Sequence record: MN850615.1
Source: Escherichia phage kvi
Length of the DNA stretch: 64,000 nt
Reading direction: 5' to 3' (one strand)
In this document: piece after piece, positions 1-64,000 of the stretch
Position numbering within the stretch: position 1 is the stretch's first letter
Layout: each line of letters opens with the position of its first letter
The notes under the pieces: model-generated
What the model was told of the DNA's origin: nothing
Databases searched by the model: none
Seen by the model: only the letters and a program-made list of their open reading frames with translations
Made by a program: the position numbers and the translations under genes

Positions 1-1
1 C

Positions 2-1600
2 ATGAAAACTACCAAAGAACTGATGGAAAAATGGTCCCCGCTGCTGGAGAACGAAAAACTGCCGGAAATCGCAACTGCGTCTAAGCAGAAACTGGTTGCT
101 AAAATTCTGGAATCTCAGGAAGCGGATTTTGCTGTAGACCCGATCTATAAGGATGAAAAAGTTGTTGAAGCATTCGGTGGCTTTATCGCAGAAGCCGAAG
201 TTGCTGGCGACCACGGTTATGACGCATCTCAGATCGCGGCTGGTCAGACTACTGGTGCAATCACTAACGTAGGTCCGGCTGTTATCGGTATGGTTCGCCG
301 TGCTATTCCTAACCTGATCGCATTTGATATTTGTGGCGTTCAGCCGATGAGCACTCCGACTAGCCAGATCTTTGCAATCCGTTCTGTATACGGTCCAGAT
401 CCGCTGGCAGGTGGCAATGCTCAGAATGTTCGTGAAGCATTCCATCCGATGTATGCACCTGATGCATTCCATAGCTCTCTTGCTGCTAAAGGTGCAACTG
501 TAGGTTCTCCGACCGGGACTCCGTTTGCTAAACTAACTATCAATACTCAGATTGATGCAGGTGATATTGTACACCACACCTTCGCAGAAACTGGCATTGC
601 ATATCTGCAAAACGTTACCGCAGGACAAGTAACCCCGACCAAATCTGGCAGCGAGTCAGATGATGAAGTTGTCATGAAGCTGATTGAAGAAGGTAAACTG
701 GCTGAAATCGCTTTCGGTATGGCTACCTCTATCGCTGAAATTCAGGAAGGCTTTAATGGTTCAACTGGAAACCCGTGGGCTGAAATGTCAATGCGTATTG
801 ACAAACAGGTTGTTGAAGCGAAATCTCGCCAACTGAAAGCTCGTTATTCTATCGAAGTTGCGCAGGATCTGCGTGCTGTACACGGTATGGATGCTGACGC
901 TGAACTGAATGCTATCCTGGCTAACGAAGTTCTGCTGGAAATCAACCGTGAAATCGTTGACGTGATCAACTTTACCGCTCAGGTTGGTAAGACTGGTATG
1001 ACTCAGACCGTTGGTTCTAAAGCTGGTGTATTTGACCTGCAAGACCCGATCGATACTCGCGGTGCTCGTTGGGCTGGTGAATCCTTCAAATCTCTGATCT
1101 ACCAGATCGACAAAGAAGCTGCTGAAATCGCTCGTCAGACTGGTCGCGGTGCTGGTAACTTTGTTATCGCTTCCCGTAACGTTGTAAACATTCTGGCTTC
1201 TGCTGATCAGGGTATCAGTCTTGCTATGCAGGGTGCTGCAAAAGGTCTGAATACCGACACCACTAAAGCTGTTTTCGCTGGTGTTCTGGCTGGTAAGTAC
1301 AAAGTGTTCATCGACCAGTATGCTCGTCAAGACTACTTCACCGTAGGTTACAAAGGCGACAACGAAATGGATGCTGGTATCTACTATGCTCCGTATGTTG
1401 CTCTGACTCCGCTGCGTGCAACTGATCCGCAGTCTTTCCACCCGGTTCTGGGCTTCAAGACTCGCTACGGCATCGGTATTAACCCGTTTGCAGACAGCAA
1501 ATCCCAGGCACCGTCCGCTCGCATCACCTCCGGTATGTTGAGCAAAGACAGCGTAGGTAAAAACGCATACTTCCGTCGTGTATGGGTTAAAGGTTGCTAA
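2..1600 (+). CDS. 23: Major capsid protein gp23
   Basis: 532 aa; recalled T4 gp23 matches along the whole length (PEIA, GDHGY, AIPNLIAFDICGVQPM, NAYFRRV.VKG); ATG at 2. Confidence 0.95.
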   Translation: MKTTKELMEKWSPLLENEKLPEIATASKQKLVAKILESQEADFAVDPIYKDEKVVEAFGGFIAEAEVAGDHGYDASQIAAGQTTGAITNVGPAVIGMVRRAIPNLIAFDICGVQPMSTPTSQIFAIRSVYGPDPLAGGNAQNVREAFHPMYAPDAFHSSLAAKGATVGSPTGTPFAKLTINTQIDAGDIVHHTFAETGIAYLQNVTAGQVTPTKSGSESDDEVVMKLIEEGKLAEIAFGMATSIAEIQEGFNGSTGNPWAEMSMRIDKQVVEAKSRQLKARYSIEVAQDLRAVHGMDADAELNAILANEVLLEINREIVDVINFTAQVGKTGMTQTVGSKAGVFDLQDPIDTRGARWAGESFKSLIYQIDKEAAEIARQTGRGAGNFVIASRNVVNILASADQGISLAMQGAAKGLNTDTTKAVFAGVLAGKYKVFIDQYARQDYFTVGYKGDNEMDAGIYYAPYVALTPLRATDPQSFHPVLGFKTRYGIGINPFADSKSQAPSARITSGMLSKDSVGKNAYFRRVWVKGC

Positions 1601-1685
1601 TATAAGCCAATTCCTGAAAACTCCGGTCGGGTGCAATACCCGACTTATCATAAACCTTATGACAGTGTAAAGTGTTAATTCCAAA

Positions 1686-1715
1686 GGGAAGACTCGAAAG
1701 GGTCTTCCCTTTTTG
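1686..1715 (+). terminator. Rho-independent terminator after gene 23
   Basis: GGGAAGAC / GTCTTCCC stem with 8-nt loop followed by TTTTTG; a weaker hairpin at 1626-1644. Confidence 0.7.
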
Positions 1716-1730
1716 CGTATTATAACCCGT

Positions 1731-1738
1731 TATAAATA
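1731..1738 (+). promoter_or_regulatory. T4-type late promoter motif TATAAATA
   Basis: Exact TATAAATA upstream of the small + ORFs at 1915 and 2100. Confidence 0.4.
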
Positions 1739-1914
1739 AGGTTGCAAGCCTATATTCTATTGGGAGCGAAAATAGATACACACAACAAAGACAGGAAGAT
1801 GCAGAACATCGGTGGGTTGCTAGCCTAAATCCGGTGTCTATGATATGTGATTGATTTTGATGCTGGATTTATTAAAACACAACAAACAATTCCACCAATT
1901 TTCGTAGTAACTGC

Positions 1915-2103
1915 ATGGCAAAGGGACCAATGAATGAAATGAGCGTTCATGTTGATATTGGGTCGGATAGATTTGGTAGATATACAGATCTGGTGTATGC
2001 CGACCTTGTTATGACATTCCAGTGTGACGCTAGCGGTAATTTTTGGTTTTGGTACGCTGTTCCCCGAATTAACCCAAAATTCTCCATAAGGAGGAATGCA
2101 TGA
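1915..2103 (+). CDS. Hypothetical small protein
   Basis: 62-aa ORF from track; no clear SD at first ATG (alternative ATG at 1930 has AAGGGA). Confidence 0.3.
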   Translation: MAKGPMNEMSVHVDIGSDRFGRYTDLVYADLVMTFQCDASGNFWFWYAVPRINPKFSIRRNA

Positions 2104-2252
2104 GTAAGAAAGAAAACAGCTATGTTATGACTCGTAAGGAATACAACGAATTGATGTTAGCATTAGCTTATGCAATTATTCGTTCTGATCATGCAATTAA
2201 TCTGGTAAACAAAGTTAACCGTAGCGTTGATAATGTTTCTAGGAAGAAGTAA
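2100..2252 (+). CDS. Hypothetical small protein (50 aa)
   Basis: Not in ORF track; AAGGAGG 7 nt upstream of ATG; stop overlaps preceding ORF (ATGA). Confidence 0.45.
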   Translation: MSKKENSYVMTRKEYNELMLALAYAIIRSDHAINLVNKVNRSVDNVSRKK

Positions 2253-2291
2253 GTTTATTTTTGGAATCCTTTGGATTCCTTTTTCTTTTTG

Positions 2292-2299
2292 TATAAATA
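2292..2299 (+). promoter_or_regulatory. T4-type late promoter motif TATAAATA for gene 24
   Basis: Exact TATAAATA about 38 nt upstream of the gp24 ATG. Confidence 0.5.
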
Positions 2300-2336
2300 T
2301 GATATATCCATTAAGGCAAATACAGGATTCATAAAC

Positions 2337-3578
2337 ATGACTCATATTTTTACTGAACTGTTGCGGGAATCTACTTCCTCAGTAGCTAACCAGACAGCGC
2401 GACCGCAACTATTATCATTAACTCGCGCGGTAAACAACCTGATTTTCTCTGATCTGGTAGCAATCCAGCCAACGGATCAACCAGTATCTGCATTGTACGG
2501 CCTACGTTATCTTAATCGTGATGGTCAGATGACTTTCCGAACTGCTGCGACCTACGGTGGCGCGGCTGGTGATCGCACAGAGATTGAAGAGTTTTCAAAA
2601 GAAAAATCTTATGACGAAGGCGCACTATTCAAATCAGGCGATGTTGTATACGAAGTTGTGACCGCTGGTACAGTCGGTGAAGATGCCGAAACTCCAGAAG
2701 CTGCAATCTTTAAAGGCGTAATGACAAACAAAATTCGTTTCTACAGCGATTGTGCATCGGTAGAATACTTTGAAGATAAAAACACCGAAATTTCGTCTAC
2801 CTCTATGCAGTTTGATAAATGGCAGGTTAATGTAGGTTCTCGTAAACTGAAAACCTCATTCACGACCGAATTGATGCAGGATCTTGAGGCAAGCCAAATC
2901 AACTCTGAAAACTCTGTAATTGATCTTCTGGCTACTGTTGCTTCCGAAGAGATCAACAAAGATATTATTCAGAAGTTGATCACTGTATCATCTCGCTATA
3001 AAATTAAAGGGATCACCCCTGATGGCGTACTTTCTCTCGTTAGCGTTCAGGATGCACCAACACAAGCGCGTGAACTTTACCGCTACGCGTGCGAAATGAG
3101 CAATCAAATGTTGCGTACTTCCTCCTTTGCTGGTACATACGTTTTGGCTTCTTCTCGCGTGGTTGGCCTCCTGCAATCTACCGGGTGGATGGAAGAAACC
3201 GACAATGCTCTAAGCGAAGGTCGTCTACGTTGCGGTCTGGAAGTGTACGCAGACACGACAACACCTTTCGATTATATGCTCGTTGGTTGTAAGCACATGA
3301 TCGGTGATATGGAGAGTGTAGGTTCTCTGTTCTACTCCCCATATACAGAAGCCGACGGCGCTGGCGCGTATAAGAGCGTAATTGACCCTAATAGCTTCCA
3401 GCATCATGTAGCTATTATGAATCGTTATTCACTCTCTGTCAACCCATACACATCAAAAGTTGATCAGGAAGAACACCAGGTCATCAAGGGTGACGATTGG
3501 GGTAAAATGGCTGGACGTTCAGAAATGTCCTACATTTTAGGAATCGAACTGCCACCGCTTGAGATTGACAACGCTTAA
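2337..3578 (+). CDS. 24: Head vertex protein gp24
   Basis: 413 aa from ATG 2337 (track ORF starts earlier at an alternative codon); gp23-paralog similarity, position directly after 23. Confidence 0.9.
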   Translation: MTHIFTELLRESTSSVANQTARPQLLSLTRAVNNLIFSDLVAIQPTDQPVSALYGLRYLNRDGQMTFRTAATYGGAAGDRTEIEEFSKEKSYDEGALFKSGDVVYEVVTAGTVGEDAETPEAAIFKGVMTNKIRFYSDCASVEYFEDKNTEISSTSMQFDKWQVNVGSRKLKTSFTTELMQDLEASQINSENSVIDLLATVASEEINKDIIQKLITVSSRYKIKGITPDGVLSLVSVQDAPTQARELYRYACEMSNQMLRTSSFAGTYVLASSRVVGLLQSTGWMEETDNALSEGRLRCGLEVYADTTTPFDYMLVGCKHMIGDMESVGSLFYSPYTEADGAGAYKSVIDPNSFQHHVAIMNRYSLSVNPYTSKVDQEEHQVIKGDDWGKMAGRSEMSYILGIELPPLEIDNA

Positions 3579-4166
3579 CTAAATATCTAACCAAGACAAG
3601 TCAGATCCGCCCAAGATTTTTTCGACGGCGGATCTATTTTCTTGATGATATAAGTTAAAACATGGTATCCCATGTCTACGGGCAACATAAACAGCAATTC
3701 GAGTTCCTCCCGAAACGATTCCATTAACTTCTTTCGCCCAGAATATCACACAATCTACAGGATCATCAAGTGTCTCACCTAAGACTTGAGCAACATTTCT
3801 AGAAAACAGATTTTGCATGTATAACGGTATAGAACGAGGATTATCATAAACGTGTTCTAATTCATCCATCGCCAGATTCTTTTGTTCTAAGGTTTGCCAT
3901 GCAATAACATCATGACCGTTATGCTTATGGTCATAAAACTTCCAATTTGGAATGAAAATTTTTCTATAATCTGGATCGTAATACTTCATGAAAGCATTGT
4001 CCATACCGTAAGCCCCTCCAGAATGCGCTACAACGCGATTTTCTGACAATACCCTCCCAATGGTACTAGCCATTATCAAAATGTCGCTAGGCGCTTTTCT
4101 AGAGCCTATTAAAGCACATCTACGAAGTGGTTTTACTCCAAATAGATCTTGTAACTGGTCAAACAT
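3579..4166 (-). CDS. DprA/Smf-like (SLOG-type Rossmann fold) protein
   Basis: 195 aa; ALIGSRKAPSD...VVAHSGGAYGMDNAF and IVSGGTRIAVYVARRHGIPCF resemble the DprA Rossmann core; GGAGG SD. Confidence 0.5.
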   Translation of the reverse strand: MFDQLQDLFGVKPLRRCALIGSRKAPSDILIMASTIGRVLSENRVVAHSGGAYGMDNAFMKYYDPDYRKIFIPNWKFYDHKHNGHDVIAWQTLEQKNLAMDELEHVYDNPRSIPLYMQNLFSRNVAQVLGETLDDPVDCVIFWAKEVNGIVSGGTRIAVYVARRHGIPCFNLYHQENRSAVEKILGGSDLSWLDI

Positions 4167-4190
4167 AATATTTCCTCCATAGAAAGCAAT

Positions 4191-4219
4191 ATCATACTAC
4201 AAGTTAATAACAAATGCAA
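4191..4219 (-). promoter_or_regulatory. Putative sigma70-like promoter (TTGCAT-17-TATGAT)
   Basis: On - strand upstream of 3579..4166; weaker match than the PeSL promoters. Confidence 0.3.
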
Positions 4220-4320
4220 GTATCCGCGTAGCGGAAGCGAGCACAGCGAGCAATAAAAACACTTCCAGTAATTGATTAATAAATGTTCGAAACAAATTTT
4301 TATTATTCTATAAGATAAGT

Positions 4321-4345
4321 CTTCGTTTTGATCATAATTTAATCA
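4321..4345. repeat. Direct repeat copy 1 (25 bp, CTTCGTTTTGATCATAATTTAATCA)
   Basis: Identical 25-mer recurs at 4470-4494 inside a 410-bp non-coding stretch. Confidence 0.6.
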
Positions 4346-4469
4346 TACATGTAAAAACTACACAAAAGGATATCGCTTCGCGAACCCCTACGGAGTATAA
4401 CATTTGTGTTACAATATGTAGTGATTAATAATTAACCAAAGATACATTTTCTATGTTCTAAAGATCTTT

Positions 4470-4494
4470 CTTCGTTTTGATCATAATTTAATCA
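4470..4494. repeat. Direct repeat copy 2 (25 bp)
   Basis: Identical to 4321-4345; flanks also similar (CATGTAAA..ACTA). Confidence 0.6.
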
Positions 4495-4547
4495 AACAGT
4501 ATTAATATTGTGCACATGTAAACTAAAATTATGTTAATAACAGATAC

Positions 4548-4572
4548 AAAAAAGCCGCCCAGAAGGACGGCT
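4548..4572 (-). terminator. Rho-independent terminator (- strand)
   Basis: GC hairpin AGCCG..CGGCT followed on - strand by TTTTTT; just downstream of ORF 4581..5018. Confidence 0.5.
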
Positions 4573-4580
4573 AATGTTAA

Positions 4581-5018
4581 TTATTTGTTGATAACGATCT
4601 GATTTCGGCGAATGGTAACATTACTCTTAGAGATGATCAGATCATCCGGCACTACGTTAGTTTTGTATGGTTGGAATCGAACAAGCATCTGATTGCGTTT
4701 AGACCCTTCCTTAATCTTGATTTCCATCTGGATATTGTTGCCTACGTGAGCAACCGCAATTTCACCTTTATTCTCATAGACCCACTTGCTGGTAACGTCT
4801 CCAGCAAAAGCCTTAATAACTTGCAATGCTTCGTCGTATGCGGTAGAGCTGTGAACTTTCAGAAGGCCAGCCGTAGCAAGACGGGAGCAGGTGATCGCCG
4901 GAGATTGCCAAACATCAACATTAATTTGCTCAATCAGAGTAACACCGCCCTGATCAACTGCTTTGAATGCTTCGAACATTGCCTTTTTCATTGCTACGTG
5001 GTTTTTACGGAATTTCAT
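4581..5018 (-). CDS. Hypothetical protein
   Basis: 145 aa; ATG with GAGGTG SD; no recognisable motif. Confidence 0.6.
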   Translation of the reverse strand: MKFRKNHVAMKKAMFEAFKAVDQGGVTLIEQINVDVWQSPAITCSRLATAGLLKVHSSTAYDEALQVIKAFAGDVTSKWVYENKGEIAVAHVGNNIQMEIKIKEGSKRNQMLVRFQPYKTNVVPDDLIISKSNVTIRRNQIVINK

Positions 5019-5064
5019 AATTAGTCACCTCTATTGATTAGTTATTCAGAATATTAATTACAAA

Positions 5065-5340
5065 TCAGGACATTGCCCGTTTGAATGCGTCCATTATAAC
5101 AGTGTTATTTGGCTTGTCAACACGTTTTTGAACTTTATTTTTAAATTTTTTGTTGATGTGGTGTTTACGATAAACAACCTTTTCACGATTGGCGTAAGAC
5201 TCTCGTGCATCTTTTACCATCAACCATGCCTTAGCCGCATCTTGTCCGCTGATCCCGCCAATCTTCTTAGCAATATCAACAAAATTAAGACCGTGGTCTT
5301 CGCGTAGCATGTAAACCATTAACGCTGTTTTCTTGTCCAT
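5065..5340 (-). CDS. Hypothetical basic protein
   Basis: 91 aa, lysine-rich C-terminus; start overlaps upstream stop (TAATG). Confidence 0.55.
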   Translation of the reverse strand: MDKKTALMVYMLREDHGLNFVDIAKKIGGISGQDAAKAWLMVKDARESYANREKVVYRKHHINKKFKNKVQKRVDKPNNTVIMDAFKRAMS

Positions 5341-5537
5341 TACTTCGCCTCATTGACGATTAACAGGATAGTGATCAGTACCGGAAACTGGATCATGACA
5401 GTACCAAAAAACCGGATAAACGCATTTTCTGACTTCCACACATGACATGCGACTAGCTGATAGACCATTGTTGCAACCAAAGCCAGAAAATACATCTCGA
5501 TTGGTGCTTCTTTGATCAATCGTACAATCTCATTCAT
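5340..5537 (-). CDS. Small hydrophobic (membrane) protein
   Basis: 65 aa, largely hydrophobic; GAGGTG SD. Confidence 0.5.
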   Translation of the reverse strand: MNEIVRLIKEAPIEMYFLALVATMVYQLVACHVWKSENAFIRFFGTVMIQFPVLITILLIVNEAK

Positions 5538-5664
5538 ACTTCACCTCATACATTCATAAACACAACAACGAATAATACAGTAACAGTTATCAACGCCATT
5601 TTCAACCCCATATTCATAATATTTTCTTCGCCTCACTATGGACAGTAGCATGTCGATGCGTGCC

Positions 5665-5692
5665 ATTATAGGCATCTAAATCGCTCTGTCAA
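5665..5692 (-). promoter_or_regulatory. Early promoter (TTGACA-16-TATAAT)
   Basis: rc of TGTCAA at 5687-5692 and ATTATA at 5665-5670. Confidence 0.5.
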
Positions 5693-5702
5693 GCACAAAA
5701 AC

Positions 5703-5727
5703 AAAAAAGCCACCCCGAAGGATGGCT
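5703..5727 (-). terminator. Terminator downstream of hoc
   Basis: AGCCACCCC..GGATGGCT hairpin followed on - strand by T-run. Confidence 0.5.
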
Positions 5728-5738
5728 GATAGATTTCA

Positions 5739-6953
5739 TTAAGCAGGATGCGTTTCACGAATGCGTAGAACTCGCTCTAACGTCTCTCGGTCCAGTTTAT
5801 GTAACTCTTTGGAATGATACATGAAACCATTGCGAGATTCCATGCAAGTGCAATCACTATATTTTTCTTCCGCTGCCGCGATTGTCTCCAGATCTTTGGC
5901 GTACTTGCTGGTTGAATAAACTTCTCGGTTACGCCACTCTAACCCAGCCTCATTGAATTTAACAATCTCGTCAAATACCCACCATCCAATGTAGATAAAT
6001 GAAGTTTTGCGCCACGGGATCGGGTGTACGTAACGAAACATTTTAACAACTTCCATTGAACATTTTCTACTTGTACTTGTTGCAACTTCTACTGTTTCAT
6101 CTTCGATCTGTTGATATAGTTTAGCAACACACCAGAATTTGGCTGTGTCATCGTAAGTAGCACTCTCTTTGAACAGATGACCGTCTGGAGTGATAGAAAA
6201 TCCTTCCAGTGCTTCGCCAACCTCACTACCGATCAGAGTCGGTGACATTTGCCCTTCGCGCTGCAAATACCAGTTATATTTGATCGTCAATTCAGGCATA
6301 CCGCTAGAATCGCCTACAATGTTCTCTGACACAACATAATTAAGTAAGATCTCATTACCTAGTGCCACGGTCTTTGATTCCACCACATCCTGATCTACGT
6401 TCATTGTTGCCAGCATGATTTTAGTCGATGCGCTAGCGGCTGAATCTTCCGACTCACCCCACACTTTTACAGTATACACGCCGTTTTTATCTGCTGTAAA
6501 TTCTTGGATCGTAATATCCTTTTTTGTGTCTATAACGTCATCGCCCTTACTCCAACTATAATGTAGTTCATAGTTGTCTGATGGAGTCTTCCCACCAGAA
6601 AATTTTACTGTTGCATGTAATTCTACGTTTGTTTGTGATGATACGTAGAAATGCTGCGGTTCGGTGATATTTACGATTAATTCAGCTTCTTCCATGAGGA
6701 AAACTTCAGATTCTACTGATGTCATCGTATCGGTATCCTGTACCGTTACTTTATAGCTACCCGCATTTTCACTTGTTGCGTCTGCTACAGTTAGCGTAGC
6801 TGTGCTATTTTCATGCGGTTGGTCGTCTTTTGTCCATGTATATGTCAAATTGCTGGGTAATGGTTCGTCACCCGCTACAGTCGCCGTTAAGGTGAAACCA
6901 TCTCCAGCAAGAAAACATCTTTTGTCAGATTTAATTGATACTGTGAAAGTCAT
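5739..6953 (-). CDS. hoc: Hoc, highly immunogenic outer capsid protein
   Basis: 404 aa; Ig-like repeats then C-terminal YVHPIPW..IGWWVFDEI..ESRNG motif as in recalled T4 Hoc. Confidence 0.85.
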   Translation of the reverse strand: MTFTVSIKSDKRCFLAGDGFTLTATVAGDEPLPSNLTYTWTKDDQPHENSTATLTVADATSENAGSYKVTVQDTDTMTSVESEVFLMEEAELIVNITEPQHFYVSSQTNVELHATVKFSGGKTPSDNYELHYSWSKGDDVIDTKKDITIQEFTADKNGVYTVKVWGESEDSAASASTKIMLATMNVDQDVVESKTVALGNEILLNYVVSENIVGDSSGMPELTIKYNWYLQREGQMSPTLIGSEVGEALEGFSITPDGHLFKESATYDDTAKFWCVAKLYQQIEDETVEVATSTSRKCSMEVVKMFRYVHPIPWRKTSFIYIGWWVFDEIVKFNEAGLEWRNREVYSTSKYAKDLETIAAAEEKYSDCTCMESRNGFMYHSKELHKLDRETLERVLRIRETHPA

Positions 6954-7122
6954 ATAAAGCCACTCCCATAGAAAATCCGAATTTAATTAATTGAAATAGT
7001 TGATTGCCATCAACCAGATAACCATTGCGAGATTCCAATACATGAGTATTAGAATAGTGATGCAACGAGGCCGAAATAGTATCGATCTCGTCTGGGTATT
7101 TGTTCTGTTTGATGTAATACAT
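6931..7122 (-). CDS. Hypothetical small protein with Hoc C-terminal-like motif
   Basis: 63 aa; YYIK..ESRNGY resembles the Hoc C-terminal region; overlaps hoc start by 23 nt. Confidence 0.3.
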   Translation of the reverse strand: MYYIKQNKYPDEIDTISASLHHYSNTHVLESRNGYLVDGNQLFQLIKFGFSMGVALYDFHSIN

Positions 7123-7218
7123 TGATTTTGTTAGACATGTAGTATCCTCTTTTTAATTGCATAACGGAACTACAATTAAAATTATAACAAATATTTCACA
7201 ACTTTTATCACCCAAAAA

Positions 7219-7944
7219 TTACTTGAGTGTGTGGAATTGGCTGTGTTTAGTCTCTCGCACCTTGACAGACCCATCGCGTTTGATATAATAGATCAGTGAC
7301 TTGAGGGTGTCGTGTACATACGCGTGCGGGAAACGCTCTGGATACTTCTTCCAATCTGGAGTATTAACGATCCAGTCGAAAATCCACCACGGGCAGGAGT
7401 AGTAACCACGACCGCCACCGATCAAGCAAATGGTCGGACGGAAGCCAGTAAGATCGCAAAATGAATCAGTGTCATGTGCTGGGGAACGATGCTCTGCTTC
7501 GTTAGAGAAAATGTTGGCTACCGGAGATTCCACTTTAACTTCCGGTGCTTCTTCAACATCTGACTTAACTTCTTCGACCACTGGTTCAACTGCCGGAGAT
7601 TCTTCTTTTGTTTCTTCAATGACGATCTCAGGTTCTTTCATTGCTTCAACCAGAGACGGATCAACTTCGTCGAATACCACTTTATCATCTGCGGTGTCTG
7701 CTGCCAGAATAAGATCGTTAATACTGGTTCCTTCTGCCGGAGTTTCTTCTTCCATTTCGGAAGCCAGTTTAGTTAATTCTGTTTCTACGAACTCGATCAT
7801 GTTCTCTAGCGAGAGCGTCTTTTTGACCTTTATATCAAATTGTTTTGCGTAGTCCGCTAATTCTGTTTTAGCGGCTTTCTGTGATTCTTTGTCGTCGGAC
7901 GCCGCAATAGCGCGGAGTTCTTCGAAATATTCTTTATCAAACAT
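7219..7944 (-). CDS. inh: Acidic protein, Inh-like by position, with Hoc-like C-terminal motif
   Basis: 241 aa; Glu-rich linker; C-terminal PWWIFDWIV..YYIKRDG resembles Hoc capsid-binding motif; sits where T4 has inh. Confidence 0.45.
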   Translation of the reverse strand: MFDKEYFEELRAIAASDDKESQKAAKTELADYAKQFDIKVKKTLSLENMIEFVETELTKLASEMEEETPAEGTSINDLILAADTADDKVVFDEVDPSLVEAMKEPEIVIEETKEESPAVEPVVEEVKSDVEEAPEVKVESPVANIFSNEAEHRSPAHDTDSFCDLTGFRPTICLIGGGRGYYSCPWWIFDWIVNTPDWKKYPERFPHAYVHDTLKSLIYYIKRDGSVKVRETKHSQFHTLK

Positions 7945-7970
7945 GTTATTCTCCTGATTGGGGGTGTTTG

Positions 7971-7978
7971 TATAAATA
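7971..7978 (+). promoter_or_regulatory. Late promoter motif TATAAATA for uvsW
   Basis: Exact TATAAATA about 37 nt upstream of ATG 8015. Confidence 0.5.
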
Positions 7979-8014
7979 TTTGTATACTGTATTTATTGAG
8001 TGAGGCTATTCGCT

Positions 8015-9517
8015 ATGCAAGATATTAAAATTCACTTTCTGAACTACTCCCATGTTCAAATTGAATGTAGCGATTCAATTTTATTAGAAATGCGAGATTA
8101 TTTTAGTTTTGAAGTCGAGGGAGCGCGGTTTCAAAAAAGATTTAAGTATGGTGGATGGGATGGGCGTATTCGTCTTTTAGATTACAACGGAAAGCTGCCA
8201 ATCGGCCTAACTAAAACCGTGGGAATCTTCGCTAAAAATATGGGCTATAGCGTATGGGTAGATCCTCGCTTATTCGAAAAAGAACAAGTTACAGAAGAAG
8301 AAATTACAAAATGGTGTAATGACTTAGAATTATATTCCGGTGCTAACAGGATCACCCCGCATTGGTATCAATCAAAGGCCGTCTTTGAAGGTATTCATCA
8401 TAAACGCCGTATGTTAGTTTTGCCTACGTCCGCTGGTAAATCTGCGATTGCTTGTATGTTGTCTCGTTGGTACTTAGAGAACTACGAAGGGAAAGTGTTG
8501 ATCATCGTTCCTACCACGTCGCTAGTGCTGCAAATGCGTGATGACTTTGTTGATTATCGCCAGTTTCCTTATGAAGCAATTCATACTATCATGAGCGGTA
8601 CTAGTAAACACGTAGGTGATCGCCTGATCGTTGTTAGTACGTGGCAATCTGCATGTAAACAACCTCGTGAGTGGTTCCAACAATTCGGGATGGTTATTGT
8701 TGACGAATGTCATAAAGCCACTGCTAAAAACCTGCTAAACATCGTTACTGATATGGATCATTGCCAATTTAAGATCGGCATGACTGGTTCCCCTCGTGAC
8801 GGGAAAGCTAACATGATGCAGTATGTCGGGCTTTTCGGTGATATTTCTAAGATCGTGAGTATTGACCGCCTGATGGAAGAAGGTCAGGTGACAAAACTGA
8901 AAATTAACTGTCTTTTCCTTCGTTATACCGATGAGGAATGTAGCGCGGTTAAGGGGCGAGAATATGCGGAAGAGATCAAGTATATTACGTCTAACCCACG
9001 ACGAAATAAGTTTGCTTGTAATTTGGCGCTAAAACTCGCTAAGAAGGGCGAAAACGTATTCCTGATGTTCCGCAATACTAAGCACGGAAAACTTATGTAT
9101 GACGCGTTACAGAAGGTACACGACAAGGTTTATTATATTGACGGTGGAGTTAAGACAGAAGAACGTGATGAATTTAAGAAAATGGCGGAGGGTGACACCG
9201 GGATCATTTGTGTTGCGTCTTATGGTGTGTTCTCTACTGGTGTTTCAATTAAGAATTTGCACCATGTTATTTTCGGTCATCCAGTGAAGGAATCAACTAT
9301 CGTTCGTCAGAGTATCGGTCGTGCATTGCGCAAACATGGTTCTAAGGATATTGCAACGGTCTGGGATCTTATAGATCATCTGGCGGTGAAGACAAAGAGC
9401 AAGAATGCTAAGAAACAGTTTAGTCACCTTAATTATGCTCTTAAACATGCCCTTGAAAGAATAAAAATTTACAACACCGACCGATTTGAATATGTCACGA
9501 AAACCATCGAGATTTAA
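8015..9517 (+). CDS. uvsW: UvsW DNA/RNA helicase
   Basis: 500 aa from ATG 8015 (track start 8000 is GTG); close match to recalled T4 UvsW (RFKYGGWDGRIRLLDY, LPTSAGKS, DECH, KHGSKDIATVWDL). Confidence 0.95.
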   Translation: MQDIKIHFLNYSHVQIECSDSILLEMRDYFSFEVEGARFQKRFKYGGWDGRIRLLDYNGKLPIGLTKTVGIFAKNMGYSVWVDPRLFEKEQVTEEEITKWCNDLELYSGANRITPHWYQSKAVFEGIHHKRRMLVLPTSAGKSAIACMLSRWYLENYEGKVLIIVPTTSLVLQMRDDFVDYRQFPYEAIHTIMSGTSKHVGDRLIVVSTWQSACKQPREWFQQFGMVIVDECHKATAKNLLNIVTDMDHCQFKIGMTGSPRDGKANMMQYVGLFGDISKIVSIDRLMEEGQVTKLKINCLFLRYTDEECSAVKGREYAEEIKYITSNPRRNKFACNLALKLAKKGENVFLMFRNTKHGKLMYDALQKVHDKVYYIDGGVKTEERDEFKKMAEGDTGIICVASYGVFSTGVSIKNLHHVIFGHPVKESTIVRQSIGRALRKHGSKDIATVWDLIDHLAVKTKSKNAKKQFSHLNYALKHALERIKIYNTDRFEYVTKTIEI

Positions 9518-9522
9518 TAAAT

Positions 9523-9546
9523 AGGGGCTTTAATGCCCCTTTATTC
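9523..9546 (+). terminator. Terminator after uvsW
   Basis: AGGGGC..GCCCCT hairpin followed by TTATTC. Confidence 0.55.
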
Positions 9547-9560
9547 TACGGAGATTAAAA

Positions 9561-9797
9561 ATGATTAGCTTTAAACGTTTTTTGGTTGAGGCCGCTATTG
9601 ACGGTTTCATGCGTAAGATTTATTCTTGTAATACTATCGAGGGATTAAATGAACTTGAGGCATATTATGAGAAGCGCAAGAAAGAAACAGAATTGAAACC
9701 TGCTGATGATATTTCGATCCGTGATGCCATCGCTGGACGCCGTAAGCAACTGGAAGCGGACAACGAGCCGGAAGAGGAGCCGGAAGAGGATTTTTAA
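9561..9797 (+). CDS. uvsW.1: UvsW.1-like small protein
   Basis: 78 aa directly after uvsW; GGAG SD; acidic C-terminus. Confidence 0.55.
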   Translation: MISFKRFLVEAAIDGFMRKIYSCNTIEGLNELEAYYEKRKKETELKPADDISIRDAIAGRRKQLEADNEPEEEPEEDF

Positions 9798-9801
9798 GAT
9801 A

Positions 9802-9828
9802 TAAAAAAAGCCCCATCAATGATGGGGC
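9802..9828 (-). terminator. Terminator-like hairpin (- strand orientation)
   Basis: GCCCCATC-AAT-GATGGGGC with T-run only on the - strand side. Confidence 0.45.
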
Positions 9829-9861
9829 AAAATAAACCAATTAAAATCGGTTATCAACAAA

Positions 9862-10038
9862 TTACATTAACAGCATTGTTTGCTCTACGAGTTGTTCTTG
9901 TTCTTCGCCGTTCGCATCTTCACTAATCGAACGTTCTGTTACTAGCTGTAAGCAGTAGCCAGTGTGAACAACGCCGTTTTCTGTCTGGACGGATAACGCA
10001 TCCTCGACAGGTTGTTTACAACAAATACAGATTTTCAT
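9862..10038 (-). CDS. Small Cys-rich protein (uvsY.-2-like by position)
   Basis: 58 aa, not in track; MKICICCKQP...; between uvsW and uvsY. Confidence 0.35.
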   Translation of the reverse strand: MKICICCKQPVEDALSVQTENGVVHTGYCLQLVTERSISEDANGEEQEQLVEQTMLLM

Positions 10039-10059
10039 AAAAATTCCTCCTGCATGTAT

Positions 10060-10467
10060 TTAGCGACCAGATTCCAGCATACGCAATTCTATAGCATTCT
10101 TGATCGCAAAGCCACGAGATTTAACGATATCAAGTGCGCGACCAGAAAAATCCATTACCATCTGGTAATATGCAATTTTCGTATCAAGCGGTAAGATCTC
10201 GTCGTCTGCTGCCATGACAACTTTCAATTCTGATTTCTCATATTCAGCACGACACCAGTCATCACTACGGTTAGTGTAAAAATCAAGACGATTTTTCATA
10301 GCCTTTTTCTTTTTAGCCTCAAGAGCAATCGTCTCTCTTTTCGCCTCGCTGTAAATCCTTAACCACTTTGAGTATACTACCGGATTATTCAGCGCCTCCC
10401 ATTGCAACTTAGTCGCATCGATCTTCATGTCAGCTTCTAATTGTTCTTTCAAATCGTTTAGGTCCAT
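10060..10467 (-). CDS. uvsY: UvsY recombination mediator
   Basis: 135 aa; matches recalled T4 UvsY (KSRGFAIK, YSKWL, RLDFY). Confidence 0.9.
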   Translation of the reverse strand: MDLNDLKEQLEADMKIDATKLQWEALNNPVVYSKWLRIYSEAKRETIALEAKKKKAMKNRLDFYTNRSDDWCRAEYEKSELKVVMAADDEILPLDTKIAYYQMVMDFSGRALDIVKSRGFAIKNAIELRMLESGR

Positions 10468-10514
10468 AATATCCCCTTATTCACACTAAGACCTATATCA
10501 TATCACACACAAAA

Positions 10515-10901
10515 TCACTTTGCAAGTCTTATGCGTAGTTGTTCAAGATCATCTGGGTTATCTATTACTGAAAAGTAGATTGATACTATGATTGAGTTAT
10601 CGTCGTACTGCGGAGTTACTTCTACTGTCAGGTTTCGGACCCGTGGTTCATAGTTTCGGATCGCCTCATTGATGTTTTTTGATAAAGTATCCACCGTCAG
10701 TGGGTTCATGTTCTCAAACAAAGATTTATTGAGATCGCATCCAAACAGTGGATCAAATGGACGAGATCCCTTGCGAGTAGTCACGATCAGTAGAATAGAA
10801 TCCTTAACCGCTTTAATCCCTATGTTCTTTTTAACGTCGTTATTCCACGATCTGGATATATTGAGATCCAAATCAGTATACATCTGATTAATAGTTGCCA
10901 T
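10515..10901 (-). CDS. 25: Baseplate wedge protein gp25
   Basis: 128 aa from ATG 10901 (track start 10913 is TTG); TTRKGSRPFDP.FGCDL and FSVIDNPDD match T4 gp25. Confidence 0.9.
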   Translation of the reverse strand: MATINQMYTDLDLNISRSWNNDVKKNIGIKAVKDSILLIVTTRKGSRPFDPLFGCDLNKSLFENMNPLTVDTLSKNINEAIRNYEPRVRNLTVEVTPQYDDNSIIVSIYFSVIDNPDDLEQLRIRLAK

Positions 10902-10909
10902 GTTATACC

Positions 10910-11539
10910 TCAAAGAATTTTAAGGAAACTGGATAGACCTGATAATGAATATACACCAGATTCCCCGCATTCGCACTTGATCGGTACTGCCAGCGTGATT
11001 TGATTTCTTGTTAGCTCGTCGATCACTTCTTCCACTTTATCCGTGGTAAGCATATCCAGCACGCGGTCAAAGTCCTGTGCGTTCAGGTCGTCTATATTGA
11101 ATTGCTGATCGCCGATCACGATATATTCGATACATGCAATTACCATCTGCATAATATCAACATCTTCTGTAAACTTAGGTTGACGAAACTTGATTTTTAC
11201 TTGTCCTAAGTCTAGAATATATGGTTCAACTTCTGGTATCTGTGTGCGTGAAACATCAAGAGAGTATACTTTCTCTTTATTGCATACACCACACACCCAA
11301 GTAGCATCAATTTTCATCTTATTGAGGCTGTGACACCATAAGAGAAGAAAAATATATTCTGCTTCGCATTTCTCTAGCTCTAATGCATTGATCCCCGTAC
11401 ATTCATGTATGATCTCTATAACAACCTCTGACAGCTTGCCAGTCTCTTTTGCTGCTACCAGTTTTTGAAATTCGCCGAAGGTGAAAGCACGGGCGTGTAT
11501 CAACTTTTCGCCTAATTGGATCTTGAAAAAGTATTGCAT
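10910..11539 (-). CDS. 26: Baseplate hub subunit gp26
   Basis: 209 aa; position and size as T4 gp26; CxxC pairs. Confidence 0.8.
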   Translation of the reverse strand: MQYFFKIQLGEKLIHARAFTFGEFQKLVAAKETGKLSEVVIEIIHECTGINALELEKCEAEYIFLLLWCHSLNKMKIDATWVCGVCNKEKVYSLDVSRTQIPEVEPYILDLGQVKIKFRQPKFTEDVDIMQMVIACIEYIVIGDQQFNIDDLNAQDFDRVLDMLTTDKVEEVIDELTRNQITLAVPIKCECGESGVYSLSGLSSFLKIL

Positions 11540-11581
11540 AATAAAACACCCTTTATAAACACATAGAATTATTTAGTATTT

Positions 11582-11589
11582 TATAAATA
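11582..11589 (+). promoter_or_regulatory. Late promoter motif TATAAATA for the 51-27-28-29-48-54 operon
   Basis: Exact TATAAATA 21 nt upstream of gp51 ATG. Confidence 0.5.
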
Positions 11590-11609
11590 CCCGAAAGGGG
11601 GATTATACC

Positions 11610-12380
11610 ATGAATATTATCCGAATAAAACTACCGGAAGGTGTGCAGAGATTTAAACCATTCACGGTAAAAGATTATAGAGATTTCCTTCTGGTGTCAA
11701 CTGAAATTAAGATGAATCCAGAAGAAGAACAAACGATTCTTGATGAGCTATTAGAAGAAATATATCCAGACGTAGATCCGGCATTTCGTGAATATATTTT
11801 CCTGAATGTCTTTACTAGTTCAATTGGTAAAACTAAGATACCGCTTTGTTTTACTTGCCCGACTTGCAACAAAGAAAGAAGAATGTTGCTTAACTTACAG
11901 GTTGAAGCACTAAAACCAATCGTTCTAGAGGCCGCAGGGCTTAAAATAACTTTCCGGTATGTTAAACCATCAACCGACTATGCAAAAACGTTTCTGGATG
12001 CGATAGAGCGTGTATCTGATGGTATTAATGACTATCTATGGACTGAATTGCCGGAAGAAGTTAGAGAACAGGTTATCGATTCAATCTCATTTTCTGAATT
12101 TGAAGAAGTTGTTAAGCAGATGCACACAATCAAGATCGAACAAAAGATATCTTGTTGTGAGAGTCATGACCTGAAATACATAGGTCTTCTTCCATTATTC
12201 AAATTGTTGTTGAATCCAGATGAGTTATTCATCTTTTATCGAATAAACCATCTATTGGCAAAATCAAATTATTCTATCAGTGATCTTATGGACATGTTAC
12301 CCGTCGAGAGAAACATTGCACTGACACTGGTCGAGAAAGACGTAAAAGAGGCAAACAATGCAAAGAACGGGGTTTCCTAA
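11610..12380 (+). CDS. 51: Baseplate hub assembly catalyst gp51
   Basis: 256 aa; gene order and size as T4 gene 51; CPTC motif. Confidence 0.8.
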   Translation: MNIIRIKLPEGVQRFKPFTVKDYRDFLLVSTEIKMNPEEEQTILDELLEEIYPDVDPAFREYIFLNVFTSSIGKTKIPLCFTCPTCNKERRMLLNLQVEALKPIVLEAAGLKITFRYVKPSTDYAKTFLDAIERVSDGINDYLWTELPEEVREQVIDSISFSEFEEVVKQMHTIKIEQKISCCESHDLKYIGLLPLFKLLLNPDELFIFYRINHLLAKSNYSISDLMDMLPVERNIALTLVEKDVKEANNAKNGVS

Positions 12381-13467
12381 TGTCTCAATAAAACTTTATC
12401 AGGATTATGAGGCATTTCTAAATCATCGCTTTATAGAATTGGGTGCTACCTTTGTTACAATGACTCTGCGTGATTCGATTCGTGGGGTGAACGAAGGATT
12501 GTTGCAATTCTATGATAATAAGGCGATGCATACAAAATTAAACGGGAGAGAGATCATTCAGATTTCGCTATCCACTGCTAATACAGATGAAGTGTTTAAC
12601 CGAATCTATGGGATCTCTCATAGTAATGTAACAATTGACCAAAAATCTGACAACATTTTAACATTCCAGTTAAAGAGCTATCACGAAACATTAAACCTTA
12701 AATTTTCTCGCTCATTGACAAATAACGCGGTTAATAACGTAACTAGCATGATTGATGCTATCTATAAGGAAGTTCCTTTATGGAAACCTACTATAAAGGG
12801 TGATAACGTTGTTATTCCTCGTTGTCCGTGGGTTAGTACCATAAATGACTATATGGATTTTGTGAGGGCATACGGGCAAAGCGTAGAAACCGAGTCTTTC
12901 GTGTATTGCTGGGAAGATTTTGATGGTATAACGATCGCTGGACACGATACAATATTAAAAAATGAGCCAATACCAGCTATAATCTGTGAGCCTAGACTCA
13001 TGGGGCAGTTTATTGATATGTCGCCTAATCTGATGGTTTTTAATTTCGAGTGGCAGACTAAGAGTAATGCTAAAGTTAAAAATTCATTTAGCAATGTGAC
13101 ATACACAACTATTGATTTTGTTACTAAGCAGTATAATAAAATTATTGTTGGTAATGGGGATAACATTGCACACTTTGCTCATGGTGGCGCTTATGGCGAT
13201 TTAACTTATAAGAATGCGTTTTTGGAAGGTTCTAAACTTGCCACAATAGAACAATATGATTCATATGCTACCGCCGTGTGTCACGGTAATTTTTCGTTGC
13301 GCCCCGGTATGGTTATTCGATTCTTTGATGAGAAGCAACAAGCACGCAATGATTTTATTGTTGACGAAGTGGTGCATGAAATTAGCCGAGAGCAATCATT
13401 AACTCACCTGTATATGATCGGTAACAGCGAAGAATTACAGGAAGTCAAATTTGAAGGTAAGATATAA
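12358..13467 (+). CDS. 27: Baseplate hub subunit gp27
   Basis: 369 aa; MTLRDS..GLLQFYD..NGREIIQIS matches recalled T4 gp27 N-terminus. Confidence 0.9.
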   Translation: MQRTGFPNVSIKLYQDYEAFLNHRFIELGATFVTMTLRDSIRGVNEGLLQFYDNKAMHTKLNGREIIQISLSTANTDEVFNRIYGISHSNVTIDQKSDNILTFQLKSYHETLNLKFSRSLTNNAVNNVTSMIDAIYKEVPLWKPTIKGDNVVIPRCPWVSTINDYMDFVRAYGQSVETESFVYCWEDFDGITIAGHDTILKNEPIPAIICEPRLMGQFIDMSPNLMVFNFEWQTKSNAKVKNSFSNVTYTTIDFVTKQYNKIIVGNGDNIAHFAHGGAYGDLTYKNAFLEGSKLATIEQYDSYATAVCHGNFSLRPGMVIRFFDEKQQARNDFIVDEVVHEISREQSLTHLYMIGNSEELQEVKFEGKI

Positions 13468-13985
13468 TGACAGAAACTAAACCTATGTTAAAATTTGTTG
13501 TTCCTGTAAAAAAATTAGAGATAAACGGGAAACATATCAAGATCCCAAAAATGGGGATTAAGCAACATCGATTATTAAAAGATGTTCGTAGCTGTGATGA
13601 AACATTAAAGATTCTTCTTGATTCAATCTGTCCTGGGTTAAACGCTGCCGAGTCTGAATTGGTTATGCTTAACCTTTGTGCGTTTAATGGTAAGTGTCTG
13701 GAAGAAAAAGATGGTCTTAAGCTGTCTGATGTGTATATTTGTACAGAGACTGAATTTACTTTAAATGGTAAAGTCTTTAAATTTAAAAATCCAATGTATA
13801 CTTCTGACCCCATTATCGATGACGCTGATTTCTTGAGTCATCATTATCACGATCCTAGCGTAGACTTCCATGATTTCCCAGCTTTTATTATGGATTGGGC
13901 TACAGGATTAAGAAAAACTATTGCACTGGATACACCGGAAGGTACTATCTATGGTGGAATTAACATATTGGATCGCCTATCATGA
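13467..13985 (+). CDS. 28: Baseplate hub distal subunit gp28
   Basis: 172 aa; TAATG overlap with gp27; position. Confidence 0.8.
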   Translation: MTETKPMLKFVVPVKKLEINGKHIKIPKMGIKQHRLLKDVRSCDETLKILLDSICPGLNAAESELVMLNLCAFNGKCLEEKDGLKLSDVYICTETEFTLNGKVFKFKNPMYTSDPIIDDADFLSHHYHDPSVDFHDFPAFIMDWATGLRKTIALDTPEGTIYGGINILDRLS

Positions 13986-15715
13986 ATGACGCATTAACAT
14001 CATTTCGCGGGATGCGCAAGGAAGCGGAAGAAAACCCGATTGATAAACTTAACAAATTAGATAAACTTGATTCTATTGATAATTTGCAAGCCGCTACCGA
14101 ATTGGTGGCTGAGACAGTGGAACAAAAATCTAATGAAGTTGTTGGTGCGGTAGAGGATAACACCGCAGCCAATGAATTGACGGCAGAAAATACACAATCT
14201 ACCGCTGGCAATACCCAAAAAACTTATGAAGAATTGCAAAAACTCAATAATTTCTCTTCTCAGATGAATGAGAAATTACGTGGTTTTGGTGTTATGATGG
14301 AACGTAGATTTGGTGTTGTCAGTAAAATGGCTAGCGGTATTGGTGCGATTGAAGAAGCACTGAAAAAACCGGAACAACCGCAAACAATGCCATCACCTCA
14401 GCCAGTTTTGCCTACTGTACCGGAACAGCCTAATAATGACAACTATCAAGGTCTTCCAAAGAAAAAACCAGATGTTGAGGAACGGAAGAAAAAGAACGCC
14501 GCAGATAAGCGCGATGCGGATTCTATGGAAAATCTTCTTAAAGTTGTTCGTGGAGGATTTAAAGAAACCATAGGTATCTCTAATAAGGTCTTAGGGATGT
14601 TATTTAAGATCACCTTGACCGCTATGGCAGAAGCCGCAAAATGGGGCGCTATTTTGATGGGTATTGTTTTTGCCATTGATACCCTTATGATTCATTTCAG
14701 ATATTGGAGTGATTTATTCGAAACAAAATTTGATGAATTTATGGATAAGGCCGGAGAATGGGCTGGACCAATTAGCGATATCTTAACCACGATTCGTCAA
14801 GTTCGAGATTATTGGTCTAAAGGCGAATATGGAGAATTAATTAAATCTCTTGTTATGGGTATTGGTGATGCATTCTATAAAACCTTTATCCAACTTGATC
14901 GAATTATCACTACTGGTATTGCTAAAATTCTTCGCATGATCCCCGGTATGGGTGATTATGCCGATAAGTTAGAATACGGTGCTTTAAAGTCTGCTGTTGC
15001 TAAAGGCTATAAGCCAAATGAAAGAGAACTCGAATTAATGGATAAGGTCGAGTCTGAACACGAAGAAGACAAATATGGAGAGCGCACAGGATGGACAGGA
15101 AAAGCCCGTGATATTGGCGAAGCTATTGGGGATTCTATTAAGGATAAAGTTAACGAAGGTCTTGTTAGTCTGGGCTGGAGAGATCAAAAGGATGTTGACG
15201 CAGAGAAACGACAAGAAGAATTAAAACGCGGGGAATACAAGTCTGTTTCTGCTGAACAACGATCTGCTAGTCGTAAACTTAAAATTAAAAGCGAGGGAGC
15301 GATCAATAATATTAATGAAGTTATGGAGAATTTGAGCGGTGACTATGACAAAGAAAGAATGGAAGAGTTGAAAAAGGATATTGATGTTTACCGTGAGCAA
15401 GTTCAAGATCCTACATTAGTTGAAAGTGATCGTTCTCAGTTAGAGCGTCTTATTGAAAAATTTGATGAGATGTATGCTGATAAAACTAAGGGTGTGGTTC
15501 CAACCAAACCTGTTCCTGCAACTGAAACGGAAACAGCAAAACAAGCGGAACGTACTGAACAAATGCAGAAACAAGCTGCAATCCAGCAACAAACGACAAA
15601 TCAGACCTCAAACGTAAATAATACACAAATTGTAACAAACAATAGAACTATTAAACAGGGTGCACCAACAACTAGAATTGATGCCCCTGGTACAATTAAT
15701 ATGGGGAACTTTTAA
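13982..15715 (+). CDS. 29: Baseplate hub / tail length determinator gp29
   Basis: 577 aa; coiled-coil and Q-rich; position and size as T4 gp29. Confidence 0.85.
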   Translation: MNDALTSFRGMRKEAEENPIDKLNKLDKLDSIDNLQAATELVAETVEQKSNEVVGAVEDNTAANELTAENTQSTAGNTQKTYEELQKLNNFSSQMNEKLRGFGVMMERRFGVVSKMASGIGAIEEALKKPEQPQTMPSPQPVLPTVPEQPNNDNYQGLPKKKPDVEERKKKNAADKRDADSMENLLKVVRGGFKETIGISNKVLGMLFKITLTAMAEAAKWGAILMGIVFAIDTLMIHFRYWSDLFETKFDEFMDKAGEWAGPISDILTTIRQVRDYWSKGEYGELIKSLVMGIGDAFYKTFIQLDRIITTGIAKILRMIPGMGDYADKLEYGALKSAVAKGYKPNERELELMDKVESEHEEDKYGERTGWTGKARDIGEAIGDSIKDKVNEGLVSLGWRDQKDVDAEKRQEELKRGEYKSVSAEQRSASRKLKIKSEGAINNINEVMENLSGDYDKERMEELKKDIDVYREQVQDPTLVESDRSQLERLIEKFDEMYADKTKGVVPTKPVPATETETAKQAERTEQMQKQAAIQQQTTNQTSNVNNTQIVTNNRTIKQGAPTTRIDAPGTINMGNF

Positions 15716-16773
15716 TGAAAATTAGTGTTATCAATGATGCCGTTGATAGCTTTAAAGCGGGGGTTAAAACCTCCGCTGGTTTTACCTCAAAAAATAAAGG
15801 GAAAACATTAACCGCTCAATTCCCCGCTGAACGTGCTAGCGGTAATGATGCTAGCGGTTATTATATCAACGACTTATATAATAATGGTCTGTTATTCACT
15901 GCATACGATTATACATCTCGTACTACCGGATCGTTGCGTGATTTCAGGAAAAAGAAAAATGTTGCTAGTGGTTTTGGTGGTAGCGTTAATATCGCTGGTT
16001 TTGATTTAAATTTGGGTGGGAGAAATGCTGCATTTGACCGAGAGGCAATTGCTAATATTCTTCTTCCTCGTAGTCAATCTGACGTTGACGCTGCTAGCCA
16101 TAAGTTTAATGATGTTGGTGAATCTGTCATTTCTCGCGGCGGTGGTACTTTAGGCGGTGCTCTTTCTAATATGGCATCTACTGCCGTTTTTGGTGGTATC
16201 GAAAGTATTACTGGTGGATACCTTGCCGATCACGGTGAACAGATTTATAATACTGCGCGAAGCATGTATGCTGGTGCTGACGCACGAACTAAAAACTACG
16301 TATGGCATCTAACCCCACGTAGTATTGAAGACCTTCGCAATATTCTGATCATATACGAAACGTTTTTAGAATTGTCTTATGGTTCTAGTGGTATTTCCAG
16401 CACCGCAAAAGAATTAAAAGCGGAAGTTGATGCGTGGTATAAAAATACACTATTGAGAAAATCCACTCCAGAGGAAGCGAAGAGAAATGATACTCTTTTT
16501 GAAGGGATCACCGATTTTCTATCAAACGCAATTACTGTATCTAACCCGACAATATGGATGATCTCTAACTTCGGCAAGCGTACATCGTTTGAAGGGCGTA
16601 GCGATGCATTTGGTCCCGCTCAGATCTCAAGTGTACGTCTGGACAAGTCGCCTGATGGTAAGTTTAATGGCCTTGCTATTTCTCCTAACTTGCCGAGTAC
16701 CTTTGTTCTGGAAGTATCATTTAGAGAGATCTTGACACTTTCCCGTGGTACTATATTTGGGAGTGCGGCATAA
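15715..16773 (+). CDS. 48: Baseplate tail tube cap gp48
   Basis: 352 aa; ATGA coupling to 29; position. Confidence 0.85.
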   Translation: MKISVINDAVDSFKAGVKTSAGFTSKNKGKTLTAQFPAERASGNDASGYYINDLYNNGLLFTAYDYTSRTTGSLRDFRKKKNVASGFGGSVNIAGFDLNLGGRNAAFDREAIANILLPRSQSDVDAASHKFNDVGESVISRGGGTLGGALSNMASTAVFGGIESITGGYLADHGEQIYNTARSMYAGADARTKNYVWHLTPRSIEDLRNILIIYETFLELSYGSSGISSTAKELKAEVDAWYKNTLLRKSTPEEAKRNDTLFEGITDFLSNAITVSNPTIWMISNFGKRTSFEGRSDAFGPAQISSVRLDKSPDGKFNGLAISPNLPSTFVLEVSFREILTLSRGTIFGSAA

Positions 16774-17705
16774 TGTTTGATTTAAATGACTTTAACGAAC
16801 AAGCCGCTAACCTTGACTTTCAGCGATCTAACTTATTCAGCGTGGCATTTGCCACCACTCCAAGTAATAAGACACAAGCGATCCTAGAAAGTATGGGCGG
16901 TGCGGTATATGATATTATACCAAATGCATTAAATGACTATTTCGGGATTACTCGTGGTGATTATACTGACGCATTAACAAATCTTGCTGTGCAGGGTGTT
17001 AGGCGTGCTGTTGATTCATCTGGTGTCAAAAAGTATCTTTTAGGTGCAATGTCATCCCGCGTAGTTCAATCTCTTCTGGGGCAATTTGATGTTGGTACAT
17101 ATGCGCTTGATTGGTTCAATATGGCATATAAGACAAGCGGTCTTCTGGTGTATGCTGTTAAGGTTCCAGAAAACAGATTGAATTATGAAATGGACCGTAA
17201 CCACAATGCGCCAAACATTCGAATTACCGGACGTGATTTTGATCCGCTTGTATTGAGCTTTAGAATGGACTCTAGCGCATCAAACTATAGAGCAATGCAG
17301 GATTGGGTTAACTCAGTAGAAGACCCCGTTACAGGGCTTCGTGCGCTTCCTGTTGACGTTGAAGCAGATATTCAGGTTAACTTACATAACCGAATGGGAG
17401 TTCCTCACACGATCATGATGTTTAATGGTTGTGTTCCTGTTGGTGTGAGTGCACCGGAATTAACCTATGAAAACAACAACGAAATTACAACATTCGATGT
17501 TACTTTTGCGTATAGGACTATGCAAACTGGTGCTGTAGGAGAGCAAGCCGCGCGAGAATGGATTGAGGATAAGGCAATAAACGCAATAACAAACACTTTC
17601 GGCAATAATTTACTTGATAGTGGGTTATCTGCTGCTGGTAATGCTTTATCGCGTCTAAATGGCGTTGGTGGGCGTGTGGTGAATACTGTCACTAACTGGT
17701 TCTGA
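16773..17705 (+). CDS. 54: Baseplate tail tube initiator gp54
   Basis: 310 aa; position; TAATG coupling to 48. Confidence 0.85.
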   Translation: MFDLNDFNEQAANLDFQRSNLFSVAFATTPSNKTQAILESMGGAVYDIIPNALNDYFGITRGDYTDALTNLAVQGVRRAVDSSGVKKYLLGAMSSRVVQSLLGQFDVGTYALDWFNMAYKTSGLLVYAVKVPENRLNYEMDRNHNAPNIRITGRDFDPLVLSFRMDSSASNYRAMQDWVNSVEDPVTGLRALPVDVEADIQVNLHNRMGVPHTIMMFNGCVPVGVSAPELTYENNNEITTFDVTFAYRTMQTGAVGEQAAREWIEDKAINAITNTFGNNLLDSGLSAAGNALSRLNGVGGRVVNTVTNWF

Positions 17706-17714
17706 TAAGCGAAA

Positions 17715-17745
17715 GGCGGGGATTATCCCCCGCCTTTTTATTTTG
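17715..17745 (+). terminator. Terminator after gene 54 (convergent junction)
   Basis: GGCGGGGGA-TTA-TCCCCCGCC followed by TTTTTATTTT. Confidence 0.7.
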
Positions 17746-18223
17746 CTAAATCATTGCAATATTTTAGTGCCTTAGTTTGAAATTCTGCGCTGTTAAGTTC
17801 TTCATAACGGTCATAATCACCGTTTAATGCTGCCTTTCTTGCTTCTTGCTCTATCTGCATGTCAGACATGATAATACAGCGATCCCGTGCTTTCATCTTC
17901 TCAAGTTGTATAGACTCTTCTTTCTGCTTGCGCAATTCTTCTTGACGCTTCTTTTCTTCTTGTGCTTTCTCTTCCTGCGCTTCTTTGATTGCATCCTTGA
18001 ACATCTGCGTTTGTGGTGCTAAACCAACTTTAACGCGATCCACGTCTCGACGTTCCATTTTAGAAATAAAGCACGATTCGATCTGATCATCACTTGCATA
18101 TGCTGCTTTACATTCACGAAGCAAGAAAACCGGATCTGATTTAGCATTCATCATAGCTTCCATGTTGGCACAACCAGTAAGCATGAATGCAGCCGCAAGA
18201 CCAATCAGTTTAATCATTTTCAT
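17738..18223 (-). CDS. Predicted lipoprotein
   Basis: 161 aa; signal peptide with lipobox LTGC; Glu/Lys-rich coiled segment. Confidence 0.6.
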   Translation of the reverse strand: MKMIKLIGLAAAFMLTGCANMEAMMNAKSDPVFLLRECKAAYASDDQIESCFISKMERRDVDRVKVGLAPQTQMFKDAIKEAQEEKAQEEKKRQEELRKQKEESIQLEKMKARDRCIIMSDMQIEQEARKAALNGDYDRYEELNSAEFQTKALKYCNDLAK

Positions 18224-19044
18224 TTAGTCACCTCACCGAAAATTGTAAATTGTCTACGATTCTCATCGCCGAAAGATTCTACTACGTCGTTTACCTTGAC
18301 GCAAGTCCCGCGCGGTAAAATTACTTCACATTCGCAAGGGTTCCATGCAATTGACCCAACAACAAAACCTTTATGATCTTTTACGTCAATTACCCATGAT
18401 ACATTACAAGAATGCTGCATCTTTCCGGTCATTGATTCATATCGATTCTCACAATAAAGGCTAGTGCTGTTTGATAGCCATCCTCCAAAGATGATTGGTG
18501 TCATGCTGGTCGATACAAAGTTTTTAAAGGTAAACTCCTTATCTTCAATGATGCGCTCTATTGTCTGAATGTCAAGATGTTGACCGCGATAAAGAGTACC
18601 GTTTAACTTTTCGGTTTTATCCATGACACAATCCATCAAATCAACAATCTCTGATATCTCATCGGTCATGTCTTCTTCCCCTAAGAGAGCACCATTTACC
18701 CATTCGTATTGCTCAGACACATAATCACAGATTGCATTATATTCTGCTGGTGTTATGTTGTTATGTTTGTAATGTTTGAATACATTATCTCCAAAGTCTT
18801 CGGAGTGTACTTCATACATCACATTAATGATTTTCTTGACAAATCCATAATCTTGTGTCTCACGCTCAAGGAAGCGGATAACCTTCACATAATCATCAAA
18901 GTTAATCTGATCGCTGATCATCTCAGTGATCATGTAGCCATTAATCCCCTCAATGTCATATGTTTCGATGTAATTATCCATACGTTCCATCATTGATTCG
19001 CGTGATTCTTCCGAAAGACGAAAATCCTGTAATTTCTTGAACAT
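18220..19044 (-). CDS. ADP-ribosyltransferase, Alt/Mod family (second copy)
   Basis: 274 aa; R-S-E triad: LYRGQ, FVSTS, ECEVILPRG; paralogous to Alt C-terminal domain. Confidence 0.8.
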   Translation of the reverse strand: MFKKLQDFRLSEESRESMMERMDNYIETYDIEGINGYMITEMISDQINFDDYVKVIRFLERETQDYGFVKKIINVMYEVHSEDFGDNVFKHYKHNNITPAEYNAICDYVSEQYEWVNGALLGEEDMTDEISEIVDLMDCVMDKTEKLNGTLYRGQHLDIQTIERIIEDKEFTFKNFVSTSMTPIIFGGWLSNSTSLYCENRYESMTGKMQHSCNVSWVIDVKDHKGFVVGSIAWNPCECEVILPRGTCVKVNDVVESFGDENRRQFTIFGEVTK

Positions 19045-19061
19045 TTTAAACCTCCCATATA

Positions 19062-19095
19062 ACAGAAAACGGGGCTAGTATAAAACTAGTCCCCG
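19062..19095 (-). terminator. Hairpin/terminator between alt and downstream ART gene
   Basis: CGGGGCTAGT..ACTAGTCCCCG stem, T-run on - strand. Confidence 0.45.
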
Positions 19096-19122
19096 TTTGA
19101 GTCAACCATTATTTCTTAAAAA

Positions 19123-21174
19123 TTACATTTTAAATTTATCTGGCATTGCGTCTACAGATACCAGATCAGCGATAAGCTGACGTAGAGTTGCCTTATCTGC
19201 TTTCTTACGTTCGGTTTTAGCTTCGCTAATGAAGCTGGAGAAAGACAGGTCAGAAGCAGGTTTAACAACACCTTCACGGATGAATGCATCACCGTCCGCG
19301 ATCATCTCGCCAGATTCTTGTAATGCTGCCAGTTCATTTTTGTTCATAATATGTGCCTCAATGTAATAAGTTTCTTGTGAATCCGTCGATGCCGTAGCAC
19401 GAGTTACCGTATCAAAGGATAACACAACACCGCGAGGAAGTAAAATCTCGCATTCTTTGTAAGCAAATGCTTTGTTACCTACTGGCAAGACAGGGATGTT
19501 TTCCGCGCCAGCAATGGAGAAAGCAACATTAGCGCCACCTTCACCACGAGAGCCAGCCATAGAATCAACACCAGCAACGGCACTAGCCACGTTTGCATTC
19601 CAGCCGCCAAAAATGTTAGGTGCAAGGGAAGTGCTCACATAGTTTTTAAAGTAAAACGCTTTTTGCTTACGTGCAGTTTCCCACATTTGCGACCGGAAGT
19701 CCATACCACGATACAGAATAGTACCCGGATCAAGTTTAACTCCATAGTTGGAGAAGGCATTATCCAGTGCATCACACATCTTGACCAATTCTTCTGGATC
19801 TGCGATGCCTTCAAACTCTTCCAGCTTACGGTCGGTTAGGAAGTTGTTCATATTGATGTATGCTGCATCGGCATATTCGCTCAACACAAAACCTTCCGCG
19901 CCCGGCAGATCAAGATCAATATCTGCCATCATTTCACCCATGTTGCTAGCAATTGCTTCAAACATACCGGAAGCAACATTACGTAGGGCATCGGTTTTAA
20001 TCTGGGTGATGTGACTACGCAGCATTTCAGCTTTTACATCTGCTGGCATAGACTGGTCTACTCGATCCATTGCCAGGGCGGTGATCTTGTTTTCGAATAC
20101 TTCCTCGCTCATGATTTCTTTTAAGCGTTTGATTGATGCTGCGATAACTTCCGCAGACAATGGATCATATTGATCCTGAACTTTTACCAGTTCGCTTACT
20201 GCGTATTTTGCATCGGCTTCGCTTTCAAAAATAGTACGCATGAAACCATAGCGAGTGATAATATCACTTGTCCAGTCATTCAGAGAACGAGCGGTTGAAC
20301 GTTCTAAGGCTTGACGGTCAATCAGAGTATTAAACTGTTTCTTAGGTTCTGCTTCGGTGATATCTTCTTCCGGTTTAAGATTAATTTTTTCTGGATGATT
20401 CACATAGTCGCTGTTATAGGTCGCTTGAGTTTTCAGCATTTCTTCTTTAGTCAAACGAGATTTAGCCGCTACGCGTTGTTCTGCTTCCGCGTTTCGTTCT
20501 TCTTCTGACACAAGACTAGCCGCATATGCCTCATCTTTAGTCAGAGATTCACCAGTAGCCTTAGATACCCAGCGATCACCTAAATCACTTTCTACTTTAG
20601 TGAACAAGGATTCATCAAGTTTAATCCCTTTAATCTTATCAATCGCCATCCCGCGACGCTTGACAACAACTAAAGCGATCTTTTTGCTGGTCATTACTTC
20701 CTGCTGGAATACTTCAAACTTCGGTGTACGACGCACCAAACGCTCTATAACGCGCTTAACCAGTTCGGTCTTACCTTTCATGCGGGATACGTTAAAACGG
20801 AACATAACAGCGTCTAATTGCGCTTTACGGGCTGTTTCCATAACCACATCAAAAGCACTTGACATAACTGCAATCGGGTTATCGCCTAGACCATTTTTAA
20901 GCTGTACAATACGACCGCTTTTGTTCATTTCGCACAGTACAACATGTGCGGTCTTGTCACCCATACGAATGATTTTAGGTGTTTTGTTGGTGAAGTTACA
21001 AAGACGGACAATCACATCTTTATCGCGTGTCTGTACTGCAAAAAGCTGTTTAGGATTCTGCTTAGGCTTTAAGCACTGTACCGGAGCAATACTGCCAAAG
21101 TTTTCTTCCTCTTCCGTCAACAGCCATTTCTCGAAAGATTCAATCATTAGATCGTCGATTTCTAAGTTAAACAT
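19123..21174 (-). CDS. alt: Alt ADP-ribosyltransferase
   Basis: 683 aa (T4 Alt 682 aa); ILYRGMD, YVSTSLAPNIFGG, ECEILLPRG. Confidence 0.9.
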   Translation of the reverse strand: MFNLEIDDLMIESFEKWLLTEEEENFGSIAPVQCLKPKQNPKQLFAVQTRDKDVIVRLCNFTNKTPKIIRMGDKTAHVVLCEMNKSGRIVQLKNGLGDNPIAVMSSAFDVVMETARKAQLDAVMFRFNVSRMKGKTELVKRVIERLVRRTPKFEVFQQEVMTSKKIALVVVKRRGMAIDKIKGIKLDESLFTKVESDLGDRWVSKATGESLTKDEAYAASLVSEEERNAEAEQRVAAKSRLTKEEMLKTQATYNSDYVNHPEKINLKPEEDITEAEPKKQFNTLIDRQALERSTARSLNDWTSDIITRYGFMRTIFESEADAKYAVSELVKVQDQYDPLSAEVIAASIKRLKEIMSEEVFENKITALAMDRVDQSMPADVKAEMLRSHITQIKTDALRNVASGMFEAIASNMGEMMADIDLDLPGAEGFVLSEYADAAYINMNNFLTDRKLEEFEGIADPEELVKMCDALDNAFSNYGVKLDPGTILYRGMDFRSQMWETARKQKAFYFKNYVSTSLAPNIFGGWNANVASAVAGVDSMAGSRGEGGANVAFSIAGAENIPVLPVGNKAFAYKECEILLPRGVVLSFDTVTRATASTDSQETYYIEAHIMNKNELAALQESGEMIADGDAFIREGVVKPASDLSFSSFISEAKTERKKADKATLRQLIADLVSVDAMPDKFKM

Positions 21175-21214
21175 TTTATATCCTCTAGTTGATAACCTAT
21201 AAACCTATATTTAT

Positions 21215-21236
21215 GAAAAAGGGGCTTAACGCCCCC
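21215..21236 (-). terminator. Terminator closing the accessory early block
   Basis: GGGGC-TTAAC-GCCCC with flanking A/T runs. Confidence 0.5.
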
Positions 21237-21241
21237 ATTTA

Positions 21242-21454
21242 TTATAATGCACCATCGAGCAATTGCTCTAAGGTGTATCCTGAATAGTCTTTTTCAATAA
21301 GGGTATATTTTCCTACTCGTTTAATCCAGCCACGCATTTCAACGTATTCTGCGTAGTTGATGGTGCGAGTTGTTCCATCTTCCAGTAATGCAGTACCGAT
21401 TTCGTTAATGCGGTCATAAGTTACGTCGGTAATGATGATTTCGATGTTAGCCAT
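21242..21454 (-). CDS. Hypothetical protein
   Basis: 70 aa; AAGGAG SD; downstream of promoter at 21491. Confidence 0.5.
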   Translation of the reverse strand: MANIEIIITDVTYDRINEIGTALLEDGTTRTINYAEYVEMRGWIKRVGKYTLIEKDYSGYTLEQLLDGAL

Positions 21455-21490
21455 TTGATACTCCTTAGTAGTTCGTTTCGGTATGGGTGT

Positions 21491-21519
21491 ATTATGATAT
21501 ACACCATCTGTTATGTCAA
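21491..21519 (-). promoter_or_regulatory. Early promoter cassette (TTGACA-17-CATAAT)
   Basis: rc of TGTCAAC..ATTATG plus conserved leader CGAAACGAA..GGAG. Confidence 0.6.
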
Positions 21520-21525
21520 CAACTT

Positions 21526-21690
21526 TTAGAACATTTTTGAAATTAATTCTGCTTTGATTTCGCAGAGAACATCTAAAGATTTCTCGTCACCCGCTTTTGC
21601 TGCTTCTGCTTGCATTTTTGAAATGGCTTCAATGTCAGTGCAATTATAAGCCGCTTGAACTTTAGCGATTGCGATGATTAAGTGTTTCAT
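21526..21690 (-). CDS. Hypothetical small protein (54 aa)
   Basis: Not in track; AGGAGA SD; immediately downstream of promoter at 21723. Confidence 0.4.
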   Translation of the reverse strand: MKHLIIAIAKVQAAYNCTDIEAISKMQAEAAKAGDEKSLDVLCEIKAELISKMF

Positions 21691-21722
21691 GTTTGATTCT
21701 CCTTTCGTTTCGGTATGTGTGC

Positions 21723-21752
21723 ATTATGGGGGATCACCGATCCCCCTGTCAA
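21723..21752 (-). promoter_or_regulatory. Early promoter with palindromic spacer (PeSL-like)
   Basis: TTGACA-GGGGGATCGGTGATCCCC-CATAAT on - strand. Confidence 0.65.
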
Positions 21753-21759
21753 CAATTTT

Positions 21760-22278
21760 TTAGTTATTTTTTAATTGCTCATCTTGCAATAGGGCAATCA
21801 CATGCTGGCGATGTTCTTCCGATTGAGGCACACCGAAAAAGTTTGTTTTGTAGAAATACTCTAATCGGTCTTCTCGTGTGCTCTCTTCCATCATGATCGC
21901 GGGTAGTCCGAGATTTCTGAAACGTCGCTTTTCTGCTGGCGTAAAATCACTGTAATACAACATAGAATCATCATTACAAGCAATGCTAAACTCATCATTC
22001 ATAAAGGAGAATATTGCGTTTAAACGCTGTTTACCGTCCACGATTTCGATCTCATAGCGAGAGCCATCATCAATCTTAGCCATTGCGATAGCACCAACCG
22101 GAAAATCATTAATAAGGTTTTCGATAAACATACGTTTGTTTTCGGTGTCCCATACTAAAGGACGCTGATAATCTGGGTTCATGTTGATATAGCCATCTTC
22201 TAACCATGCATCATAAACAGAGATGACAAAGTTTTTAGTATTGGTATAGTAACGGCGTTTAGGCGTTAAACGGTTCAT
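21760..22278 (-). CDS. DUF262 / ParB-like (GmrSD N-terminal-type) domain protein
   Basis: 172 aa from ATG 22278; PDYQRPLVW and IVDGKQRLNAI match DUF262 signature; no nuclease domain. Confidence 0.6.
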   Translation of the reverse strand: MNRLTPKRRYYTNTKNFVISVYDAWLEDGYINMNPDYQRPLVWDTENKRMFIENLINDFPVGAIAMAKIDDGSRYEIEIVDGKQRLNAIFSFMNDEFSIACNDDSMLYYSDFTPAEKRRFRNLGLPAIMMEESTREDRLEYFYKTNFFGVPQSEEHRQHVIALLQDEQLKNN

Positions 22279-22279
22279 G

Positions 22280-22612
22280 TTATAGTCTCCTGAATGGATC
22301 ATCACGTAAATCAATATCTTTTAAGAACTCATCCCATGAATGCCGGATATTGTTCTTAATTCTCCAGATAAGCGCAGGGATTGAACGCTCTCCCATCTGG
22401 AAGTATGGATCATATGATCCGTATGCCCAATATGCTACTACAATTCCACAATCAGCGCAATAGTATTCTATTTCACTGGCTGGCGACCAAAGTCCATCAA
22501 TATGATCGGTGATCTTGCTTTCGATGTTATGGCTATGACAATCAGGGCAACGGATGCAATGACCTTGTTTATCGTAATTTGACGTTAGCGAATACTTAAA
22601 CAATCTCATCAT
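22280..22612 (-). CDS. Zinc-ribbon protein
   Basis: 110 aa; CIRCPDC ... CADCG; ATGATGA overlap with upstream gene. Confidence 0.55.
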   Translation of the reverse strand: MMRLFKYSLTSNYDKQGHCIRCPDCHSHNIESKITDHIDGLWSPASEIEYYCADCGIVVAYWAYGSYDPYFQMGERSIPALIWRIKNNIRHSWDEFLKDIDLRDDPFRRL

Positions 22613-23325
22613 AGATCCTTATTTGCTTCAAATACTGCCTTTGCGAATCCTCGCGGGGTAAGTGACCTGATAGTCTTTGTTTTCGTTCCTTTCCCGCCTA
22701 GCTTAGAATGCTGTTTACTGTACCCTTTATTAATCTGCAACGGTTTCTTTTCTGGCATTATAAAGCCTTGTCCGGTCCATAAGCAAGTCTTTTTCGGGTA
22801 CATATCACGGGCGGCGATATACTCAGGAAAAGTAGGATGTTTATCATCTTCCGGCAAATAACCGCCATATTCCCACGGGTGGAACATGTAATCAGGCTTA
22901 CGCCACATGCTAGAGATAACGCTTACAGGATTCTCTATCATGTAGGGAACTCCTAGCCATTCACCCAAATAAGCGGTTATTTTAGCTGCCCTTACATCAT
23001 GAACTTGAATCAATGGTCCTTGTTCTCGTTTCTTTCGTTCAAAGTGTGCAGCGCCACTAACAGCTAAATTGGTGCACGGTGGGAATGCAAAGATAATATC
23101 CGGTTTCCCCCATTCAAGGTCCATTGCTCTTTCCAGCCAGTTCAAATCAATCCAGGTGTTTACATAGGTAATGTTTGGATGTTCAAATCTGGTATTATAC
23201 TTTTTGTATGTGCCGTGGTCGCCATCATCAGCATTAAAGCAGATCACCTTATGACCTGCTTTAGCCCATTCTAGCCCCATTATCCCCGATCCGTCAAAGT
23301 TACAGAATATTAATTTTTGTTTCAT
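22609..23325 (-). CDS. Compact DNA C5-cytosine methyltransferase-like protein
   Basis: 238 aa; motif I FCNFDGSG, motif IV FPPCTN, motif VI MIENPV, C-terminal RSLTPRGFAKAV; very short variable region. Confidence 0.6.
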   Translation of the reverse strand: MKQKLIFCNFDGSGIMGLEWAKAGHKVICFNADDGDHGTYKKYNTRFEHPNITYVNTWIDLNWLERAMDLEWGKPDIIFAFPPCTNLAVSGAAHFERKKREQGPLIQVHDVRAAKITAYLGEWLGVPYMIENPVSVISSMWRKPDYMFHPWEYGGYLPEDDKHPTFPEYIAARDMYPKKTCLWTGQGFIMPEKKPLQINKGYSKQHSKLGGKGTKTKTIRSLTPRGFAKAVFEANKDL

Positions 23326-23567
23326 ATACGCCCCTTTAATCCAACACAGATTTTAGAAGGTTCTTTGCCGTGCCACATTAAGTAAAGTCCGTTAATGCGG
23401 CCTTGTTTTGTATATGATTCTTTTCTGATCTTCTTATAGTGTCGTGTTTCCTCAACTGATTGTTTAGAATACCAATCATAAAGGAAGAGGCACAAAGGCC
23501 AACCATTAGCGGCCTTAATGCAGTTATTAAGAAATTCCTTATTGCGTTTAATTAATTTTCTTTTCAC
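23322..23567 (-). CDS. Hypothetical protein (GTG start, translationally coupled)
   Basis: 81 aa; GTGA overlap with upstream stop. Confidence 0.4.
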   Translation of the reverse strand: MKRKLIKRNKEFLNNCIKAANGWPLCLFLYDWYSKQSVEETRHYKKIRKESYTKQGRINGLYLMWHGKEPSKICVGLKGRI

Positions 23568-23815
23568 GCTGCCCCCATTGGTTTGATAGTAACAGAATCT
23601 AAAAGACCTTTGTTAGCCAGTTCGCGGCAAGTTTTCAGATCCGCAACTTCCCAGCCAGCCGCAATCAGGTTATCAATGAGGCTGTTAGCAACTTCTTCGC
23701 TCATGAAAGAGCACTGTTTGCCGATGGTGTAGCGTACACGCTGTAATTTCAGTTTACGGAAGCCTTTAACGTTCAGGTCTTTAGCGATTTTCTTTGCGGT
23801 TTCGATGTTAGCCAT
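23564..23815 (-). CDS. Hypothetical protein (first gene of 5-gene operon)
   Basis: 83 aa; AGGAGA SD; preceded by promoter at 23856. Confidence 0.5.
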   Translation of the reverse strand: MANIETAKKIAKDLNVKGFRKLKLQRVRYTIGKQCSFMSEEVANSLIDNLIAAGWEVADLKTCRELANKGLLDSVTIKPMGAA

Positions 23816-23855
23816 TGTTTGATTCTCCTAAGTGGTATCTCGTCTTGATGGTTGT

Positions 23856-23884
23856 ATTGTAGGGGAGTTATCCTCCCCTGTCAA
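23856..23884 (-). promoter_or_regulatory. Early promoter with palindromic spacer
   Basis: TTGACA-GGGGAGGATAACTCCCC-TACAAT. Confidence 0.6.
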
Positions 23885-23898
23885 TACTTTTTATAAAA

Positions 23899-24066
23899 TT
23901 ATTTGTTAATTTCTGGTGCGTTGCTAGGATAGTAACCTTCTTTAACACCCAGATATTTTGCAACCATTCCTACAATCTTCTGTGCTACTACAATGTCAAA
24001 TTTCAGATAATCTTCGCCGTGGGTTTCAATGATATATGCTTCACATGCTGCTTTAGTCTCGAACAT
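23899..24066 (-). CDS. Hypothetical 55-aa protein, paralog A
   Basis: MFETKAACEAYIIETHGEDYLKFDIVVAQK...; near-identical to 27180..27347. Confidence 0.45.
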   Translation of the reverse strand: MFETKAACEAYIIETHGEDYLKFDIVVAQKIVGMVAKYLGVKEGYYPSNAPEINK

Positions 24067-24099
24067 TTTGATTCTCCTATTTCGTTTCGGTATGTGTGT

Positions 24100-24128
24100 A
24101 TTATAGGGGATCTCCCGATCCCCGTCAA
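24100..24128 (-). promoter_or_regulatory. Early promoter with palindromic spacer
   Basis: TTGACG-GGGATCGGGAGATCCCC-TATAAT. Confidence 0.65.
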
Positions 24129-24142
24129 CAACTTTTTTAAAA

Positions 24143-24424
24143 TTATTCGTGATTAGTTTCGATGTTGTACATTTTGCACCAGTTCAGCCAATCGCCCAGA
24201 TCTTGATAGTTGATGCTTTTATCTGCTGCCATCGTTTTTGTCTTGATACCCATATGTGCGTTATGAGTAAGCATTTTTACAGTGAACTCAATTTTATCGC
24301 CTTTAGCTTTAACATCAACCAGTTTGGTCCACTGGCTACCAGCGCCGCGAATGTTCATACCAACGATGTTTCCGATGTATGCTTCTTTGTTTTTCAGGAT
24401 TTCGGTTGCTTTGATGAATTTCAT
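24143..24424 (-). CDS. Hypothetical protein
   Basis: 93 aa; conserved leader/SD. Confidence 0.55.
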   Translation of the reverse strand: MKFIKATEILKNKEAYIGNIVGMNIRGAGSQWTKLVDVKAKGDKIEFTVKMLTHNAHMGIKTKTMAADKSINYQDLGDWLNWCKMYNIETNHE

Positions 24425-24457
24425 TTTTGATTCTCCAGTTCGTTTCGGTATGTGTGT

Positions 24458-24486
24458 ATTATGCTATGTTCTTACTTTGGTGTCAA
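24458..24486 (-). promoter_or_regulatory. Early promoter (TTGACA-17-CATAAT)
   Basis: rc of TGTCAA..ATTATG with conserved leader. Confidence 0.6.
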
Positions 24487-24494
24487 CAACTTTT

Positions 24495-24764
24495 TTAGAT
24501 ATTTTCAGAAATAAATTTTAAAACTTGACGTAAATGTTTCTCATCTTTGATAGACGCCGGAAGTTCTTCTTTTACTTCCTGTGCAAGATAGATATTTCCG
24601 TTCCAAGTGAAAGATCCGTCTTCGTTTACGCGATAGCTGAACATCCACTCGCAATCATTTTCGATTTCATATACACACAGAAGGGTGTAATCGTTAAAGC
24701 TATTGATTTCAAGGTCGAAGCCGTGACGTTTTGCAAAGTTGGTAGTGGTTTTAGTCAGCGCCAT
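24495..24764 (-). CDS. Hypothetical protein
   Basis: 89 aa; AGGAGA SD. Confidence 0.55.
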   Translation of the reverse strand: MALTKTTTNFAKRHGFDLEINSFNDYTLLCVYEIENDCEWMFSYRVNEDGSFTWNGNIYLAQEVKEELPASIKDEKHLRQVLKFISENI

Positions 24765-24804
24765 TGTTTGATTCTCCTAAGTGGTATCTCGTTTCGATGG
24801 GTGT

Positions 24805-24833
24805 ATTATGCTATAGGCGTGATCTGGTGTCAA
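24805..24833 (-). promoter_or_regulatory. Early promoter (TTGACA-17-CATAAT)
   Basis: rc of TGTCAA..ATTATG. Confidence 0.6.
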
Positions 24834-24854
24834 TGTTTTTTTTAATTTTATGCA

Positions 24855-24881
24855 ATAAAAAAGCCGACGCTAAGGTCGGCT
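24855..24881 (-). terminator. Rho-independent terminator (- strand)
   Basis: AGCCGAC-GCTAAG-GTCGGCT followed on - strand by TTTTTTATT. Confidence 0.6.
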
Positions 24882-24938
24882 AATAAAATCATTTAGACAA
24901 ATAATCATTCTGCGCAATCCGGTCGGCGTATGCTGGTG

Positions 24939-25196
24939 TTATGTCAATCGCCAGCACTTTAACGCGTGCTTTCTTACGACCTGGTTTTCTCGTAACCAGT
25001 GCTCATGACCGTGAACATTTTTATACTGCGATGCTTCTTCGAAGGTACGGATCGGACCTGGGTAATCAGCGTAAAGGATCTCTAGATCTTCGGTGATGTA
25101 AAAATATACATCATAATGGCTGTTCTCTAGTTTAAGCAGAGAGTTGCGAAATTGTGGTAAATTCTCGCGGGTAAATTCAACTACAAGATTTTTCAT
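24939..25196 (-). CDS. HxHW-family small protein, apparently frameshifted/truncated
   Basis: 85 aa from ATG 25196; family motif HGHEHW present but conserved VLAIDI tail is in another frame ending at 24889. Confidence 0.4.
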   Translation of the reverse strand: MKNLVVEFTRENLPQFRNSLLKLENSHYDVYFYITEDLEILYADYPGPIRTFEEASQYKNVHGHEHWLRENQVVRKHALKCWRLT

Positions 25197-25219
25197 AGTG
25201 ATATCCTCATTCAGATAGA

Positions 25220-25243
25220 TTAAAAGGGGGGCGTTAATCCCCC
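25220..25243 (-). terminator. Terminator-like hairpin
   Basis: GGGGG-CGTTAAT-CCCCC with A/T flanks. Confidence 0.4.
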
Positions 25244-25248
25244 ATATA

Positions 25249-25536
25249 TTAAAACAGTCCTTCCTGTACACCGTAGTAGAGTTCGTCGCTGATAATTTCA
25301 TTAATGCGACGGTGTGCATATTCCTGATTTGCGAAGTTGTCAGCAAGTTCTACTTTAGTTTCGCCGTCATGAGTCCATTTAGTGATAACTTTACCATCTG
25401 CAAATTTGAAGTTGAACTCTTTAGCTACTGCATCGCGTACCAGACGTGCGAACTTGTTGTTACGGATTGCATTGTCTGTTTCGTTTGCAGCGTGAGCAAA
25501 TTTGTTAACTTTCAGAGTGATAGTAATGTATGCCAT
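25249..25536 (-). CDS. Hypothetical protein (AKEFN family)
   Basis: 95 aa; RLVRDAVAKEFN; paralog of 28564..28875. Confidence 0.55.
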   Translation of the reverse strand: MAYITITLKVNKFAHAANETDNAIRNNKFARLVRDAVAKEFNFKFADGKVITKWTHDGETKVELADNFANQEYAHRRINEIISDELYYGVQEGLF

Positions 25537-25582
25537 AATTTTATTCTCCTAGTTAGAAAGTGTATCTCGTTTCGATGGGGAT

Positions 25583-25611
25583 ATTATGCTATATCCCCGA
25601 TCCGGTGTCAA
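25583..25611 (-). promoter_or_regulatory. Early promoter (TTGACA-17-CATAAT)
   Basis: rc of TGTCAA..ATTATG. Confidence 0.6.
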
Positions 25612-25617
25612 CACTTT

Positions 25618-25896
25618 TTATAAAATAATTTTTTGATATTTTTCTATGATGTTCGTGTAAGTCACATCAACCGCTAGCACCGTTGCTTCGAATCCACCGT
25701 TTAGCCAATGGCTATGATCATGATCGTGAAAGAAACCTAGACCAGTACGAAGACCTTCTTTATATTCTGCGCGTACATTCAGTTTGTCGTCGATAAACAG
25801 ATAAAACCATGAATTTTTACTAGGATTGATGATACAACCTTTCAGATTAGGGAGAATATCACGACTAAGAATAAACTTATCACCTACTTTGAACAT
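25618..25896 (-). CDS. HxHW-family small protein
   Basis: 92 aa; FHDHDHSHW..VLAVDV. Confidence 0.5.
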   Translation of the reverse strand: MFKVGDKFILSRDILPNLKGCIINPSKNSWFYLFIDDKLNVRAEYKEGLRTGLGFFHDHDHSHWLNGGFEATVLAVDVTYTNIIEKYQKIIL

Positions 25897-25900
25897 AATA

Positions 25901-26221
25901 TTAGTCCTCACTTATAAGGTCAAACCAATTGTTTTTCGCATAATGCTTAATGCGTGCTTGATCTGCTTCCGCTGGTGATAGATTCCATGCAACCACTACA
26001 ACTTCTGACGCATCGTCATCCGTTTCTGATACCCAATGATTGTGATTCATACAGTTATTTGCTATCGAGTGAGCAAATGATTTCATCACTGGAGACGTAT
26101 AATCATAGTAACGGATTTTCAGATTTTCATCAACGTACAAATAGATCGTATAAGGTTTATATTCAGTAACCAGTAACAGACAGTTACGCAATTCTGGGAA
26201 AATCTTTTTAGTTAATTTCAT
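25901..26221 (-). CDS. HxHW-family small protein
   Basis: 106 aa; NHNHW..VVVVAWN; N-terminus similar to 24939 member. Confidence 0.5.
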   Translation of the reverse strand: MKLTKKIFPELRNCLLLVTEYKPYTIYLYVDENLKIRYYDYTSPVMKSFAHSIANNCMNHNHWVSETDDDASEVVVVAWNLSPAEADQARIKHYAKNNWFDLISED

Positions 26222-26222
26222 T

Positions 26223-26441
26223 TTATAATCCTCGGTCGCGGCTATAGTACACGGTACGCCATACAATTTCATGTTTCGTGTCGCTCCAGCACACGATCTC
26301 ATTTACTCTTAAATCTTTGTTATCAACAAAAGATGAACATTGTGACGCTTCTTTCATCATTTTATATGCTGTTTTCTCATCAAATACAGCACAGATTTCT
26401 TTATACACTCGATAATCTTTGAATTGACTCTGGATACCCAT
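26223..26441 (-). CDS. Hypothetical protein (paralog pair with 26401..26658)
   Basis: 72 aa from ATG 26441; FKDYRVYKEI..KMMKEASQC. Confidence 0.45.
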   Translation of the reverse strand: MGIQSQFKDYRVYKEICAVFDEKTAYKMMKEASQCSSFVDNKDLRVNEIVCWSDTKHEIVWRTVYYSRDRGL

Positions 26442-26658
26442 AATTAACACCATTCCAACCAATTGTTTTTGAGAAAACGTTTATCCACTGTTGAGTGTAG
26501 CATGTTTCTTTCCATGATACAATACGAGTAGAATAATGGTTTTTGTTTCCAGAAAAGGACGGGCATTTTGATGCATCTTCCATCATCTTTTCGGCGAACT
26601 CTGGTGCGTATACTCGCAGGATCTGTTGATATGCTTTGTATTCTTTAAATTTGCTCAT
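26401..26658 (-). CDS. Hypothetical protein (paralog pair)
   Basis: 85 aa; FKEYKAYQQI..KMMEDASKC; 3' end overlaps next gene in another frame. Confidence 0.45.
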   Translation of the reverse strand: MSKFKEYKAYQQILRVYAPEFAEKMMEDASKCPSFSGNKNHYSTRIVSWKETCYTQQWINVFSKTIGWNGVNYGYPESIQRLSSV

Positions 26659-26923
26659 AATCATTCACTACCTTATCAGCTTCTTTTGTTGTTTTTACAT
26701 CAACTGCGATAACTCGTAAATGTTCGTCATGGTTCCACCAGTGGTCATGAATATCAGCTTGTGATTTATCACCAAAGGAATCACGAATATCATTTTTACA
26801 TTTATAGCTAATGTGACCTTCATAGTCAACATAAAGGTAATTATCGAAAATCGGCGTTTTTAAGATCATACCGAAAAATCTTTCTTTGTGTGTCTTATCC
26901 AGCGTTGCAGTAATTCGCATCAT
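26645..26923 (-). CDS. HxHW-family small protein
   Basis: 92 aa; IHDHWWNHDEHLRVIAVDV. Confidence 0.5.
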   Translation of the reverse strand: MMRITATLDKTHKERFFGMILKTPIFDNYLYVDYEGHISYKCKNDIRDSFGDKSQADIHDHWWNHDEHLRVIAVDVKTTKEADKVVNDYEQI

Positions 26924-26935
26924 AATATATTCCTC

Positions 26936-27115
26936 TTAGAAAGGGATGGTCATTTCTTGAGCTTGTACATTCTCGTTAGGATTAAACTTCATCCAACCGA
27001 TATTGTCTACCAGCATATGCACATTTTTATCATATCCTACGTGGGTAGTCAATACTGTATGTGCTTTACCTTCAATGATGAGTTCCATGTACTTCTGAAC
27101 TTCGATAGCTTTCAT
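26936..27115 (-). CDS. Hypothetical small protein (59 aa)
   Basis: Not in track; conserved leader; downstream of promoter at 27148. Confidence 0.4.
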   Translation of the reverse strand: MKAIEVQKYMELIIEGKAHTVLTTHVGYDKNVHMLVDNIGWMKFNPNENVQAQEMTIPF

Positions 27116-27147
27116 TTTGATTCTCCGTTTGTTGTCTTGATGGGAGT

Positions 27148-27176
27148 ATCTTACTACTCCCTTTAATCATTGTCAA
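27148..27176 (-). promoter_or_regulatory. Early promoter variant (TTGACA-17-TAAGAT) with hairpin over -10
   Basis: GGGAGTAGTAAGATACTCCC palindrome overlaps -10. Confidence 0.5.
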
Positions 27177-27179
27177 CTA

Positions 27180-27347
27180 TTATTTGTTAATTTCTGGTGC
27201 GTTGCTCGGATAGTAACCTTCTTTAACACCAAGATATTTTGCAACCATTCCGGTGATCTTCTGTGCTACTACGATATCGAATTTCAGGTAGTCTTCACCG
27301 TGGTTTGCTACAATGTACGCTTCGCATTCTGCTTTAGTCTGGAACAT
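27180..27347 (-). CDS. Hypothetical 55-aa protein, paralog B
   Basis: MFQTKAECEAYIVANHGEDYLKFDIVVAQK...; duplicate of 23899..24066. Confidence 0.45.
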   Translation of the reverse strand: MFQTKAECEAYIVANHGEDYLKFDIVVAQKITGMVAKYLGVKEGYYPSNAPEINK

Positions 27348-27381
27348 TTTTGATTCTCCTATATCTCGTTGGTATGTGTGC

Positions 27382-27410
27382 ATTATAGGGGATCGGTGAT
27401 CCCCTGTCAA
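27382..27410 (-). promoter_or_regulatory. Early promoter with palindromic spacer
   Basis: TTGACA-GGGGATCACCGATCCCC-TATAAT. Confidence 0.65.
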
Positions 27411-27415
27411 CAACT

Positions 27416-27709
27416 TTATAATGCTTTATATGCGTATTTCATAAATTTGTCTGCCACTTCATTGGCATGTTCAGATTCTACGCCTGATTCGAGAACAATA
27501 GCTAGGTCGGTTTCGTCATTCCCGCCGTACCAATGATTTGATGTTCGATTTTTTTCAATTGGAAATTGGTCACTTTTATCTGTGCGACAAAATACATCTA
27601 AATGCTCGTCGATGTAAAAGATCCAATCTTCATAAAGAATAACGGTATTAGAAAGATTTTTATTGCCTTCAACGAAAGGTTCGGCTACAAACAAATTAGT
27701 ATGTTCCAT
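27416..27709 (-). CDS. HxHW-family-like small protein
   Basis: 97 aa from ATG 27709; YIDEHLD..NHWYGG..LAIVLESGV; GAGGA SD. Confidence 0.45.
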   Translation of the reverse strand: MEHTNLFVAEPFVEGNKNLSNTVILYEDWIFYIDEHLDVFCRTDKSDQFPIEKNRTSNHWYGGNDETDLAIVLESGVESEHANEVADKFMKYAYKAL

Positions 27710-27725
27710 AGTATTTTCCTCAAAA

Positions 27726-27917
27726 TTATACAGCTTCGTAAACTTCCCAATGTCCAACACCAGCACGCTTAACGAAAAGGTTTTCTTTGATGTTATTCAT
27801 AAACGTCTGGATGGATTTAATGCGATTTGAAGGTTTCCAGTCTTCGTTGGCATTGCGTCGATACATCATAACATTACCAGTTCGCTTATATTCAGCAACC
27901 ATTTTAAGACCACACAT
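27726..27917 (-). CDS. Hypothetical protein
   Basis: 63 aa; GAGGA SD. Confidence 0.45.
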   Translation of the reverse strand: MCGLKMVAEYKRTGNVMMYRRNANEDWKPSNRIKSIQTFMNNIKENLFVKRAGVGHWEVYEAV

Positions 27918-27966
27918 AATATTATCCTCAATTTGTGGGAGAGTATTACCCCTCCCAATGATTGTT

Positions 27967-27995
27967 ATGTTATATCACACAAAATGGCGTGTCAA
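27967..27995 (-). promoter_or_regulatory. Putative early promoter (TTGACA-17-TAACAT)
   Basis: -35 lies within the 3' end of the upstream gene. Confidence 0.4.
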
Positions 27996-28295
27996 TGCTT
28001 CTTTTGCGGTTCCGCTAAGACTTTCGATCTCGCCTGGCATAACATCAACCGCCAGAACTTCTACAACATCCTCGGACCCTAACCAGTGAGTATGACCTTT
28101 GTAGAACTTAATAACCAGACTACCTTCCTCGTCCCATTTAACGCTATCGCTAGCCCACCACACATCACCGTCGATAAAGTTGATGTAAAGCACACTACGC
28201 CACATTGAATTAATTACTTTCAATACTGCGCCTTTCATCTCTTCCACGGTATGGTCTTCCATTTTGAAGACCTCACCTACCTGAACTTTTGCCAT
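27975..28295 (-). CDS. HxHW-family small protein
   Basis: 106 aa; GHTHWLGSEDVVEVLAVDV; GAGGTG SD. Confidence 0.5.
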   Translation of the reverse strand: MAKVQVGEVFKMEDHTVEEMKGAVLKVINSMWRSVLYINFIDGDVWWASDSVKWDEEGSLVIKFYKGHTHWLGSEDVVEVLAVDVMPGEIESLSGTAKEALTRHFV

Positions 28296-28312
28296 TTAGT
28301 CACCTCTCTTTA

Positions 28313-28492
28313 TTACATAACAATCACGCCAGCCGTTGAAAGTTGATGTTTCAACTGAGCATTTTCTGCTACCGTCAAATCAATGATTTCTTGTGACGCT
28401 GCAATCATATAGCCATTGGTGATATTGTTTTGCATCAGTTCAATGGTTTCTTCGTTGTAGCGGATTTTAGCGATGATTTCGTTGAAGTTCAT
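28313..28492 (-). CDS. Hypothetical small protein (59 aa)
   Basis: True ATG at 28492; track ORF is extended upstream through the promoter palindrome. Confidence 0.45.
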   Translation of the reverse strand: MNFNEIIAKIRYNEETIELMQNNITNGYMIAASQEIIDLTVAENAQLKHQLSTAGVIVM

Positions 28493-28526
28493 AATTGATT
28501 CTCCTAGTTCGTTTCGGTATGTGTGT

Positions 28527-28555
28527 AGTATAGGGGATCGGTGATCCCCTGTCAA
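28527..28555 (-). promoter_or_regulatory. Early promoter with palindromic spacer
   Basis: TTGACA-GGGGATCACCGATCCCC-TATACT. Confidence 0.6.
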
Positions 28556-28563
28556 CAACTTTT

Positions 28564-28875
28564 TTAAAGTTTTTCCATGATAACGGTCATAATTACATCT
28601 TCTGCGCGAGTGGTTAGATTATCAGCGTCAGCATGTGGGCGGTTGGTTGTTACAGAGATAACACCGTTGCGCACTGGTTTGATGTTGATATCAAGATGAT
28701 CCGCGAAACGTTCGCCAGTTACAGAATGAATTTTGGTGTTAAATTCTTTTGCCAGTGCCTTGCGAACTTCACGAATCAGGGTAGCGTTTTTCAGTTGGTT
28801 CTCCGCGCTCATGGTCTTCTGGGTGTTCATGGTTCCGTCGAAGTCAATCATTGGCAGCGTTACGATGTATTTCAT
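28564..28875 (-). CDS. Hypothetical protein (AKEFN family)
   Basis: 103 aa from ATG 28875; LIREVRKALAKEFN. Confidence 0.5.
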   Translation of the reverse strand: MKYIVTLPMIDFDGTMNTQKTMSAENQLKNATLIREVRKALAKEFNTKIHSVTGERFADHLDINIKPVRNGVISVTTNRPHADADNLTTRAEDVIMTVIMEKL

Positions 28876-28920
28876 TTTTGATTCTCCGTTTAAGAAAGTG
28901 TGTTTCGTTTTGATGTGTGT

Positions 28921-28949
28921 AGTATAGGGGATCACCGATCCCCTGTCAA
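28921..28949 (-). promoter_or_regulatory. Early promoter with palindromic spacer
   Basis: TTGACA-GGGGATCGGTGATCCCC-TATACT (loop inverted relative to 28527 copy). Confidence 0.6.
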
Positions 28950-28961
28950 CAACTTTTTGAA

Positions 28962-29438
28962 TTATTTTTCTTGATGCTCGCGATCGTACTTTTCGAAATA
29001 AAATTCTACTGGCTGGTCGTGGATTGACAGCAAGCCAAAGCGTTTAGCCGCTCGCAATCCCATATTGCGCTGAATGTACTTCTGGAAGTTCTCGCGTATA
29101 CACTTACGCCAGGATTCTAAGCCCATGCAGCTTTTATAAAGATTGCATTGCACACATGCCGGATTCATGTTATCAAGTATATCATGCTCCGGTTTATGCA
29201 TTCCTACAACCTTATACTTCCACGATCCATCATCATTACGGGCAATTCGTCCATTTTCATCATAGACAACCTTTGAGCGTCGTAATACTGGTTTGATATG
29301 GTCTGCGTGCCAGCGATCCCCTAGTTCCTCGCCACAATAGGCACAACGTCCACCGTATTTCATTTTCAGGATCTGACGTTGCTCTTTCTTTGACAATTTT
29401 TTAGGTTTAGGGGCTTTCGCCCCTTCATTATCACACAT
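28962..29438 (-). CDS. HNH endonuclease
   Basis: 158 aa; CAYCGE..WHADHIKPV..NMNPACVQCN; start overlaps ligase stop by 8 nt. Confidence 0.8.
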   Translation of the reverse strand: MCDNEGAKAPKPKKLSKKEQRQILKMKYGGRCAYCGEELGDRWHADHIKPVLRRSKVVYDENGRIARNDDGSWKYKVVGMHKPEHDILDNMNPACVQCNLYKSCMGLESWRKCIRENFQKYIQRNMGLRAAKRFGLLSIHDQPVEFYFEKYDREHQEK

Positions 29439-30927
29439 CGAATACCTCTTTTACTGTATTTGCAGCGGTCTTGTCGTAGCGAATACGTTTGATGATCGGG
29501 AGAAATAAAGAGAACTCCGGTTCATCTTCTTTACGTGATTTGCTGCGAATGTACCCGTTGCATGTCATCTCGATGACTTTTCCAATCAGGTTATGACGGT
29601 CAGCCCATAACATTTCTCGGTCAAGTTCATTTCGACGATCGAACGGAATTACACGTTCGATACCATCATCACCTTTTTCGGTTGTAGTGTCGGTTAATCC
29701 CGATCCGGTGTTAGTCATCATTCGTCCACACGCACTACGGACAGTAAAACCGCCTACCTTATTGGGGTCTTTACTATGCGGATATACATCAACAATTTCC
29801 GCGTCGAAGTCAATCACTTCTTTAAATTTAACCTGATCTTTACTACGGCGATCTTCAAATACACCATGTAAATTTTTAAGGATAATACCTTCTAAGCCCA
29901 TGTTGACATAACGATGATATACTTCGCGAGCTTCATCGATATTGTTAACTACAGTGTTTTCGATGATCTGAACACGAGGATCGTTAAGTTCTTCAACAAT
30001 CTGTTTTAGTTCTTCAAATCGATCTTTATATTGCTTCGTTGCTTTCTCGTTTCCGTAGTACACATCACGGTCGATAACATCCCAGACAGTGTAAACAATA
30101 CATTGGGCTTCTTCTTTTGGAATAGTTCCTTTCAGTGATTTGTTGAGGATACCATTTCCGGTCTGACGGTCTGCAACAACGGATTCTTTCACTGCTTCCG
30201 CTACTGGCGTTAATGGCATTTCCTCTTCTTCAAATATCCATGACAGAGTACCATCATAAACGCTCTCAACGAAGTTCTGCGCTGGTGTTTGCGAAAGGGT
30301 AGGCATATATACCAATTCACCATCTAGAACAATTCCACGGCCTCGTAGACGCTCTAAAACCGCAAACAAATCATCAAGTCCTTGATAGGTATTACCTGAG
30401 CGGGTATAGATTGCTAATGTTTCCCCGTCAATATCAGCCATACCACGAGCGCCATCGCTTTTAAGTTGTGCATACGCCGGATACTTGATATTAGCAATAG
30501 TCTTATCAGAACATGACGATGCAAGGTGACACGGTTGCTGGGGGATCAGTTTCTTCCATACCTTGTTTGCAGTGGTAGCGGAACAACCACATTCCAGATC
30601 ACGATTCAGGACCATCATTGCAACTTTAGCATCATCTTCTGACAAGCAAGTCAGAGTATCGGTAACTAGCTGTAATGCTGCGTTACCAGTTACTTGACGC
30701 GTGGCAAGTTTATTTTTAAAGACCTGTAATGCACCGGATAAAGACAATACAGACGAATAGCGAGATGGTTTATCGTATTTCTTTACGCCAAACGTAACCT
30801 GTTTGCAATATGCCAGATAAAAGCATTCTTTCAGTGTTTCATTGCTTGCAGATTCTTTCAGGATCTTTTCTTTCAGCGATGTTTTGTCGGTCGCTGCAAG
30901 CTGGTTAATGATATTAAGAATTGACAT
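29431..30927 (-). CDS. 30: ATP-dependent DNA ligase gp30
   Basis: 498 aa from ATG 30927; KVW..LIPQQP..LASS, AQLKSDGAR (KxDG), LDGELVY, EGIILKN, KFKEVID as in T4 ligase. Confidence 0.9.
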   Translation of the reverse strand: MSILNIINQLAATDKTSLKEKILKESASNETLKECFYLAYCKQVTFGVKKYDKPSRYSSVLSLSGALQVFKNKLATRQVTGNAALQLVTDTLTCLSEDDAKVAMMVLNRDLECGCSATTANKVWKKLIPQQPCHLASSCSDKTIANIKYPAYAQLKSDGARGMADIDGETLAIYTRSGNTYQGLDDLFAVLERLRGRGIVLDGELVYMPTLSQTPAQNFVESVYDGTLSWIFEEEEMPLTPVAEAVKESVVADRQTGNGILNKSLKGTIPKEEAQCIVYTVWDVIDRDVYYGNEKATKQYKDRFEELKQIVEELNDPRVQIIENTVVNNIDEAREVYHRYVNMGLEGIILKNLHGVFEDRRSKDQVKFKEVIDFDAEIVDVYPHSKDPNKVGGFTVRSACGRMMTNTGSGLTDTTTEKGDDGIERVIPFDRRNELDREMLWADRHNLIGKVIEMTCNGYIRSKSRKEDEPEFSLFLPIIKRIRYDKTAANTVKEVFDV

Positions 30928-31393
30928 TTTCACCTCGTTTTGTTAAACGTTCACGAATATCATTGAGGATACTACAAAATTCCGATTCAGTCAATATAGT
31001 CTTTAACGGATCAGTTCCACCTATGCTATGACGCAATTTCTTATTTCCGGTAGCGAGTAATGCTTTACAAAATTCTGGGTTATTCCGTGCCATCGTAACA
31101 AATGCCAGATGTACCAGTCTGTAATAATGCTCACTCATTCGATGAATAGGGCGACCCTGAAAATATAACATGTGATTCTCAATCTTTTCAGTTCTTCCGG
31201 TTCTTTTTGCTTTGCCACCGTGCATCAAAAAGATTTCTCTTTGTCTCTGAGGGTTCTTAAATCTTAGCCCCTGTAAAAATCCTTCTGTGCTGTTAATATC
31301 GCAACCAAATAGACGGAATGGTCTTTTATTGAAATTACTCAATTCACCCGATGGATAAGGTCCACCCGCATAGATATCAATTTCAGAAGTCAT
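30914..31393 (-). CDS. NADAR (DUF1768)-like protein
   Basis: 159 aa; GGPYPSGELSNFNKRPF..EGFLQGLRF..EHYYRLVHLAF fits the NADAR/YbiA pattern. Confidence 0.55.
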   Translation of the reverse strand: MTSEIDIYAGGPYPSGELSNFNKRPFRLFGCDINSTEGFLQGLRFKNPQRQREIFLMHGGKAKRTGRTEKIENHMLYFQGRPIHRMSEHYYRLVHLAFVTMARNNPEFCKALLATGNKKLRHSIGGTDPLKTILTESEFCSILNDIRERLTKRGENVNS

Positions 31394-31547
31394 TGAAACT
31401 AATCTCGCTAATCAGAGAGAACGGATCATAATCGTCATTAGGAATATCGATAGTAATCGAATGAGGGTTTACCCATACACCAAACTGGTCTTCTTCGGTG
31501 AATACTTCGGTATGGATTTCGTGGATGTTTACATTCATAGTTTTCAT
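31383..31547 (-). CDS. Hypothetical small protein (54 aa)
   Basis: Not in track; AAGGA SD; 3' end overlaps NADAR start. Confidence 0.3.
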   Translation of the reverse strand: MKTMNVNIHEIHTEVFTEEDQFGVWVNPHSITIDIPNDDYDPFSLISEISFNDF

Positions 31548-31590
31548 AATAAAATTCCTTAATAATCAATAACTTACAAAATCATATAGC

Positions 31591-31618
31591 CAAAATATAG
31601 GCGGGATTATTACCCGCC
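31591..31618 (-). terminator. Terminator after gene 31
   Basis: GGCGGG-ATTATTA-CCCGCC with T-run on - strand. Confidence 0.5.
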
Positions 31619-31629
31619 GTTTAAAATCA

Positions 31630-31953
31630 TTAACCGTAAACTACCACAATATTCTGTTTGTGTGTTACAGTCCATTTCAGGTCGATCTCTTCTTCCTTCT
31701 TAACGCCGTTAATAACGTCTGGATGAGGAACTTTATTCATCTTGCCATGTGGCAGTAAAACAGTTTTACCCAGCAATTCTTTATCTACCGTTTCACCGAT
31801 ATCAATAATCTTACCTACCAGCGGAATCTCGCCCATAGTGCGCTTTTGCTCAATAATGATCCCCATAGAGCTTTTTACTTCTGTCCCTGCGCTTTCTGCT
31901 TTAGCTTCAATAATCACATAGTCACCAAGTGCTTTAGGAGTTTTAACGGTCAT
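31630..31953 (-). CDS. 31: gp31 co-chaperonin (GroES-like)
   Basis: 107 aa; GDYVIIEAKAESAG and NKVPHP loosely match recalled gp31; position. Confidence 0.8.
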   Translation of the reverse strand: MTVKTPKALGDYVIIEAKAESAGTEVKSSMGIIIEQKRTMGEIPLVGKIIDIGETVDKELLGKTVLLPHGKMNKVPHPDVINGVKKEEEIDLKWTVTHKQNIVVVYG

Positions 31954-31994
31954 AATTTTATTACCTCTTCAAATCAATACAGTTTAATGATGAA

Positions 31995-32309
31995 TTATTT
32001 ATAAATTTCGACGATCTGCGCTGGAGTCAGCCCGTCTACATTAATCAGACTATCAAGCCCAAAACTACGGAAACCTTCAACTGCAATTTCATATACTGGC
32101 AAAGATGTTTCTGATTCTTTACGCGGTTTTTCAACATTCGGAACTAACCACTTTTCGTATGTTTCAAACGGCATCAGTGCCGGATCTCGCGTGGCGATCA
32201 TCTCACGGACAGTACCATCTTTCTTAGTAAACTGCAAAGAGTGAGTACCGACCGAAAACATTTTCTTTAGTGCTTCACGAAGTGCGATATTATCAACTTG
32301 TTCAGTCAT
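31995..32309 (-). CDS. Hypothetical protein
   Basis: 104 aa from ATG 32309; position between 31 and cd. Confidence 0.5.
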   Translation of the reverse strand: MTEQVDNIALREALKKMFSVGTHSLQFTKKDGTVREMIATRDPALMPFETYEKWLVPNVEKPRKESETSLPVYEIAVEGFRSFGLDSLINVDGLTPAQIVEIYK

Positions 32310-32808
32310 TATCAATACCCTTCAAATCAGTCAATAATGCTTTTGGAATACGCGTGATTGTAATATCTGCATTATTCAGAATATCAGCCCAATCACGCCC
32401 ACCATTTCGATCATATGTGTCGCAATAGTATAGATGTTTAATACCACTGTTTGCAATTGCTTTAGCGCAATCTGGACACGGTGAAGCAGTACACCACATA
32501 CTAGCGCCTTCAATCGATACACCGCTACGGGCAGCAAACAAAATAGCATTTAATTCAGCGTGGATCTCGTTTTTCTGTGACCATGCACTATGCTCTGGTC
32601 GTTTTTCTGGGATCATTTTGCCGTCATCATCCAGCCAACCGTTTTTATGTGCATGACAGCTACAATTTACTTGCCCTGCTGGAGTTCCGTTAAATCCAGT
32701 AGAAATGATTCGCCCGTCTTTTTCAATTAGTGCGCCTACCTTCCACGAAACGCATTTAGAGTTCTTTGCGATTAGATAGGCGATCTGCATGTAAGTTTGT
32801 GACAACAT
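32302..32808 (-). CDS. cd: dCMP deaminase
   Basis: 168 aa; HAELNAI and PCPDCA zinc-binding motifs. Confidence 0.9.
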   Translation of the reverse strand: MLSQTYMQIAYLIAKNSKCVSWKVGALIEKDGRIISTGFNGTPAGQVNCSCHAHKNGWLDDDGKMIPEKRPEHSAWSQKNEIHAELNAILFAARSGVSIEGASMWCTASPCPDCAKAIANSGIKHLYYCDTYDRNGGRDWADILNNADITITRIPKALLTDLKGIDND

Positions 32809-32834
32809 AATATAATCCTCACATCACATATTAA

Positions 32835-33038
32835 TTAACCGTATACGCGAAAGTATTCTACTGATCCGTCGCTATACTGTTTTACATTGAATGTATTCAC
32901 ACCATGATTATTTCTCATGATGACATATACACTGCGACGTTCATCGCTAAACGGCATAACTGGCGCTGGTTCAATATCAACACTAAAACCACGTTTAGCA
33001 AGTGCTTCGCCTAATTGCTTGAGTTTATCGGTAAACAT
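32835..33038 (-). CDS. Hypothetical protein
   Basis: 67 aa between cd and pseT. Confidence 0.45.
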   Translation of the reverse strand: MFTDKLKQLGEALAKRGFSVDIEPAPVMPFSDERRSVYVIMRNNHGVNTFNVKQYSDGSVEYFRVYG

Positions 33039-33916
33039 TAAAAGTCTCCGTAGTTAACCTGAAAACATTCTACACCAATTGAGCGGTACATGTCAACCAC
33101 TTGATCACGGTCATCTACTGCCAACACAACATGATAACGCGGTGCAATTTCAGAGAAGAAGATCTCTTTCTTCACTTCATGATCAGGACGACGATCATTA
33201 GTTTCACGTTGAAAGTGATCGCTAGGTTCAATACCCTGTTCACGCAGCCATTGCAGAGTATCTTCTTCGCAAACATCCTCACGCCCTGAGCATGTAATGA
33301 TACGATAACCATTATCACGATACAGTTTAAGCATTTCGATCACTTGCGGACGCGGTTTATCTTCTTTGACCTTTGTCCAGTCAAACGGATGACGACCGCC
33401 CTTATCCGCTAATGTTCCATCAATATCAAAGATCACTGCCTTCGGCAGCATGGTATTCGGTTTGTATACTTCTTGACCCATATATTCCTGCATCAGATAA
33501 AATTGGTTGCGCAAATGAGAAAGTGGGATTGCTTTCTCTCCGCGATAGAAATTACGTTTCTTTAGTGTCTCAAATGATTCATTGAACACTTGTTCAGTAT
33601 ACACCGCGTTAAATTCTTTTGCAAGTTCTTTGTAGAATACACGATGTTTTTCTTTCAGGTTAGTATCAGAGATAATGATACTTAATCCGCGTGATAGAGT
33701 CTCACGAGCAATCATTCTCTGAATAGACTCTACCAGCTTTTCTTTTTCCTTAGTATACTTGTATTTCAAATGTGAGTCAACGCCAAACAACATAAGACGA
33801 AGATCATCGCGATTCACATTACGATAATTACTAAACCGTTTACATGTTTCCATAGCCCATGTAGTTTTACCGGACCCAGAACAACCAACGGTTAAAATCA
33901 CTTCACATTTCGGCAT
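33038..33916 (-). CDS. pseT: Polynucleotide 5'-kinase / 3'-phosphatase
   Basis: 292 aa from ATG 33916 (AAGGAG SD); Walker A GCSGSGKTT; DxDGT phosphatase motif. Confidence 0.85.
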   Translation of the reverse strand: MPKCEVILTVGCSGSGKTTWAMETCKRFSNYRNVNRDDLRLMLFGVDSHLKYKYTKEKEKLVESIQRMIARETLSRGLSIIISDTNLKEKHRVFYKELAKEFNAVYTEQVFNESFETLKKRNFYRGEKAIPLSHLRNQFYLMQEYMGQEVYKPNTMLPKAVIFDIDGTLADKGGRHPFDWTKVKEDKPRPQVIEMLKLYRDNGYRIITCSGREDVCEEDTLQWLREQGIEPSDHFQRETNDRRPDHEVKKEIFFSEIAPRYHVVLAVDDRDQVVDMYRSIGVECFQVNYGDF

Positions 33917-34368
33917 TATTTCTCCTTCGGTTTGCACCGTTCCTCATTAAGTTCTTTTCGATAATAACACATGATCAACTTACTTTCAAGTGTATATCTC
34001 TTAATATCCGCAAGCCAGACTCTGAATTTTTGGGAGTCCTCCCACGACATAGAAACTCTAGGTTTACCGTCTATTGTATCCACTTTCAGGTCAATGTCAA
34101 CTTTTTCTATTGGTGCTGGTAGTGGTGGATGTAATTTCGGTTCCTGTGAATAATGGTCCATTGTACACGAAGAAAGCGCAAATACAATAGGCACAGCGAA
34201 GACATGGATTATGGAGGTCTGAAAATTCTTATGTGCTTTCTTAAACATCCAGTGTATCACGAAAATTGAAAACACCATCAGGATAATAATGCTTGCACCT
34301 ATCCCCAGATAATCAACCAGATTAAAATTGCTTATCTGCTCTTGTGTAGGCAATATTTCTATGCTCAT
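33916..34368 (-). CDS. Putative o-spanin (lipoprotein) / membrane protein
   Basis: Lipobox-like ALSSC then Pro-rich HPPLPAP; start uncertain (34368 with AAGGAGG SD, or internal ATG 34248). Confidence 0.45.
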   Translation of the reverse strand: MSIEILPTQEQISNFNLVDYLGIGASIIILMVFSIFVIHWMFKKAHKNFQTSIIHVFAVPIVFALSSCTMDHYSQEPKLHPPLPAPIEKVDIDLKVDTIDGKPRVSMSWEDSQKFRVWLADIKRYTLESKLIMCYYRKELNEERCKPKEK

Positions 34369-34688
34369 TTAGTAGCCTCCTTTAATTCTTCGGTAAACTC
34401 CTTAAATGAATCATTAAGCTGTTTCTCTACCAACTTTGGTTTTTGTGCTACTACATAGCCTCGTGTAGCGTCTTTCATTGCTTTGTTTTGTTCTTCTGCA
34501 AACTTAGTTCTTATTCCGTACATCTCCTTTTGTAGTGAGTCTACGACCTTCATCTTTTCATCTGTCTTTTTCTTATATTCTGTAAATTCCTGATTCAGCC
34601 GATCTACCTCCTTTTTATTTTCCCACCACATATTGCCACCTACCCCCAGCAATACAGATATGATAACAATGTATATCAGCTTTGACAT
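34365..34688 (-). CDS. Putative i-spanin
   Basis: 107 aa from ATG 34688; N-terminal TM helix then charged coiled-coil; position beside pseT as in T4. Confidence 0.5.
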   Translation of the reverse strand: MSKLIYIVIISVLLGVGGNMWWENKKEVDRLNQEFTEYKKKTDEKMKVVDSLQKEMYGIRTKFAEEQNKAMKDATRGYVVAQKPKLVEKQLNDSFKEFTEELKEATK

Positions 34689-34701
34689 ATTACCCCCAAC
34701 G

Positions 34702-34726
34702 ACAAAAGGCGGGGAACTAGCCCCGC
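34702..34726 (-). terminator. Terminator after rnlA
   Basis: GCGGGG-AACTAG-CCCCGC with T-run on - strand. Confidence 0.5.
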
Positions 34727-34732
34727 TTATTA

Positions 34733-35902
34733 TTACCAATCAATCTTATCAGCCGGAATAAGTTTCTTATAATTCCGTAGATAGTAAGTTTTCATTGAAT
34801 CCAGAATACGGTCATAATCAAGACCATCAAATGCAATCATCAGACACATGAAAATATATGCTTGTGCATCACCATGTTTACGTGATTCGATAGTCGCATT
34901 TGATGCATATGTCTTTCTGTCTTCTCCCGCGTGTGCGTTATAAAATTCTGTTGCTGTCGTGAAGGCATTGCGAAGAATAGACCTGAATGCTTCCTCGAAT
35001 AGCTCGATTCGTTCCAGTGCTTCCGGTTCGCCTTCATATGCAGCACGCAAATCATCGGTTTCGCTTTCTACGACATAGTAGATCAGGTTATTAGGAAACA
35101 TCGATGTGTTTTTAATGTTATGCACACCAATATACCATTCACTCTTCACTTTGAACATTTGACCGTCTTTAGTGCGTGCAACAATTCCTTCGATACCTTC
35201 TGCGGTCCGAACTTCATCAAGAATATTGCTAAAACGCGCTGAATCAACCTGTAACGCATTTACCAGATGAGGACGTAGGATTGCGTCAGCAAATAGCATT
35301 TGATGCGGTACGTACTCTCCTGTGACGTTATGGCGTACATTCAGAAGTGTTAGCGACGGTTCAGAATATTCTACAACAATTCGGTTGCTGGGTGCTGTAT
35401 ATTCAAAGTTGAAAGTATAATCAGACCCAATATCAGCAATCTTAGCGCGTAGATCCGCATACTTCTCTGAATACAGAAGACCGTTTGCTCTCTCTGCCTG
35501 GCTTGAGTACAAGGCCGCTTTAGACTTCAACTGAACATAGCCGTTATCAATGTATGTGCTTACTAGACTACCGTCCATTTTGTCCATGACCATTTCCACA
35601 TCTTCCGGCTTAAAGCGAGCGCGATCATTCTCACCCAAATTAAAAAACTTCTCCATAGGACGAGATGCGATGCGGACCGGACGACCTTTATCGTCAATTT
35701 CAAACATGATCCCGCGACACTCTAACGCATCTGGTTTATTCCACATTTCCGGTTTGCTCAAGTACAGATAGCTAAAAATGCGCATACGGGTTTGCATCGC
35801 CGTAATTTCATCTTTGTAATAGAACGTATCAGATCCGTCACATAGTGCCATCAGATTTTTGAACAATGCTAAAACTTTTTTGTTGTTTTCTTTTGTTGAC
35901 AT
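34733..35902 (-). CDS. rnlA: RNA ligase 1
   Basis: 389 aa; RIASRPMEKFFNLGEN, KMDGSLVS match T4 RnlA. Confidence 0.85.
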   Translation of the reverse strand: MSTKENNKKVLALFKNLMALCDGSDTFYYKDEITAMQTRMRIFSYLYLSKPEMWNKPDALECRGIMFEIDDKGRPVRIASRPMEKFFNLGENDRARFKPEDVEMVMDKMDGSLVSTYIDNGYVQLKSKAALYSSQAERANGLLYSEKYADLRAKIADIGSDYTFNFEYTAPSNRIVVEYSEPSLTLLNVRHNVTGEYVPHQMLFADAILRPHLVNALQVDSARFSNILDEVRTAEGIEGIVARTKDGQMFKVKSEWYIGVHNIKNTSMFPNNLIYYVVESETDDLRAAYEGEPEALERIELFEEAFRSILRNAFTTATEFYNAHAGEDRKTYASNATIESRKHGDAQAYIFMCLMIAFDGLDYDRILDSMKTYYLRNYKKLIPADKIDW

Positions 35903-36299
35903 AATTTGTGTTCCATTCTGGTTTAAATTTGGTGATCAAAACAGGTTCTTCGATATCGGCAGTGCTTATAATATCCTTGCCCGTTGGATTCTCAATATAT
36001 AACTCAAAGCACTGGCGGTAATAGAATGTTACTGTCTTACCTTCCTCTAGCGCCTTATGAATATTCTTACTCTTGCGAGTATCCGCTGTTGGTGTTTGTC
36101 TGTTAATGCTAGTCCGGTAATAATTGATCCGCTTTCTGAGATTGACAGTCTGACCAATGTATACCAGTTCATCATCAACCGAAATAGCGTAAAGAACATT
36201 TAAACGGTTCTTCTGAGGCGGTAGAATCACGTCACCATCTTTACACTCTAAACATGAATATTTAACGAATCCATAGTTTTCTATTAGCTCATTAATCAT
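35838..36299 (-). CDS. denA: Endonuclease II (GIY-YIG)
   Basis: 153 aa; VLYAISVDDELVYIGQTVNLRKRINYYRTSINR near-identical to recalled T4 DenA; C-terminal extension overlaps rnlA. Confidence 0.85.
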   Translation of the reverse strand: MINELIENYGFVKYSCLECKDGDVILPPQKNRLNVLYAISVDDELVYIGQTVNLRKRINYYRTSINRQTPTADTRKSKNIHKALEEGKTVTFYYRQCFELYIENPTGKDIISTADIEEPVLITKFKPEWNTNYVNKRKQQKSFSIVQKSDGTM

Positions 36300-36317
36300 T
36301 ATCCTTTCCTCACGTCA

Positions 36318-36342
36318 CAACAAAGGCGGGATTTCTCCCGCC
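36318..36342 (-). terminator. Terminator-like hairpin
   Basis: GGCGGGA-TTTC-TCCCGCC. Confidence 0.45.
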
Positions 36343-36349
36343 CACCTTA

Positions 36350-36748
36350 TTAACTTTCCAGAATATCGCGAGCTTCGTTACGCTCCTTGATGATTTTCAG
36401 GACAAATTCCAGTTTTTCTTTGTTTAGTGTTCCGTTTTCCATTGCTTCTTTGACGGTAAACACTCCGCCACCTTGACCGTATACAGTGACAGTGATTTCA
36501 CCTAACATCGTGGTATGAAAACCGCCAATTTTCGGTGATTCGAAAGAAACAATTACCTCGCGGACAGTATTACCGTCGTTGATTTCTGAGAGGGTAATGT
36601 CGTTTTTGTAGGCGGTTGCTTTAACCATACGGATCAGCATAGTCTGATCTGGGGAGATGGTCATTTTGTCCATTGCATGTTGCAATGCAGCGTAACCGAA
36701 AACTTTAACGAAGTCCAGAACGTCTTTGCGAGTTTGAAATTTAATCAT
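36350..36748 (-). CDS. Hypothetical protein
   Basis: 132 aa; downstream of promoter at 36782. Confidence 0.55.
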   Translation of the reverse strand: MIKFQTRKDVLDFVKVFGYAALQHAMDKMTISPDQTMLIRMVKATAYKNDITLSEINDGNTVREVIVSFESPKIGGFHTTMLGEITVTVYGQGGGVFTVKEAMENGTLNKEKLEFVLKIIKERNEARDILES

Positions 36749-36781
36749 CTTGATACTCCTTAGTTGTTTTGGTATGGGAGT

Positions 36782-36810
36782 ATCTTACTACTCCCGTGAT
36801 ATGCTGTCAA
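36782..36810 (-). promoter_or_regulatory. Early promoter variant (TTGACA-17-TAAGAT) with hairpin over -10
   Basis: Same GGGAGTAGTAAGATACTCCC element as at 27148. Confidence 0.5.
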
Positions 36811-36818
36811 CTGCTTTT

Positions 36819-36968
36819 TTATGCAACCGCAAACATCAACATTTGAACATTCTTGGCTGTCTGGCTTTCAAAGTTCTGACATTCTTTGATAATGTCCTCT
36901 ACTTTCTCGCCGGAGATCTCCGCGTAAGTTTCGATTGCCATTTTCAGTACCGCGTCAAAGTTGTTCAT
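36819..36968 (-). CDS. Hypothetical small protein (49 aa)
   Basis: Not in track; conserved leader/SD. Confidence 0.4.
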   Translation of the reverse strand: MNNFDAVLKMAIETYAEISGEKVEDIIKECQNFESQTAKNVQMLMFAVA

Positions 36969-37006
36969 TTGATTCTCCTTAAAGTGTATTTCGTTTCGAT
37001 GGGGGT

Positions 37007-37035
37007 ATATTAATACCCCCGTTATTCAGTGTCAA
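37007..37035 (-). promoter_or_regulatory. Early promoter variant with hairpin over -10
   Basis: TTGACA then GGGGTATTAATATACCCCC palindrome. Confidence 0.45.
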
Positions 37036-37254
37036 CTACTTTTTAATGACAATTTCGAATTTTGCTACCTTTCGTCCTCGTTTATTGAAAGCAACCCACG
37101 GACGGTTTTCAATATAGAACAATTCTTCGCCAATAATGAATACTGGCTGATTGTAAAGGCGACCCATCAGGTCACGCTGGCGAATGGTAGTAGATTCGTA
37201 TACTTCGCCTACTACAAAGTGTTTGCTGATAGAGTCGGTGCAAGTAAATTTCAT
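37036..37254 (-). CDS. Hypothetical protein
   Basis: 72 aa. Confidence 0.5.
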   Translation of the reverse strand: MKFTCTDSISKHFVVGEVYESTTIRQRDLMGRLYNQPVFIIGEELFYIENRPWVAFNKRGRKVAKFEIVIKK

Positions 37255-37283
37255 TTTGATTCTCCTTTGTTTCTTGGTGGGGT

Positions 37284-37313
37284 ATATTACTACCCCCCGT
37301 TATTCAGTGTCAA
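37284..37313 (-). promoter_or_regulatory. Early promoter variant with hairpin over -10
   Basis: TTGACA-18-TAATAT, GGGGGGTAGTAATATACCCC. Confidence 0.45.
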
Positions 37314-37320
37314 CTACTTT

Positions 37321-37539
37321 TTACTTGTTGTATTCATTCCACCATTGAGTGAGCTTATCAATTATTTTTGTGTTTCTATCCAACTTATCCCACCGTTTTC
37401 TAGGGTTTATCAACCGGAATAGGTAAGGTGTACTTGTTAAGTGAACTCGGTCAATGTAGTGATTGATGTACTGCTTTTCGATTCTAAGTTTCATCTTTTT
37501 ACGATGAAAATATGCAATGACTTGTTCTTCTGTTTCCAT
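37321..37539 (-). CDS. Hypothetical protein
   Basis: 72 aa. Confidence 0.5.
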   Translation of the reverse strand: METEEQVIAYFHRKKMKLRIEKQYINHYIDRVHLTSTPYLFRLINPRKRWDKLDRNTKIIDKLTQWWNEYNK

Positions 37540-37563
37540 ATGTTCCTCCGTTTCGATGTGCGT

Positions 37564-37592
37564 ATTATGCTATGGCAAGATCAGATTGTCAA
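37564..37592 (-). promoter_or_regulatory. Early promoter (TTGACA-17-CATAAT)
   Basis: rc of TGTCAA..ATTATG. Confidence 0.6.
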
Positions 37593-37603
37593 CACCCAAT
37601 AAC

Positions 37604-37628
37604 AAAAAAAGTCGCCACTATGGGCGAC
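37604..37628 (-). terminator. Rho-independent terminator
   Basis: GTCGCC-ACTATG-GGCGAC followed on - strand by TTTTTTT. Confidence 0.55.
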
Positions 37629-37640
37629 TTTGAACAAACA

Positions 37641-38117
37641 TTAATCATGACCGTGATTTGCAATATCCGCTCGCGTCTTATCTTTGTGATTTCCTACGTC
37701 AAAGACACGATAACCATTTTCACGCAAAACTTTAATCACTTCTGGGTTATCCTCAAAGACTCCGACAACTTCATCTTTATCAAAGGATTTAATTACCTCT
37801 AATTTGATGTGATAGTCTTTACGGGAATCTGTACGGCCTCTCATAAAGATTTTATCAAAACACACCCCGTTAGAAATTAACCAATCAATTGTTTCCATGT
37901 AAGCATGTGAACTTCGTCCGGTGAGGATGTAAATCAAATGCCCGTTGTCGGAAAGAGCATTAATAACACGAATTACATCGTAAATGGGGGAATCTCCCCC
38001 ACATGCCTTGTTATATTCGATCCATGACTCGACTTTATCAAGATTTTCGGTTGGCATCTTTGCTAGTCGATGCGTTGGATCTGTGATCGTAAAATCTAAA
38101 TCGACAAAATATATCAT
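37641..38117 (-). CDS. HAD-superfamily phosphatase-like protein
   Basis: 158 aa; N-terminal FVDLDFTI (DxD motif), ILTGR. Confidence 0.45.
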   Translation of the reverse strand: MIYFVDLDFTITDPTHRLAKMPTENLDKVESWIEYNKACGGDSPIYDVIRVINALSDNGHLIYILTGRSSHAYMETIDWLISNGVCFDKIFMRGRTDSRKDYHIKLEVIKSFDKDEVVGVFEDNPEVIKVLRENGYRVFDVGNHKDKTRADIANHGHD

Positions 38118-39274
38118 AGATATTTCCCGAATCGGTTGTAGTCATCGTCTGTTAAATCGGTATTAACCTGAGATACCAGATACATGATCTCTACTTCTTG
38201 CGCCGCGTTTTGAACTTCGTCAGAGTTCAACCATTTACGCATCCACGGTAACGGATGACGACGAACACTAAACGGGCTTTTCAGTCCGGCAGCACGCATA
38301 CGGGAATCTGCCAGGTATTCTACATAGGTTTTCAGAATTTCCGGTGACAGGTTAGGAATTGCCCCCATTGCGAATAGGTGGTCTACCCATTCTTTTTCTT
38401 GCTCGACAACATCCAGAAAGATTTTCGTTGCTTCGCCTTCAAGTTCTTCCGCAATCTGTTTCCACTCATCACCATCAACCCCCGTTTGCCATTGACGAAT
38501 AATGTATTGTGTGCCTTTTAAGTGAAGTTGTTCATCACGCGCAATAAATTTCATGATCTTCGCGTTACCTTCCAGTAAACCACGTTCGGCAAAGCTGAAA
38601 GTACATGCAAAGGACACATAAAAACGAATTGCTTCCAGTGCATTGACGCAGTGTGCACACAGATAAATCGAAGCCATCAGATCTCGTTTTGTATCTTCAA
38701 AAAATCTTCTTGCATCATCTAATGCTGTCTGGTCGTCTCGTTCTTCCCAATAACGGAGATCTTCTTTTGCATTCTCATACTTACGAATCCAATAAAGAAC
38801 ATCATCATAATATTTCCCGATAGATTCCGCTCGCTTCATGATAGCAGGGTTATCGATGATCTGGTCGAACTCACTAGCCGGATCAATGAAACAGTTACGC
38901 ATAATGTGTGTATAGCTTCGGCTATGAATCGTTTCGCTGAATGTCCATGTTTGCAACCATGTATCGAGAGTTGGATCAGATACAATTGGACCAAATGCTG
39001 CGGACGGTGCGCGACCTTGAATAGAATCAAGTAATGTCTGATACTTCAAGTTTTCAGTAAAGAAACGCTTTTCAACGTCACCCATATTAAGATATTGAAT
39101 GCGGTCGGTTGCAAGTGAAATTTCTTCTGGACGCCAGAAAAATGACAATTGCTTTTCGATCAGTTCTTCAAATACTTGATGACGCTGAATATCATAGCGA
39201 GCTATACCCAACCCACTACCCAGAAACATCGGTTCGTTCATAATATCAACATGTTCGCGGTTAAATACGCTCAT
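38114..39274 (-). CDS. nrdB: Ribonucleotide reductase beta subunit
   Basis: 386 aa; di-iron motifs (CAHCVNALEAIRF, ARDEQLH). Confidence 0.95.
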   Translation of the reverse strand: MSVFNREHVDIMNEPMFLGSGLGIARYDIQRHQVFEELIEKQLSFFWRPEEISLATDRIQYLNMGDVEKRFFTENLKYQTLLDSIQGRAPSAAFGPIVSDPTLDTWLQTWTFSETIHSRSYTHIMRNCFIDPASEFDQIIDNPAIMKRAESIGKYYDDVLYWIRKYENAKEDLRYWEERDDQTALDDARRFFEDTKRDLMASIYLCAHCVNALEAIRFYVSFACTFSFAERGLLEGNAKIMKFIARDEQLHLKGTQYIIRQWQTGVDGDEWKQIAEELEGEATKIFLDVVEQEKEWVDHLFAMGAIPNLSPEILKTYVEYLADSRMRAAGLKSPFSVRRHPLPWMRKWLNSDEVQNAAQEVEIMYLVSQVNTDLTDDDYNRFGKYL

Positions 39275-39289
39275 TAATTCACCTCACTA

Positions 39290-39457
39290 TCACTTTTTAA
39301 CACAAAAGAACTTAGTATTTCTGTTTATTTCGCTATCCTGCTGCAATTCCTGCACAGCTTCAAAACAATTTTGATATGATGAAAACTCTACGCTGGTAAC
39401 AGTTCCTTTATTATATACGCCTACGCTAACGGAAAGCAATAACCATAATGTAGTCAT
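39290..39457 (-). CDS. Small protein X1 (55 aa), tandem paralog
   Basis: Not in track; MTTLWLLLSVSVGVYNKG..; GAGGTG SD. Confidence 0.4.
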   Translation of the reverse strand: MTTLWLLLSVSVGVYNKGTVTSVEFSSYQNCFEAVQELQQDSEINRNTKFFCVKK

Positions 39458-39630
39458 TAGTTCACCTTTTGTTTTTCAACGCAATATAGATTCATAAAGC
39501 GTTTATTGTCTTCGCTGATAATCTCGCGAGCTTTAACGCAATCCTGCTTTGTTGCAAACTCAATGCTTGACATATTTCCGTAATTATACATTGAATTGCT
39601 TATTGCAATCAATAACCATACAGTAGCCAT
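39457..39630 (-). CDS. Small protein X2 (57 aa), tandem paralog
   Basis: Not in track; MATVWLLIAISNSMYNYG..; TAATG coupling both sides. Confidence 0.4.
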   Translation of the reverse strand: MATVWLLIAISNSMYNYGNMSSIEFATKQDCVKAREIISEDNKRFMNLYCVEKQKVN

Positions 39631-39797
39631 TATCCGACAACCTCAAAACATTTATCATCAGGAAGAATCGCCCATTCTACACCGTATTCATCCTCGACGT
39701 AGTAGCAAGTCCCATCATGTCGAGCATCATATTCATCACCAACAACAAAGCTATCAGCTAGTTCAAAATCTACAGCAACACATTTTAATTTGGTCAT
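39630..39797 (-). CDS. Hypothetical small protein (55 aa)
   Basis: True ATG at 39797 downstream of promoter; track ORF extended upstream. Confidence 0.4.
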   Translation of the reverse strand: MTKLKCVAVDFELADSFVVGDEYDARHDGTCYYVEDEYGVEWAILPDDKCFEVVG

Positions 39798-39828
39798 AAT
39801 AAAATCCTCACTTGTTTTTGATGGTTGT

Positions 39829-39857
39829 ATTATAGCGGGGATTTCTCCCCGCGTCAA
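39829..39857 (-). promoter_or_regulatory. Early promoter with palindromic spacer
   Basis: TTGACG-CGGGGAGAAATCCCCGC-TATAAT. Confidence 0.6.
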
Positions 39858-39865
39858 CACTTATT

Positions 39866-42109
39866 TTACAGCTTGCAAGATGAGCACTCGCTAGAGTCTT
39901 CCGTACCATCTGCACCGTCGCGAACGTTCGCATAATACAGGGTTTTCAGACCGTAATATTGAGCAAACAACATATCATCTAAAACATCAGCAATATCGAC
40001 TTTACCCGTCTTATAAGTGCTTGGATCGTAGGATGTGTTGGAACTAATCGCCTGATCTACAAACTTCTGCATGATCGCTGCCAGTGTCAGATAAGGCTTG
40101 TTACCTTTCTTGATCAGTGTCCAAAGCAGGTCAATAACATCAGCATTATTCTCTACGTTCGGAATAACCTGATTAAATTGCCCTTCTTTCGATCCTTTAA
40201 CCGATACAATACCGCGAGGCGGTTCAATACCGTTTGTGCTGTTAGATACCTGAGAAGACGACTCACAAGGCATCAGAGCCGAAAGCGTACTGTTACGAAT
40301 GCCATATTTTTTCAGGTCTTCGCGCAGTTCTTCCCAATCCATCTCATATACCGGATCAACCAGTTCATCTACTGTCTTTTTGTACCAGTCGATAGGCAGT
40401 TCACCGCGTCCATAACGTGTTTCGTGCATCAGTTCGCAAGCACCCTTCTCTTTAGCCAGTTGCACACTAGCCTTAATCAGAGCATATTGCAAGCGTTCAA
40501 ACGTTTTATGCGTAAACTCGTTAGCGTCTTCATATGTGAAGAAATTATCCGCGAGATACGATGCAAAGTTAGTCACCCCAACACCCAGAGAGCGACGTTT
40601 TTTGGATGTCAGAGCTTGCTCTACAGGATAATCCTGGTAATCTAACAGGTTGTCAAGTGCACGCACCATAACCATAGCAATGCGTTCTACTTCTTCCATA
40701 TTTTCGATATCAAAGTTTCCTAAAACATATGCTGCCAAAGTACATAGGCTGATCTCTGAATCATCACGACCCATCGGTTTTGTAGGCAGAGCAATTTCAC
40801 AACACAGGTTGGATTGTTTAATCGGTGCTACATTACGAATAAACGCCCCGTGATTGTTCATGTTGTCTGTGAACGTTGGGTAGATTCGACCAGTGTTAAA
40901 ACGTTCAATTGCCACCGCTAAAAACAGGTCTTCGGCTTTAACACGAGTTTTACGAACACTCGGATCTTTTTCCAGTTTTTCGTAAAGCTGGCGGAAACCT
41001 TCCTCATCTCGGAAGTATAGATCCCACAACAAGCCACCTGCAACATCTGGACTAAACAGAGTAATGTAATCCCGTTTAAGGAATCGCTCTACCATCAGGT
41101 TATTAATCTGTACGCCGTAATCAAGATGACGAATGCGGTTATCTTCCACCCCCTTATTGTTCTTTAACACAATCAGACTTTCAAACTCTAAATGCCACAT
41201 TGGGTAATAGAGAGTCGCCGCCCCGCCACGAATACCGCCTTGTGAGCATGACTTAACGGCAGTCTGAAAATGTTTCCAGAATGGGATAACGCCAGTATGA
41301 CGAACTTCACCATGCCCGATCTTAGATCCTTCCGCGCGAATCATACCAGCATTGATACCGATACCAGCACGCTTGCTAATATACTTGATGATTGCATTTG
41401 CTGTTTCGTTGATGCCCTGCAATGAGTCATCACTTTCAATCACCACACACGAACTAAATTGGCGTGTTGGGGTACGCACACCAGCCATAATCGGAGTAGG
41501 CAGAGATATTTGCTTATTCGCAACAGCATTATAAAAATCAATCACATGTTCAAGTCGATTTTCTGTCTCTTCTTGATGCAAGCACATACCGATCAGCATA
41601 TACGCAAATTGCGGTGTTTCGATGATTTTCTTAGTGCTGCGATCCTGAACAAGATATTTCTCTTTTAACTGCATAGCACCAGCATAGGTCATTTTAAAAT
41701 CAAGTTTATGGTCGATGAATTTCTCCAGATATTCCACTTCTTCACGGGAATACTTTTGCAGAATTTCGCGATCATATTTTCCGGTTGCAATATTACGCTC
41801 AATATGGCTGTAAAAATCAATCGGTTGGAATTGACCGTATACTGATTTGCGAAGCGCGAACATTGCAAGGTTACTTGCTACATATTGATAATCGGGTGTT
41901 TCTACAGTAATGTTATCTGCGGCGACCTTAATCAATACTTTCTGGATATCATTGGTAGACATACCTTCTGTCAGAAGTGGTTCAACCATATCAAACAATT
42001 CATATGGATCAACGTTATGACCTTCGGCTGCCGCTTCCAGAATTTTCATTACTTTTTCTTTTTCAAACGGAACAGTCAGACCGGAAGACTTAACAACATT
42101 TTTAATCAT
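39866..42109 (-). CDS. nrdA: Ribonucleotide reductase alpha subunit
   Basis: 747 aa; ATP-cone N-terminus; class Ia catalytic region. Confidence 0.95.
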   Translation of the reverse strand: MIKNVVKSSGLTVPFEKEKVMKILEAAAEGHNVDPYELFDMVEPLLTEGMSTNDIQKVLIKVAADNITVETPDYQYVASNLAMFALRKSVYGQFQPIDFYSHIERNIATGKYDREILQKYSREEVEYLEKFIDHKLDFKMTYAGAMQLKEKYLVQDRSTKKIIETPQFAYMLIGMCLHQEETENRLEHVIDFYNAVANKQISLPTPIMAGVRTPTRQFSSCVVIESDDSLQGINETANAIIKYISKRAGIGINAGMIRAEGSKIGHGEVRHTGVIPFWKHFQTAVKSCSQGGIRGGAATLYYPMWHLEFESLIVLKNNKGVEDNRIRHLDYGVQINNLMVERFLKRDYITLFSPDVAGGLLWDLYFRDEEGFRQLYEKLEKDPSVRKTRVKAEDLFLAVAIERFNTGRIYPTFTDNMNNHGAFIRNVAPIKQSNLCCEIALPTKPMGRDDSEISLCTLAAYVLGNFDIENMEEVERIAMVMVRALDNLLDYQDYPVEQALTSKKRRSLGVGVTNFASYLADNFFTYEDANEFTHKTFERLQYALIKASVQLAKEKGACELMHETRYGRGELPIDWYKKTVDELVDPVYEMDWEELREDLKKYGIRNSTLSALMPCESSSQVSNSTNGIEPPRGIVSVKGSKEGQFNQVIPNVENNADVIDLLWTLIKKGNKPYLTLAAIMQKFVDQAISSNTSYDPSTYKTGKVDIADVLDDMLFAQYYGLKTLYYANVRDGADGTEDSSECSSCKL

Positions 42110-42156
42110 ATTACCTCACTTCATATTTTAGCAGGAACAAGTTTATCCTCCATATT

Positions 42157-42180
42157 GGGGGCTTTCGCCCCCTTTGTTTA
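42157..42180 (+). other. GC hairpin with + strand T-tract in a - strand gene gap
   Basis: GGGGGC-TTTC-GCCCCC followed by TTTGTTTA. Confidence 0.4.
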
Positions 42181-43398
42181 TACTGCCATTTGAGCGGTGA
42201 TCGCTGGATGGCTTTGATAGTTGTGAATTTTAAAGTCTTTCGGAGTCTTTGTCAATACCTCATCTAAAGATTTAAATTCCGGCAACTCAATTGTTGGTTT
42301 ATCAAACGGAACACGGCTTAACTGTTCCATAACTTGATCAAAGTGGTTTTTGTAAATGTGAGTATCTCCACCAGAGAAAATCAGTTCTCCTACCTCAAGA
42401 TCACACATTTTCGCTATGATGTGAGTTAACAGCGCATAGCTGGCAACATTAAAGGGCAAGCCCAAAAAGCTGTCTACGCTTCGCTGAAACCACATACAAG
42501 ACAGTTTACCTTCATTGACGTAGAATTGCACGAAAGGATGACATACACCTAATACAGCATTATGTGTTCCCTGTACGTTCCATGAGTCAATAATGATCCG
42601 GCGATCCGTTGGATTGTTTTTAATTTGTTCAATCACGTTTTGTAACTGGTCTTCCCAAATCTTCGGGCGATAGACATATTCTTCATCGTCTTTAGTGCTT
42701 GATGTGTCTACGTCCATACTAACAAACATCGTGGTATCCGGTGCTATAATATCCCCACCCAGATAATCACTATCAAGCAGATAACCGAAATAACCATCAT
42801 CTACCCATTCCTGGAATCCCCACAAGCAATATGCATCATTAACAAAATTAGATTGAGTCTTCCAGTGGTCTGCTACCAGAATATAATCAAACTCTTCATA
42901 ACGCATACCACGCCAGATAGCACATAAACGGTCTTCTGTGTCATTGGTTGGCGTAAAGTCTTCTACCCACGGGTGCTTAAATGTATGTGTATATTTGCTC
43001 TTAACGCGCTTAATTTTGATTTCACCATGTGGATGAATCGGTTTGCGTCGCCACGCCATACCATACATATTGCCGACATTATAACCATTGAATCGCAAGG
43101 GATTCTTTTCTTTCATATCAAGACAGTTGCCGCGCCAAATATCAAAGGCTTCCTCGTCAAACTTGCCGCGTGTAATTTCCTGTAAGCGACGGCGGTCAAG
43201 TGATCCCTCCATAAACCATAGCAATTCGCCAATTACAGAGGCTGTAGCCATCTTTTTAGTGGTCAGTAATGGGAAACCCTTGCTTAAATCAATTCGCATC
43301 TCTGCGCCGAATTTAGAGAGCGTACCTACCCCCGTGCGGTCTTCACGAGGACAGCCATTATCAAGAACATCACGCAATAGTTTCAAATATTCTTTCAT
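42178..43398 (-). CDS. td: Thymidylate synthase with large internal insertion
   Basis: 406 aa; conserved TS blocks (FPLLTTKK, DSWNV, CH, GLPFNVASYALLTHIIAKMCDLEVGE) split by about 130 extra residues. Confidence 0.8.
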   Translation of the reverse strand: MKEYLKLLRDVLDNGCPREDRTGVGTLSKFGAEMRIDLSKGFPLLTTKKMATASVIGELLWFMEGSLDRRRLQEITRGKFDEEAFDIWRGNCLDMKEKNPLRFNGYNVGNMYGMAWRRKPIHPHGEIKIKRVKSKYTHTFKHPWVEDFTPTNDTEDRLCAIWRGMRYEEFDYILVADHWKTQSNFVNDAYCLWGFQEWVDDGYFGYLLDSDYLGGDIIAPDTTMFVSMDVDTSSTKDDEEYVYRPKIWEDQLQNVIEQIKNNPTDRRIIIDSWNVQGTHNAVLGVCHPFVQFYVNEGKLSCMWFQRSVDSFLGLPFNVASYALLTHIIAKMCDLEVGELIFSGGDTHIYKNHFDQVMEQLSRVPFDKPTIELPEFKSLDEVLTKTPKDFKIHNYQSHPAITAQMAV

Positions 43399-43639
43399 CC
43401 CACATCACCTTTTTCTTATTGATTGCTTTCTTACGCAGTTTTGCTACTGTCTCGTCAATGTCTATAAAGATAACACCACGGTCGAATATAGTAGCAGGTC
43501 TTGATATATCGCTATTTTCTTGCACAGGAAACCATGATGCGCTCGCTTCATCATAGAGATATTGTAAACCGTAATAATCTACGGCTACTGCGTAGTTTTC
43601 ACTGGTAGCTGTCCATAATTGAATAATACCGACTTTCAT
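43370..43639 (-). CDS. Hypothetical protein
   Basis: 89 aa from ATG 43639. Confidence 0.45.
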   Translation of the reverse strand: MKVGIIQLWTATSENYAVAVDYYGLQYLYDEASASWFPVQENSDISRPATIFDRGVIFIDIDETVAKLRKKAINKKKVMWDERIFETIA

Positions 43640-43731
43640 TATTGTTCCCGTCCGCAATGTAAGCACCGACTACCAGCAAACATTAAAGATTCACCACAAT
43701 GTTTGCACTCATAATCTGTCAGAATTTTCAT
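43639..43731 (-). CDS. Tiny zinc-ribbon ORF (30 aa)
   Basis: Not in track; CKHCG..CLHCG; TAATG coupling. Confidence 0.25.
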   Translation of the reverse strand: MKILTDYECKHCGESLMFAGSRCLHCGREQ

Positions 43732-43732
43732 G

Positions 43733-44314
43733 TTACGCCTTCTTACGTTCTAAAATTTGTTCGCTGATCAGGTAATTATCAAGGAAGTAATTATGTTCTT
43801 CTTTGGTTACAAAGTCAAAATACAATTCCTGAATCATTTCCTTAGATATACCAACATCATATTCAAATGGATCGTTGATCCCTGAACGTTTAACATACGT
43901 TAACACAATACGGTCCGCAAAGTCAACTGCTTTTTCAATCAGGGAAGGTCCACCAATAACGCTTACCAAACCTTGCAATTTCTCTATGACTTCTAATAAT
44001 TCCTTCAATCCACCATCATTAGTAATCGCGGTATACACATCAGGTTGTTCGCCGTTTTTTGCTTTCGGTGCTGGCTTACTAGTATCGGTACTAACAACCA
44101 CATTCACACGACCTTCCAGTGCTTTAGGGAGACTTTCAAAGGTATTACGTCCCATTACAACCGCCGCAAGATCAACATCTCCCATAGTGCGCATTTTAAA
44201 GTTTTCCATGTCCTTTTTAATTGGACGCCCCCAGGGTAAACCGCCTTTAAAACCAAAAGCCCAATTTTCATCTGACATTTTAGTGTCACCAATCGCAAAT
44301 ACACATTGAATCAT
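43733..44314 (-). CDS. frd: Dihydrofolate reductase
   Basis: 193 aa; GLPW motif; position next to td. Confidence 0.85.
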   Translation of the reverse strand: MIQCVFAIGDTKMSDENWAFGFKGGLPWGRPIKKDMENFKMRTMGDVDLAAVVMGRNTFESLPKALEGRVNVVVSTDTSKPAPKAKNGEQPDVYTAITNDGGLKELLEVIEKLQGLVSVIGGPSLIEKAVDFADRIVLTYVKRSGINDPFEYDVGISKEMIQELYFDFVTKEEHNYFLDNYLISEQILERKKA

Positions 44315-44329
44315 AATATAAATCTCCCA

Positions 44330-44659
44330 TCAAATCAGTTTGAAATAGTTTTCGTTTACATTTTCTTCTGTGATTGCTGTCTTAAATTCTTGACCGTTAT
44401 CCGGTGTGATGAAATAACGGTCAGAATAATCACGAAAACGTTTTAAGTGAGATACCCCAACATTAACACCATGTTCCCAAAAACGAAAGGTAATCATTTT
44501 TGGTTCATATCGATAGTCGCTGGTTAACACAGTACCATCACCGCGACGGGCTTCATAAACCGTAATACATTCACGATTAGCGGCTTTAAGGCATTCTTCA
44601 ATAGTGCCGCACGAGATAATACTTACTTTTTCATCTACGATTTGTTCTACAGTCCACAT
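44330..44659 (-). CDS. Hypothetical protein
   Basis: 109 aa; downstream of promoter at 44691. Confidence 0.5.
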   Translation of the reverse strand: MWTVEQIVDEKVSIISCGTIEECLKAANRECITVYEARRGDGTVLTSDYRYEPKMITFRFWEHGVNVGVSHLKRFRDYSDRYFITPDNGQEFKTAITEENVNENYFKLI

Positions 44660-44690
44660 AATATAATCCTCTCTTTGTTTTGATGTTTGT

Positions 44691-44719
44691 ATTATACACT
44701 ATTGCGTTACGCTGTCAAC
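44691..44719 (-). promoter_or_regulatory. Early promoter (TTGACA-17-TATAAT)
   Basis: rc of TGTCAA..ATTATA. Confidence 0.6.
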
Positions 44720-45044
44720 CTTTTTGTTCCATGAAAAGCGGTGCTGTTTCTTCTTTCAGTTTAATAACTAGCGCGGAAACTTCATCAAGAAAATCTTTTT
44801 CCATATGAGCAAGCATTGATTTAGAATCTTTGATGACTTTCAAAGAATATTCACTTAGATTTCCTTTTCCTAACAATAATGCAGGATACACACTATGTGG
44901 GATCTCGATTTCATGATATTCGCTCATAGTATAATATTTGTGAATTTTTAAATCTATATTTCTTCGTTGTACGTCCACATCAGCAATGACATACAGAAGT
45001 TCGATTTTATCGCTTTTCTGGGAAAGGGTAGCATTCAAAAACAT
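44715..45044 (-). CDS. Hypothetical protein
   Basis: 109 aa; downstream of promoter at 45074. Confidence 0.5.
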   Translation of the reverse strand: MFLNATLSQKSDKIELLYVIADVDVQRRNIDLKIHKYYTMSEYHEIEIPHSVYPALLLGKGNLSEYSLKVIKDSKSMLAHMEKDFLDEVSALVIKLKEETAPLFMEQKG

Positions 45045-45073
45045 TGTTAATCCTCCTTTGTTTCGATGTGTGT

Positions 45074-45101
45074 ATTATACATTACCGCGCCAGCATGTCA
45101 A
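45074..45101 (-). promoter_or_regulatory. Early promoter (TTGACA-16-TATAAT)
   Basis: rc of TGTCAA..ATTATA. Confidence 0.55.
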
Positions 45102-45163
45102 TATATTTTTCATAAAAATTTAGGCAATAAAAAAGCCTCCCCGAAGGGAGGCTGTAAAATTCA

Positions 45164-46138
45164 TTACATCGCTAACAGAGAGTCCAGGTCATCCAGATCA
45201 GAAGCGGAGGAAGTACCGCCACCCAGGTCCAGAGATGCCATCAGGTCATCAGCGGAAGAATCTAACGCCGTGCTAGCTGCGTTAATACCAACTACAGTGC
45301 TAGCTGCGGTCATACCAGAATCGAATGCATTCATCTGTGCGTCAAAATCGTCAAGCTGGCTGTTAATCGCTGCCGCAGCACTGGAAGCCGCAGCACCAGC
45401 TACCATAGAAACGCCCATAGTTTTCTTAAATTTGGTTTCCAGTTCATCGAACGGTTTAAACTGGCTAGGCGCTACAATCTCACTCAGATCAACCATGTTT
45501 TCCATCAGATATTTCTGATATGCTTCGTCTTCAATTTTCGGAAGCTGTGATTGCTGCATGAAACGAGAATCATCATAGTTCTGGTGTTTATCAACCTTCT
45601 TAGCTTTCAGGAGGAAGTTAGCACCGGAGAACACACAAGTTACATCTACCGGAACTTCGCCCATATCGGTATTCACGTTCACCATCGCAACGATCTTATC
45701 ATAAATTTTCTGACCGAAGCGGAATTTGAATACCTTACCTTCATTTTCTGGCGCTTGAGGATCTTTCAGTACCAGAATATTTGCGTAGTAAGAGGCTTTA
45801 CGCTTAATCAGTTGCCATTCGGTTTTATCGGTATTGTACAGGTCTTTTTCGTTAATATATTTGCACACAGGGCAAGAATCAAAATCACCGTGGGTGCTGG
45901 AGCAGTTTTCCCAATACCATTTACCATTAACTTTGAAGGAATGGTTTACCAGTTTCACAATCGGCAGACCGTCTTCTGTCTTAGACGGCAGGAAGCGAAT
46001 CAGGGCTTCACCGTTACCTGCTGCATCAGTCTTAATCTTCCACTCTTTCGGATCTTCTTTGGAGAAACCGTTGCCACCTTTCAGTGCGGCCAGTTGAGCT
46101 TGCAGTTTGGAGCTATCTTGACGACGAAACATGTTCAT
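45164..46138 (-). CDS. 32: Single-stranded DNA-binding protein gp32
   Basis: 324 aa; [19 protein letters not shown] zinc site, acidic C-terminus. Confidence 0.95.
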
Positions 46139-46198
46139 AATTATACCTCTTTATACATTAACTATTGATTAATTTACGTTTTATACTATATCAGATAC

Positions 46199-46795
46199 TT
46201 AATTGCTTGTCAATACTTTATCAATTATATCTAACAGTTTTGGCTTTCTATTTTCAAATTCTAACATCTCTTCGGGAGAAATGTCAACTACTTCTGTTTT
46301 GTTGAAAAAGTTTGGGTCTATAGCATCAGCAACAAAGTTTCTCGCAAGTGCTGCCGCTTTCTCATGAACATATATTCCCAAATATATCAACTTCTTTCTT
46401 TCGACCTGAATATTGGCAACATATTTACCATCTCGTTTATAAAGACTAACACCGATATATTCAGACGATCGGCCTTTCTGTTTACCCATATTTCTTGAGT
46501 TTTGTTGCTCGTTCGCATCTCTCAAGTTTTCAATCCGATTATCTGTTATAATTCGGTTAACATGGTCAACGTATTTTGGCATGTATCCATGATGCATAAA
46601 GAAAATTATTCTATGCTCTTTATGATGTTTACCATCGATACACACCAATCTGTATCCATGACTAGGATTAACTCCACCCGCTCTAGATCCGACTTTATGC
46701 TTTCTGTTTGTCGATATCTTGCGAATCAGCTTACCGTTATCATATTTAAAGAGTTCATGACAACGAGCATACAATTCAGGATCATATGTTTTCAC
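46199..46795 (-). CDS. HNH homing endonuclease with AP2-like DNA-binding domain
   Basis: 198 aa, GTG start; HNH block (DHVNRIITDNRIENLR) and AP2-like (SEYIGVSLYKRDGKYVANIQ); inserted between 32 and 59. Confidence 0.7.
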   Translation of the reverse strand: MKTYDPELYARCHELFKYDNGKLIRKISTNRKHKVGSRAGGVNPSHGYRLVCIDGKHHKEHRIIFFMHHGYMPKYVDHVNRIITDNRIENLRDANEQQNSRNMGKQKGRSSEYIGVSLYKRDGKYVANIQVERKKLIYLGIYVHEKAAALARNFVADAIDPNFFNKTEVVDISPEEMLEFENRKPKLLDIIDKVLTSN

Positions 46796-47459
46796 CTTTT
46801 AACCTCGATATTTCTTTACACTCTTTAACTACTTTAACAAATAATGCTCTTGCTTTTGCGGCGTCAATAACAAGTAGTTTCTTGTACGCCTTCATTTTAA
46901 CACTATAAGTTTGCCAAATCAAGTCTTTGGCTACCTTGTCGTGTTCGTCGATTATATTTAGAAAGCTATCTAACAACATAAACGACTCAAACGATATAAT
47001 CCGATTTTGCAGTAGTTTAAAGATACCGCTAGTTTCGGTTGCGGGATTGTATGTAATTAGCTCTTTAAGAGTAACCCCGCGTTTCTCTGAGAAGTATACC
47101 AGACTTTTAATGTCATCGTCAAATCGTGTTGCCGCATCAGTGATTTTACCGATGTACTCCATGTAAAACCCGTATGCGTCAACATCGGTGATTTCACCTA
47201 CCCATGCATCGGTATTAGATACCAGATTGCTTAGGAATAGGAAGTATAATTCTCTTAGATTGTACTTTTCCGCTAATTTTGCGAAATAATACTTATCTCT
47301 GCGTTTATTGAATGCGGCATCAGATAACCGCATCCTCCAATTATATTTTACGCAATCATAACGCCCGTTCATATGAGCTTTCATCATGCAATATAACATA
47401 TACACAGATTTAGCATTAATTCGCATATCTGGTTCTGGAGGAAGACGGTTTCTGATCAT
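46782..47459 (-). CDS. 59: Helicase loader gp59
   Basis: 225 aa; KYNWRMRLSDAAFNKRRDKYYF, IISFESFMLLDSFLNIID match T4 gp59. Confidence 0.9.
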   Translation of the reverse strand: MIRNRLPPEPDMRINAKSVYMLYCMMKAHMNGRYDCVKYNWRMRLSDAAFNKRRDKYYFAKLAEKYNLRELYFLFLSNLVSNTDAWVGEITDVDAYGFYMEYIGKITDAATRFDDDIKSLVYFSEKRGVTLKELITYNPATETSGIFKLLQNRIISFESFMLLDSFLNIIDEHDKVAKDLIWQTYSVKMKAYKKLLVIDAAKARALFVKVVKECKEISRLKGENI

Positions 47460-47468
47460 ACATACCCC

Positions 47469-47738
47469 TTAAATATCGAGAGTGTTGGTCGGTTCGTCGA
47501 TCACTCCCTTCCTGAGTGTTCTATTTACTATACATTCTTGTGTGATCTTGTCAATAATGGACACCGGAATATACTTCTGATAGTGACCATATTCGATAGA
47601 GTTTTCCTCTACAAACTGCGTTGTCGCTTCAAGATAAGTCAATCCCTCTTCAACAACCAGTTTTTCGATTGCAAGACCGTTTGCTGTTTTATTCGCGGCT
47701 TTTACCGCATGTTCATTAAGCATTGAACACCCGATCAT
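47469..47738 (-). CDS. 33: Late transcription accessory protein gp33
   Basis: 89 aa (ATG at 47738 or 47723); LTYLEATTQFVEENSI matches T4 gp33. Confidence 0.75.
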   Translation of the reverse strand: MIGCSMLNEHAVKAANKTANGLAIEKLVVEEGLTYLEATTQFVEENSIEYGHYQKYIPVSIIDKITQECIVNRTLRKGVIDEPTNTLDI

Positions 47739-47991
47739 AGAGTTCTACCGCTTCGTCGCGTTCTGCTTCGAAGGTTTCGCGCTGTTGCTGGTGATACAGT
47801 TTAAACAGAATGCCCCACATTTTACCATCTACGCCTAATTCTTCTTTAGCACGCTGTTTGATCTCTTTGATCTTATCGCCATATGCTTCTTGAATGGTTT
47901 TCTGATCGCTGGCTTCTTTAATCAGTTGCGCCAGGGTATTTCCGTGTACATTTTCATCGAATACTACTTTTTCTTTTTTCTGTTCAGTCAT
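47716..47991 (-). CDS. dsbA: DsbA-like dsDNA-binding protein
   Basis: 91 aa; position between 33 and rnh. Confidence 0.7.
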   Translation of the reverse strand: MTEQKKEKVVFDENVHGNTLAQLIKEASDQKTIQEAYGDKIKEIKQRAKEELGVDGKMWGILFKLYHQQQRETFEAERDEAVELYDRVFNA

Positions 47992-47996
47992 AATAT

Positions 47997-48596
47997 TTAA
48001 CCCTCTTTCGTCATTAATTGAAAACCACGTTCAGCTTTTGAAATTTCGCTAGGACTTAAATCGTCACCAACATATTCTAGCATCATTTCTCGGATAATGT
48101 CAAGTGCTTTTTCATCACCTGATTTTAACTCGAACTCAAGTTCATAATGAGCAGTGTTTCCCAATCCTTCGCCTACTTTGCCATAATAGAAAGTGTCTTT
48201 GCACATTTCCACTATACCACAACCCATATCTAGAGTCAATGACTTGCGATATGTCATTACTTGCATTATTGCAGTGATATAGTCGGAGTTTACCCCTAGA
48301 CTATCAATAAAATGGACGAACTCATCCCAATTTGAAAATGTCATTTCCTCGCGGTTGAATAGTCCAGATTCATTATCACCCATTTTGACCATGATCTCTG
48401 ATTTTCTACAGTCAAGTCGTGCATAAATTCCTTTTTGACGTAGCGCATGATCTTCGGTATCATAATAAAATTCGTGTTTTAATATGTTATCTCGGTCTAA
48501 GAGATTGTACCCGTCATACATTGCCACCCACAAATCACAGATGGTTTCGACGCCAATTTGTGAGTGTGCATAGTATTTTAATTCAAGTTCTTTCAT
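47997..48596 (-). CDS. CYTH (triphosphate tunnel metalloenzyme)-like protein
   Basis: 199 aa; N-terminal ELELK (ExExK), YYDTED, C-terminal HYELEFELK. Confidence 0.5.
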   Translation of the reverse strand: MKELELKYYAHSQIGVETICDLWVAMYDGYNLLDRDNILKHEFYYDTEDHALRQKGIYARLDCRKSEIMVKMGDNESGLFNREEMTFSNWDEFVHFIDSLGVNSDYITAIMQVMTYRKSLTLDMGCGIVEMCKDTFYYGKVGEGLGNTAHYELEFELKSGDEKALDIIREMMLEYVGDDLSPSEISKAERGFQLMTKEG

Positions 48597-48606
48597 GTGT
48601 CAACCC

Positions 48607-49554
48607 TTAGAACTCACCAATTTTCTGTAACATTTTAACTAACGCATTTGTTACAAAATAGTTATAAATTTTACCGCGTGGTGCTGGTTTAGATTTTTCC
48701 CATGCTAACAAAATTTCATATTCGATGTTATCAGGAATAAATTCAAAATCAATAAGTTCGCGGTTTTCGTCAAAGCGTCGTGCTTCTTCCTCTGTCATCA
48801 AAGACTTTGGATCTTCGGCATCGAAAATTTGCTCTAACCATTTGGTTGCAATTGGTTTAGCTCGTTCTCCTTCCAGTCGTGAGATAATGAAATCACTACG
48901 GCACTTGATAGAAGCTACACCGTCTTTTGCGTCACCCTTAACACATTTTACCATAAGGTCTTTGTAAGGGCTACCATATTTGCATTTCTTCCACGCTTTC
49001 TGTACTGGCGACCACTGTTTCACGTTTTTGTATTTGTGCAACTGTGTGTAGTCACCATCGCCGGAGTTGATTAGCACCTGGCGACCTTCTACAGAAAACT
49101 TTTTAGTTAATACAGCGATTATATCATCCGCTTCAACTTTGTCAACCTTAATAACGTGATAAGGCATGTTCTCTTTAAACTCTTCGGTGATCTTATTGAT
49201 CGCAGCAAAGATCATCTCCCAATCACGCGGATCTGCGTCTCGTTTTTCCTTACGGTTGCGTTTATAGTAAGGTGCGATATCACGTCGCCAGTAACCTTTG
49301 CTTGAATCAAAGGCAAGTACCGTAATTGGGTATTGCTCTTTGAATTTTGTCATATTATAACGCATGGTGTCAAGGATAAGATGACGGATCATACCTTCAT
49401 TAATAGGATCTTCCGGTTTAAAGGTATGTGAGATAGTAGCAATCATAAGCTGCGACATATCAATCAAATGCACACCTTCCGGCAGTTTATCTTCTGGATC
49501 ATCGAAGAAATCATTAAGTGTAGCGGTCGTTTTTGTAAATGGGTTATACGTCAT
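48607..49554 (-). CDS. rnh: RNase H (FEN-family 5'-3' exonuclease)
   Basis: 315 aa; GYWRRD, VEADDIIAVL, SGDGDYTQLHKYKNVKQWSP match T4 RNase H. Confidence 0.9.
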   Translation of the reverse strand: MTYNPFTKTTATLNDFFDDPEDKLPEGVHLIDMSQLMIATISHTFKPEDPINEGMIRHLILDTMRYNMTKFKEQYPITVLAFDSSKGYWRRDIAPYYKRNRKEKRDADPRDWEMIFAAINKITEEFKENMPYHVIKVDKVEADDIIAVLTKKFSVEGRQVLINSGDGDYTQLHKYKNVKQWSPVQKAWKKCKYGSPYKDLMVKCVKGDAKDGVASIKCRSDFIISRLEGERAKPIATKWLEQIFDAEDPKSLMTEEEARRFDENRELIDFEFIPDNIEYEILLAWEKSKPAPRGKIYNYFVTNALVKMLQKIGEF

Positions 49555-49556
49555 AA

Positions 49557-49742
49557 TTAAGTTCTCTCCACTCTCACAACAACATATTCGCCAAACGAGT
49601 TAGATACTTCACGGTCATACCCGTACTTCTCCATAACTCGCAGAATTGCATTGTTTAATTCGGCGCGGAAATAATTGTAATCCTTATCAGGGATTCTGTC
49701 AACTACCCATTTTGCACCTTCTGACAAATCAACTTTAACCAT
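49557..49742 (-). CDS. Hypothetical protein
   Basis: 61 aa upstream of rnh. Confidence 0.45.
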   Translation of the reverse strand: MVKVDLSEGAKWVVDRIPDKDYNYFRAELNNAILRVMEKYGYDREVSNSFGEYVVVRVERT

Positions 49743-49780
49743 AATATATCATCCTCTTTTGTTTCTATCAAGCCTTATTT

Positions 49781-49788
49781 TATAAATA
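49781..49788 (+). promoter_or_regulatory. Late promoter motif TATAAATA for gene 34
   Basis: Exact TATAAATA 29 nt upstream of gp34 ATG. Confidence 0.5.
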
Positions 49789-49816
49789 TGAACATACTAT
49801 AAAAGGAGACCCAATA

Positions 49817-52800
49817 ATGGCAGATTTTTCTCAACATTTCAAGGCCACATTTGGCTTTGACGCTGGTAATGAAAAGGTCGTCAATGTAGCATTGGCTGAT
49901 AAGAATGTCAACACCGATGCGGTCAACGTTGAATTTTTCAATTACCATAATGGTATTACTCAGTATGACACAACTCGCGGTTATGATCAATACGGAACTA
50001 CAATCTATCAAAACCGTCCGTATTATGCAAAAGAAGATATCACAAAGCCAGCAGGTGATTTTGACCCGACTAAATGGCAAGCACTGCGCACGGACCCACG
50101 TTGGGATTATATTGCAGCAACTTCCGGTGATACTCCTTTACAGTCTGGTGATTATATCGCAGCAGATGGTCAATTTGCAAACTTGACTTTCTCTATGCCA
50201 ACTAAACCAGCAGAGGGAGACACTATAACAGTAAAAGATATCGGTGGCAAGTGTGGTGTTAACGAATTATCGTTCTTGAGTACAGGACATGAGTTTTACC
50301 ATAACGGTAATGTGTACAACCGAAAATGGTATTGCACTACCCCGTATGCAATGAACTATTTCATCTTTGTTCGTAATCGTTGGCATGTTTATCAGACAGG
50401 AACAGAGCCACGCGGTGTGTACGCACAGCCAGCGATTGATGCTATTCAAATGCAGAATGGTGATCAGGTATTTCGTCGTAGTTCGTTGGGTAATATTACC
50501 TTAGTGCTTCCTAAGTTTGCCAACAATGGCGACATGATCCAGACTACAGACCTTGACGGATTAACCGCAACCAACCACGTTACGGTTAAAGTTCATGAGC
50601 ACGCAGAAGAACAATCAATTGGCACGTCCGGTCTAAAAGAGATTATCGGTAAGCGTAGCGGTCATGGTGTATTCATCTTTGACAAGACGGAAAACTTATG
50701 GCGTTTGTGGGATGGTGATCAGTCTGTTCGTCTTAAACCGATCATCGATGACACTCGCTTGCAACCTAATAGCTATGTTGCTGTATTTGGTGATCGTGAT
50801 GTTACTCTGACGCTGCCGACCAATGTCGAGCCGGGTGATCGTATTCAAGTTTCTATGCAGTATATGAACGGAAACCAGAATTGCCGTATTATCACCGCCA
50901 CAGAGGATACAAAAATCCTTATGCAGAAAAACATGGTTCAGTTTCCTAAGCGTAGCGAGTACCCATTCAATGGGACCGATACATGGACGGGAGTATCTGA
51001 ATTATCTTTCAACGCTGCAAATGATTATGTACCTTATCTGGAGTTCTCTTATTCAGAAGGTGATGATGGTAAGAAATACTGGTTGGTGGCACATGCTCAC
51101 CCGATTGTAGAACGAGTAGATCCGACTCGTAAAGATCGTGTTGGTGTAATTGCACTGGCTACCCAGACTGAAACGAATAAAAATCATGAAGATAATCCTA
51201 GCGACGAAGTTGCGGTGACTCCAAAGGTTCTGGCTAATAAAACAGCCAACGAAACTCGACGCGGTATTGCTCGCATTGCGACTCAAGCGGAAACGCATCA
51301 AGATACTGGTTCCAACTTCCTGGATGATGTTATCGTTACGCCTAAAAAGTTAAATGACTGTGTTGCTACCGAAGCCCGTCGTGGTGTGATGGAAATTGCA
51401 ACTCAACATGAAACCAATGAAGGTTTAGACGATACCCGCGCTATTACTCCTAAGAAATTAGAAGAACGTCGCGCTTCCGAAGATCTCGCTGGTATTGCTG
51501 AAATTGTTCAGGCTGGCGGCAGTGCTGCCGCTCGACGTGGCGAAGCTGGTACAGGGATCTATAACATCAATGACCATGCTAAAATTGTTACGCCAAAAAA
51601 CATCAACGAAGTCAAGGCGACCGAAACTTCCCGTGGTGTTGGCTATCTGGCAACTGACGCGGAAGTGCAAGGGGCTACAGAATCAACCCCGCAAGATGCT
51701 TTACTCATCACGACTCGCACGCTAACGAAACGTACTGCTACCGAATCGCGCACTGGTATCGCTGAAATTGCAACTCAGGAAGAAACAAACTTAGGTCAAA
51801 GTGATAACCATATCATCACGCCTAAAAAGCTGCATACTCGCCGCGCAACGGAAACTTTACACGGTTTAGCAGAAATTGCAACTCAGCCGGAATTTGACGC
51901 AGGTCGTGACGATTCTCGCATTTCTACCCCATTGAAGATTAAAACCTTCTTTGAGAATGCACAGCGTTTGAAAGTAGATCCGACTCAGGGGCTTAACCTT
52001 ACTGGTGATTTGTGGCAAGGTATCATGATCAGCGGTCTGGATGCAACCGAAGACACAAAAGGTGTCGCTAAAGTTGCTACTACTCAGCTTACGGATGCGG
52101 GTCAAGATGATACTACAATCATCACGCCTAAAAAGCTGCAAGGCAAAAAGGCAACCGAAGGTAAAGAAGGTATTATCCGAGTTGGTACTCAAGCCGAAAC
52201 CGTGGCTGGTGCACTGGCTAATGTAGCAATTTCTCCGAAGAACTTCAAATATGTTGTTCAGACAGAGGATACATGGAAAGCAACCGAATCGCGTCGTGGC
52301 TTCTTGAAAGTTGCTACTCAGGAAAACTGTTTTGTTGGTGATAATCTGCAAGGTTCTACTCAAGAACTAGGAAACTACCAGCATGACGGAATTGCTGTTA
52401 CCCCGAAAGGATTAAACTACGCACTTGCTAATTTCTTACCTAAGATGGCAACCGCTCAGAATAGTTTGAAATTGGGTAACGTAGAGGCCGCTAAATGGGC
52501 GCGTAGAGACATTGACCAGACCATAGAGAGCAATTACACGTTTAATAAAAAAGTTAACGTGAAGGGCGATTTAGAGTGCTTAAAATCAGGTTCCTTTGAA
52601 ACTCTGTCTGTGACTAAGAACTCGACCGATGTTCCGAGTAATGGTCATCTGGTGTTGGGTGAGCGTGGAGTTGACGGTCACACCGGAATTACTCTGCATG
52701 GCACAACCGCATCGGAAGGCATGAAAAACTCTTGGTCTATTATCGTTGGTGGTACTGGAACAGCGCAAGTTGTTGATAGTGATGCTATCGCTTTCGGTAA

Positions 52801-53557
52801 AATCAATGATGGTGGAGTCGTTGAGCATTACGCCTTTGCTATGAAACACAATGGCGACGCGACAGCATATAGAGACTTTATTGCAGGTCGTAACCTGTAT
52901 GCGAAACAAGGCGGTTTATACATTGTTGACCAGTCTAATCCGGCAATGACTCGTTCCCCAGATGGTATGCTGAATATCGGTCACGGTGGAAGTGTTAACA
53001 TCAAGGCAGGGCATCAAACGTTAACTACAGAGATCGCCGGACAGAAGTATCAGATCGTACACGCAGGAAACGCTGACGAAGTTCTTAACCGTCAGTTTGT
53101 TAAGAATGCTGGCGATACAATGGTCGGTAAGCTGACTATGGATAATGCGCCTATTGTTTCTGTTAAGCATGAAGCTAGCGCGGCAACCGCTCCGGCAATC
53201 GGTAACATCGGTTTCTGGAATATGCGAGTTACTACCCAGAACATCAAAGAAACTTATCCAGAGAAGAAAAACGGTACTCTGATGCAATGGGGTACTGACG
53301 CGGACGGGCTTACCCAGCTTTGGTCCCCTGATGGTACTCATAAACATTATATCCGTTCCGGTACTGGTGGTCAATGGACCGCATGGGGTGAAATTTACAC
53401 CAAACAGAATAAGCCTACCGCTCAGGAAATCGGGGCAGTAGTTGCAGAAGGTGGTTTAATGAACTCTATGACGGTTCGTGACTGGATCAAAGTTGGTAAT
53501 GTTAAAATCATCGCCAATAATCTGACTCGTACCGTAGACTTTATTTGGGAAGACTAA
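49817..53557 (+). CDS. 34: Long tail fibre proximal subunit gp34
   Basis: 1246 aa; repeated ATQAET/IATQ motifs; size and position. Confidence 0.9.
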   Translation: MADFSQHFKATFGFDAGNEKVVNVALADKNVNTDAVNVEFFNYHNGITQYDTTRGYDQYGTTIYQNRPYYAKEDITKPAGDFDPTKWQALRTDPRWDYIAATSGDTPLQSGDYIAADGQFANLTFSMPTKPAEGDTITVKDIGGKCGVNELSFLSTGHEFYHNGNVYNRKWYCTTPYAMNYFIFVRNRWHVYQTGTEPRGVYAQPAIDAIQMQNGDQVFRRSSLGNITLVLPKFANNGDMIQTTDLDGLTATNHVTVKVHEHAEEQSIGTSGLKEIIGKRSGHGVFIFDKTENLWRLWDGDQSVRLKPIIDDTRLQPNSYVAVFGDRDVTLTLPTNVEPGDRIQVSMQYMNGNQNCRIITATEDTKILMQKNMVQFPKRSEYPFNGTDTWTGVSELSFNAANDYVPYLEFSYSEGDDGKKYWLVAHAHPIVERVDPTRKDRVGVIALATQTETNKNHEDNPSDEVAVTPKVLANKTANETRRGIARIATQAETHQDTGSNFLDDVIVTPKKLNDCVATEARRGVMEIATQHETNEGLDDTRAITPKKLEERRASEDLAGIAEIVQAGGSAAARRGEAGTGIYNINDHAKIVTPKNINEVKATETSRGVGYLATDAEVQGATESTPQDALLITTRTLTKRTATESRTGIAEIATQEETNLGQSDNHIITPKKLHTRRATETLHGLAEIATQPEFDAGRDDSRISTPLKIKTFFENAQRLKVDPTQGLNLTGDLWQGIMISGLDATEDTKGVAKVATTQLTDAGQDDTTIITPKKLQGKKATEGKEGIIRVGTQAETVAGALANVAISPKNFKYVVQTEDTWKATESRRGFLKVATQENCFVGDNLQGSTQELGNYQHDGIAVTPKGLNYALANFLPKMATAQNSLKLGNVEAAKWARRDIDQTIESNYTFNKKVNVKGDLECLKSGSFETLSVTKNSTDVPSNGHLVLGERGVDGHTGITLHGTTASEGMKNSWSIIVGGTGTAQVVDSDAIAFGKINDGGVVEHYAFAMKHNGDATAYRDFIAGRNLYAKQGGLYIVDQSNPAMTRSPDGMLNIGHGGSVNIKAGHQTLTTEIAGQKYQIVHAGNADEVLNRQFVKNAGDTMVGKLTMDNAPIVSVKHEASAATAPAIGNIGFWNMRVTTQNIKETYPEKKNGTLMQWGTDADGLTQLWSPDGTHKHYIRSGTGGQWTAWGEIYTKQNKPTAQEIGAVVAEGGLMNSMTVRDWIKVGNVKIIANNLTRTVDFIWED

Positions 53558-53590
53558 TTAAAGGGGGCGAAAGCCCCCTATGGGGTTATT

Positions 53591-54730
53591 ATGACACAAG
53601 AGATAGAATTACGCAACACTGGAATTAGGTTTGCGCATTTCGACGAAGACTCTGCGACATTTACCAGCATTTCAGAAAATAACTCTGTGATGTATAAGCT
53701 GGAAGTGCGCGGATCTAATGCGGATTCTACCAAACCAGCAAGAATTAGATTTAATGGAGTGGAGATCGTCGGGACTGGCTATGAGACTGGCCTAAACTTT
53801 AAAGTTTTTACTCCAACTGGACAATTGCACGAAGAAAAGGTATTCTATGGTCGTGGTGCTGTATTGGCAATGCGTGATTATCTTTATTTGCTAAAAGGCG
53901 ACTATATCATTGCGATGGCAACGCATGGAGAATTGTTTGCAGATCCGATAAGTGATGATATATTTTCTAAGCTGGGATCTGTATCATTCCCGAATCACAT
54001 TTTGCTACAGCAAATGCCTCGTGTATCCTATGCAGCAATTTATTCTACTAAAATGGGTAAAATTGTGTGCGAAGGGATGCAAGCAACTCACGGGGAAGGT
54101 CAAGATTCGTCTATACAGATCGAGAAAGTTTATGATACTATAGACGATCTTGCAATAACAGGAACACCACAACGATTTTTAGATTATCCGGTTGAGTATG
54201 TTAGCGAAGATTCCGAACATTTCGAGCTAATACAATGGCCTCGTGATGAGACCAGCGCCCCACTTGAGGATTTTAACATAAAGGCAGGTGACAAACTATC
54301 AATATCCTTTGAATTGTTCCGTGATAGTGCCGCAGCCGCAGCCAACGTAACAGCGCGTTTCTATCACAACTACTTCACCGATGGACAATATCAAACTGGT
54401 GTTCGATACAATGCCAGCAAAAAAGACCAATGGGAAAAGTTTGAAGCCGTCTATACCGTACCGGAAGGAGTTGATAGTGTAGTAACTGGTTGTATCAGAT
54501 ATCCAACCAACTCCAATGAAGGTATTGTTAAAATTAGAAACATACTAATAACGCCGATCAGTGGAGTCGTCAAAACTACTGGTCCTACTTCATTTGGTGT
54601 TAATGGTGTTAGAACAACTCATATTCAGGATAACGGTGATTTTACTAACCCTGTAATGAGTCTTCTTAAACTACCCAGAGATAATAAACACATCACATCC
54701 AACAACTTTAAAGAGTTCGATGTTGATTAA
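53591..54730 (+). CDS. 35: Long tail fibre hinge gp35
   Basis: 379 aa; position and size. Confidence 0.8.
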   Translation: MTQEIELRNTGIRFAHFDEDSATFTSISENNSVMYKLEVRGSNADSTKPARIRFNGVEIVGTGYETGLNFKVFTPTGQLHEEKVFYGRGAVLAMRDYLYLLKGDYIIAMATHGELFADPISDDIFSKLGSVSFPNHILLQQMPRVSYAAIYSTKMGKIVCEGMQATHGEGQDSSIQIEKVYDTIDDLAITGTPQRFLDYPVEYVSEDSEHFELIQWPRDETSAPLEDFNIKAGDKLSISFELFRDSAAAAANVTARFYHNYFTDGQYQTGVRYNASKKDQWEKFEAVYTVPEGVDSVVTGCIRYPTNSNEGIVKIRNILITPISGVVKTTGPTSFGVNGVRTTHIQDNGDFTNPVMSLLKLPRDNKHITSNNFKEFDVD

Positions 54731-54741
54731 CATTTTTAACA

Positions 54742-54770
54742 AGCCGATCCATGTGGTCGGCTTTATTTTT
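54742..54770 (+). terminator. Terminator after gene 35
   Basis: AGCCGATC..GGTCGGCT hairpin followed by TTTATTTTT. Confidence 0.55.
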
Positions 54771-54892
54771 ATACAGTTGGTTAAATTGTAACCAAAACGA
54801 AGAAAGATCTTTAGAATAATAGAAAATTTGTTTCGGTTAAAAAGTAGTCAGTGCCTACGGCACGTCGCGAAGCGATATTTTGTTAACATTCT

Positions 54893-54900
54893 ATAAATAC
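54893..54900 (+). promoter_or_regulatory. Late promoter motif TATAAATA for gene 36
   Basis: Exact TATAAATA 32 nt upstream of ATG. Confidence 0.5.
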
Positions 54901-54932
54901 TCGGAACTATAACTAATTTTTGAGGTTACTTT

Positions 54933-56423
54933 ATGGCAGATTTGAAATATGGATCTACTGTAGGTGGATCTCCCATTTGGACGCAAGGAAACTTGACGAT
55001 CCAGCCAGCGGGGGATCAGCTTTTCTACAAAGGTCATAAAATCTATACCGCTTTTGATAAACCTTCGGCTGCCGATTTTGATGCTGTTAGTGCATCCGAA
55101 GGTGGCACATTTCAAAAGCAAGTTCATTTCGAGGAAGGTTTAAGCGTAGGTAGCGCATCGGCTGGAGAAACCAAAAAGAACGGGATCTTTAAAGGAAATA
55201 GTGATGCGGCTAACTTTGATGGTGTAAGTTGGGGTTTGCATTCGTGGAAATCTATTGGTTTTGTTAATGCCCGTGATGGCGTTATCATGGCTTATATTGA
55301 CACTACCACAGGTGATTTTAAAACTAAAGGGACTATCGAAGGGACAACCATTAAAGACACAGGTCAACGCGTCTATAGCCCTGTTAATAAACCAACGAAT
55401 AATGATTTAGATTTGGTGTCTCGTCGCGGTGATACCCTCACAGGAACATATAATTTAAACACTGTCACTGTTAAACTATCGGTTGATTCGAAATTAATTG
55501 CAAGGGAACGTGATTTAATTAATTTTGATGCGACTAAGATCTATTATGGTAACGTTCTTGATACGTTGGTCTTCCGAAGTAAAGATGAGCCTACCATTTT
55601 TGTTAATGGTAAAGAAGGTCGTTTTTATCACACCAACAATAAACCAACTAAAGCCGATGTGGGACTAGGCAATGTCACCAATGATGCACAGGTTAAACGT
55701 GCTGGTGATATTATGGAAGGTAACTTGCAAGCGCCTAGAATGTTGGCGACAAACGATCCGGCTGGTCCTAATGAATTGGTTCGTTTGAGCTACTTTGAGA
55801 AAAAATCAATGGTAGCAAATCCATCCATCATTGGAAACGTTGATTGGAACACTCTTATTAATCGCGGTATCTATCGTGTGGAAAATGCTGGGTCGGGTAC
55901 TAATAAACCGTCTGATAGCTATTATAACGGCGTTTTGATGGTATATCGCCCAGAAGATGCTGTCGGTACTCGTCGAATTGTTCAGGTATACTATCCTGAA
56001 TCTATTGATCATCCGATGTGCTGGCGTTCTTGTTCTAATGAATCATGGACTGTATGGAACTATGTAGATCACCGTAAATTGGCTGATATTCGCTATGTTA
56101 ACGTAACTGGCGATACCATGACAGGACCGTTAACTGTTCCGGCGGCAAATGGCGTTAAAACGGCTAGCGGTGCATATAATGGTGATAACTACTATGCTGG
56201 ACTTAATAGCTTAAATGGTACAGCAATGATTCATCGTGTTAGCGATATTAAAGCGCACGAGAAACTAGGAATCACACATGATTCTAAAATTATTTTCGTT
56301 AAATCTCGTGGCAATACTCAGGACACCGATACCTTTGAATTATACCACGAAGGACATAAACCAACTCCTGATGAGGTTGGCGCGGTTCCGCTCAATGCGG
56401 TAATTGATTTTGGTACTTTCTAA
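54933..56423 (+). CDS. 36: Long tail fibre distal connector gp36 (enlarged)
   Basis: 496 aa; N-terminus MADLKYGSTVGGS.IW.QGN matches T4 gp36, which is only 221 aa. Confidence 0.8.
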   Translation: MADLKYGSTVGGSPIWTQGNLTIQPAGDQLFYKGHKIYTAFDKPSAADFDAVSASEGGTFQKQVHFEEGLSVGSASAGETKKNGIFKGNSDAANFDGVSWGLHSWKSIGFVNARDGVIMAYIDTTTGDFKTKGTIEGTTIKDTGQRVYSPVNKPTNNDLDLVSRRGDTLTGTYNLNTVTVKLSVDSKLIARERDLINFDATKIYYGNVLDTLVFRSKDEPTIFVNGKEGRFYHTNNKPTKADVGLGNVTNDAQVKRAGDIMEGNLQAPRMLATNDPAGPNELVRLSYFEKKSMVANPSIIGNVDWNTLINRGIYRVENAGSGTNKPSDSYYNGVLMVYRPEDAVGTRRIVQVYYPESIDHPMCWRSCSNESWTVWNYVDHRKLADIRYVNVTGDTMTGPLTVPAANGVKTASGAYNGDNYYAGLNSLNGTAMIHRVSDIKAHEKLGITHDSKIIFVKSRGNTQDTDTFELYHEGHKPTPDEVGAVPLNAVIDFGTF

Positions 56424-56427
56424 TATT

Positions 56428-56451
56428 AGCGGGGATTCTCCCCGCTTTTCT
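56428..56451 (+). terminator. Terminator after gene 36
   Basis: GCGGGGA-TTC-TCCCCGC followed by TTTTCT. Confidence 0.6.
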
Positions 56452-56491
56452 AAATAATATTATTCTAATAACCGTTTAAGGATTTTATAAA

Positions 56492-59260
56492 ATGGCAGAT
56501 TTAAACAGAATCCAGTTTAAACGCACTAGCGCAGCCGGACGTAAACCGGATGCTGGTACGATGAATCCGGGAGAGTTGGCAATTAACTTAGCAGACCAAT
56601 ATCTGCTTACAAAAAATGATGATGGGCAAATTGTTAATTTAAGCTGCCCTCCTGTTTATGATAAAGGCTTTAATGTAAACGGTCGTGTTGTTGTAGATGA
56701 CCTTGTGTGGAGTAATACCGCAAACTATTTCGATGATCCGACCGCACGAAATCTTGATAAATTTGGGGCGTTTCGTACTAATGATATGGATGGTCATCTA
56801 GCATTGGCTTTGCATATTCCCCATCCTAGCGGTATAAATCATGCTCGTGGGTTGGATTTTACTTATGGTTCTAACGTTGTTCCTACTGTAAAAACCTATG
56901 GTTATAACGCTGATGGTGTATTGGCATATTCATATCGCATGTATCACGAAGGTGATAAGCCTAGTCCGTCAGAATTGAATGTGTACAGCAAACAAGAAGT
57001 AGATCGGATGTTCCAGAAGACCATCAACTTTGGTGTAGAAACTGGATGGTTTAAAATTGCTACCGCCATTATTCCGCAAAATGATGGACGTAGCTTGAAA
57101 ATTAGATTGATTGGTGGAAATGGGTGGAACGTAGGACAAACTGGACAATGTAATATTATTGAACTTGTTATAAGGACTAGCAACGGTTCGCCTAAAGGAA
57201 TTAACTTTGTTGCGTATCATCATGTTTCTGGTTACGAGAATCAATTTTGTGCCATTAATACAAGTGATGACACTTATGATATCTATGCATATTACTTCGA
57301 ATTTACTAATATGGTAATGGCTGAATATCAAGCGTCTACCGGTGTTAATTTAACTGTACTTGATCGACCTGAATATGTAGGCGAAAAACCTGTAGCTGAT
57401 CATATCTATGATGCATATACAATACACTCCTTTAACAGTTTCAGTAACCGTGGGACATTAAATTTTGCTGGAAACCATCAAGGCCAATATGACATTGAGC
57501 ATATGAACGAACAACCGACAAATGCTAAAAATATGTTGCGTCGGTTTAGAAGCTCTGCTCTTGCCACTATCTGGCATGAAACCGTTGATGACCAGAATTA
57601 TCGTCTTGCCACTGGCAGTACAGATTCAGGTCAACAATTATTGCTGACAACAACCGGGTTACATGTCAAGAGATTAACATTGGATGGTGGTGCTGCGGGT
57701 GGAAATGCTGGTATTGATATTCGTCGAGGACCAAACGAAGCAAGCCATTTTAATTTTATGGATTATCGCACTGGTCAAGATGTTCGTAATGGCTGGTTTG
57801 GTTTTGGTGATTTGACGACCAAAGATTTTATTTGGTGGAACGATAACGGTCAAAACTCGATAAACTTGGTCGAAAACGGTGAATTACAGATTTCTGGTGG
57901 TAAAGGCCAGAAAATTGTAATGAATAGCGAAGTTGCATTATCTGAAAATGCTCGTTTGGCTGTTAGAGGTGGTAATTATGGCGTGATATTCCGTAATGAT
58001 GGAACGAGCTTTCATCTGCTTACTACCGATTTAAAAGATTCTTTTGGTAATTGGAATAATCGCAGACCGTTCAGTTATGATTTCGCCACTGGTGGATTAT
58101 ATTTAGGTGGTACTGACACCGCACGTTGTTTGCATCTGGGAATTGATGGTAGTACCCGTATCGAGGATAACTTAGTTTTCAGGGCGGGATCTCGTCAATC
58201 AATGGACTACTTAGAATTTGTTCATTGGGGGGCAAGCAATGTAGGTCGAAATAACGTTTTAAGTCTTCGTGACTCAAAAGGGTTTTTAGCAGAATTTGAG
58301 CGTAAAGGTGATAACACCATTCAAAATACATTCTTCGGAAGATTTAAAGTCAATGGTGATTCTAACGTTATTACCATTAATGCTCCTACTGATTCTGATG
58401 CTGTTTATGTGAAAGGTACTTGTAATGATGTAGATAACTGGTATATCGGTAAAGGTGGTGCTGGTAATGGATTAGTTTTTTGTAGTTATAAGACTAATGC
58501 GGCTGTTCATCTCACAGATAATGGTGAGATAGCACTTGCGCCACAAAATTTTAATAATGTTAGTATTAGCAAAGACCGCATCTATATAAACGCTACACAG
58601 TGGGTTGCTAATCATTCCGGTGCATGGGACGGACAATGGCGCGAAGAAGCACCTATCTTTGTTGATCAGGGTAGTGTTGGAGAAGATAGCTATTATCCAC
58701 TTATTAAAGGACATAGCCAGATCACAGGTCAAGGTTATTCTACTAAGGTTGACTTTGGCTTACGTCGTACTCCCCAAACATGGGGACAAGCTGTTATTCG
58801 TGTTGGTTCTGCGGAAAACTCGCCAGCGGCTGGTCATCCTCAAGCTGTATTCGAGTTCCATCATGATGGTACTTTCTATTCTCCGGGTAATGGTAACTTT
58901 AACGATGTTTATATTCGTTCTGATGACCGTCTTAAGATTAATAAAGAAGAGTTAGAAAACGGAGCACTTGAAAAAGTATGCCGTCTGAAAGTTTATACTT
59001 ACGATAAAGTTAAGTCTATTAAAGATCGTAGTGTGATTAAACGTGAAGCTGGTATTATTGCTCAGGATCTTGAAAAAGAATTGCCGGAAGCTGTATCGAA
59101 AGTTGAAGTTGATGGATCTGACGTACTGACAATTTCTAACTCGGCAGTGAATGCTCTTTTAATTAAGGCTATTCAGGAAATGAGTGAAGAAATTAAAGAA
59201 TTGAAAACTCCTTTCTTTACTAAAATTGCTCGCAAAATTAGTAAATATTTTAAATTCTAA
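56492..59260 (+). CDS. 37: Long tail fibre distal subunit gp37 with C-terminal S74-type chaperone
   Basis: 922 aa; N-terminus MADLNRIQFKRT matches gp37; C-terminus SDDRLKINKEEL..VYTYD resembles the intramolecular chaperone. Confidence 0.85.
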   Translation: MADLNRIQFKRTSAAGRKPDAGTMNPGELAINLADQYLLTKNDDGQIVNLSCPPVYDKGFNVNGRVVVDDLVWSNTANYFDDPTARNLDKFGAFRTNDMDGHLALALHIPHPSGINHARGLDFTYGSNVVPTVKTYGYNADGVLAYSYRMYHEGDKPSPSELNVYSKQEVDRMFQKTINFGVETGWFKIATAIIPQNDGRSLKIRLIGGNGWNVGQTGQCNIIELVIRTSNGSPKGINFVAYHHVSGYENQFCAINTSDDTYDIYAYYFEFTNMVMAEYQASTGVNLTVLDRPEYVGEKPVADHIYDAYTIHSFNSFSNRGTLNFAGNHQGQYDIEHMNEQPTNAKNMLRRFRSSALATIWHETVDDQNYRLATGSTDSGQQLLLTTTGLHVKRLTLDGGAAGGNAGIDIRRGPNEASHFNFMDYRTGQDVRNGWFGFGDLTTKDFIWWNDNGQNSINLVENGELQISGGKGQKIVMNSEVALSENARLAVRGGNYGVIFRNDGTSFHLLTTDLKDSFGNWNNRRPFSYDFATGGLYLGGTDTARCLHLGIDGSTRIEDNLVFRAGSRQSMDYLEFVHWGASNVGRNNVLSLRDSKGFLAEFERKGDNTIQNTFFGRFKVNGDSNVITINAPTDSDAVYVKGTCNDVDNWYIGKGGAGNGLVFCSYKTNAAVHLTDNGEIALAPQNFNNVSISKDRIYINATQWVANHSGAWDGQWREEAPIFVDQGSVGEDSYYPLIKGHSQITGQGYSTKVDFGLRRTPQTWGQAVIRVGSAENSPAAGHPQAVFEFHHDGTFYSPGNGNFNDVYIRSDDRLKINKEELENGALEKVCRLKVYTYDKVKSIKDRSVIKREAGIIAQDLEKELPEAVSKVEVDGSDVLTISNSAVNALLIKAIQEMSEEIKELKTPFFTKIARKISKYFKF

Positions 59261-59297
59261 CAACAAGGGGGCAACGCCCCCCTTTGGAGTATAAATT

Positions 59298-60077
59298 ATG
59301 GCAGTAGTTGGTGTTCCTGGTTGGATTGGAAGTTCAGCCGCAAATGAAACAGGGCAACGATGGATGAGTCAAGCGGCTGGTCAATTAAGATTGGGTGTTC
59401 CTTGCTGGATGAGTCAATTTGCAGGTCGCTCGCGAGAAATTATTCATACACTTGGTGCAGACCATAACTTCAATGGTCAGTGGTTCCGTGATAGATGCTT
59501 TGAAGCAGGTAGTACACCTATAGTGTTTAATATCACTGGAGATTTAGTATCATATTCTAAAGATGTTCCTTTATTCTTTATGTACGGAGATACACCGAAT
59601 GAATATGTTCAGTTGAATATACACGGCGTAACGATGTATGGACGTGGCGGTAATGGCGGTAGCAATGGTCCTGGATCAGCCGGGGGGCATTGTATTCAAA
59701 ATGATATTGGTGGGAGACTAAGAATTAATAATGGTGGAGCTATTGCAGGTGGCGGTGGCGGTGGCGGTGGCGGTAACAGGGGTCGACTAGTATTTGGTGG
59801 TGGCGGTGGTCGCCCATTCGGTGCTGGTGGGTCTTCCTCGAATATGGGTTCTGGTGCAACCGCTGGCACTATTTACGCTCCGGGTCAAGGATCTGTTGGT
59901 TCGGGGTCTCTTAGTGCATATACAGGCGGTGCGGGCGGTAACGTTGGTGCTGCTGGAGGAAGATGTAATACTCACGGTAACGGTACAGAATATAACGGCG
60001 GAGCTGCTGGTTATGCTGTTATAGGGTCTGCTCCAACGTGGCAAAATCGCGGAGCTATTTACGGACCGGCTGTTTAG
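59298..60077 (+). CDS. 38: T2-type receptor-recognising adhesin gp38
   Basis: 259 aa; N-terminus [17 protein letters not shown] and glycine-rich motifs. Confidence 0.85.
59748..59776 (+). repeat. (GGTGGC)n codon repeat in gp38
   Basis: Tandem GGCGGTGGC units encoding poly-Gly. Confidence 0.6.
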
Positions 60078-60140
60078 ACGCAATTATAAAAAGAATTAAG
60101 GAAAACTCCCACGGAAGGGAACTACTAAGGAGAAACGGCT

Positions 60141-60380
60141 ATGGTCTATAATATCGTCATTGGTGCTTTGTCTAATTTCGGAATGAAACTATTGTCAAAG
60201 TTAATTAGTGAAAAGATGCTCACTAAAATTTTCTTCTATTGCGCTCGTCGTCTTGCGGCTTATACCAATACGCCAATTGATGATCGTTTTGTGGAAGAAC
60301 TTTATAAGGAGTTTAATAAAGATCAGTCAGAAGATAGTAACGAGCAAGATAAACCTAGTGATAGTCAACTACCTAAATAA
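60141..60380 (+). CDS. Hypothetical protein between 38 and t
   Basis: 79 aa; AAGGAG SD; hydrophobic N-terminus, acidic tail. Confidence 0.45.
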   Translation: MVYNIVIGALSNFGMKLLSKLISEKMLTKIFFYCARRLAAYTNTPIDDRFVEELYKEFNKDQSEDSNEQDKPSDSQLPK

Positions 60381-60413
60381 GAGTACACTGTCATAGTTAT
60401 CTTAGGGCATTAT

Positions 60414-61070
60414 ATGCAAGTTTCTGAAAAAGGGAAAGACTTTGCTATCTCAAATGTCCTGCGCGCTATTTTCACAACTAAAAGCACGGAGTTGCTCGTA
60501 CTTCGTGTTTTTGCTGCCGTCGTGTTGTCCATATTAGCATTTGTCGTTTATAGTAAAAACGAGTTATTTGCGCTTTATAAAGAGACTCGTTATGAGACTT
60601 ATGCTCACATTCTCCAGGTAGAGAAAGACCGCAATTTTGATAATGCAGCACAGGAGCAGTTACAGATAGTTCATGTGTCGGCTGATGCCGATTTTTCTGC
60701 TGTTTTTAGTTTTCGTCCGAAAAACCTAAACTATTTTGTTGATTTGGTGGCATATGAAGGAAAGCTACCGCATACAATCGATGAAAAAAATTTAGGTGGA
60801 TTCCCTATCAATAAAACGAGTGAAGAATATCGTAGGCATCTTTTAGGTAAATCCTATTTTACCGATAAAGATTTCCAGTATATTCCATCAAGAGAAAAGA
60901 AATTAGAGAATATCGATATAGGTTTCATGTATTCTTGTCCTATATTCAATCTCGATAATGTCTATTCTGGTAGTATCGCCATTTCATGGAAGAATAAACC
61001 GGATATTGACATTGAGAATTTAGATACTCTTTGCAATCAATCTGCCAGAATCCTCGGAAGGATTAGATAA
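60414..61070 (+). CDS. t: Holin T
   Basis: 218 aa; LQIVHVSADADFSAVFSFRPKNLNYFVDLVAYEGKLP and LCNQSARILGR match T4 holin. Confidence 0.9.
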   Translation: MQVSEKGKDFAISNVLRAIFTTKSTELLVLRVFAAVVLSILAFVVYSKNELFALYKETRYETYAHILQVEKDRNFDNAAQEQLQIVHVSADADFSAVFSFRPKNLNYFVDLVAYEGKLPHTIDEKNLGGFPINKTSEEYRRHLLGKSYFTDKDFQYIPSREKKLENIDIGFMYSCPIFNLDNVYSGSIAISWKNKPDIDIENLDTLCNQSARILGRIR

Positions 61071-61076
61071 CTTAAA

Positions 61077-61108
61077 GGGGAAGCCTTTCGGCCTCCCCTT
61101 CTTTTTAT
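61077..61108 (+). terminator. Terminator after t (convergent junction)
   Basis: GGGGAAGCC-TTTC-GGCCTCCCC followed by TTCTTTTTATT. Confidence 0.6.
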
Positions 61109-61353
61109 TGGCGCATAGACGCGCCTGAATCGCATTTTGACGCTGTATGATGAAAACAGGTAGCGTACCAGTCATCGGCTTGTTTGTCTTCGTCAGAAAA
61201 CGCGTAATTGCGTTGTATGCCGTTTTCTACTTTGACCAGTGCAATAGCTGTTTCTGGAAGATCAATCAATCGGACAAAATCGCCATCTTCCCATTCTACA
61301 CGAGCAATATCATAACCCATCTCAAAATAAACAATCGCTTGCTCTAATCTCAT
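61105..61353 (-). CDS. Hypothetical protein
   Basis: 82 aa. Confidence 0.45.
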   Translation of the reverse strand: MRLEQAIVYFEMGYDIARVEWEDGDFVRLIDLPETAIALVKVENGIQRNYAFSDEDKQADDWYATCFHHTASKCDSGASMRQ

Positions 61354-61697
61354 TCTGGAAACTTCCCGTAAACATTCTCTGCCAACTTACGTGCATCGCT
61401 AATAATATCTTTCATGTGATGGTCGTATTGCTTTGCCATAATAAGAATACAATCAATGAAGAATGAATAACGTCTAGAATTTACTAAAAAGTTTTTACCT
61501 AGTGAATCAAACGGATCTGGATCATCAAGTTCGATAGATTCTCTAACTTTAGACAATTCTTTCATTACAAGGTTTACATCGTTTATAATATCTTTTGATT
61601 TATATGCGCCTTTCTTTAACAATATGGCGGTCAATTCTGACGCAGTTTCTTGAAATTCTTTCTGATAAGCTGAGTTTACATCATCGATATTAAACAT
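61350..61697 (-). CDS. Hypothetical protein, tandem paralog 1
   Basis: 115 aa; MFNIDD...ENVYGKFPE. Confidence 0.5.
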   Translation of the reverse strand: MFNIDDVNSAYQKEFQETASELTAILLKKGAYKSKDIINDVNLVMKELSKVRESIELDDPDPFDSLGKNFLVNSRRYSFFIDCILIMAKQYDHHMKDIISDARKLAENVYGKFPE

Positions 61698-61706
61698 AAT
61701 CGCCTC

Positions 61707-62039
61707 TCAAATATTGCCGTAAATGTTTTCAGTCATGGTTCTTGCTTCTTCCAGCATTTTGGTCATGCTCATGGTGTAGTTGTTATCTCGTACAGACTTA
61801 ATAACGACAAGCAAGGAATCTAGGAAAACTTTATATACTCTCCATTTTACGCTATTGTTGAATAGTTTTATATCTTCTACTTTATCGATCAGATAACCTA
61901 AAACAGATAGCGCCTCGTTCACTTCTTCCGTTACTTTACTGCCACTAAACCAGATGGGGTAAAGCTGGATTGACAGCGACCGTGCTGCCTCTTTCAGTTC
62001 GGTCGCCTTCCATGATTCATATTGATCAAAGTTAAACAT
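61707..62039 (-). CDS. Hypothetical protein, tandem paralog 2
   Basis: 110 aa; MFNFDQ...ENIYGNI. Confidence 0.5.
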   Translation of the reverse strand: MFNFDQYESWKATELKEAARSLSIQLYPIWFSGSKVTEEVNEALSVLGYLIDKVEDIKLFNNSVKWRVYKVFLDSLLVVIKSVRDNNYTMSMTKMLEEARTMTENIYGNI

Positions 62040-62051
62040 TATAGAATACCA

Positions 62052-62384
62052 TTACAGATGAAAACCTGTTACGATCACCGCATCGATCATACCGCTAGGA
62101 ATAAACGGTTCGCCCTCTTTTATTTCAACTTTGAATTGATGCCATTTCGCTAATACTTCTTCCGGTACACCCAGCGATTTGGCGTCTGCTTTAGTTTCAT
62201 CCATAATCCAACTAGGCTGCATGAGAGCATAGTTTACATAGTCCATTTCTGGGGTCATGTCATCAATGTTAATATATTTGCAGTTGACGCGTTTCAGAAT
62301 TTCAAATTCTTTATTGTCAACCTGTACCATGTATAATTCAGTAGTTTCTGGAATCAGTTCCCACACAATCAGTACATTTTTCAT
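62052..62384 (-). CDS. Hypothetical protein
   Basis: 110 aa. Confidence 0.5.
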   Translation of the reverse strand: MKNVLIVWELIPETTELYMVQVDNKEFEILKRVNCKYINIDDMTPEMDYVNYALMQPSWIMDETKADAKSLGVPEEVLAKWHQFKVEIKEGEPFIPSGMIDAVIVTGFHL

Positions 62385-62392
62385 AGTTCACC

Positions 62393-62761
62393 TCACTTAA
62401 CAAAGATTTTCTTTAATGCTTTCAGGATCGTTGCTTCCGGTGCTTCTTCCGGTGGAGGAAGCAATTCTACCACTTCCTCTTCCAACTCGATATAGTCTAC
62501 CAGATATTCTACATAGAATGCAAGTGCTTCCATGAAATTAGATGCTACATCCGATTCACCACAAGCGCCTACATGCATTGTATAAACATCACTGCGATCA
62601 AGTTTGTGGATGCTTCCCAGATAGTTTCGGTTATACCAGACTTCCCACACTTTCAGCTTTCCGGTTTTGGTTGCTGTTTTATAATCGGTTTCGTAATGAT
62701 GCAATTGACGTTGCAGATCATTGATAATAACACATTTTTCGTAATTGTTTTGAATTTCCAT
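62393..62761 (-). CDS. Hypothetical protein
   Basis: 122 aa; acidic C-terminus. Confidence 0.5.
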   Translation of the reverse strand: MEIQNNYEKCVIINDLQRQLHHYETDYKTATKTGKLKVWEVWYNRNYLGSIHKLDRSDVYTMHVGACGESDVASNFMEALAFYVEYLVDYIELEEEVVELLPPPEEAPEATILKALKKIFVK

Positions 62762-62771
62762 GATGTAATCC

Positions 62772-62963
62772 TCACTTATCGTTAAGAAGTTCTAAAACTT
62801 TCTGTCGTACTTTGTCAATATTAGTTGATTCAAAAACTGTACGGTATCCCCAGCTTTGACCGTATGATCGCGAGCAATCCCCATATCCCCATTGTTCAAT
62901 CTGATAGTATTCAAGGAATGGGTGCTGCCGAACTATGATACCATCGCGATTAAAAATTACCAT
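62772..62963 (-). CDS. Hypothetical protein
   Basis: 63 aa. Confidence 0.4.
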   Translation of the reverse strand: MVIFNRDGIIVRQHPFLEYYQIEQWGYGDCSRSYGQSWGYRTVFESTNIDKVRQKVLELLNDK

Positions 62964-62986
62964 AATATAATCCTCACGTCAACAAC

Positions 62987-63274
62987 TTATTTTCGGTTGT
63001 GGTCACGATATGTTTTAAAATATCCCTCGTACCACGGTAAAATATCTGGATTTTTACCACTATACAGACCTTTAACCATCATGTCAATAAGGCCACCTGG
63101 TGTTTGATAGTTTCCAGCTTTTATAAGCTCTCTGATTAAAATCTCTCTGTATATGTCTTTCGGATCTTCGTAATCAACTTGTATTGTGGTTGTGTTCTCA
63201 TTCAATTTGGTTTCTGGAGTATCTCGCATCGCATCCCACCAATCTTTTGTGATCTTCATGTTATTGAATTGCAT
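62987..63274 (-). CDS. Hypothetical protein
   Basis: 95 aa. Confidence 0.45.
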   Translation of the reverse strand: MQFNNMKITKDWWDAMRDTPETKLNENTTTIQVDYEDPKDIYREILIRELIKAGNYQTPGGLIDMMVKGLYSGKNPDILPWYEGYFKTYRDHNRK

Positions 63275-63285
63275 AATTTAACCTC

Positions 63286-63894
63286 TTACTTGCAAACGTA
63301 TTGATCTACATCAATTGCGCCACCGAATGTAGGATGACGTTTTTCGAATCGAATAGTTCCGTCGTTTGGTTCGAAAACGGAGTATTCATATAGATCTTTC
63401 TTGCCAACATTCTTATAAAACCCGCCTTTAGTCATAACGGTTTCTTGTACGTTTGCTTTGTGTACGTTGTATTCGTCAATGTATACAAAATCAACCATCT
63501 TCCCATTTTTAATGGTTACTTTAAGATCTCCTGGTTGATTTCCATATTTGGCATACAGTGGCGCTTCTTTAATTTTTGTGGAAATTCCATCTTTCATACT
63601 CCACTCATAACGAACGGTGCATTGATAGGTAAAAGTTTCGACCTTCGGTTCTTCTACCACTTTTGCTTCCTGTTTCGGTTGTTCTTCTTCAACCTTCGCA
63701 GAAGTCTCTGAATCGCTTTCTGACGCGGTTTCTTCTTTAGGTAATACATTCATCAAGTTTTGGATTTGAGCGTTGTATACAGCCTCCAGTGGCTGAATCT
63801 GCCCGATATTGATCATTGTATCACGAACAGTTTTATTCCAGTTTCGTTGCTCTTGTTTCAGAGACGGATCAATCTTAACAGCCTTAACATACAC
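63286..63894 (-). CDS. Hypothetical protein with acidic linker
   Basis: 202 aa; likely GTG start; helical N-domain, Glu/Lys linker, beta-rich C-domain. Confidence 0.45.
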   Translation of the reverse strand: MYVKAVKIDPSLKQEQRNWNKTVRDTMINIGQIQPLEAVYNAQIQNLMNVLPKEETASESDSETSAKVEEEQPKQEAKVVEEPKVETFTYQCTVRYEWSMKDGISTKIKEAPLYAKYGNQPGDLKVTIKNGKMVDFVYIDEYNVHKANVQETVMTKGGFYKNVGKKDLYEYSVFEPNDGTIRFEKRHPTFGGAIDVDQYVCK

Positions 63895-64000
63895 CTCATG
63901 AAGTTTAGAGTCCAGTGCGGAGATAGACTCATTAGCACAAATAAACTTCTCTGATTTGGTAGTAGCTTTAGCGCAATCAAAGGACGCAGCGTTAGCACCG

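Follow-up and report, generated by a model that had tools for sequence, protein, structure and literature searches.

A described counterpart of this locus by position is segG (gene 32.1) of phage T4, a free-standing GIY-YIG homing endonuclease gene which occupies the slot between genes 59 and 32 (NC_000866, 147909-148541; L017, 4910-5542). Experiments have shown that SegG cleaves gene 32 of T2 and homes, and its gene is a promoter-less cassette which is read from upstream promoters and carries the gene 32 promoters within its coding region (PMC2988022). Most free-standing endonuclease genes of T4 are promoter-less cassettes, and embedded host promoters disfavour their deletion (PMC2988022). 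In the T-even phages, the span from gp32 to gp59 was found to be dimorphic, with 1364 nt in T2, Sfk20, and others and about 1945-1950 nt in T4, RB9, and KMB39, where segG is annotated.

I-HmuI of Bacillus phage SPO1 (PDB 1U3E), an intron-encoded enzyme of the HNH kind, is a nicking enzyme. The HNH-AP2 class of phage homing endonuclease genes reportedly goes back to Magnani et al. 2004. AP2-HNH homing endonuclease genes were recognised in RB49 and RB43 (PMC1524935). In Table 5 of PMC2993671, HNH-AP2 genes are given only for RB49/JSE, RB43/RB16, and KP15, and for none of T4, T2, T6, and the other T-even-type genomes. The HNN-AP2 boxes of the Xanthomonas phage endonucleases (Xp10/Xop411 group I) are HR(I/L)…, DH, DNR, NLR(D/E), and (Q/E)N, without Cys dyads (PMC2248197). 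As for the Krischvirus phages, ORF240 of Makalu_002 was described as an HNH-type homing endonuclease which is absent from Makalu_001 and Phi1 (PMC11611945).

The window, which is the whole stretch of 64,000 nt analysed here, is from a Krischvirus (RB49-like) coliphage genome. As summarised in Table 1, an ORF for a protein of 198 aa is placed between gene 59 and gene 32. Upstream beyond gene 59 lie gp33, dsbA, a CYTH-domain ORF, and rnh (ORF list and Pfam), and the gene neighbourhood is a T4-type replication cluster. The first start codon of the frame is a GTG, with a GAGG Shine-Dalgarno sequence 7 nt upstream, and the next in-frame Met is residue 67. The ORF shares 14 nt with the end of gene 59, including the gp59 stop codon (46782..46795). 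It is separate from its neighbours and outside any intron, and is thus free-standing; no group I intron or other Rfam family was found around it in 44500-48000. No paralogue was detected within the 64-kb window, and the composition is uninformative on a foreign origin (35% GC versus 37% for gene 59). The 2.6-kb region around the ORF has best matches of 97-98.5% identity. Two side observations were made in the neighbourhood. The sole Rfam match in 44500-48000 was the sRNA STnc100 (45123-45191, minus strand; 22.8 bits versus a gathering score of 47; E = 0.045), which overlaps the gene 32 terminator hairpin (45134-45153); this sub-threshold match is probably due to chance. The CYTH-domain (triphosphatase-like) ORF between dsbA and rnh (47997-48596, minus strand) is annotated as two ORFs in G2494 (L005, 4497-4889 and 4892-5092), which suggests a disruption there.

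The gene is already known. An identical protein has been deposited as an HNH homing endonuclease in several Krischvirus genomes, among which the gene is variable according to PMC11611945. The orthologues Makalu002_240 (QGS83845.1), ELT4_131, SKERS_102, and G2494_00246 are at the same site and encode the same 198-aa protein, with no substantive difference, and these four copies are annotated in GenBank as HNH or homing endonucleases. The protein is identical at 198 of 198 residues in G2494, ELT4, Skers, pEJ01, and Cognac, while Makalu_002 has two differences. Since the identical protein occurs in these five other phage genomes and the dN/dS ratio (see below) is 0.14, the ORF is not a chance reading frame.

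Table 1. Positions of the endonuclease gene, its parts, and adjoining elements in the window.
Feature	Position	Strand	Remarks
Endonuclease ORF	46199..46795	minus	198 aa; GTG start; TAA stop; from the ORF list
Gene 59 (helicase loader)	46782..47459	minus	Pfam T4_Gp59_N, 1.7e-40; T4_Gp59_C, 6.5e-29
Gene 32 (ssDNA-binding protein), downstream neighbour	45164..46138	minus	Pfam gp32, 1e-51
Insert-only segment	46221..46789	minus	569 alignment columns, missing from all empty-site relatives
Endonuclease translation initiation region, inside the last gene 59 codons	46793..46806	minus	GAGG 46803..46806; GTG 46793..46795
N-terminal beta-hairpins, residues 1-60	46616..46795	minus	Model secondary structure; precede the nuclease core
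HNH (H-N-N) beta-beta-alpha-metal core, residues 61-102	46490..46615	minus	
Catalytic residues	D77 46565..46567; H78 46562..46564; N90 46526..46528; N99 46499..46501	minus	
AP2-type DNA-binding domain, residues 112-156	46328..46462	minus	Three-stranded sheet and helix
C-terminal helix, residues 174-197	46205..46276	minus	Model; block-mean pLDDT 91-97
Gene 32 early promoter, TTGACA-17-TATAGT	46185..46213	minus	Consensus scan 11/12; homologous to the RB49-annotated early promoter
Second sigma-70-like site, TTGACA-18-TAGAAT	46258..46287	minus	Consensus match only; conserved in the E26 allele
Late-promoter-like TCTAAATA, in gene 59	46955..46962	minus	"Late RB49 promoter" in NC_005066

The domain composition of the protein was assessed with single sequences and with a family profile. 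Pfam HNH_3 matched residues 61-101 above its gathering score (E = 2.2e-11; 43.6 bits versus a cut-off of 24.8), and PHROG 99, "HNH endonuclease", was matched at E = 1.5e-50. The single-sequence match to Pfam AP2 (residues 112-153; E = 7.4e-5) was below the gathering score (23.4 versus 33.3 bits), and PF00847 is precomputed in several homologues including the E26-type allele P0002. A single-sequence phmmer search of PDB gave only a weak AP2 match and missed I-HmuI, and a profile of 42 sequences was needed. For this profile (alignment A2), 50 homologues were collected and 41 of them were aligned together with the window protein. The A2 profile matched I-HmuI in PDB (1U3E; E = 1.1e-7; alignment starting at profile position 40, within the N-terminal hairpin region) as well as the plant AP2/ERF proteins WRI1 (1.5e-8), TEM1 (3.6e-5), ERF096, and AtERF1. 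In the profile alignment, D77, H78, N90, and N99 are paired with D74, H75, N87, and N96 of I-HmuI. R62, D77, H78, N86, R87, E89, N90, R92, and N102 are invariant in A2, and N99 is conserved in at least 90% of the sequences. The HNH core has the beta-beta-alpha-metal fold, and the AP2 segment, a three-stranded sheet with a helix packed against it, is homologous to AP2 domains of solved structure. Thus, the HNH_3, I-HmuI, and AP2/ERF matches indicate that an H-N-N type His-Me finger nuclease is joined to an AP2 domain in one protein. The C-terminal helix of residues 174-197 was found only in the lineage of the window ORF and is missing from the wider family in A2. Its DNA overlaps both of the promoter-like sites near the end of the gene.

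The initial annotation had reported a free-standing ORF of 198 aa between genes 32 and 59 which overlaps the gp59 stop by 14 nt and encodes an HNH block and an AP2-like segment, and had pointed to loss of the HNH catalytic residues as evidence against a homing endonuclease. The position and the overlap agree with the ORF list and Pfam, and no intron or RNA family surrounds the ORF. Pfam HNH_3, PHROG 99, and the I-HmuI alignment bear out the HNH block. The AP2-like segment is backed by the AP2/ERF matches of the profile, though the single-sequence Pfam match is below the gathering score. No loss of the catalytic residues was seen, as D77, H78, and N90 are invariant and N99 is nearly so.

Comparison with the described systems places the protein as follows. 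It has the same two domains and the same boxes as the HNN-AP2 class (RB49ORF040c and Xp10/Xop411 group I), again without Cys dyads, but differs from that class in the extra C-terminal helix (about residues 174-197). With I-HmuI, it shares the H-N-N His-Me finger core following beta-hairpins. In contrast to the window protein, however, I-HmuI is encoded in an intron and has a helical C-terminal DNA-binding part rather than an AP2 domain, and the two sequences are about 19% identical. SegG shares the slot of the window gene, but it is a GIY-YIG and not an HNH enzyme and has no AP2 domain, and its activity is experimental while that of the window protein is predicted from sequence. No GIY-YIG catalytic domain is present in the ORF, in which Pfam finds HNH_3 and AP2 only. 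Thus, the window gene is a positional analogue of segG and not its homologue. MobE of T4, between nrdA and nrdB, is likewise the product of a free-standing, promoter-less HNH gene situated between two conserved DNA-metabolism genes (PMC2988022). It differs in its insertion site and in the lack of an AP2 domain.

Is the gene common among the relatives? I compared 58 records which match gp32 to gp59 at E <= 1e-100. The endonuclease gene was found at exactly this site in 11 of them. Nine carry the window-type allele (G2494, Cognac, Makalu_002, ELT4, Skers, MIZ4, MIZ5, pEJ01, and FL20), and E26 and 011D4 carry a diverged allele. The initial annotation had proposed a comparison with relatives lacking the insert, and such relatives do exist: the gene is absent from 47 of the 58 Krischvirus records, including RB49, Phi1, JSE, GEC-3S, and the 88%-identical ECD7/Brandy/G2248/JK32 group. 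All of the 47 insert-free records have the same short span, and no other occupant of the 59-32 slot was found in Krischvirus. As the ECD7 group, at 88% identity, also has an empty site here, the ancestral state is the empty one, and the ORF was inserted. Neighbour-joining trees built for the two flanks (16 genomes, without bootstrap support) show carriers and non-carriers interleaved. Makalu_002 (carrier) pairs with Makalu_001 (non-carrier) and pEJ01 (carrier) with KFS-EC (non-carrier), and G2494 (carrier) groups with ELT3 and G5211 (non-carriers). The gene is not fixed in any clade of these trees.

Beyond this site, relatives of the protein were found by tblastn in 2498 phage records, where they are widely annotated as HNH or homing endonucleases. 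Close copies are confined to the 11 carriers, and the rest are less than 60% identical, lie in other contexts, and belong mostly to non-T4-like phages. Family members outside the 59-32 slot are at most about 45% identical among the phage-genome matches listed, and the nearest one beyond the slot in the protein database is at most 49% identical. The earlier description of the domain pair as typical of T-even phages was therefore imprecise, given these mostly non-T4-like matches and Table 5 of PMC2993671.

The insertion could be delimited precisely by a MAFFT alignment of the junction in 16 genomes (nine carriers and seven non-carriers). In the carriers, the insert takes the place of some 7 nt (CAAATAG) which, in the RB49-type junction, lie between GAAA and TTGACAAG. 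The empty site reads …GAAATATCTCAATTAAAAG(C/T)CGAAA-CAAATAG-TTGACAAGTAAATTT…, while the carriers read …GAAATATCGAGGTTAAAAGGTGAAA-[569 nt]-TTGACAAG…, and the RB49-type empty junction contains …AAAGCCGAAACAAATAGTTGACAAGTAAATT…. All carriers share one and the same junction, and all aligned non-carriers have a conserved empty site. The right boundary was set by E26 and 011D4, since they have the RB49-type intergenic sequence from TTGACAAG onward. In the empty-site genomes, the gp59 stop codon TGA overlaps with the -35 element (TTGACA) of the early gene 32 promoter annotated in RB49.

Within 1.2 kb on either side, there are eight fixed differences between carriers and non-carriers. Two of these are columns at the alignment edge of the right junction, and the remaining six fall within 46794-46806. 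By the substitution of TCAA to GAGG a Shine-Dalgarno sequence is gained, and by that of (C/T)C to GT the GTG start codon is gained. Through these six substitutions, the C-terminus of gp59 is changed from SQLK(A/V/S)ETNS* in the non-carriers to SRLKGENI* in the carriers. The gene 59-side flank is otherwise at least 99% identical in all genomes aligned, and no extended co-conversion tract was seen on that side in the 16-genome alignment. On the gene 32 side, the leader and N-terminus are of two types, RB49-type (MFKRQ…) and window-type (MNMFRRQ…), whose ribosome-binding regions differ (window positions 46100-46185). The window-type leader is present in all nine window-type carriers compared and the RB49-type leader in E26 and 011D4. 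The insert-free ELT3 (L012) is a recombinant which combines the RB49-type promoter with the window-type ribosome-binding region and start. Thus, the leader variant is not a clean signature of co-conversion, because it is also present in the insert-free ELT3.

As for expression, the gene matches the T4 pattern of a promoter-less cassette with an embedded host promoter (PMC2988022). The early promoter of the essential gene 32 reaches with its -35 box into the last endonuclease codons, and a simple deletion of the endonuclease gene would be disfavoured for this reason. The second sigma-70-like site also falls inside the 3′ end of the gene. On the other side, the TCTAAATA element is located about 160 nt upstream of the endonuclease start, and its 60-nt context is identical between RB49 and the window. 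Since this element is conserved in gene 59, late transcripts toward gene 32 would carry the endonuclease ORF. No canonical T4 late promoter TATAAATA was found on the minus strand near the gene. A hairpin sequestering the ribosome-binding site, as in several T4 endonuclease genes, was also considered and rejected; the folding of 46740-46860 was no better than that of shuffled sequences (z = 0.13).

Two alleles of the gene were compared. Among nine genomes, the window-type insert shows an identity of at least 98.8%, and six of them encode an identical protein. The E26-type allele (E26, L009 2686-3279; 011D4, L010 2660-3253) is 83% identical to it in DNA and 84% in protein, and the comparison revealed a mosaic. 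There is near identity over nucleotides 1-120 and about 510-570 and 90-97% identity in the HNH core, while the hairpin of residues 41-58 and the AP2 region form divergent blocks of about 60-65% DNA identity. The C-terminus of the E26-type protein differs through a 1-nt indel. No frameshift or truncation was found in the nine copies compared, and the catalytic residues are kept in both alleles and in all nine copies. The dN/dS ratio between the two alleles is about 0.14. Together with the retained catalytic residues, this value indicates that the protein is maintained by purifying selection and is not a decaying remnant. The initial annotation had marked the ORF as a likely recent insertion. 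The ancestral empty site upholds the insertion, whereas the 17% divergence of the alleles in DNA argues against a recent date; as they share the same site, the association with the slot is not necessarily young.

From these results, I consider with a probability of roughly 0.8 that the ORF is an intact, selectively maintained, free-standing I-HmuI-like HNH/AP2 homing endonuclease gene, whose product cleaves the empty 59-32 region so that the gene is copied in by repair. The initial annotation had named an HNH-AP2 homing endonuclease inserted between genes 32 and 59, and the domains, the intact residues, and the empty-site relatives agree with it. Both the nuclease activity and the homing of the 198-aa protein are predictions from sequence comparison. 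Lacking its own promoter, the gene would be transcribed as a part of the gene 59 transcript and also from that gene's internal late-type promoter. Translation would start from the GTG at a low level, coupled to the end of gene 59. In a mixed infection with a relative lacking the gene, the N-terminal hairpins and the AP2 domain would read the uninterrupted sequence of the gene 59 stop and the gene 32 promoter. A local target is suggested because only the junction differs consistently between carriers and non-carriers. The His-Me finger, with H78 as the general base and D77 and N99 as metal ligands, would then nick or cut there or nearby; like I-HmuI, it could plausibly nick a single strand. The recipient would acquire the gene through recombinational repair templated by the carrier genome. 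The carrier may be immune because the insertion splits the site and the six linked substitutions alter its left half. These six substitutions may, however, simply serve to create the Shine-Dalgarno sequence and the start codon rather than immunity.

Might the gene have ceased to home? In that case, a former homing endonuclease gene would be kept passively for the gene 32 promoter and because precise deletion is rare, and its patchiness would reflect ordinary recombination between co-infecting Krischviruses. The position of the -35 box within the last endonuclease codons is in line with this reading, as are the presence of the gene in only 11 of the 58 genomes and the visibly mosaic flanks without a long co-conversion tract. 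However, the catalytic residues are intact in both alleles and all nine copies, none of which (0 of 9) has a frameshift or truncation, and the dN/dS of 0.14 points to purifying selection on the protein beyond the promoter-bearing 3′ end. The patchy distribution of the gene also argues against this reading, which I regard as improbable.

A domesticated regulator, whose AP2 domain controls the expression of gene 32 or gene 59, is very improbable. The AP2 fold is a genuine binder of specific DNA sequences and the gene is placed right on the promoter region of gene 32, but the nuclease active site is conserved, the dN/dS is low, most close relatives regulate gene 32 without the gene, and it is fixed in no clade. 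The GenBank label "Fis family transcriptional regulator" of the E26 and 011D4 copies would favour such a role; it is a misannotation without support from Pfam, which finds HNH_3 and AP2 only and no Fis or helix-turn-helix domain. Equally remote is a nuclease with another role, mainly a weapon of phage competition (marker exclusion), which would cut competitor genomes away from its own insertion site. T4 SegG in the same slot does promote marker exclusion (PMC2988022), and HNH-AP2 proteins are abundant and dispersed over many phage genomes. Such a role is compatible with homing and the two are not mutually exclusive, but the gene is always at one site, and the fixed differences between carriers and non-carriers are only at the junction, which fits a local target. 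Thus, an intact homing endonuclease gene remains the preferred reading.

Apart from the 59-32 junction, I found a second variable slot directly downstream of gene 32 (about 45045-45163 in the window, from the gene 32 terminator to the ORF 44715..45044). Gene 32 is thus flanked by two mobile-gene slots. The second slot contains ORFs of 485 aa in RB49, 405 aa in Cognac, and 392 aa in Skers and Makalu_001, in which Pfam finds a CapR-homology domain and a treble-clef zinc finger. These CapR-homology ORFs are annotated as "endonuclease" or "GIY-YIG nuclease". ELT4 has a 269-aa ORF without a Pfam match there, and pEJ01 has a 145-aa Rha/DUF559 protein. The positions of the ORFs in this slot are L011 43-1500, L003 591-1808, L007 321-1499, L006 687-1496, and L008 1069-1506. 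The second slot is empty in the window, G2494, and E26.

As a discovery, the gene carries little weight, since recognition of the HNH-AP2 class in RB49-type phages dates from 2004-2006. The mildly novel aspects are confined to the 59-32 slot, used convergently, and to the two alleles, which differ mainly in their DNA-binding modules. The locus is of modest value as a worked example of a precisely bounded insertion of a free-standing endonuclease gene with a clean empty site in relatives, in which the last codons of gene 59 supply the translation start and the 3′ end holds the promoter of gene 32. The slot of T4 SegG is here used by an unrelated nuclease in another genus. Since SegG occupies it in T4 and an HNH-AP2 gene occupies it in Krischvirus, the junction appears to have been colonised independently by two nuclease families. 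In both genera, the resident gene (the GIY-YIG segG in the T-evens, the HNH-AP2 gene in Krischvirus) would have taken over the promoters of gene 32. It is a tentative and rather doubtful idea that the 59-32 junction is a convergently colonised homing site at which the divergence of the two mosaic alleles reflects a shift in specificity or an exchange of modules in an arms race with the target at the gene 59 stop and gene 32 promoter. With two diverged alleles and plentiful natural substrates that have the empty site, the system would be easy to study by experiment. If the idea is true, the allele pair would allow the reading of DNA by HNH-AP2 enzymes to be dissected with natural variants.

Follow-up and report, generated by a model that had tools for sequence, protein, structure and literature searches.

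A stand-alone YgiF-like CYTH gene at the rnh-dsbA junction of Krischvirus phages, with a variable allele cassette and a probable triphosphatase product

The tunnel domain of Escherichia coli YgiF (433 aa; PDB 5A60/5A61) is the closest described homologue of the phage protein reported here. YgiF is specific for tripolyphosphate (Km 270 μM), requires Mg and is inhibited by Ca. It lacks cyclase activity, leaves ATP, GTP, ITP, PPi and polyP65 intact, and acts only slowly on thiamine triphosphate (ThTP). In its tunnel, metal 1 is held by E160 and the substrate, and metal 2 by E4, E6 and E162. Metal 2 activates the water for its attack, the proton is probably donated by R56, and the E6A, E160A and R56A substitutions each impair activity (Martinez 2015). 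Other CYTH proteins are told apart by their tunnel residues. The W/YxRxR motif is the hallmark of thiamine triphosphatases, in which the aromatic residue stacks on the thiazole ring and both arginines are required. True class IV adenylate cyclases carry HF four residues upstream of ExExK (HFxxxxExExK), a small residue (V/C/L) in place of the first arginine of the xRxR strand, and ExA on strand β8 where hydrolases have ExE (Vogt 2021). NeuTTM, CthTTM and SaTTM are, like the phage protein, stand-alone CYTH proteins; they hydrolyse PPPi with Mg or Mn (some of them also NTPs) by the same catalytic scheme.

The identification of the phage gene as CYTH/ygiF-like is already known. The GenBank note on the RB49 copy reads "similar to P45267, P30871, HI1598, ygiF", and Nolan et al. 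(2006) listed RB49ORF244c as "CYTH domain, 0.0026". Several later records give the product an enzyme name, and the family is still of unknown function in PHROGs. No experimental study of the phage CYTH gene turned up in literature searches.

The gene, its family and its neighbourhood

The window analysed here, a 64,000-nucleotide stretch of Escherichia phage kvi (MN850615.1), belongs to Krischvirus, the RB49/Phi1 "pseudo-T-even" group. A first-pass annotation had claimed a 199-aa ORF between dsbA and rnh, and the ORF was found as claimed; its strand, which had gone unstated, is minus (Table 1). The motifs quoted for it were all located in the protein: MKELELK (E3-L-E5-L-K7) within the N-terminus MKELELKYY, F43-YYDTED-49 and H150-YELEFELK-158. 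The gene is separated from rnh by 10 nt and from dsbA by 5 nt.

Table 1. Positions of the CYTH gene, its motifs and nearby features in the window
Feature	Position	Strand	Remarks
CYTH/TTM gene	47997..48596	minus	199-aa stand-alone YgiF-like tunnel domain
Shine-Dalgarno-like AAGGG	48604..48608	minus	Read from sequence; ends 7 nt before the ATG and overlaps the rnh stop codon
rnh (T4-type RNase H / 5'-3' exonuclease)	48607..49554	minus	Upstream neighbour; Pfam RNaseH_C 2.6e-37, 5_3_exonuc_N 4.8e-18
dsbA (dsDNA-binding late-transcription protein)	47716..47991	minus	Downstream neighbour; Pfam Phage_DsbA 5.4e-22
Variable allele cassette, about codons 1-158 (~480 bp)	48123..48602	minus	Four ancient allele classes swapped on near-identical Krischvirus backbones
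Codons 3-7, ExExK (E3, E5, K7)	48576..48590	minus	YgiF E4/E6/K8; part of metal site 2
Codons 58-62, tunnel strand Y58-A-R60-L-D62	48411..48425	minus	R60 = YgiF catalytic R56; Y58 and D62 phage-clade-specific
Codons 152-156, ExExE on strand β8 (E152, E154, E156)	48129..48143	minus	YgiF E158/E160/E162; metal sites 1 and 2
Codons 186-191, SKAERG (K187, R190)	48024..48041	minus	Start of predicted C-terminal plug helix; YgiF S190-K191...R194
Sigma-70-like TTGACA-16-TATAAT, inside rnh	49145-49118	minus	12/12 consensus match
Sigma-70-like site straddling the CYTH start codon	48603-48575	minus	Consensus match; strongest nearby
Sigma-70-like TTGACA-18-TAGAAT with TG, CYTH 3' tail	48074..48103	minus	Consensus match only; ~110 nt upstream of the dsbA ATG
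Mosaic patch, last ~60 codons of rnh	48607-48786	minus	
61-aa ORF between gene 34 and rnh	49557-49742	minus	PHROG 3594, unknown function
HNH + AP2-domain homing-endonuclease gene between genes 32 and 59	46199-46795	minus	Shares 14 nt with the end of gene 59

The CYTH signature that had been read from these motifs was borne out. Pfam CYTH (PF01928), the profile proposed as a check, matched residues 27-191 with 29.5 bits, above its gathering score of 23.2 (E = 8e-7), and a profile built from 18 family members matched the YgiF tunnel domain (PDB 5A60) over its full length (E = 3.7e-13). The family profile was needed because a single-sequence phmmer search of PDB gave noise-level matches only (YgiF, E = 1.2). 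A search of NCBIfam returned nothing useful. The AlphaFold2 model made from the 18-member alignment was confident (pLDDT 92.9, pTM 0.86) and showed a long run of β-strands followed by a C-terminal helix, that is, a predicted eight-stranded antiparallel β-barrel tunnel closed by a plug helix (residues 187-196). Together with the 442-bit match to PHROG 14893, the presence of the gene in 58 of 58 matched records and a dN/dS of at most about 0.2-0.34, the Pfam score and the full-length YgiF match confirm that the ORF is a genuine gene, more than a chance ORF.

Compared with YgiF, the phage protein has neither the linker nor the CHAD polyphosphate-binding domain: no CHAD match was obtained in Pfam at E ≤ 1, and the 199 residues stop at the plug helix. 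The stand-alone form is also frequent in bacteria, where 86 of 147 relatives have 260 aa or fewer. The phage gene also differs from ygiF in sitting in a replication/late-transcription gene cluster. On the minus strand the order is the 61-aa ORF, rnh, the CYTH gene, dsbA, gene 33, gene 59, the HNH endonuclease gene and gene 32, and gene 34 lies on the plus strand, divergent from the rnh/CYTH/dsbA cluster. All same-strand neighbours except the 61-aa ORF have strong Pfam and PHROG support. This small ORF was also seen in Skers, RB49 and metagenomic Krischvirus contigs, and no annotated ORF was found at its position in T4, Bragavirus, Dhakavirus, Karamvirus or Tulanevirus. The HNH + AP2 endonuclease gene is present in the window and Skers and absent from RB49 and the L007 contig; the equivalent slot of T4, between genes 32 and 59, holds the unrelated GIY-YIG endonuclease SegG. 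A scan of 45000-51000 with Rfam found no credible RNA element.

The distribution of the CYTH gene was then compared with that of its neighbour. By tblastn it was found in 58 of 50,697 phage records, all of Krischvirus type, and no recognisable homologue was seen in T4 / Tequatrovirus, so that it does not belong to the T4 core set; dsbA homologues occur in 1403 phage records. In T4 (NC_000866) 8 bp separate dsbA from rnh, in line with the layout given in the first-pass annotation, and the two genes also join directly in Bragavirus, Dhakavirus, Karamvirus and Tulanevirus, so its view of an insertion into a conserved cluster holds. Because dsbA and rnh abut in T4 and these four genera, and because of the 58 against 1403 records, the CYTH gene is a lineage-specific occupant of an otherwise uninterrupted rnh-dsbA junction. 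The idea that this junction is a general insertion hot-spot was rejected, since the genes abut in all five. Over a 2.4-kb stretch the window is 99.2-99.6% identical to FL37, AV108, SAP and TB34. Every recovered copy lies at the same position, in Krischvirus isolates, in metagenomic Krischvirus-type contigs and in three distant uncultured T4-like phages, whose dsbA and gp33 are 67-80% identical to those of the window and whose CYTH protein is 34-50% identical. The fixed position even in these three phages indicates that the rnh-CYTH-dsbA linkage is old, and the CYTH protein changes at roughly four times the rate of the proteins beside it (dN 0.54 vs 0.12-0.14). For the distant relatives P0045 and P0058, IMG/VR searches gave no matches, and their gene context was taken from exact-protein look-ups.

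An exhaustive HMM search of 1.84 billion representatives recovered 3301 relatives, of which three had E ≤ 1e-30, indicating that the phage clade branches off, as a small and divergent group, from a large bacterial YgiF-like family. The clade was monophyletic in a neighbour-joining tree of 155 sequences. The top non-phage matches of the exhaustive search were ~200-aa stand-alone YgiF-like CYTH proteins of Proteobacteria (for example P0044 and P0046; Halomonadaceae, Pseudomonadales), which resemble the phage protein in length and single-domain form and share its ELKSGD and SKAERGY motifs at ~30% identity. They differ in keeping the small-residue-x-R-x-R strand and in being chromosomal, and the phage clade forms a separate branch; no characterised member of this bacterial group was found. 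Six proteobacterial loci were obtained with a two-sequence alignment. P0044, encoded on metagenomic bacterial contigs (L004/L005), was the closest bacterial stand-alone CYTH protein in the first database search. Its gene is divergent, adjoins PhoU_div and a PHO4-family phosphate transporter, and lies directly upstream of an RsmD-like methyltransferase gene, a context that fits a role in phosphate or polyphosphate metabolism.

The minus strand of 46700-50000 carries 24 sigma-70-like matches, against 11.1 ± 2.9 expected, and seven perfect TTGACA -35 boxes lie on the coding strand of this interval. Besides the match inside rnh, further sigma-70-like sites were found upstream of that gene. Transcription from the site that spans the CYTH start codon would begin within the ORF, and this site cannot act as promoter of the CYTH gene. 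The putative promoter in the 3' tail would drive dsbA; a site there is also found in Skers, RB49 and L007, scores 12/12 in L014 and 11/12 in L015, and was not found in L006. No late promoter (TATAAATA) was detected on the CYTH gene strand in the locus. The simplest reading is that the CYTH gene would be transcribed early, with the replication genes.

Active-site residues and the tunnel strand

All active-site residues equivalent to those of YgiF are invariant in the 45 phage-clade sequences and, with few exceptions, kept in the 147 bacterial relatives closest to them. ExExK lies on strand β1 and is invariant in the phage clade and present in 143 of the 147 relatives. The acidic ExE of β8 faces a basic Arg/Lys patch, in which one basic residue is replaced (D62). 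By alignment, K71 corresponds to YgiF K69, R82/E84 to R81/E83 and R117 to R126, and S186, K187 and R190 at the plug helix are invariant. Conservation alternates along the predicted strands, as expected under constraint on the tunnel-facing side. The closest homology is to the YgiF tunnel domain, and the equivalents of its E6, E160 and R56 are kept, placing the protein in the YgiF lineage. Given the invariance of these residues in the phage clade and their conservation in nearly all bacterial relatives, the protein looks catalytically competent as judged from its sequence.

In the proposed mechanism, one Mg2+ or Mn2+ would be held at site 1 by E154 and the substrate, and a second ion, held at site 2 by E3, E5 and E156, would activate the water that attacks the terminal phosphate. 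R60 would act as proton donor to the leaving group, and the products would be orthophosphate and the diphosphate remainder. The default substrate would be inorganic tripolyphosphate (PPPi → PPi + Pi), as for YgiF. It is highly probable that the protein is a hydrolase of the TTM type rather than a cyclase. The combined statement, that it is an active stand-alone TTM of the YgiF lineage with PPPi as default substrate, is the explanation we favour with moderate confidence. Homology, the predicted fold, the conserved catalytic residues, purifying selection, constant synteny and the lack of cyclase signatures are shown by the analysis, whereas activity, substrate, expression timing and role in the infected cell are inferred.

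The strand of residues 58-62 departs from the bacterial pattern. Position 62 is Asp in 44 of the 45 phage-clade sequences and Asn in the other, as against Arg in 143 of the 147 bacterial relatives, and position 58 is Tyr in 42 of the 45 and aromatic in none of the 147. The canonical small-residue-x-R-x-R strand (YgiF G54-L-R56-I-R58) is therefore not found in the phage protein, where Tyr58 replaces G54 and Asp62 replaces R58; the inter-strand helical insert is also shorter than that of YgiF. From strand periodicity, we infer that the Y58 and D62 side chains point the same way as R60, into the tunnel. The match to the thiamine triphosphatase motif W/YxRxR is partial, since Y58 and R60 are present and the second arginine is D62, and similarity to the mammalian 25-kDa thiamine triphosphatase (PDB 3BHD, 5A64) is far below that to YgiF. 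The Tyr58/Asp62 combination is not among the classes discussed in Vogt (2021). In AtTTM3, mutating the equivalent second arginine does not abolish PPPase activity (Martinez 2015), so an Asp at this position need not abolish activity, and may alter which substrate is bound. With Asp62 in place of a tunnel-lining arginine and Tyr58 at the aromatic position of the thiamine triphosphatases, the preferred substrate may not be bare PPPi.

Old alleles on near-identical backbones

The window was compared with Skers (L002), RB49 (L003) and L007, and a variable cassette was delimited within the CYTH gene. Against Skers, DNA identity was 47-75% in the cassette interval, or 47-63% when taken over about 480 bp of the CYTH gene, compared with 97-100% in rnh, dsbA, 33 and 59, and it was back to 98-100% in the last 120 bp of the CYTH gene. 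The four allele classes share 42-60% protein identity over residues 1-150 and 88-100% over residues 151-199. The cassette was saturated in dS (at least 2.3), the flanks had 0.04-0.15, and dN/dS was no higher than ~0.2, indicating that the alleles are much older than the backbones carrying them and have been exchanged by recombination. The pattern is one of long-lived polymorphism under purifying selection. Positive selection in situ for allele divergence was rejected, because cassette dS is saturated and dN/dS does not exceed 0.2-0.34. The cassette has its breakpoints close to two catalytic motifs, MKELELKYY and YELEFELKSGD, and these conserved motifs supply the homology for recombination. A mobile HNH endonuclease 1.2 kb from the CYTH gene could promote local gene conversion.

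The near-identity of the last ~49 codons could have been imposed by an embedded promoter. This was rejected as the main cause, since dS in the tail (0-0.15) equals that of the backbone. In L006, a lineage further removed, these codons show ordinary divergence (58% aa identity, dS 1.8), and the two observations mark them as a recombination flank. A second mosaic patch was seen at the end of rnh. Compared with RB49 and Skers, its dS was 0.45-0.99 against 0.07-0.15 in the rest of rnh, and its dN was ~10-fold higher; compared with the P0042-type contig it was backbone-like. Recombination tracts thus sometimes run from the CYTH cassette into rnh. In vB_EcoM_G2494 (L022; MK327935, positions 601-1196) a 1-nt deletion in CYTH codon 59 has produced two annotated ORFs, and the 130-aa fragment appears in protein databases as P0041 and A0A482GBZ4. 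Unless it is a sequencing error, this frameshift suggests that the gene is dispensable in culture.

Substrate, role and meaning

Under the favoured explanation, early transcription, probably from sigma-70-type promoters within or upstream of rnh, would add to the triphosphatase activity available while phage DNA is replicated. What a PPPase would bring to the phage is the weakest link of this explanation, because the discoverers of YgiF, an enzyme with ~20 copies per cell, doubt its physiological role, and most of the PPPase activity in extracts comes from E. coli pyrophosphatase. The same authors argue that PPi normally keeps pyrophosphatase saturated; in our view, intense phage DNA synthesis would aggravate this. 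Moreover, dGTP triphosphohydrolases, anti-phage enzymes included, release tripolyphosphate (Kornberg 1958, as reported in a paper citing it). It is a reasonable hypothesis that a phage PPPase would clear Mg-chelating tripolyphosphate during replication.

A role in excluding canonical dCTP was also considered. Krischviruses do not carry the usual hmC synthase and glucosyltransferase genes. SAP (OZ034687) and TB34 (OX001802) are 99.96% identical to each other, and the cytosines of SAP are fully modified whereas those of TB34 are canonical. Both are 99.2% identical to the window in the CYTH region, and their CYTH proteins are identical. The exclusion role is therefore unlikely and was rejected, and the CYTH protein is not the determinant of cytosine modification.

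Because of the Tyr58/Asp62 strand, PPPi can be held only tentatively, at slightly under an even chance, to be the main physiological substrate, and a shift to an organic triphosphate, though unlikely, is the main alternative. In this alternative the fold and chemistry are the same and the specificity has moved to an NTP or dNTP, thiamine triphosphate, pppGpp, or a 5'-triphosphorylated immune-signal or primer dinucleotide, with Tyr58 stacking on the organic moiety and Asp62 contacting it; the enzyme would serve counter-defence or nucleotide-pool editing. Y58 and D62 are typical of the phage clade and set it apart from nearly all of the 147 bacterial relatives, the thiamine triphosphatase aromatic at the Y58 position stacks on a thiazole ring, and YgiF itself already acts on ThTP, if slowly, yet the full W/YxRxR motif is missing. 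Phage CYTH and MazG triphosphatases have been proposed in the literature to degrade NTPs; the identical protein of SAP and TB34 speaks against efficient exclusion of canonical dCTP. Deeply diverged alleles on near-identical backbones, in a protein evolving about fourfold faster than its neighbours, form a pattern common at host-phage conflict loci; the alleles, however, show recombination and purifying rather than positive selection, and neither a PADLOC match nor homology to a known anti-defence protein or named defence family was found. A narrower form, in which the phage clade has re-tooled the YgiF tunnel (Tyr58 for stacking, Asp62 for a phosphate-binding arginine) to hydrolyse a conflict-relevant organic triphosphate, is improbable in our estimate. 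Its candidates are a triphosphorylated immune signal or precursor, an alarmone (pppGpp), thiamine triphosphate, or the tripolyphosphate from defensive dGTPases. If it were true, the four ancient allele classes would reflect frequency-dependent selection by host factors that recognise or inhibit the enzyme surface.

An RNA or oligonucleotide 5'-triphosphatase, removing the γ-phosphate from 5'-ppp RNA, is very unlikely. Such an enzyme could act on host mRNA, leading to faster decay, or on pppApC-type replication primers excised by the neighbouring RNase H. Cet1-type enzymes do have the same fold and two-metal chemistry, and the gene is directly downstream of rnh within the replication cluster, but neither an mRNA_triPase family match nor a closest structural similarity to Cet1/Pct1 was obtained. 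We consider slightly less probable still a non-catalytic protein, whether a CYTH-fold ligand sensor, a Med18/Med20-like scaffold or a decaying accessory gene. Mediator Med18 and Med20 are among the fold matches, the protein evolves fast, one isolate carries the frameshift and most records call it a "hypothetical protein". Against this, the metal-binding and catalytic residues are invariant across lineages down to 30% identity, which is unexpected for a scaffold, dN/dS is below 1, and the gene is kept at the same position in 57 of 58 isolates and in the three diverged uncultured lineages.

The least probable reading is a class IV (CyaB-type) adenylate cyclase making cAMP in the infected cell: Pfam CYTH includes CyaB, class IV cyclase structures are significant fold matches, and the AV108, KMB43 and PHB13 records label the gene "adenylate cyclase", but, compared with CyaB/YpAC-IV (PDB 2FJT, 3N10), the phage protein has no HF motif (ExExK starts at residue 3, preceded by M1-K2 only), retains the gate-keeper arginine as an invariant R60, and has E154-F-E156, both Glu invariant, in place of ExA. 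Of the nucleotide-enzyme reading put forward in the first-pass annotation, the CYTH/triphosphatase side is thus supported by the YgiF-lineage match, while the class IV cyclase/cAMP side fails on all three discriminators. Since these fail and YgiF itself has no cyclase activity, the GenBank label is, on the sequence evidence, probably wrong. "Inorganic triphosphatase", used for the Makalu phages, is the better-supported name, and the "adenylate cyclase" labels should read "CYTH-domain triphosphatase, YgiF-like".

Returning to the favoured YgiF-lineage hydrolase, what is new here is the firm assignment to that lineage, the exclusion of the cyclase reading, the clade-specific Tyr58/Asp62 signature and the cassette of ancient alleles. 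In other respects the gene is an accessory one from a family already described, and its identity has been on record for two decades. The phage copy offers a tractable handle on what CYTH/TTM proteins and tripolyphosphate do in bacteria, through its probably early expression, its fixed position across diverged T4-like lineages and the genetics of E. coli. Its interest would grow if the enzyme acts on a conflict-relevant triphosphate.

Follow-up and report, generated by a model that had tools for sequence, protein, structure and literature searches.

Does Escherichia phage kvi carry its host-range determinant at the end of the distal tail-fibre subunit gp37, as in T4, or on a separate gp38 adhesin, and which receptor would that determinant recognise? 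The window analysed is a stretch of 64,000 nucleotides from the kvi genome (MN850615.1). An initial annotation had assigned positions 56492-60077 to a host-range determinant of T2 rather than T4 type; these bounds are exact for gp37 and gp38, but gp36, which had been included in the argument, lies upstream of them, at 54933-56423. The sequence comparisons described below indicate that the region is very probably where a Krischvirus coliphage encodes its distal long-tail-fibre module, which follows the gp38-adhesin plan and has OmpA as the primary receptor.

Genome context and layout of the module

The backbone of kvi is that of the genus Krischvirus (RB49-like coliphages of the Straboviridae), as judged by nucleotide identity to recognised members: 96-97.5% to pEJ01, kaaroe, JSE and RB49 across 85-98% of a 24.8-kb query. 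Positions 49782-61474 of the window have 96.1% nucleotide identity to FL20 (PP400781.1), and gp34 is 96-97% identical to its counterparts in MIZ4 and Phi1. The genes of the module lie on the (+) strand in the order 34-35-36-37-38, followed by a small ORF and the holin gene t (Table 1). This small ORF is the counterpart of the one found in RB49 at the position of g38 (PMC3157838). The order 34-35-36-37-38-t is shared with T4, as are late promoters before genes 34 and 36 and the conserved N-termini of gp36 and gp37.

The box TATAAATA before gp34 is one of seven exact matches in the 64 kb, a total that is not above chance expectation; the argument for regarding it as a candidate late promoter is its placement directly 5′ of the gene. 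The hairpin 3′ of gp35 is terminator-like (the NBG2 record has a terminator annotated at the equivalent place) and may divide the 34-35 from the 36-37-38 transcription units. Given this hairpin and the second TATAAATA box, a late promoter at 54892 would drive 36-37-38.

Table 1. Features of the kvi long-tail-fibre module (positions in the window)
Feature	Position	Strand	Evidence or remark
Candidate T4-type late promoter box TATAAATA	49781..49788	+	29 nt 5′ of gp34 start codon
gp34, long tail fibre proximal subunit, 1246 aa	49817..53557	+	phrog_972 full length, E = 0
gp35, proximal hinge connector, 379 aa	53591..54730	+	phrog_1154, 5.9e-126
Terminator-like hairpin and U-tract, 3′ of gp35	54741..54763	+	-12.6 kcal/mol, z = -4.1
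Candidate late promoter box TATAAATA	54892..54899	+	34 nt 5′ of gp36 start codon
gp36, distal hinge connector, enlarged Krischvirus form, 496 aa	54933..56423	+	phrog_16472 496/496, E = 0
Stable hairpin, then UUUUCU, between gp36 and gp37	56428..56446	+	-14.3 kcal/mol, z = -4.35
gp37 predicted mature part, distal fibre subunit, aa 1-809	56492..58918	+	Pfam; identities to T4, T6
gp37 C-terminal intramolecular chaperone, aa 810-922 and stop codon (112 aa)	58919..59260	+	PF13884
gp38, monomeric tail-fibre adhesin, 259 aa	59298..60077	+	PF05268, PF21721; PDB matches
RB49/Phi1-type specificity cassette (HVS2-HVS4) within gp38	59740..59980	+	Sliding nucleotide identity, protein alignments
Small ORF, 79 aa, between gp38 and holin	60141..60380	+	phrog_402 (unknown function); 98.7% identity in MIZ4, Skers, Phi1
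Holin t, 218 aa; downstream boundary of the module	60414..61070	+	PF11031, 4.5e-61

The enlarged gp36

The position of gp36, between gp35 and gp37, is that expected from synteny for the T4 gp36 family. Its aa 1-171 are T4-gp36-like, with 39% identity to T4 gp36 (BLASTP, 1.8e-30) and 39-42% across T4, T2 and NBG2, and the Pfam match to PF03903 at aa 57-153 is marginal (26.9 bits against a cut-off of 26). The remainder, aa 172-496, is a genus-specific extension, for which searches of Pfam and the PDB gave no match. Four Y..(N/H)KPT..D.G junction motifs are found in gp36, at aa 43, 153, 237 and 476, together with a compact domain spanning roughly aa 296-380; the AlphaFold2 monomer model is poor except at aa 296-380.

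The initial annotation gave the length of gp36 correctly for both kvi and T4 (496 and 221 aa) and took the enlargement as a pointer to the type of adhesin. The kvi protein does depart from those of the tequatroviruses T4, T2, T6 and NBG2 (218-221 aa), which could suggest that the enlargement is peculiar to kvi and tied to its adhesin. This is very unlikely, as the same 496-aa form occurs whether gp38 adjoins gp37 or lies ~55 kb away. The gp36 proteins of Phi1, MIZ4, Skers and FL20 all have 496 aa and 90-98% identity to that of kvi (90-97% over the full length for the first three; 10 differences in 496 aa for FL20), and full-length homologues of 492-508 aa are found down to 50% identity. A link between gp36 length and adhesin as a peculiarity of kvi is ruled out by this conservation across the genus. 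Thus, the 496-aa gp36 is a conserved, genus-wide trait of Krischvirus, independent of the location of gp38, and it is uninformative on the type of adhesin because Phi1, with its gp38 elsewhere in the genome, has it too.

Together, gp36 and gp37 would form the trimeric distal half-fibre. By arithmetic alone, the idea can be entertained that the large gp36 and a shorter gp37 compensate for each other, which would give a half-fibre of ordinary length (496 + 809 = 1305 aa, compared with 1247 aa in T4).

gp37 and its C-terminal chaperone

The gp37 ORF (56492-59260, + strand) encodes 922 aa. Its first 75 residues form the conserved N-terminal part, which connects to gp36 and has 44% identity to T4 gp37; aa 429-529 are Gp34_trimer-like and aa 625-678 match gp37_trimer (Pfam). 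The tip domain, aa 672-809, is of the T6 type and is where gp38 is expected to attach. This kvi-type tip is present in 431 phage records, and the last 306 aa of gp37, i.e., tip and chaperone together, have 70% identity to the C-terminus of T6 gp37.

That gp37 ends in an S74-type chaperone-like segment, as first annotated, was confirmed by a Peptidase_S74 match (PF13884) at aa 810-868 (1.4e-11, 45 bits against a cut-off of 22). Within NDVYIRSDDRLK lie the predicted Ser810 and Lys815, which we take to be the catalytic dyad of MEROPS family S74; the motif NDVYIRS810DDRLK815 (S810-x4-K815) is kept in T2, T6, NBG2, Phi1, MIZ4 and Skers. The segment aligns with the chaperone of S16 gp37 (6f45_A) and is 100% identical to that of FL20. 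In the Pfam control, the S74 domain was present in gp37 of T2, NBG2 and Phi1 and absent from T4 gp37, which has Collar (7e-11) and Phage_fiber matches. By comparison with endosialidase-type chaperones and S16 gp37, the last 112 residues would nucleate folding of the trimer; the segment would then cleave itself at Ser810, with Lys815 as general base, and is predicted to be released after trimerisation.

gp38 belongs to the adhesin family

A 37-nt spacer carrying a GGAG ribosome-binding site (59261-59297) separates gp37 from gp38. The product of gene 38 matches PF05268 (GP38; 1.5e-69, 234.6 bits) and the N-terminal attachment domain PF21721 (Gp38_N; 5.7e-20, 71.5 bits), each with a cut-off of 25, and phrog_2056 (3e-107). 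It aligns with both solved gp38 adhesins, those of PP01 (PDB 9V85; 7e-77, aa 38-258) and S16 (PDB 6F45, chain 6f45_D; 3.5e-50, full length). The glycine-rich motifs noted at the outset were found: there are five (GRGGNGG at 115-121, then 146-159, 166-178 and 210-221, and NGGAAG at 233-238), and they are invariant across six gp38 proteins in which the intervening segments vary. Glycine makes up 25.5% of gp38 and 36.6% of its aa 115-259, compared with ~10% of gp34, gp36 and gp37. The protein can be divided into a T6-type attachment domain (aa 1-42), a beta-helix (aa 43-114 and ~239-259) and a region of glycine-rich motifs and hypervariable segments (aa 115-238, the polyglycine-II sandwich), which agrees with a predicted three-domain fold like that of S16 gp38. 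An AlphaFold model has been published for the gp38 of FL20, which is identical in protein (PMC12032242).

The position of the gene 3′ of gp37 is common to kvi and T4, and is the sole argument for supposing that kvi gp38 is an assembly chaperone, as in T4, with the receptor-binding site on gp37. We regard this as vanishingly unlikely. T4-like chaperone features were looked for in gp38 and none were found: BLASTP gave no similarity to T4 gp38 (E = 1.7), and T4 gp38, as a control, had no GP38 Pfam match, in contrast to the 234.6 bits of kvi gp38. The T4 gp37, which at its end forms the receptor-binding needle, is without S74; kvi gp37, searched against Pfam, has S74 and neither of the needle domains Collar and Phage_fiber. 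The family matches of gp38 and gp37 are strong and not a chance pattern, and a T4-like chaperone role for gp38 is ruled out at the level of sequence.

The assignment to a T2 rather than T4 type therefore stood as regards class (a gp38 adhesin of the T2/T6 kind and an S74-bearing gp37), but not as regards subtype. As in kvi, T2 has an S74 chaperone on gp37 (PF13884 at T2 aa 1243-1300) and a gp38 adhesin directly 3′ of it, and the glycine-rich motifs of the two gp38 proteins align in register. However, the hypervariable segments are unrelated, and T2 gp37 has 1341 aa and a different tip. The subtype is T6-like: overall, gp38 has 80% identity to T6, compared with 50% to T2 over its first 145 aa, and gp37 has 70% identity to T6 over its last 306 aa. 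T2 has been placed in another attachment-domain subtype (Trojet et al. 2011).

On the model of the S16 gp37-gp38 crystal structure, one gp38 monomer would dock by its T6-type attachment domain to the exposed T6-type tip of gp37. The pairing rule between tip and attachment domain is not strict, because NBG2 combines the same gp38 N-terminus as kvi with a different, S16-like tip. No sequence similarity was detectable between the pre-chaperone tip of kvi gp37 and the S16 tip. The glycine-rich motifs would form the polyglycine-II sandwich, from which the hypervariable loops would bind the host receptor. That gp37 is cut at Ser810, that the virion contains gp38 and that gp38 binds OmpA are points that we infer by homology or identity.

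A Phi1-type cassette in a T6-like frame

The gp38 of kvi is a three-part chimera. T6-like sequence makes up the gp37 chaperone tail, the spacer and the initial two-thirds of gp38, and HVS2-4 are RB49/Phi1-like. Overall, gp38 has 93% identity to NBG2 and EV240, and its N-terminal 158 aa are nearly identical to those of the T6-like phages (T6, NBG2, EV240); T6 gp38 differs in HVS2-4, with a YYSPF insertion and a 4-aa deletion. In a sliding window, the cassette has 88-98% nucleotide identity to Phi1 gp38 compared with 80-87% to NBG2, whereas its flank at 59120-59720 has 87-100% to NBG2 and merely 40-72% to Phi1. Tequatrovirus (T6-like) sequence flanks the cassette, with junctions in the poly-Gly GRM2 and near GRM5. 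At the protein level, HVS2-4 have ~93% identity to the gp38 of Phi1, and E231/Y232 are the equivalents of RB49 E230/Y231.

RB49 and Phi1 resemble kvi in backbone, 496-aa gp36, S74 domain on gp37, small ORF before the holin and OmpA-type HVS2-4. They differ in the placement of gp38. The Phi1 gene (44989-45765) is found on the other strand, ~55 kb downstream of gp37, and the N-terminus of its product is T2-like, with 47% identity to kvi over aa 1-114; Phi1 gp37 has 980 aa and an S16-like tip. There are thus two gp38 placements in Krischvirus, ~55 kb from gp37 (RB49, Phi1, JSE) and adjoining gp37 (FL20, kvi; reported earlier for FL04, FL15 and FL20). They are mutually exclusive, and the site of gp38 in Phi1 is precisely empty in FL20. 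T6, NBG2 and EV240 differ from kvi in their gp36 of 218-221 aa and in a genome backbone of another genus. In a tentative scenario, which we consider possible but do not favour, recombination with a T6-like phage of another genus would have restored gp38 to its canonical position in this lineage, the ancestral OmpA cassette of RB49 type would have been inserted there, and the displaced copy would subsequently have disappeared.

The closest relative of the module is that of FL20, with the same gp36-gp37-gp38 order and a gp38 of 100% amino-acid identity (5 nucleotide differences, all synonymous). FL20 differs in a ~570-bp insertion 5′ of gp34, containing a homing-endonuclease-like ORF and not present in kvi, and in gp37 (924 aa). 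The kvi gp37 is mosaic relative to that of FL20 in shaft and tip (aa 350-800); identity over aa 651-800 is merely 62-78%, with the minimum at aa 701-750, and this part is a patchwork whose pieces are closest to G37-3 and G2248.

The predicted receptor

Phages with related adhesins use various receptors. T6 binds Tsx, and S16 is an OmpC binder. PP01 also binds OmpC (PMC12892980), and EV240, a T6-like Tequatrovirus, binds OmpA, as predicted for kvi; a swap of EV240 gp38 from HVS2 onwards confers OmpA specificity (bioRxiv 10.64898/2026.04.02.716166). FL20 fails to plate when the ompA gene of the host is deleted, i.e., its receptor is OmpA by experiment, and its gp38 has the "type 2" loop specificity (PMC12032242); membership of this FL12/FL18/FL20 group would entail infection restricted to OmpA variants 1, 3 and 4. 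RB49 is OmpA-dependent (PMC9569957). Because kvi gp38 is identical to that of FL20, and because its cassette is RB49/Phi1-like, the primary receptor of kvi on rough E. coli K-12 is probably OmpA, with narrow "type 2" specificity.

OmpA may be incomplete as an answer for smooth hosts, because RB49-like gp38 can use certain O antigens as alternative receptors (PMC9569957). It may be that O-antigen types are alternative primary receptors on smooth strains, OmpA serving just on rough ones, as shown for RB49, Cognac49 and Whisky49; the ~93% identity of HVS2-4 to Phi1 points the same way, and so do the counterparts of E230/Y231, mutation of which changes the host range of RB49 (PMC9569957). We consider this somewhat unlikely for kvi, since FL20, with the identical gp38, infected 6-10 of the 72 ECOR strains, a narrow range that was put down to OmpA loop variants, and no O-antigen dependence was reported for it (PMC12032242). 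Plasmid-borne OmpA complemented the Keio ompA knockout but did not restore sensitivity in phage-resistant derivatives (PMC9569957), so an OmpA-dependent co-factor is possible.

A second alternative to OmpA specificity shared with FL20 is that the divergent tip of gp37 adds to host range, so that kvi differs from FL20 despite the identical gp38. The low identity of aa 651-800, next to a chaperone and gp38 that are 100% identical, fits this, and a patchwork like that of the G37-3 and G2248 pieces is what selection on fibre genes usually leaves behind. Porin-specific k-mers occur in Gp37 as well as Gp38, although the Gp37 domains were specified solely for OmpC-targeting phages (bioRxiv 10.64898/2026.04.02.716166). 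A contribution of the tip, if any, would not carry over from FL20, but we think one quite improbable. In the S16 structure (Dunne et al. 2018), gp38 reportedly sits over the gp37 tip, which is not turned towards the receptor. Moreover, in phages that bear gp38, a gp38 swap from HVS2 onwards suffices for a complete switch of porin receptor (bioRxiv 10.64898/2026.04.02.716166). OmpA, recognised through gp38, is the preferred reading.

Implications

The adjacent gp38, the large gp36 and the receptor are all already documented for the group, and the arrangement in kvi opens no new question. [quoted passage not shown] The gp38 of kvi is a clean natural case of what Tetart and Trojet modelled as recombination at glycine-rich motifs: the cassette has been exchanged between genera, and the N- and C-terminal beta-helix scaffold has been retained. 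Because experimental work has characterised an identical adhesin, OmpA can be assigned to kvi from sequence alone, and such a prediction may be useful for choosing and combining phages in therapy and for anticipating resistance via ompA.

The Adhesin and Its Subtype

The initial annotation had described a host-range determinant of the T2 rather than the T4 type; the observation is confirmed and its interpretation supported, with two corrections, namely that by sequence the subtype is T6-like and that the size of gp36 is a trait of the genus. The gp38 protein matched the Pfam families GP38 (PF05268; 234.6 bits) and Gp38_N (71.5 bits). Glycine makes up 25.5% of the protein and 36.6% of aa 115-259 (adjacent fibre proteins contain about 10%). 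The glycine-rich motifs (GRMs) that had been noticed were borne out as five discrete motifs, invariant across six gp38 proteins and separated by variable segments. In the comparisons of gp38, the proteins of T6, T2, NBG2, Phi1, MIZ4 and Skers took the place of those of K3 and Ox2, which the initial annotation had suggested. The full length of gp38 aligns with the solved S16 adhesin (6f45_D, 3.5e-50) and aa 38-258 align with gp38 of PP01 (9v85, 7e-77), an OmpC binder (PMC12892980). Because a published model exists for FL20 gp38, an identical protein (PMC12032242), in addition to these two solved homologues, the fold is settled. A T4-like chaperone was considered as an alternative identity and rejected: T4 gp38 is unrelated (E = 1.7) and has no GP38 domain.

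Identity with T6 gp38 is 80%, the N-terminal 158 aa being nearly identical, and identity with gp38 of the T6-like Tequatroviruses NBG2 and EV240 is 93%; with T2 gp38 it is just 50%, confined to the first 145 aa. On these figures gp38 is assigned to the T6-like and not the T2-like subtype.

The S74-type chaperone-like end of gp37 was recovered as a Peptidase_S74 domain at aa 810-868 (Pfam, 45 bits; cut-off 22), alignable with the chaperone region of S16 gp37 (PDB 6F45). Among the controls, the domain was found in gp37 of T2, NBG2 and Phi1, whereas T4 gp37 lacks it and bears Collar and Phage_fiber domains. The dyad motif NDVYIRS810DDRLK815 is kept in T2, T6, NBG2, Phi1, MIZ4 and Skers; as in MEROPS family S74, Ser810 is the predicted cleavage residue and Lys815 the predicted general base.

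Over its last 306 aa, gp37 is 70% identical to T6 gp37. The tip (aa 672-809) gave no match in a sequence search of the PDB and is unlike the tip of NBG2 and Phi1, which is S16-like; its candidacy as a novel partner of gp38 was rejected, as it is the T6-type tip, present in 431 phage records. Subtypes of the gp38 attachment domain go with matching gp37 C-termini (Trojet et al. 2011), and the T6-like gp38 and T6-type tip seen here fit that pairing, which, as NBG2 shows, is not strict.

Mosaicism in gp37 and gp38

Shaft and tip of gp37 (aa 350-800) diverge from FL20, identity falling as low as 62% at aa 701-750. This stretch is a patchwork, one piece being 96.9% identical to G37-3 and another 92.5% to G2248, and is fibre-gene mosaicism of the typical kind.

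Sliding nucleotide identity divided gp38 into three parts. The segment 59120-59720 (end of the chaperone, spacer, and gp38 as far as GRM2) is 87-100% identical to NBG2 and just 40-72% to Phi1; 59740-59980 (hypervariable segments HVS2 to HVS4) is 88-98% identical to Phi1 gp38 and 80-87% to NBG2; and the sequence past GRM5 is again of the NBG2 type. The junctions lie at the poly-glycine GRM2 (aa 146-159) and at GRM5 (aa 233-238), in keeping with the mechanism of Tetart and Trojet, recombination at conserved motifs. The pattern is also structurally sensible: the N- and C-terminal segments jointly form the beta-helix domain (PMC12032242), so both ends keep their type when the loop-bearing insert is swapped.

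Gene Order and Transcription

Gene calling gave seven co-oriented genes in window 49817-61070. Given the late-promoter boxes before gp34 and gp36 and the hairpin after gp35, the module is probably transcribed as two units, 34-35 and 36-37-38, like those of T4-like phages. Two further hairpins, GC-rich and stable, lie in the spacers on either side of gp37; they might adjust the balance between trimeric gp37 and monomeric gp38.

Features of the fibre module and of the displaced gp38 site
Feature	Coordinates	Strand	Remarks
Late-promoter box, exact T4-type TATAAATA	49781	+	shortly upstream of gp34
gp34	49817-53557	+	1246 aa
gp35	53591-54730	+	379 aa
Hairpin with U-tract	54741-54763	+	after gp35
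Late-promoter box, exact T4-type TATAAATA	54892	+	shortly upstream of gp36
gp36	54933-56423	+	496 aa
Hairpin, gp36-gp37 spacer	56428-56446	+	-14.3 kcal/mol, z = -4.35; UUUUCU next
gp37	56492-59260	+	922 aa
Hairpin, gp37-gp38 spacer	59266-59285	+	-13.3 kcal/mol, z = -1.8; abuts gp38 GGAG ribosome-binding site
gp38	59298-60077	+	259 aa
orf79	60141-60380	+	79 aa; phrog_402, function unknown
holin t	60414-61070	+	
Displaced gp38, present/absent	Phi1 44911-45819 / FL20 record 56151-56187		flanks 95-97% identical

The product of orf79, the ORF between gp38 and holin t, has a moderately hydrophobic N-terminus and an acidic C-terminal tail, and is 98.7% identical to its counterparts in MIZ4, Skers and Phi1. 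An NCBIfam search of gp36, gp37, gp38 and orf79 returned no matches. Residues 67-134 of gp35 weakly match Pfam ILEI (interleukin-like EMT inducer; E = 8e-4, 20.3 bits, cut-off 27), which probably reflects merely a common beta-rich fold, or chance.

The Enlarged gp36

The reported enlargement of gp36 was verified (496 aa, 221 aa in T4). The protein had been placed within 56492-60077, a segment that is exactly gp37 plus gp38, and lies upstream of it. Nor does the link between its size and a T2-type adhesin hold: gp36 has 496 aa in Phi1, MIZ4, Skers and FL20 (identity 90-98%), and as Phi1 has the same gp36 with its gp38 elsewhere, the size is uninformative on adhesin type. PHROGs contains a 496-position family for gp36, and full-length homologues of 492-508 aa reach down to 50% identity.

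Residues 1-171 are homologous to gp36 of T4, T2 and NBG2 (39-42% identity), and a resemblance to the C-terminus of T4 gp36 is seen at aa 251-294; the remainder had no Pfam or PDB match, and Pfam gave none for aa 172-496 at E <= 10. Four Y..(N/H)KPT..D.G junction motifs are spaced through the protein. An AlphaFold2 monomer (22-sequence alignment) had a mean pLDDT of 45, as expected because a single chain of a trimeric fibre was modelled; the sole part modelled with any confidence (about 70-80) was a compact domain spanning roughly aa 296-380. Foldseek matches of the model to the PDB were weak: the C-terminal fibre of T4 gp34 (E about 4e-4, TM 0.12-0.15) and the R2 pyocin fibre 6ct8 (184 columns, TMt 0.31). 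They might point to a fibre bearing a knob-like domain, but on matches this weak the domain is not called a pyocin knob. Nor could the name "pyocin knob domain-containing" be carried over, as proteins so named align to aa 129-265 rather than to the compact domain. By arithmetic, gp36 plus mature gp37 come to 1305 aa vs 1247 aa in T4, which would agree with a distal half-fibre of normal length.

The fibre module is mosaic here as well: the central and C-terminal portion of gp36 (55417-56200) is 76-84% identical to MIZ4 and its 3' end (56017-56400) 70-85% to Phi1; the N-terminal part of gp34 (50217-50800) is 80-83% identical to MIZ4 and 98-100% to Phi1.

Two Locations of gp38 in Krischvirus

Over 24.8 kb lying upstream of the fibre genes, nucleotide identity to pEJ01, kaaroe, JSE and RB49 is 96-97.5%, which places phage kvi in Krischvirus (RB49-like Straboviridae). 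With both ends of the FL20 record joined, its fibre module and that of kvi share 96.1% identity. There are few residue differences in gp34, gp35, gp36 and the holin; the gp38 genes differ by 5 nucleotides, all synonymous; the gp37 chaperones are identical, and divergence in gp37 is limited to shaft and tip. Between the rnh-side small ORF and gp34, FL20 carries an insertion of about 570 bp (1122-1692 in FL20) whose annotations are a putative fragment of a homing endonuclease and a small ORF; it is absent at window 49760-49782. Past the holin, a short stretch (61474-61707) among small leftward ORFs fails to align with FL20; its flanks are 94-96% identical.

In Phi1, gp38 lies on the opposite strand at 44989-45765, about 55 kb downstream of gp37, and a homologue of orf79 has the place after gp37; in RB49 the small ORF likewise occupies the g38 position (PMC3157838). 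In contrast, the window has gp38 and the small ORF together after gp37. The Phi1 gp38 site is precisely empty in FL20, where 37 bp stand in for a 909-bp segment, and FL20 has a single gp38; no second copy was found within the 64-kb window, which covers the site next to gp37 but stops short of the distant one. The gene is beside the holin in FL04, FL15 and FL20 but not so placed in FL37 and FL38 (npj Viruses, PMC12032242). From five phages, a 2026 preprint dated the displacement to the ancestor of the genus (bioRxiv 10.64898/2026.04.02.716166). The window is a further counter-example, of a kind of arrangement already known.

Receptor and Proposed Mechanism

Three independent lines, each drawn from relatives, point to OmpA as the probable receptor of kvi gp38. 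FL20, with the identical gp38, does not plate on an MG1655 ompA deletion mutant and is a "type 2" narrow-range OmpA binder infecting OmpA variants 1, 3 and 4 only (PMC12032242). RB49 depends on OmpA (PMC9569957), and its type is the source of the hypervariable cassette. EV240 is an OmpA/HepI phage, and its gp38 from HVS2 onwards, moved alone, turns a Tsx phage into an OmpA phage (bioRxiv 10.64898/2026.04.02.716166). As a caveat, certain O antigens can serve as receptors for RB49-like adhesins too, and RB49 E230K and Y231S alter host range (PMC9569957); these residues correspond to E231 and Y232 of kvi gp38.

In the likeliest mechanism, deduced by homology at every step, genes 36-37-38 would be transcribed late, and gp36 and gp37 would trimerise, folding being nucleated by the C-terminal S74 chaperone of gp37, which would then cleave itself at Ser810, with Lys815 as general base, releasing 112 aa. 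A single gp38 would dock on the exposed T6-type tip via its N-terminal attachment domain, and loops on its polyglycine-II sandwich would bind OmpA; reversible binding by the long fibres would trigger short-fibre deployment, as happens in other T-even phages.

Every element of this system has been documented previously, experiments on FL20 having characterised the adhesin protein. Mildly new are only the explicit three-part chimerism of the window gp38, the mosaic form taken by the gp37 shaft and tip, and the reciprocal occupancy of two gp38 loci in Krischvirus.

Follow-up and report, generated by a model that had tools for sequence, protein, structure and literature searches.

Immediately to the right of the holin gene t, the genome of Escherichia phage kvi carries two short leftward ORFs, denominated here A (proximal to the holin gene) and B (distal). 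The questions raised by this locus are whether the two genes are related, how old their relationship is, and what function may be served by a pair of proteins which differ sharply among otherwise near-identical phages. The whole 64-kb stretch of DNA analysed (64,000 nucleotides) is referred to below as the window, and the features discussed are listed in Table 1.

Table 1. Features of the region to the right of gene t, in window coordinates
Feature	Coordinates	Strand	Evidence and remarks
Holin T (landmark gene)	60414..61070	+	Pfam PF11031, 206.7 bits; convergent with the leftward operon
Hairpin, 12-bp GC-rich stem, GAAA loop	61074..61101		between the convergent holin t and Tad2-like genes
Tad2-like (DUF2829) 82-aa ORF, downstream of A	61105..61353	-	Pfam PF11195
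Paralog A, holin-proximal, 115 aa	61350..61697	-	ORF; phrog_9457, E=1.8e-33
Divergent cassette	61420..62040		binned DNA identity profile; megablast coverage 92%
Paralog B, distal, 110 aa	61707..62039	-	ORF; phrog_9457, E=3.7e-30
Candidate sigma-70-type promoter, TTGACA-17-TATAGT	63059..63087	-	consensus scan, 11/12 matches

Paralogy and distribution of the pair

An earlier note on this DNA had described A and B as adjacent leftward ORFs of 115 and 110 aa generated by a tandem duplication. Both ORFs are present on the minus strand and start as reported, with MFNID in A and MFNFD in B. The motif EN(V/I)YG is also common to the two, but is located near the C-terminus and not at the very end of the proteins, as had been thought, since A terminates with ENVYGKFPE and B with ENIYGNI. 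Pairwise alignment and profile search, which the same note had suggested as checks, have both been carried out, and the relatedness of A and B is borne out by BLASTP, by Smith-Waterman alignment and by a common PHROG profile. The two proteins are 28% identical across 116 columns (BLASTP, E=2e-10). Their Smith-Waterman score of 94 is far above the 28 +/- 5 obtained with 2000 shuffles of B (z=13.3; 0/2000 reach 94), while A or B aligned to nine neighbouring proteins score 21-36 only. The uncharacterised family phrog_9457 is matched by residues 12-115 of A (profile positions 6-107) and by residues 7-109 of B (positions 1-104). This family is made up of RB49p256 and RB49p257, plus orthologous Krischvirus "hypothetical proteins". 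A and B match the profile end to end, and the genes of the two RB49 proteins hold the same two positions as A and B in the window. Existence and relatedness of A and B are thus already implicit in the databases, because the proteins have been deposited as hypothetical and are grouped by PHROGs into one family. Literature searches on the A/B accessions and locus tags, on anti-defence in RB49 and Krischvirus, and on DUF2829/Tad2 in T-even phages retrieved no paper on A or B.

The window derives from a Krischvirus. By megablast, the 60400-63900 interval matched 59 of 50,697 phage records, all RB49-like T-even phages assigned to the genus Krischvirus. The closest record is Escherichia phage FL38 (99.2% identity). 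RB49 is 96.1% identical, with a query coverage of just 92%, and coverage is similarly limited to 92% in most Krischviruses. By tblastn against the same 50,697 records, A was found in 58 and B in 48, all Krischvirus; T4 was not matched. The 10 of 58 records lacking B correspond to ECD7/Brandy-type genomes, and the absence is clean in ECD7. An intact A is retained in 58/58 genomes, as well as in each of the metagenomic loci, and its position never changes.

Beyond the phage records, 35 clusters of the A/B family were retrieved from 5.8 billion proteins by word-indexed search, and just five from 1.84 billion representatives by exhaustive HMM search. Of these five, genomic context was examined for the two that were new; both are encoded at the same locus, and are followed by a Tad2-like gene. 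In one of them, at the metagenomic locus L003, holin T comes next; in the other (L004) the contig stops before the position of the holin gene. Further A/B-family loci were found in IMG/VR (two) and in metagenomes (four). No family member was detected in 185,579 prokaryotic species, each represented by one genome. Since matches are confined to Krischvirus and the locus is constant, the family is both lineage-specific and locus-specific.

A search of the six-frame translated window with the family HMM revealed no third copy. RB49-type genomes feature a spacer of about 110 bp, hosting ORF 256.1, between B and A, which is missing in the window; no degenerate A or B copy was found in it by the family HMM. 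In the family tree A and B fall in separate clades. One copy of metagenomic origin, belonging to a phage more distantly related, groups with B in spite of A-like features. The separation of the clades and the placement of this copy indicate that the duplication is older than the radiation of the alleles. Judging from the separate clades, the 28% identity and the lack of B in 10/58 genomes, the duplication is ancient rather than recent. The start of B lies 12 nt beyond the stop codon of the ORF upstream, and no recognisable Shine-Dalgarno sequence was found in the sequence preceding it.

Neighbouring genes and predicted structure

The position assigned to the pair in the earlier note, to the right of the holin gene t, is correct. 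Gene t is identified by PF11031, its product is 100% identical to that of RB49 t, and A and B are found just to the right, transcribed leftward. They belong to a set of closely packed leftward ORFs, each annotated as "hypothetical protein" in both RB49 and FL38. The t-52 segment is known to be hyperplastic and to abound in ORFans (PMC2839356; PMC1524935), and ORFan 263.1, a few genes away from A/B, has been placed in the hyperplastic region of RB49-type genomes (PMC2839356). A and B are of a familiar sort, the polymorphic accessory early genes of T-even hyperplastic regions.

The gene intervening between A and t encodes a protein of 82 aa with a Tad2-like domain, Tad2 being a class of phage sponges for Thoeris signals (PMC13243611). 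The assignment is marginal: PF11195, 73 positions long, is matched over positions 1-71 with E=6.4e-6 and a score of 27.1 bits, the cutoff being 25. A precomputed annotation gives this domain also to P0039, a homolog 96% identical to the 82-aa protein; no sequence link leading from the 82-aa ORF to solved Tad2 structures was found. The TGA of A overlaps the ATG of the Tad2-like gene (ATGA), and the overlap is kept in all loci, the distant metagenomic ones included, which suggests that the two genes may be translationally coupled. The Tad2-like gene is present in 58/58 Krischvirus records, where it is 95-100% conserved. The idea of A as a counterpart of the N-terminal half of the longer phrog_1048 (DUF2829) proteins was considered but is not supported, as A does not match phrog_1048, and the relative of the 82-aa ORF found in a Klebsiella phage is a stand-alone ORF of 68 aa. 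All the neighbours other than the Tad2-like ORF and holin T are unannotated in Pfam and PHROGs.

The genes o63-o122-o110-B-A-Tad2-like are either overlapping or spaced by 8-12 nt, and probably constitute one leftward early operon which would end at the hairpin by holin t. The hairpin has a predicted dG of -23.6 kcal/mol (z=-3.3; none of 200 shuffles as stable), and is probably a bidirectional terminator, used both by the operon and by t. The candidate promoter in Table 1 is located upstream of o63, inside a 95-aa ORF. The RB49 record reports no promoter at the A/B segment. The T4-type late-promoter motif TATAAATA does not occur in the 60-64 kb interval, and early expression of A and B is a reasonable deduction from its absence, from the orientation of the genes and from synteny with T4.

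A and B appear to be soluble and mildly acidic proteins. At pH 7 the net charge is -4.3 for A and -2.5 for B, the pI is about 5.2 in both, and the GRAVY index is -0.41 and -0.17, respectively. Neither transmembrane segments nor a signal peptide were detected in either. AlphaFold2 models of the single chains were built on an alignment of 21 family members. The model of A (pLDDT 83.1, pTM 0.78) is predicted to consist of four helices, spanning residues 4-28, 34-58, 67-90 and 95-110; in that of B (pLDDT 93.1, pTM 0.86) the same four main helices are accompanied by a short one. Foldseek identified no significant structural neighbour in the PDB for either model (best E 0.97 for A, 0.43 for B). In BFVD the only significant matches of the A model are members of the family itself (ECD7, E=4.4e-8, TM 0.82-0.91; JEP8, E=5.2e-4). 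The top PDB matches, all non-significant, are cytochrome b562, talin R3 and the FAT domain. These are canonical up-down four-helix bundles, in which, as in A and B, the four helices are similarly long; yet A and B superimpose on classic bundles with TM-scores of only 0.25-0.39 and rmsd of 8-9 A, so that packing or topology of the predicted structures differs from the classic bundle. Sequence-based searches were similarly negative. Pfam, run on each of the 21 family members at E <=5, gave scattered and inconsistent chance matches only, A and B falling below threshold. Neither A nor B has a match in NCBIfam; PADLOC gave a chance-level match for A (10.5 bits, E=0.048) and none for B; the best match in a PDB sequence-profile search (E 0.065) is an unrelated fusion construct.

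A divergent cassette

A bounded stretch of the segment is divergent, as is also indicated by the reduced megablast coverage. In 50-nt bins, DNA identity of the cassette to RB49, JSE, SSG23 and ECD7 is 35-88%, versus 96-100% on both sides. The right edge (~62040) coincides with the start of B, the left one (~61420) falls inside the 3' end of A. Window ORFs have been compared to those of six other Krischvirus loci. At the amino acid level identity to the other alleles is 36-52% for A and 68-70% for B, versus 95-100% for the flanking genes (holin, Tad2-like, o110, o122, o63). When the 101 window ORFs of 50 aa or longer are compared with RB49, identity is 93-100% in almost every case, and drops below 80% in just three of the shared ORFs, namely gp37 of the distal tail fibre (41%), A (50.9%) and B (68.5%).

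At least six classes of A alleles may be distinguished, represented by window/FL38/AV108, RB49/JSE, ECD7/Brandy, SSG23 and two metagenomic sequences. B alleles fall in two main classes, about 69% identical to each other. The RB49-type B is found in association with at least three different A classes. The window haplotype is rare, shared only with FL38 and AV108, and window-type A and B occur together in three isolates only. The variation is unevenly distributed along A. Relative to the RB49 allele, identical residues are 7/19, 9/25 and 12/24 in helices 1-3 and 0/4 in the loop joining helices 2 and 3, versus 14/16 in helix 4 and 5/5 in the C-terminal tail. Among alleles in general, the variation is in helices 1-3, and very little of it affects helix 4 and the tail (...ARKLAENVYGKFPE). 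Protein function need not account for all of the constancy at the 3' end of A, part of which could be due to the recombination junction and to the ribosome-binding region of the gene overlapping it.

Synonymous divergence is high in the cassette. dS is 1.2-1.3 or saturated in A and 0.8-1.0 in B, versus 0.02-0.23 in the flanking genes. The alleles are therefore old, and are carried from one genome to another by recombination in the conserved flanks; they did not arise by rapid local mutation. Between allele classes dN/dS is about 0.33 for A (0.13-0.43) and 0.25 for B (0.22-0.27), and varies from 0 to 0.24 in the flanks. The A and B reading frames are intact in every genome examined. Ratios of 0.13-0.43 over saturated dS denote long-term purifying selection; being below 1, they do not demonstrate positive selection.

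The pattern also fits relaxed constraint combined with recombination. A and B might be dispensable lineage-specific ORFans under weak selection, exchanged with a pool of related phages and driven to diverge by no polymorphic target. The restriction of the family to one phage genus, the loss of B from 10/58 genomes, dN/dS values above those of the flanks, though lower than 1, and the location in a hyperplastic, ORFan-rich segment (PMC2839356; PMC1524935) are all in line with this explanation. We regard it as unlikely, because A has been kept intact and in place in all genomes and metagenomic loci, and because the dN/dS values over saturated dS signal prolonged purifying selection. Moreover, o110, o122, o63 and the Tad2-like gene are 95-100% conserved, hence there is no general drift of the region, and the confident AlphaFold2 models argue for real folded proteins.

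Candidate functions

In the 64-kb window the A/B cassette is the only segment which, between near-identical isolates, diverges as strongly as the receptor-binding tip of the tail fibre, and by this parallel A and B are candidate determinants of intracellular host range or counter-defence. A and B share with T-even counter-defence proteins, such as T4 Arn, the Tad2 sponges and T4 Vs.3/TadIV-1, the small ORF size and the location in a variable accessory region (PMC13243611). The patchy, polymorphic distribution is also common to both, accessory and polymorphic occurrence among close relatives being found in A and B as in the anti-defence class, and A adjoins a Tad2-like gene. Against these likenesses, neither A nor B is homologous to Arn, nor to sponges or inhibitors of solved structure, and no similarity to characterised anti-defence proteins was detected by sequence or structure. 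The low net charge indicates that they are not DNA mimics of the Arn/Ocr type. The guilt by association involves a single neighbour, of which the Tad2-like assignment is marginal (27.1 versus 25 bits).

Tentatively, we favour the possibility that A and B are a pair of binding proteins, swapped as alleles, which target a polymorphic host or defence factor. This model takes in the paralogy of the pair, purifying selection, lineage restriction, the sharp edges of the cassette, allele diversity and copy-number variation, as well as the physical coupling of A to the Tad2-like gene and the confidently predicted helical fold. A and B would each bind stoichiometrically to a polymorphic host factor, either neutralising or redirecting it, and the target would most likely be a component of an anti-phage defence system. 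Specificity for the target might reside in the variable helices 1-3, and the scaffold might be formed by the constant helix 4 together with the C-terminal tail. Old allele classes would differ by phage lineage, and be swapped as a cassette by homologous recombination within the near-identical flanks. The second copy, B, would widen the range of targets. What we infer in this model is that A and B are expressed early, that they act by binding proteins, and that their role is one of counter-defence.

A different role is suggested by comparison with T4. The A/B segment corresponds to the T4 t-asiA-motA-52 interval, in which the genes are ordered t, asiA, asiA.1, arn, arn.1-4, motA, motA.1, 52. 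A and B could take part in host takeover independently of defence, e.g. by modulating host RNA polymerase or sigma-70, as functional substitutes of the AsiA/MotA pair, which RB49-type phages lack. RB49 has been reported to carry no recognisable motA and asiA (PMC1524935). AsiA, the T4 anti-sigma-70 protein (PDB 1JR5), resembles A and B in being small and all-alpha, and in being encoded by the leftward strand beside holin t, directly to the right of it. A few sigma-factor chains were moreover found among the non-significant Foldseek matches. The synteny with the asiA-motA region proposed in the earlier note was examined, but no T4 homolog of A or B emerged. The family HMM scored at most 6.5 bits on all nine T4 asiA-motA proteins, and BLASTP of the window proteins of the segment against the same nine proteins gave nothing (best E 0.15 in this 9-sequence database). 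AsiA itself, the query sequence of which was verified against PDB 1JR5, is not a homolog, as its alignment to the family profile by hhalign has a probability of 3.7%, and its HMM score is 4.9 bits. An AsiA-like fold (1JR5, 1TLH, 6K4Y) is similarly dismissed, as no AsiA chain is present among the listed Foldseek matches, which all have E >=0.43. The sigma-factor matches (E 3-7, TM 0.3-0.4) are at noise level. AsiA is conserved among the phages carrying it, whereas A and B are hypervariable; as E. coli sigma-70 and RNA polymerase are essentially invariant, a divergence of 36-52% identity among A alleles would be left unexplained. On the whole, a takeover role of this kind seems quite improbable.

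Competition among phages, or exclusion, is another conceivable role. Balanced old alleles among near-identical, co-circulating phages are the pattern expected of self/non-self systems, and A and B alleles could serve either to tell self from co-infecting relatives or to guard the cell against superinfection. The T-even exclusion proteins T4 Imm and Sp are membrane proteins. A and B, in contrast, are seemingly soluble and devoid of transmembrane segments and signal peptide, no PADLOC match supports exclusion, and the cassette encodes no partner toxin or nuclease. We deem exclusion very unlikely.

The conserved ATGA overlap might alternatively denote that A is an accessory subunit, a chaperone or a regulator of the Tad2-like protein. 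The latter, however, is 96-100% identical in phages in which A alleles are 36-52% identical. Such conservation implies no co-variation with A, contrary to what would be expected if A were a dedicated partner. In addition, the relative of the 82-aa protein detected by tblastn in a Klebsiella phage stands alone, with no A-like gene next to it. This reading too has a very low likelihood in our judgement. T-even ip loci are hypervariable, and the hypervariability of A and B is reminiscent of them. That A and B are capsid-targeted internal proteins, injected with the DNA against restriction as the polymorphic T4 IPI-III, is extremely unlikely, as the L-K-E tripeptide at residues 15-17 of B, similar to a gp21 protease site, is replaced by FQE, LQD, MQD or FHE in A alleles, no late-promoter motif is found nearby, and the N-termini are presumably unlike the T4 capsid-targeting sequence.

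Returning to the binding-protein pair, a broader claim is that the two are the first members of a new, structurally unassigned protein family of phages, serving counter-defence or host specificity, and that the alleles form with the coupled Tad2-like gene a small operon which decides host range. This is more doubtful. Were it so, the alleles would decide which E. coli strains, differing in defence systems or host factors, support the growth of Krischviruses, and a counter-defence operon would adjoin the lysis and tail-fibre host-range module. Should A and B prove to be inhibitors, the anti-defence catalogue would gain a new family, with a confidently predicted fold which has no neighbour in the PDB; otherwise, they are an ordinary lineage-specific ORFan pair. 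What is new is the bounded cassette of ancient alleles, rivalling the tail-fibre tip in divergence, along with the predicted helical fold lacking a PDB neighbour and the coupling to the Tad2-like gene. Krischviruses are common coliphages, and are present in therapy collections. A natural allele series, suited to allele swapping, is offered by the six or more classes of A, the two of B and the B-less state.

Spacing and translation starts around the paralogs

RB49-type and SSG23-type genomes carry about 110 bp of additional spacer DNA between B and A, the two adjacent leftward paralogs found to the right of the holin gene t. The spacer hosts a small ORF of 36-43 aa (RB49p256.1 in RB49), and no similarity was found between the A/B family and the spacer carrying it. 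The window lacks the spacer between 61697 and 61707, and A and B are separated by a gap of only 9 nt. The GC content of A (32.5%) is below that of its neighbours (about 39%).

GAGG-type sites are located 5-8 nt upstream of A and of the neighbouring ORFs o110, o122, o63 and o95. Unlike these, B has no recognisable Shine-Dalgarno sequence in the upstream interval (62040-62064, minus strand). As B starts 12 nt past the o110 stop codon, the arrangement of the sequence suggests that B is translated by re-initiation or coupling. A is joined to the start of the downstream Tad2-like ORF by an ATGA overlap, which suggests that translation of the ORF is coupled to that of A. The Tad2-like ORF is kept at 95-100% in 58/58 Krischvirus records. 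No solved Tad2 structure could be linked to it by sequence; a possible role in this T-even-like phage of E. coli is that of a sponge for Thoeris signals or cyclic nucleotides.

Features in the window and in the RB49 locus used for comparison (L001)
Feature	Coordinates	Strand	Remarks
109-aa ORF	44715-45044	-	position of larger RB49 'endonuclease' gene (RB49p240)
HNH_3 + AP2 homing-endonuclease-like protein, 198 aa	46199-46795	-	adjoins gene 32/59 region
CYTH-domain protein, 199 aa	47997-48596	-	PF01928
Distal fibre gp37	56492-59260	+	C-terminal Peptidase_S74 chaperone domain
gp38 adhesin, T2/T6-type	59298-60077	+	Pfam GP38, 234.6 bits; after gp37
Tad2-like ORF, 82 aa	61105-61353	-	DUF2829/PF11195, 27.1 bits (cutoff 25)
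95-aa ORF	62987-63274	-	bi-allelic among Krischviruses
Incomplete ORF, past window end	63286-64000	-	C-terminal 238 codons of 252-aa protein
RB49p256.1, 36-43 aa	L001 4261-4392		between B and A

A second divergent cassette and the right edge

Identity of the 95-aa ORF to its copies in RB49, FL38 and ECD7 is 95-98%, but it drops to about 50% for those of JSE, Brandy and SSG23. The ORF is bi-allelic. Since its alleles assort independently of those of A/B, the operon contains, besides A/B, another small divergent cassette. A candidate sigma-70-like promoter, a strong match, lies within it (63087-63059).

The protein truncated at the right edge is found at full length in FL38 and as RB49p262. A signal peptide is present at its N-terminus, and it matches the LprI domain (lysozyme-inhibitor, PF07007) weakly (22.6 bits, cutoff 22). 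A 202-aa GTG-start ORF called at this end is a window-edge artefact.

Other departures from RB49

Neither the 198-aa nor the 109-aa ORF has a counterpart in the homologous RB49 segment, and the latter had no match in Pfam. Between the window and RB49, the CYTH-domain protein shows 83.9% identity, notably less than the 96-100% of the surrounding replication genes.

Identity of gp37 to the RB49 protein is only 41%, across 61% of its length. A gp38 counterpart is absent from both the RB49 segment and the FL38 locus, yet FL38 is 99.2% identical to the window just downstream. The tail-fibre tip module of the window is unlike those of RB49 and FL38.
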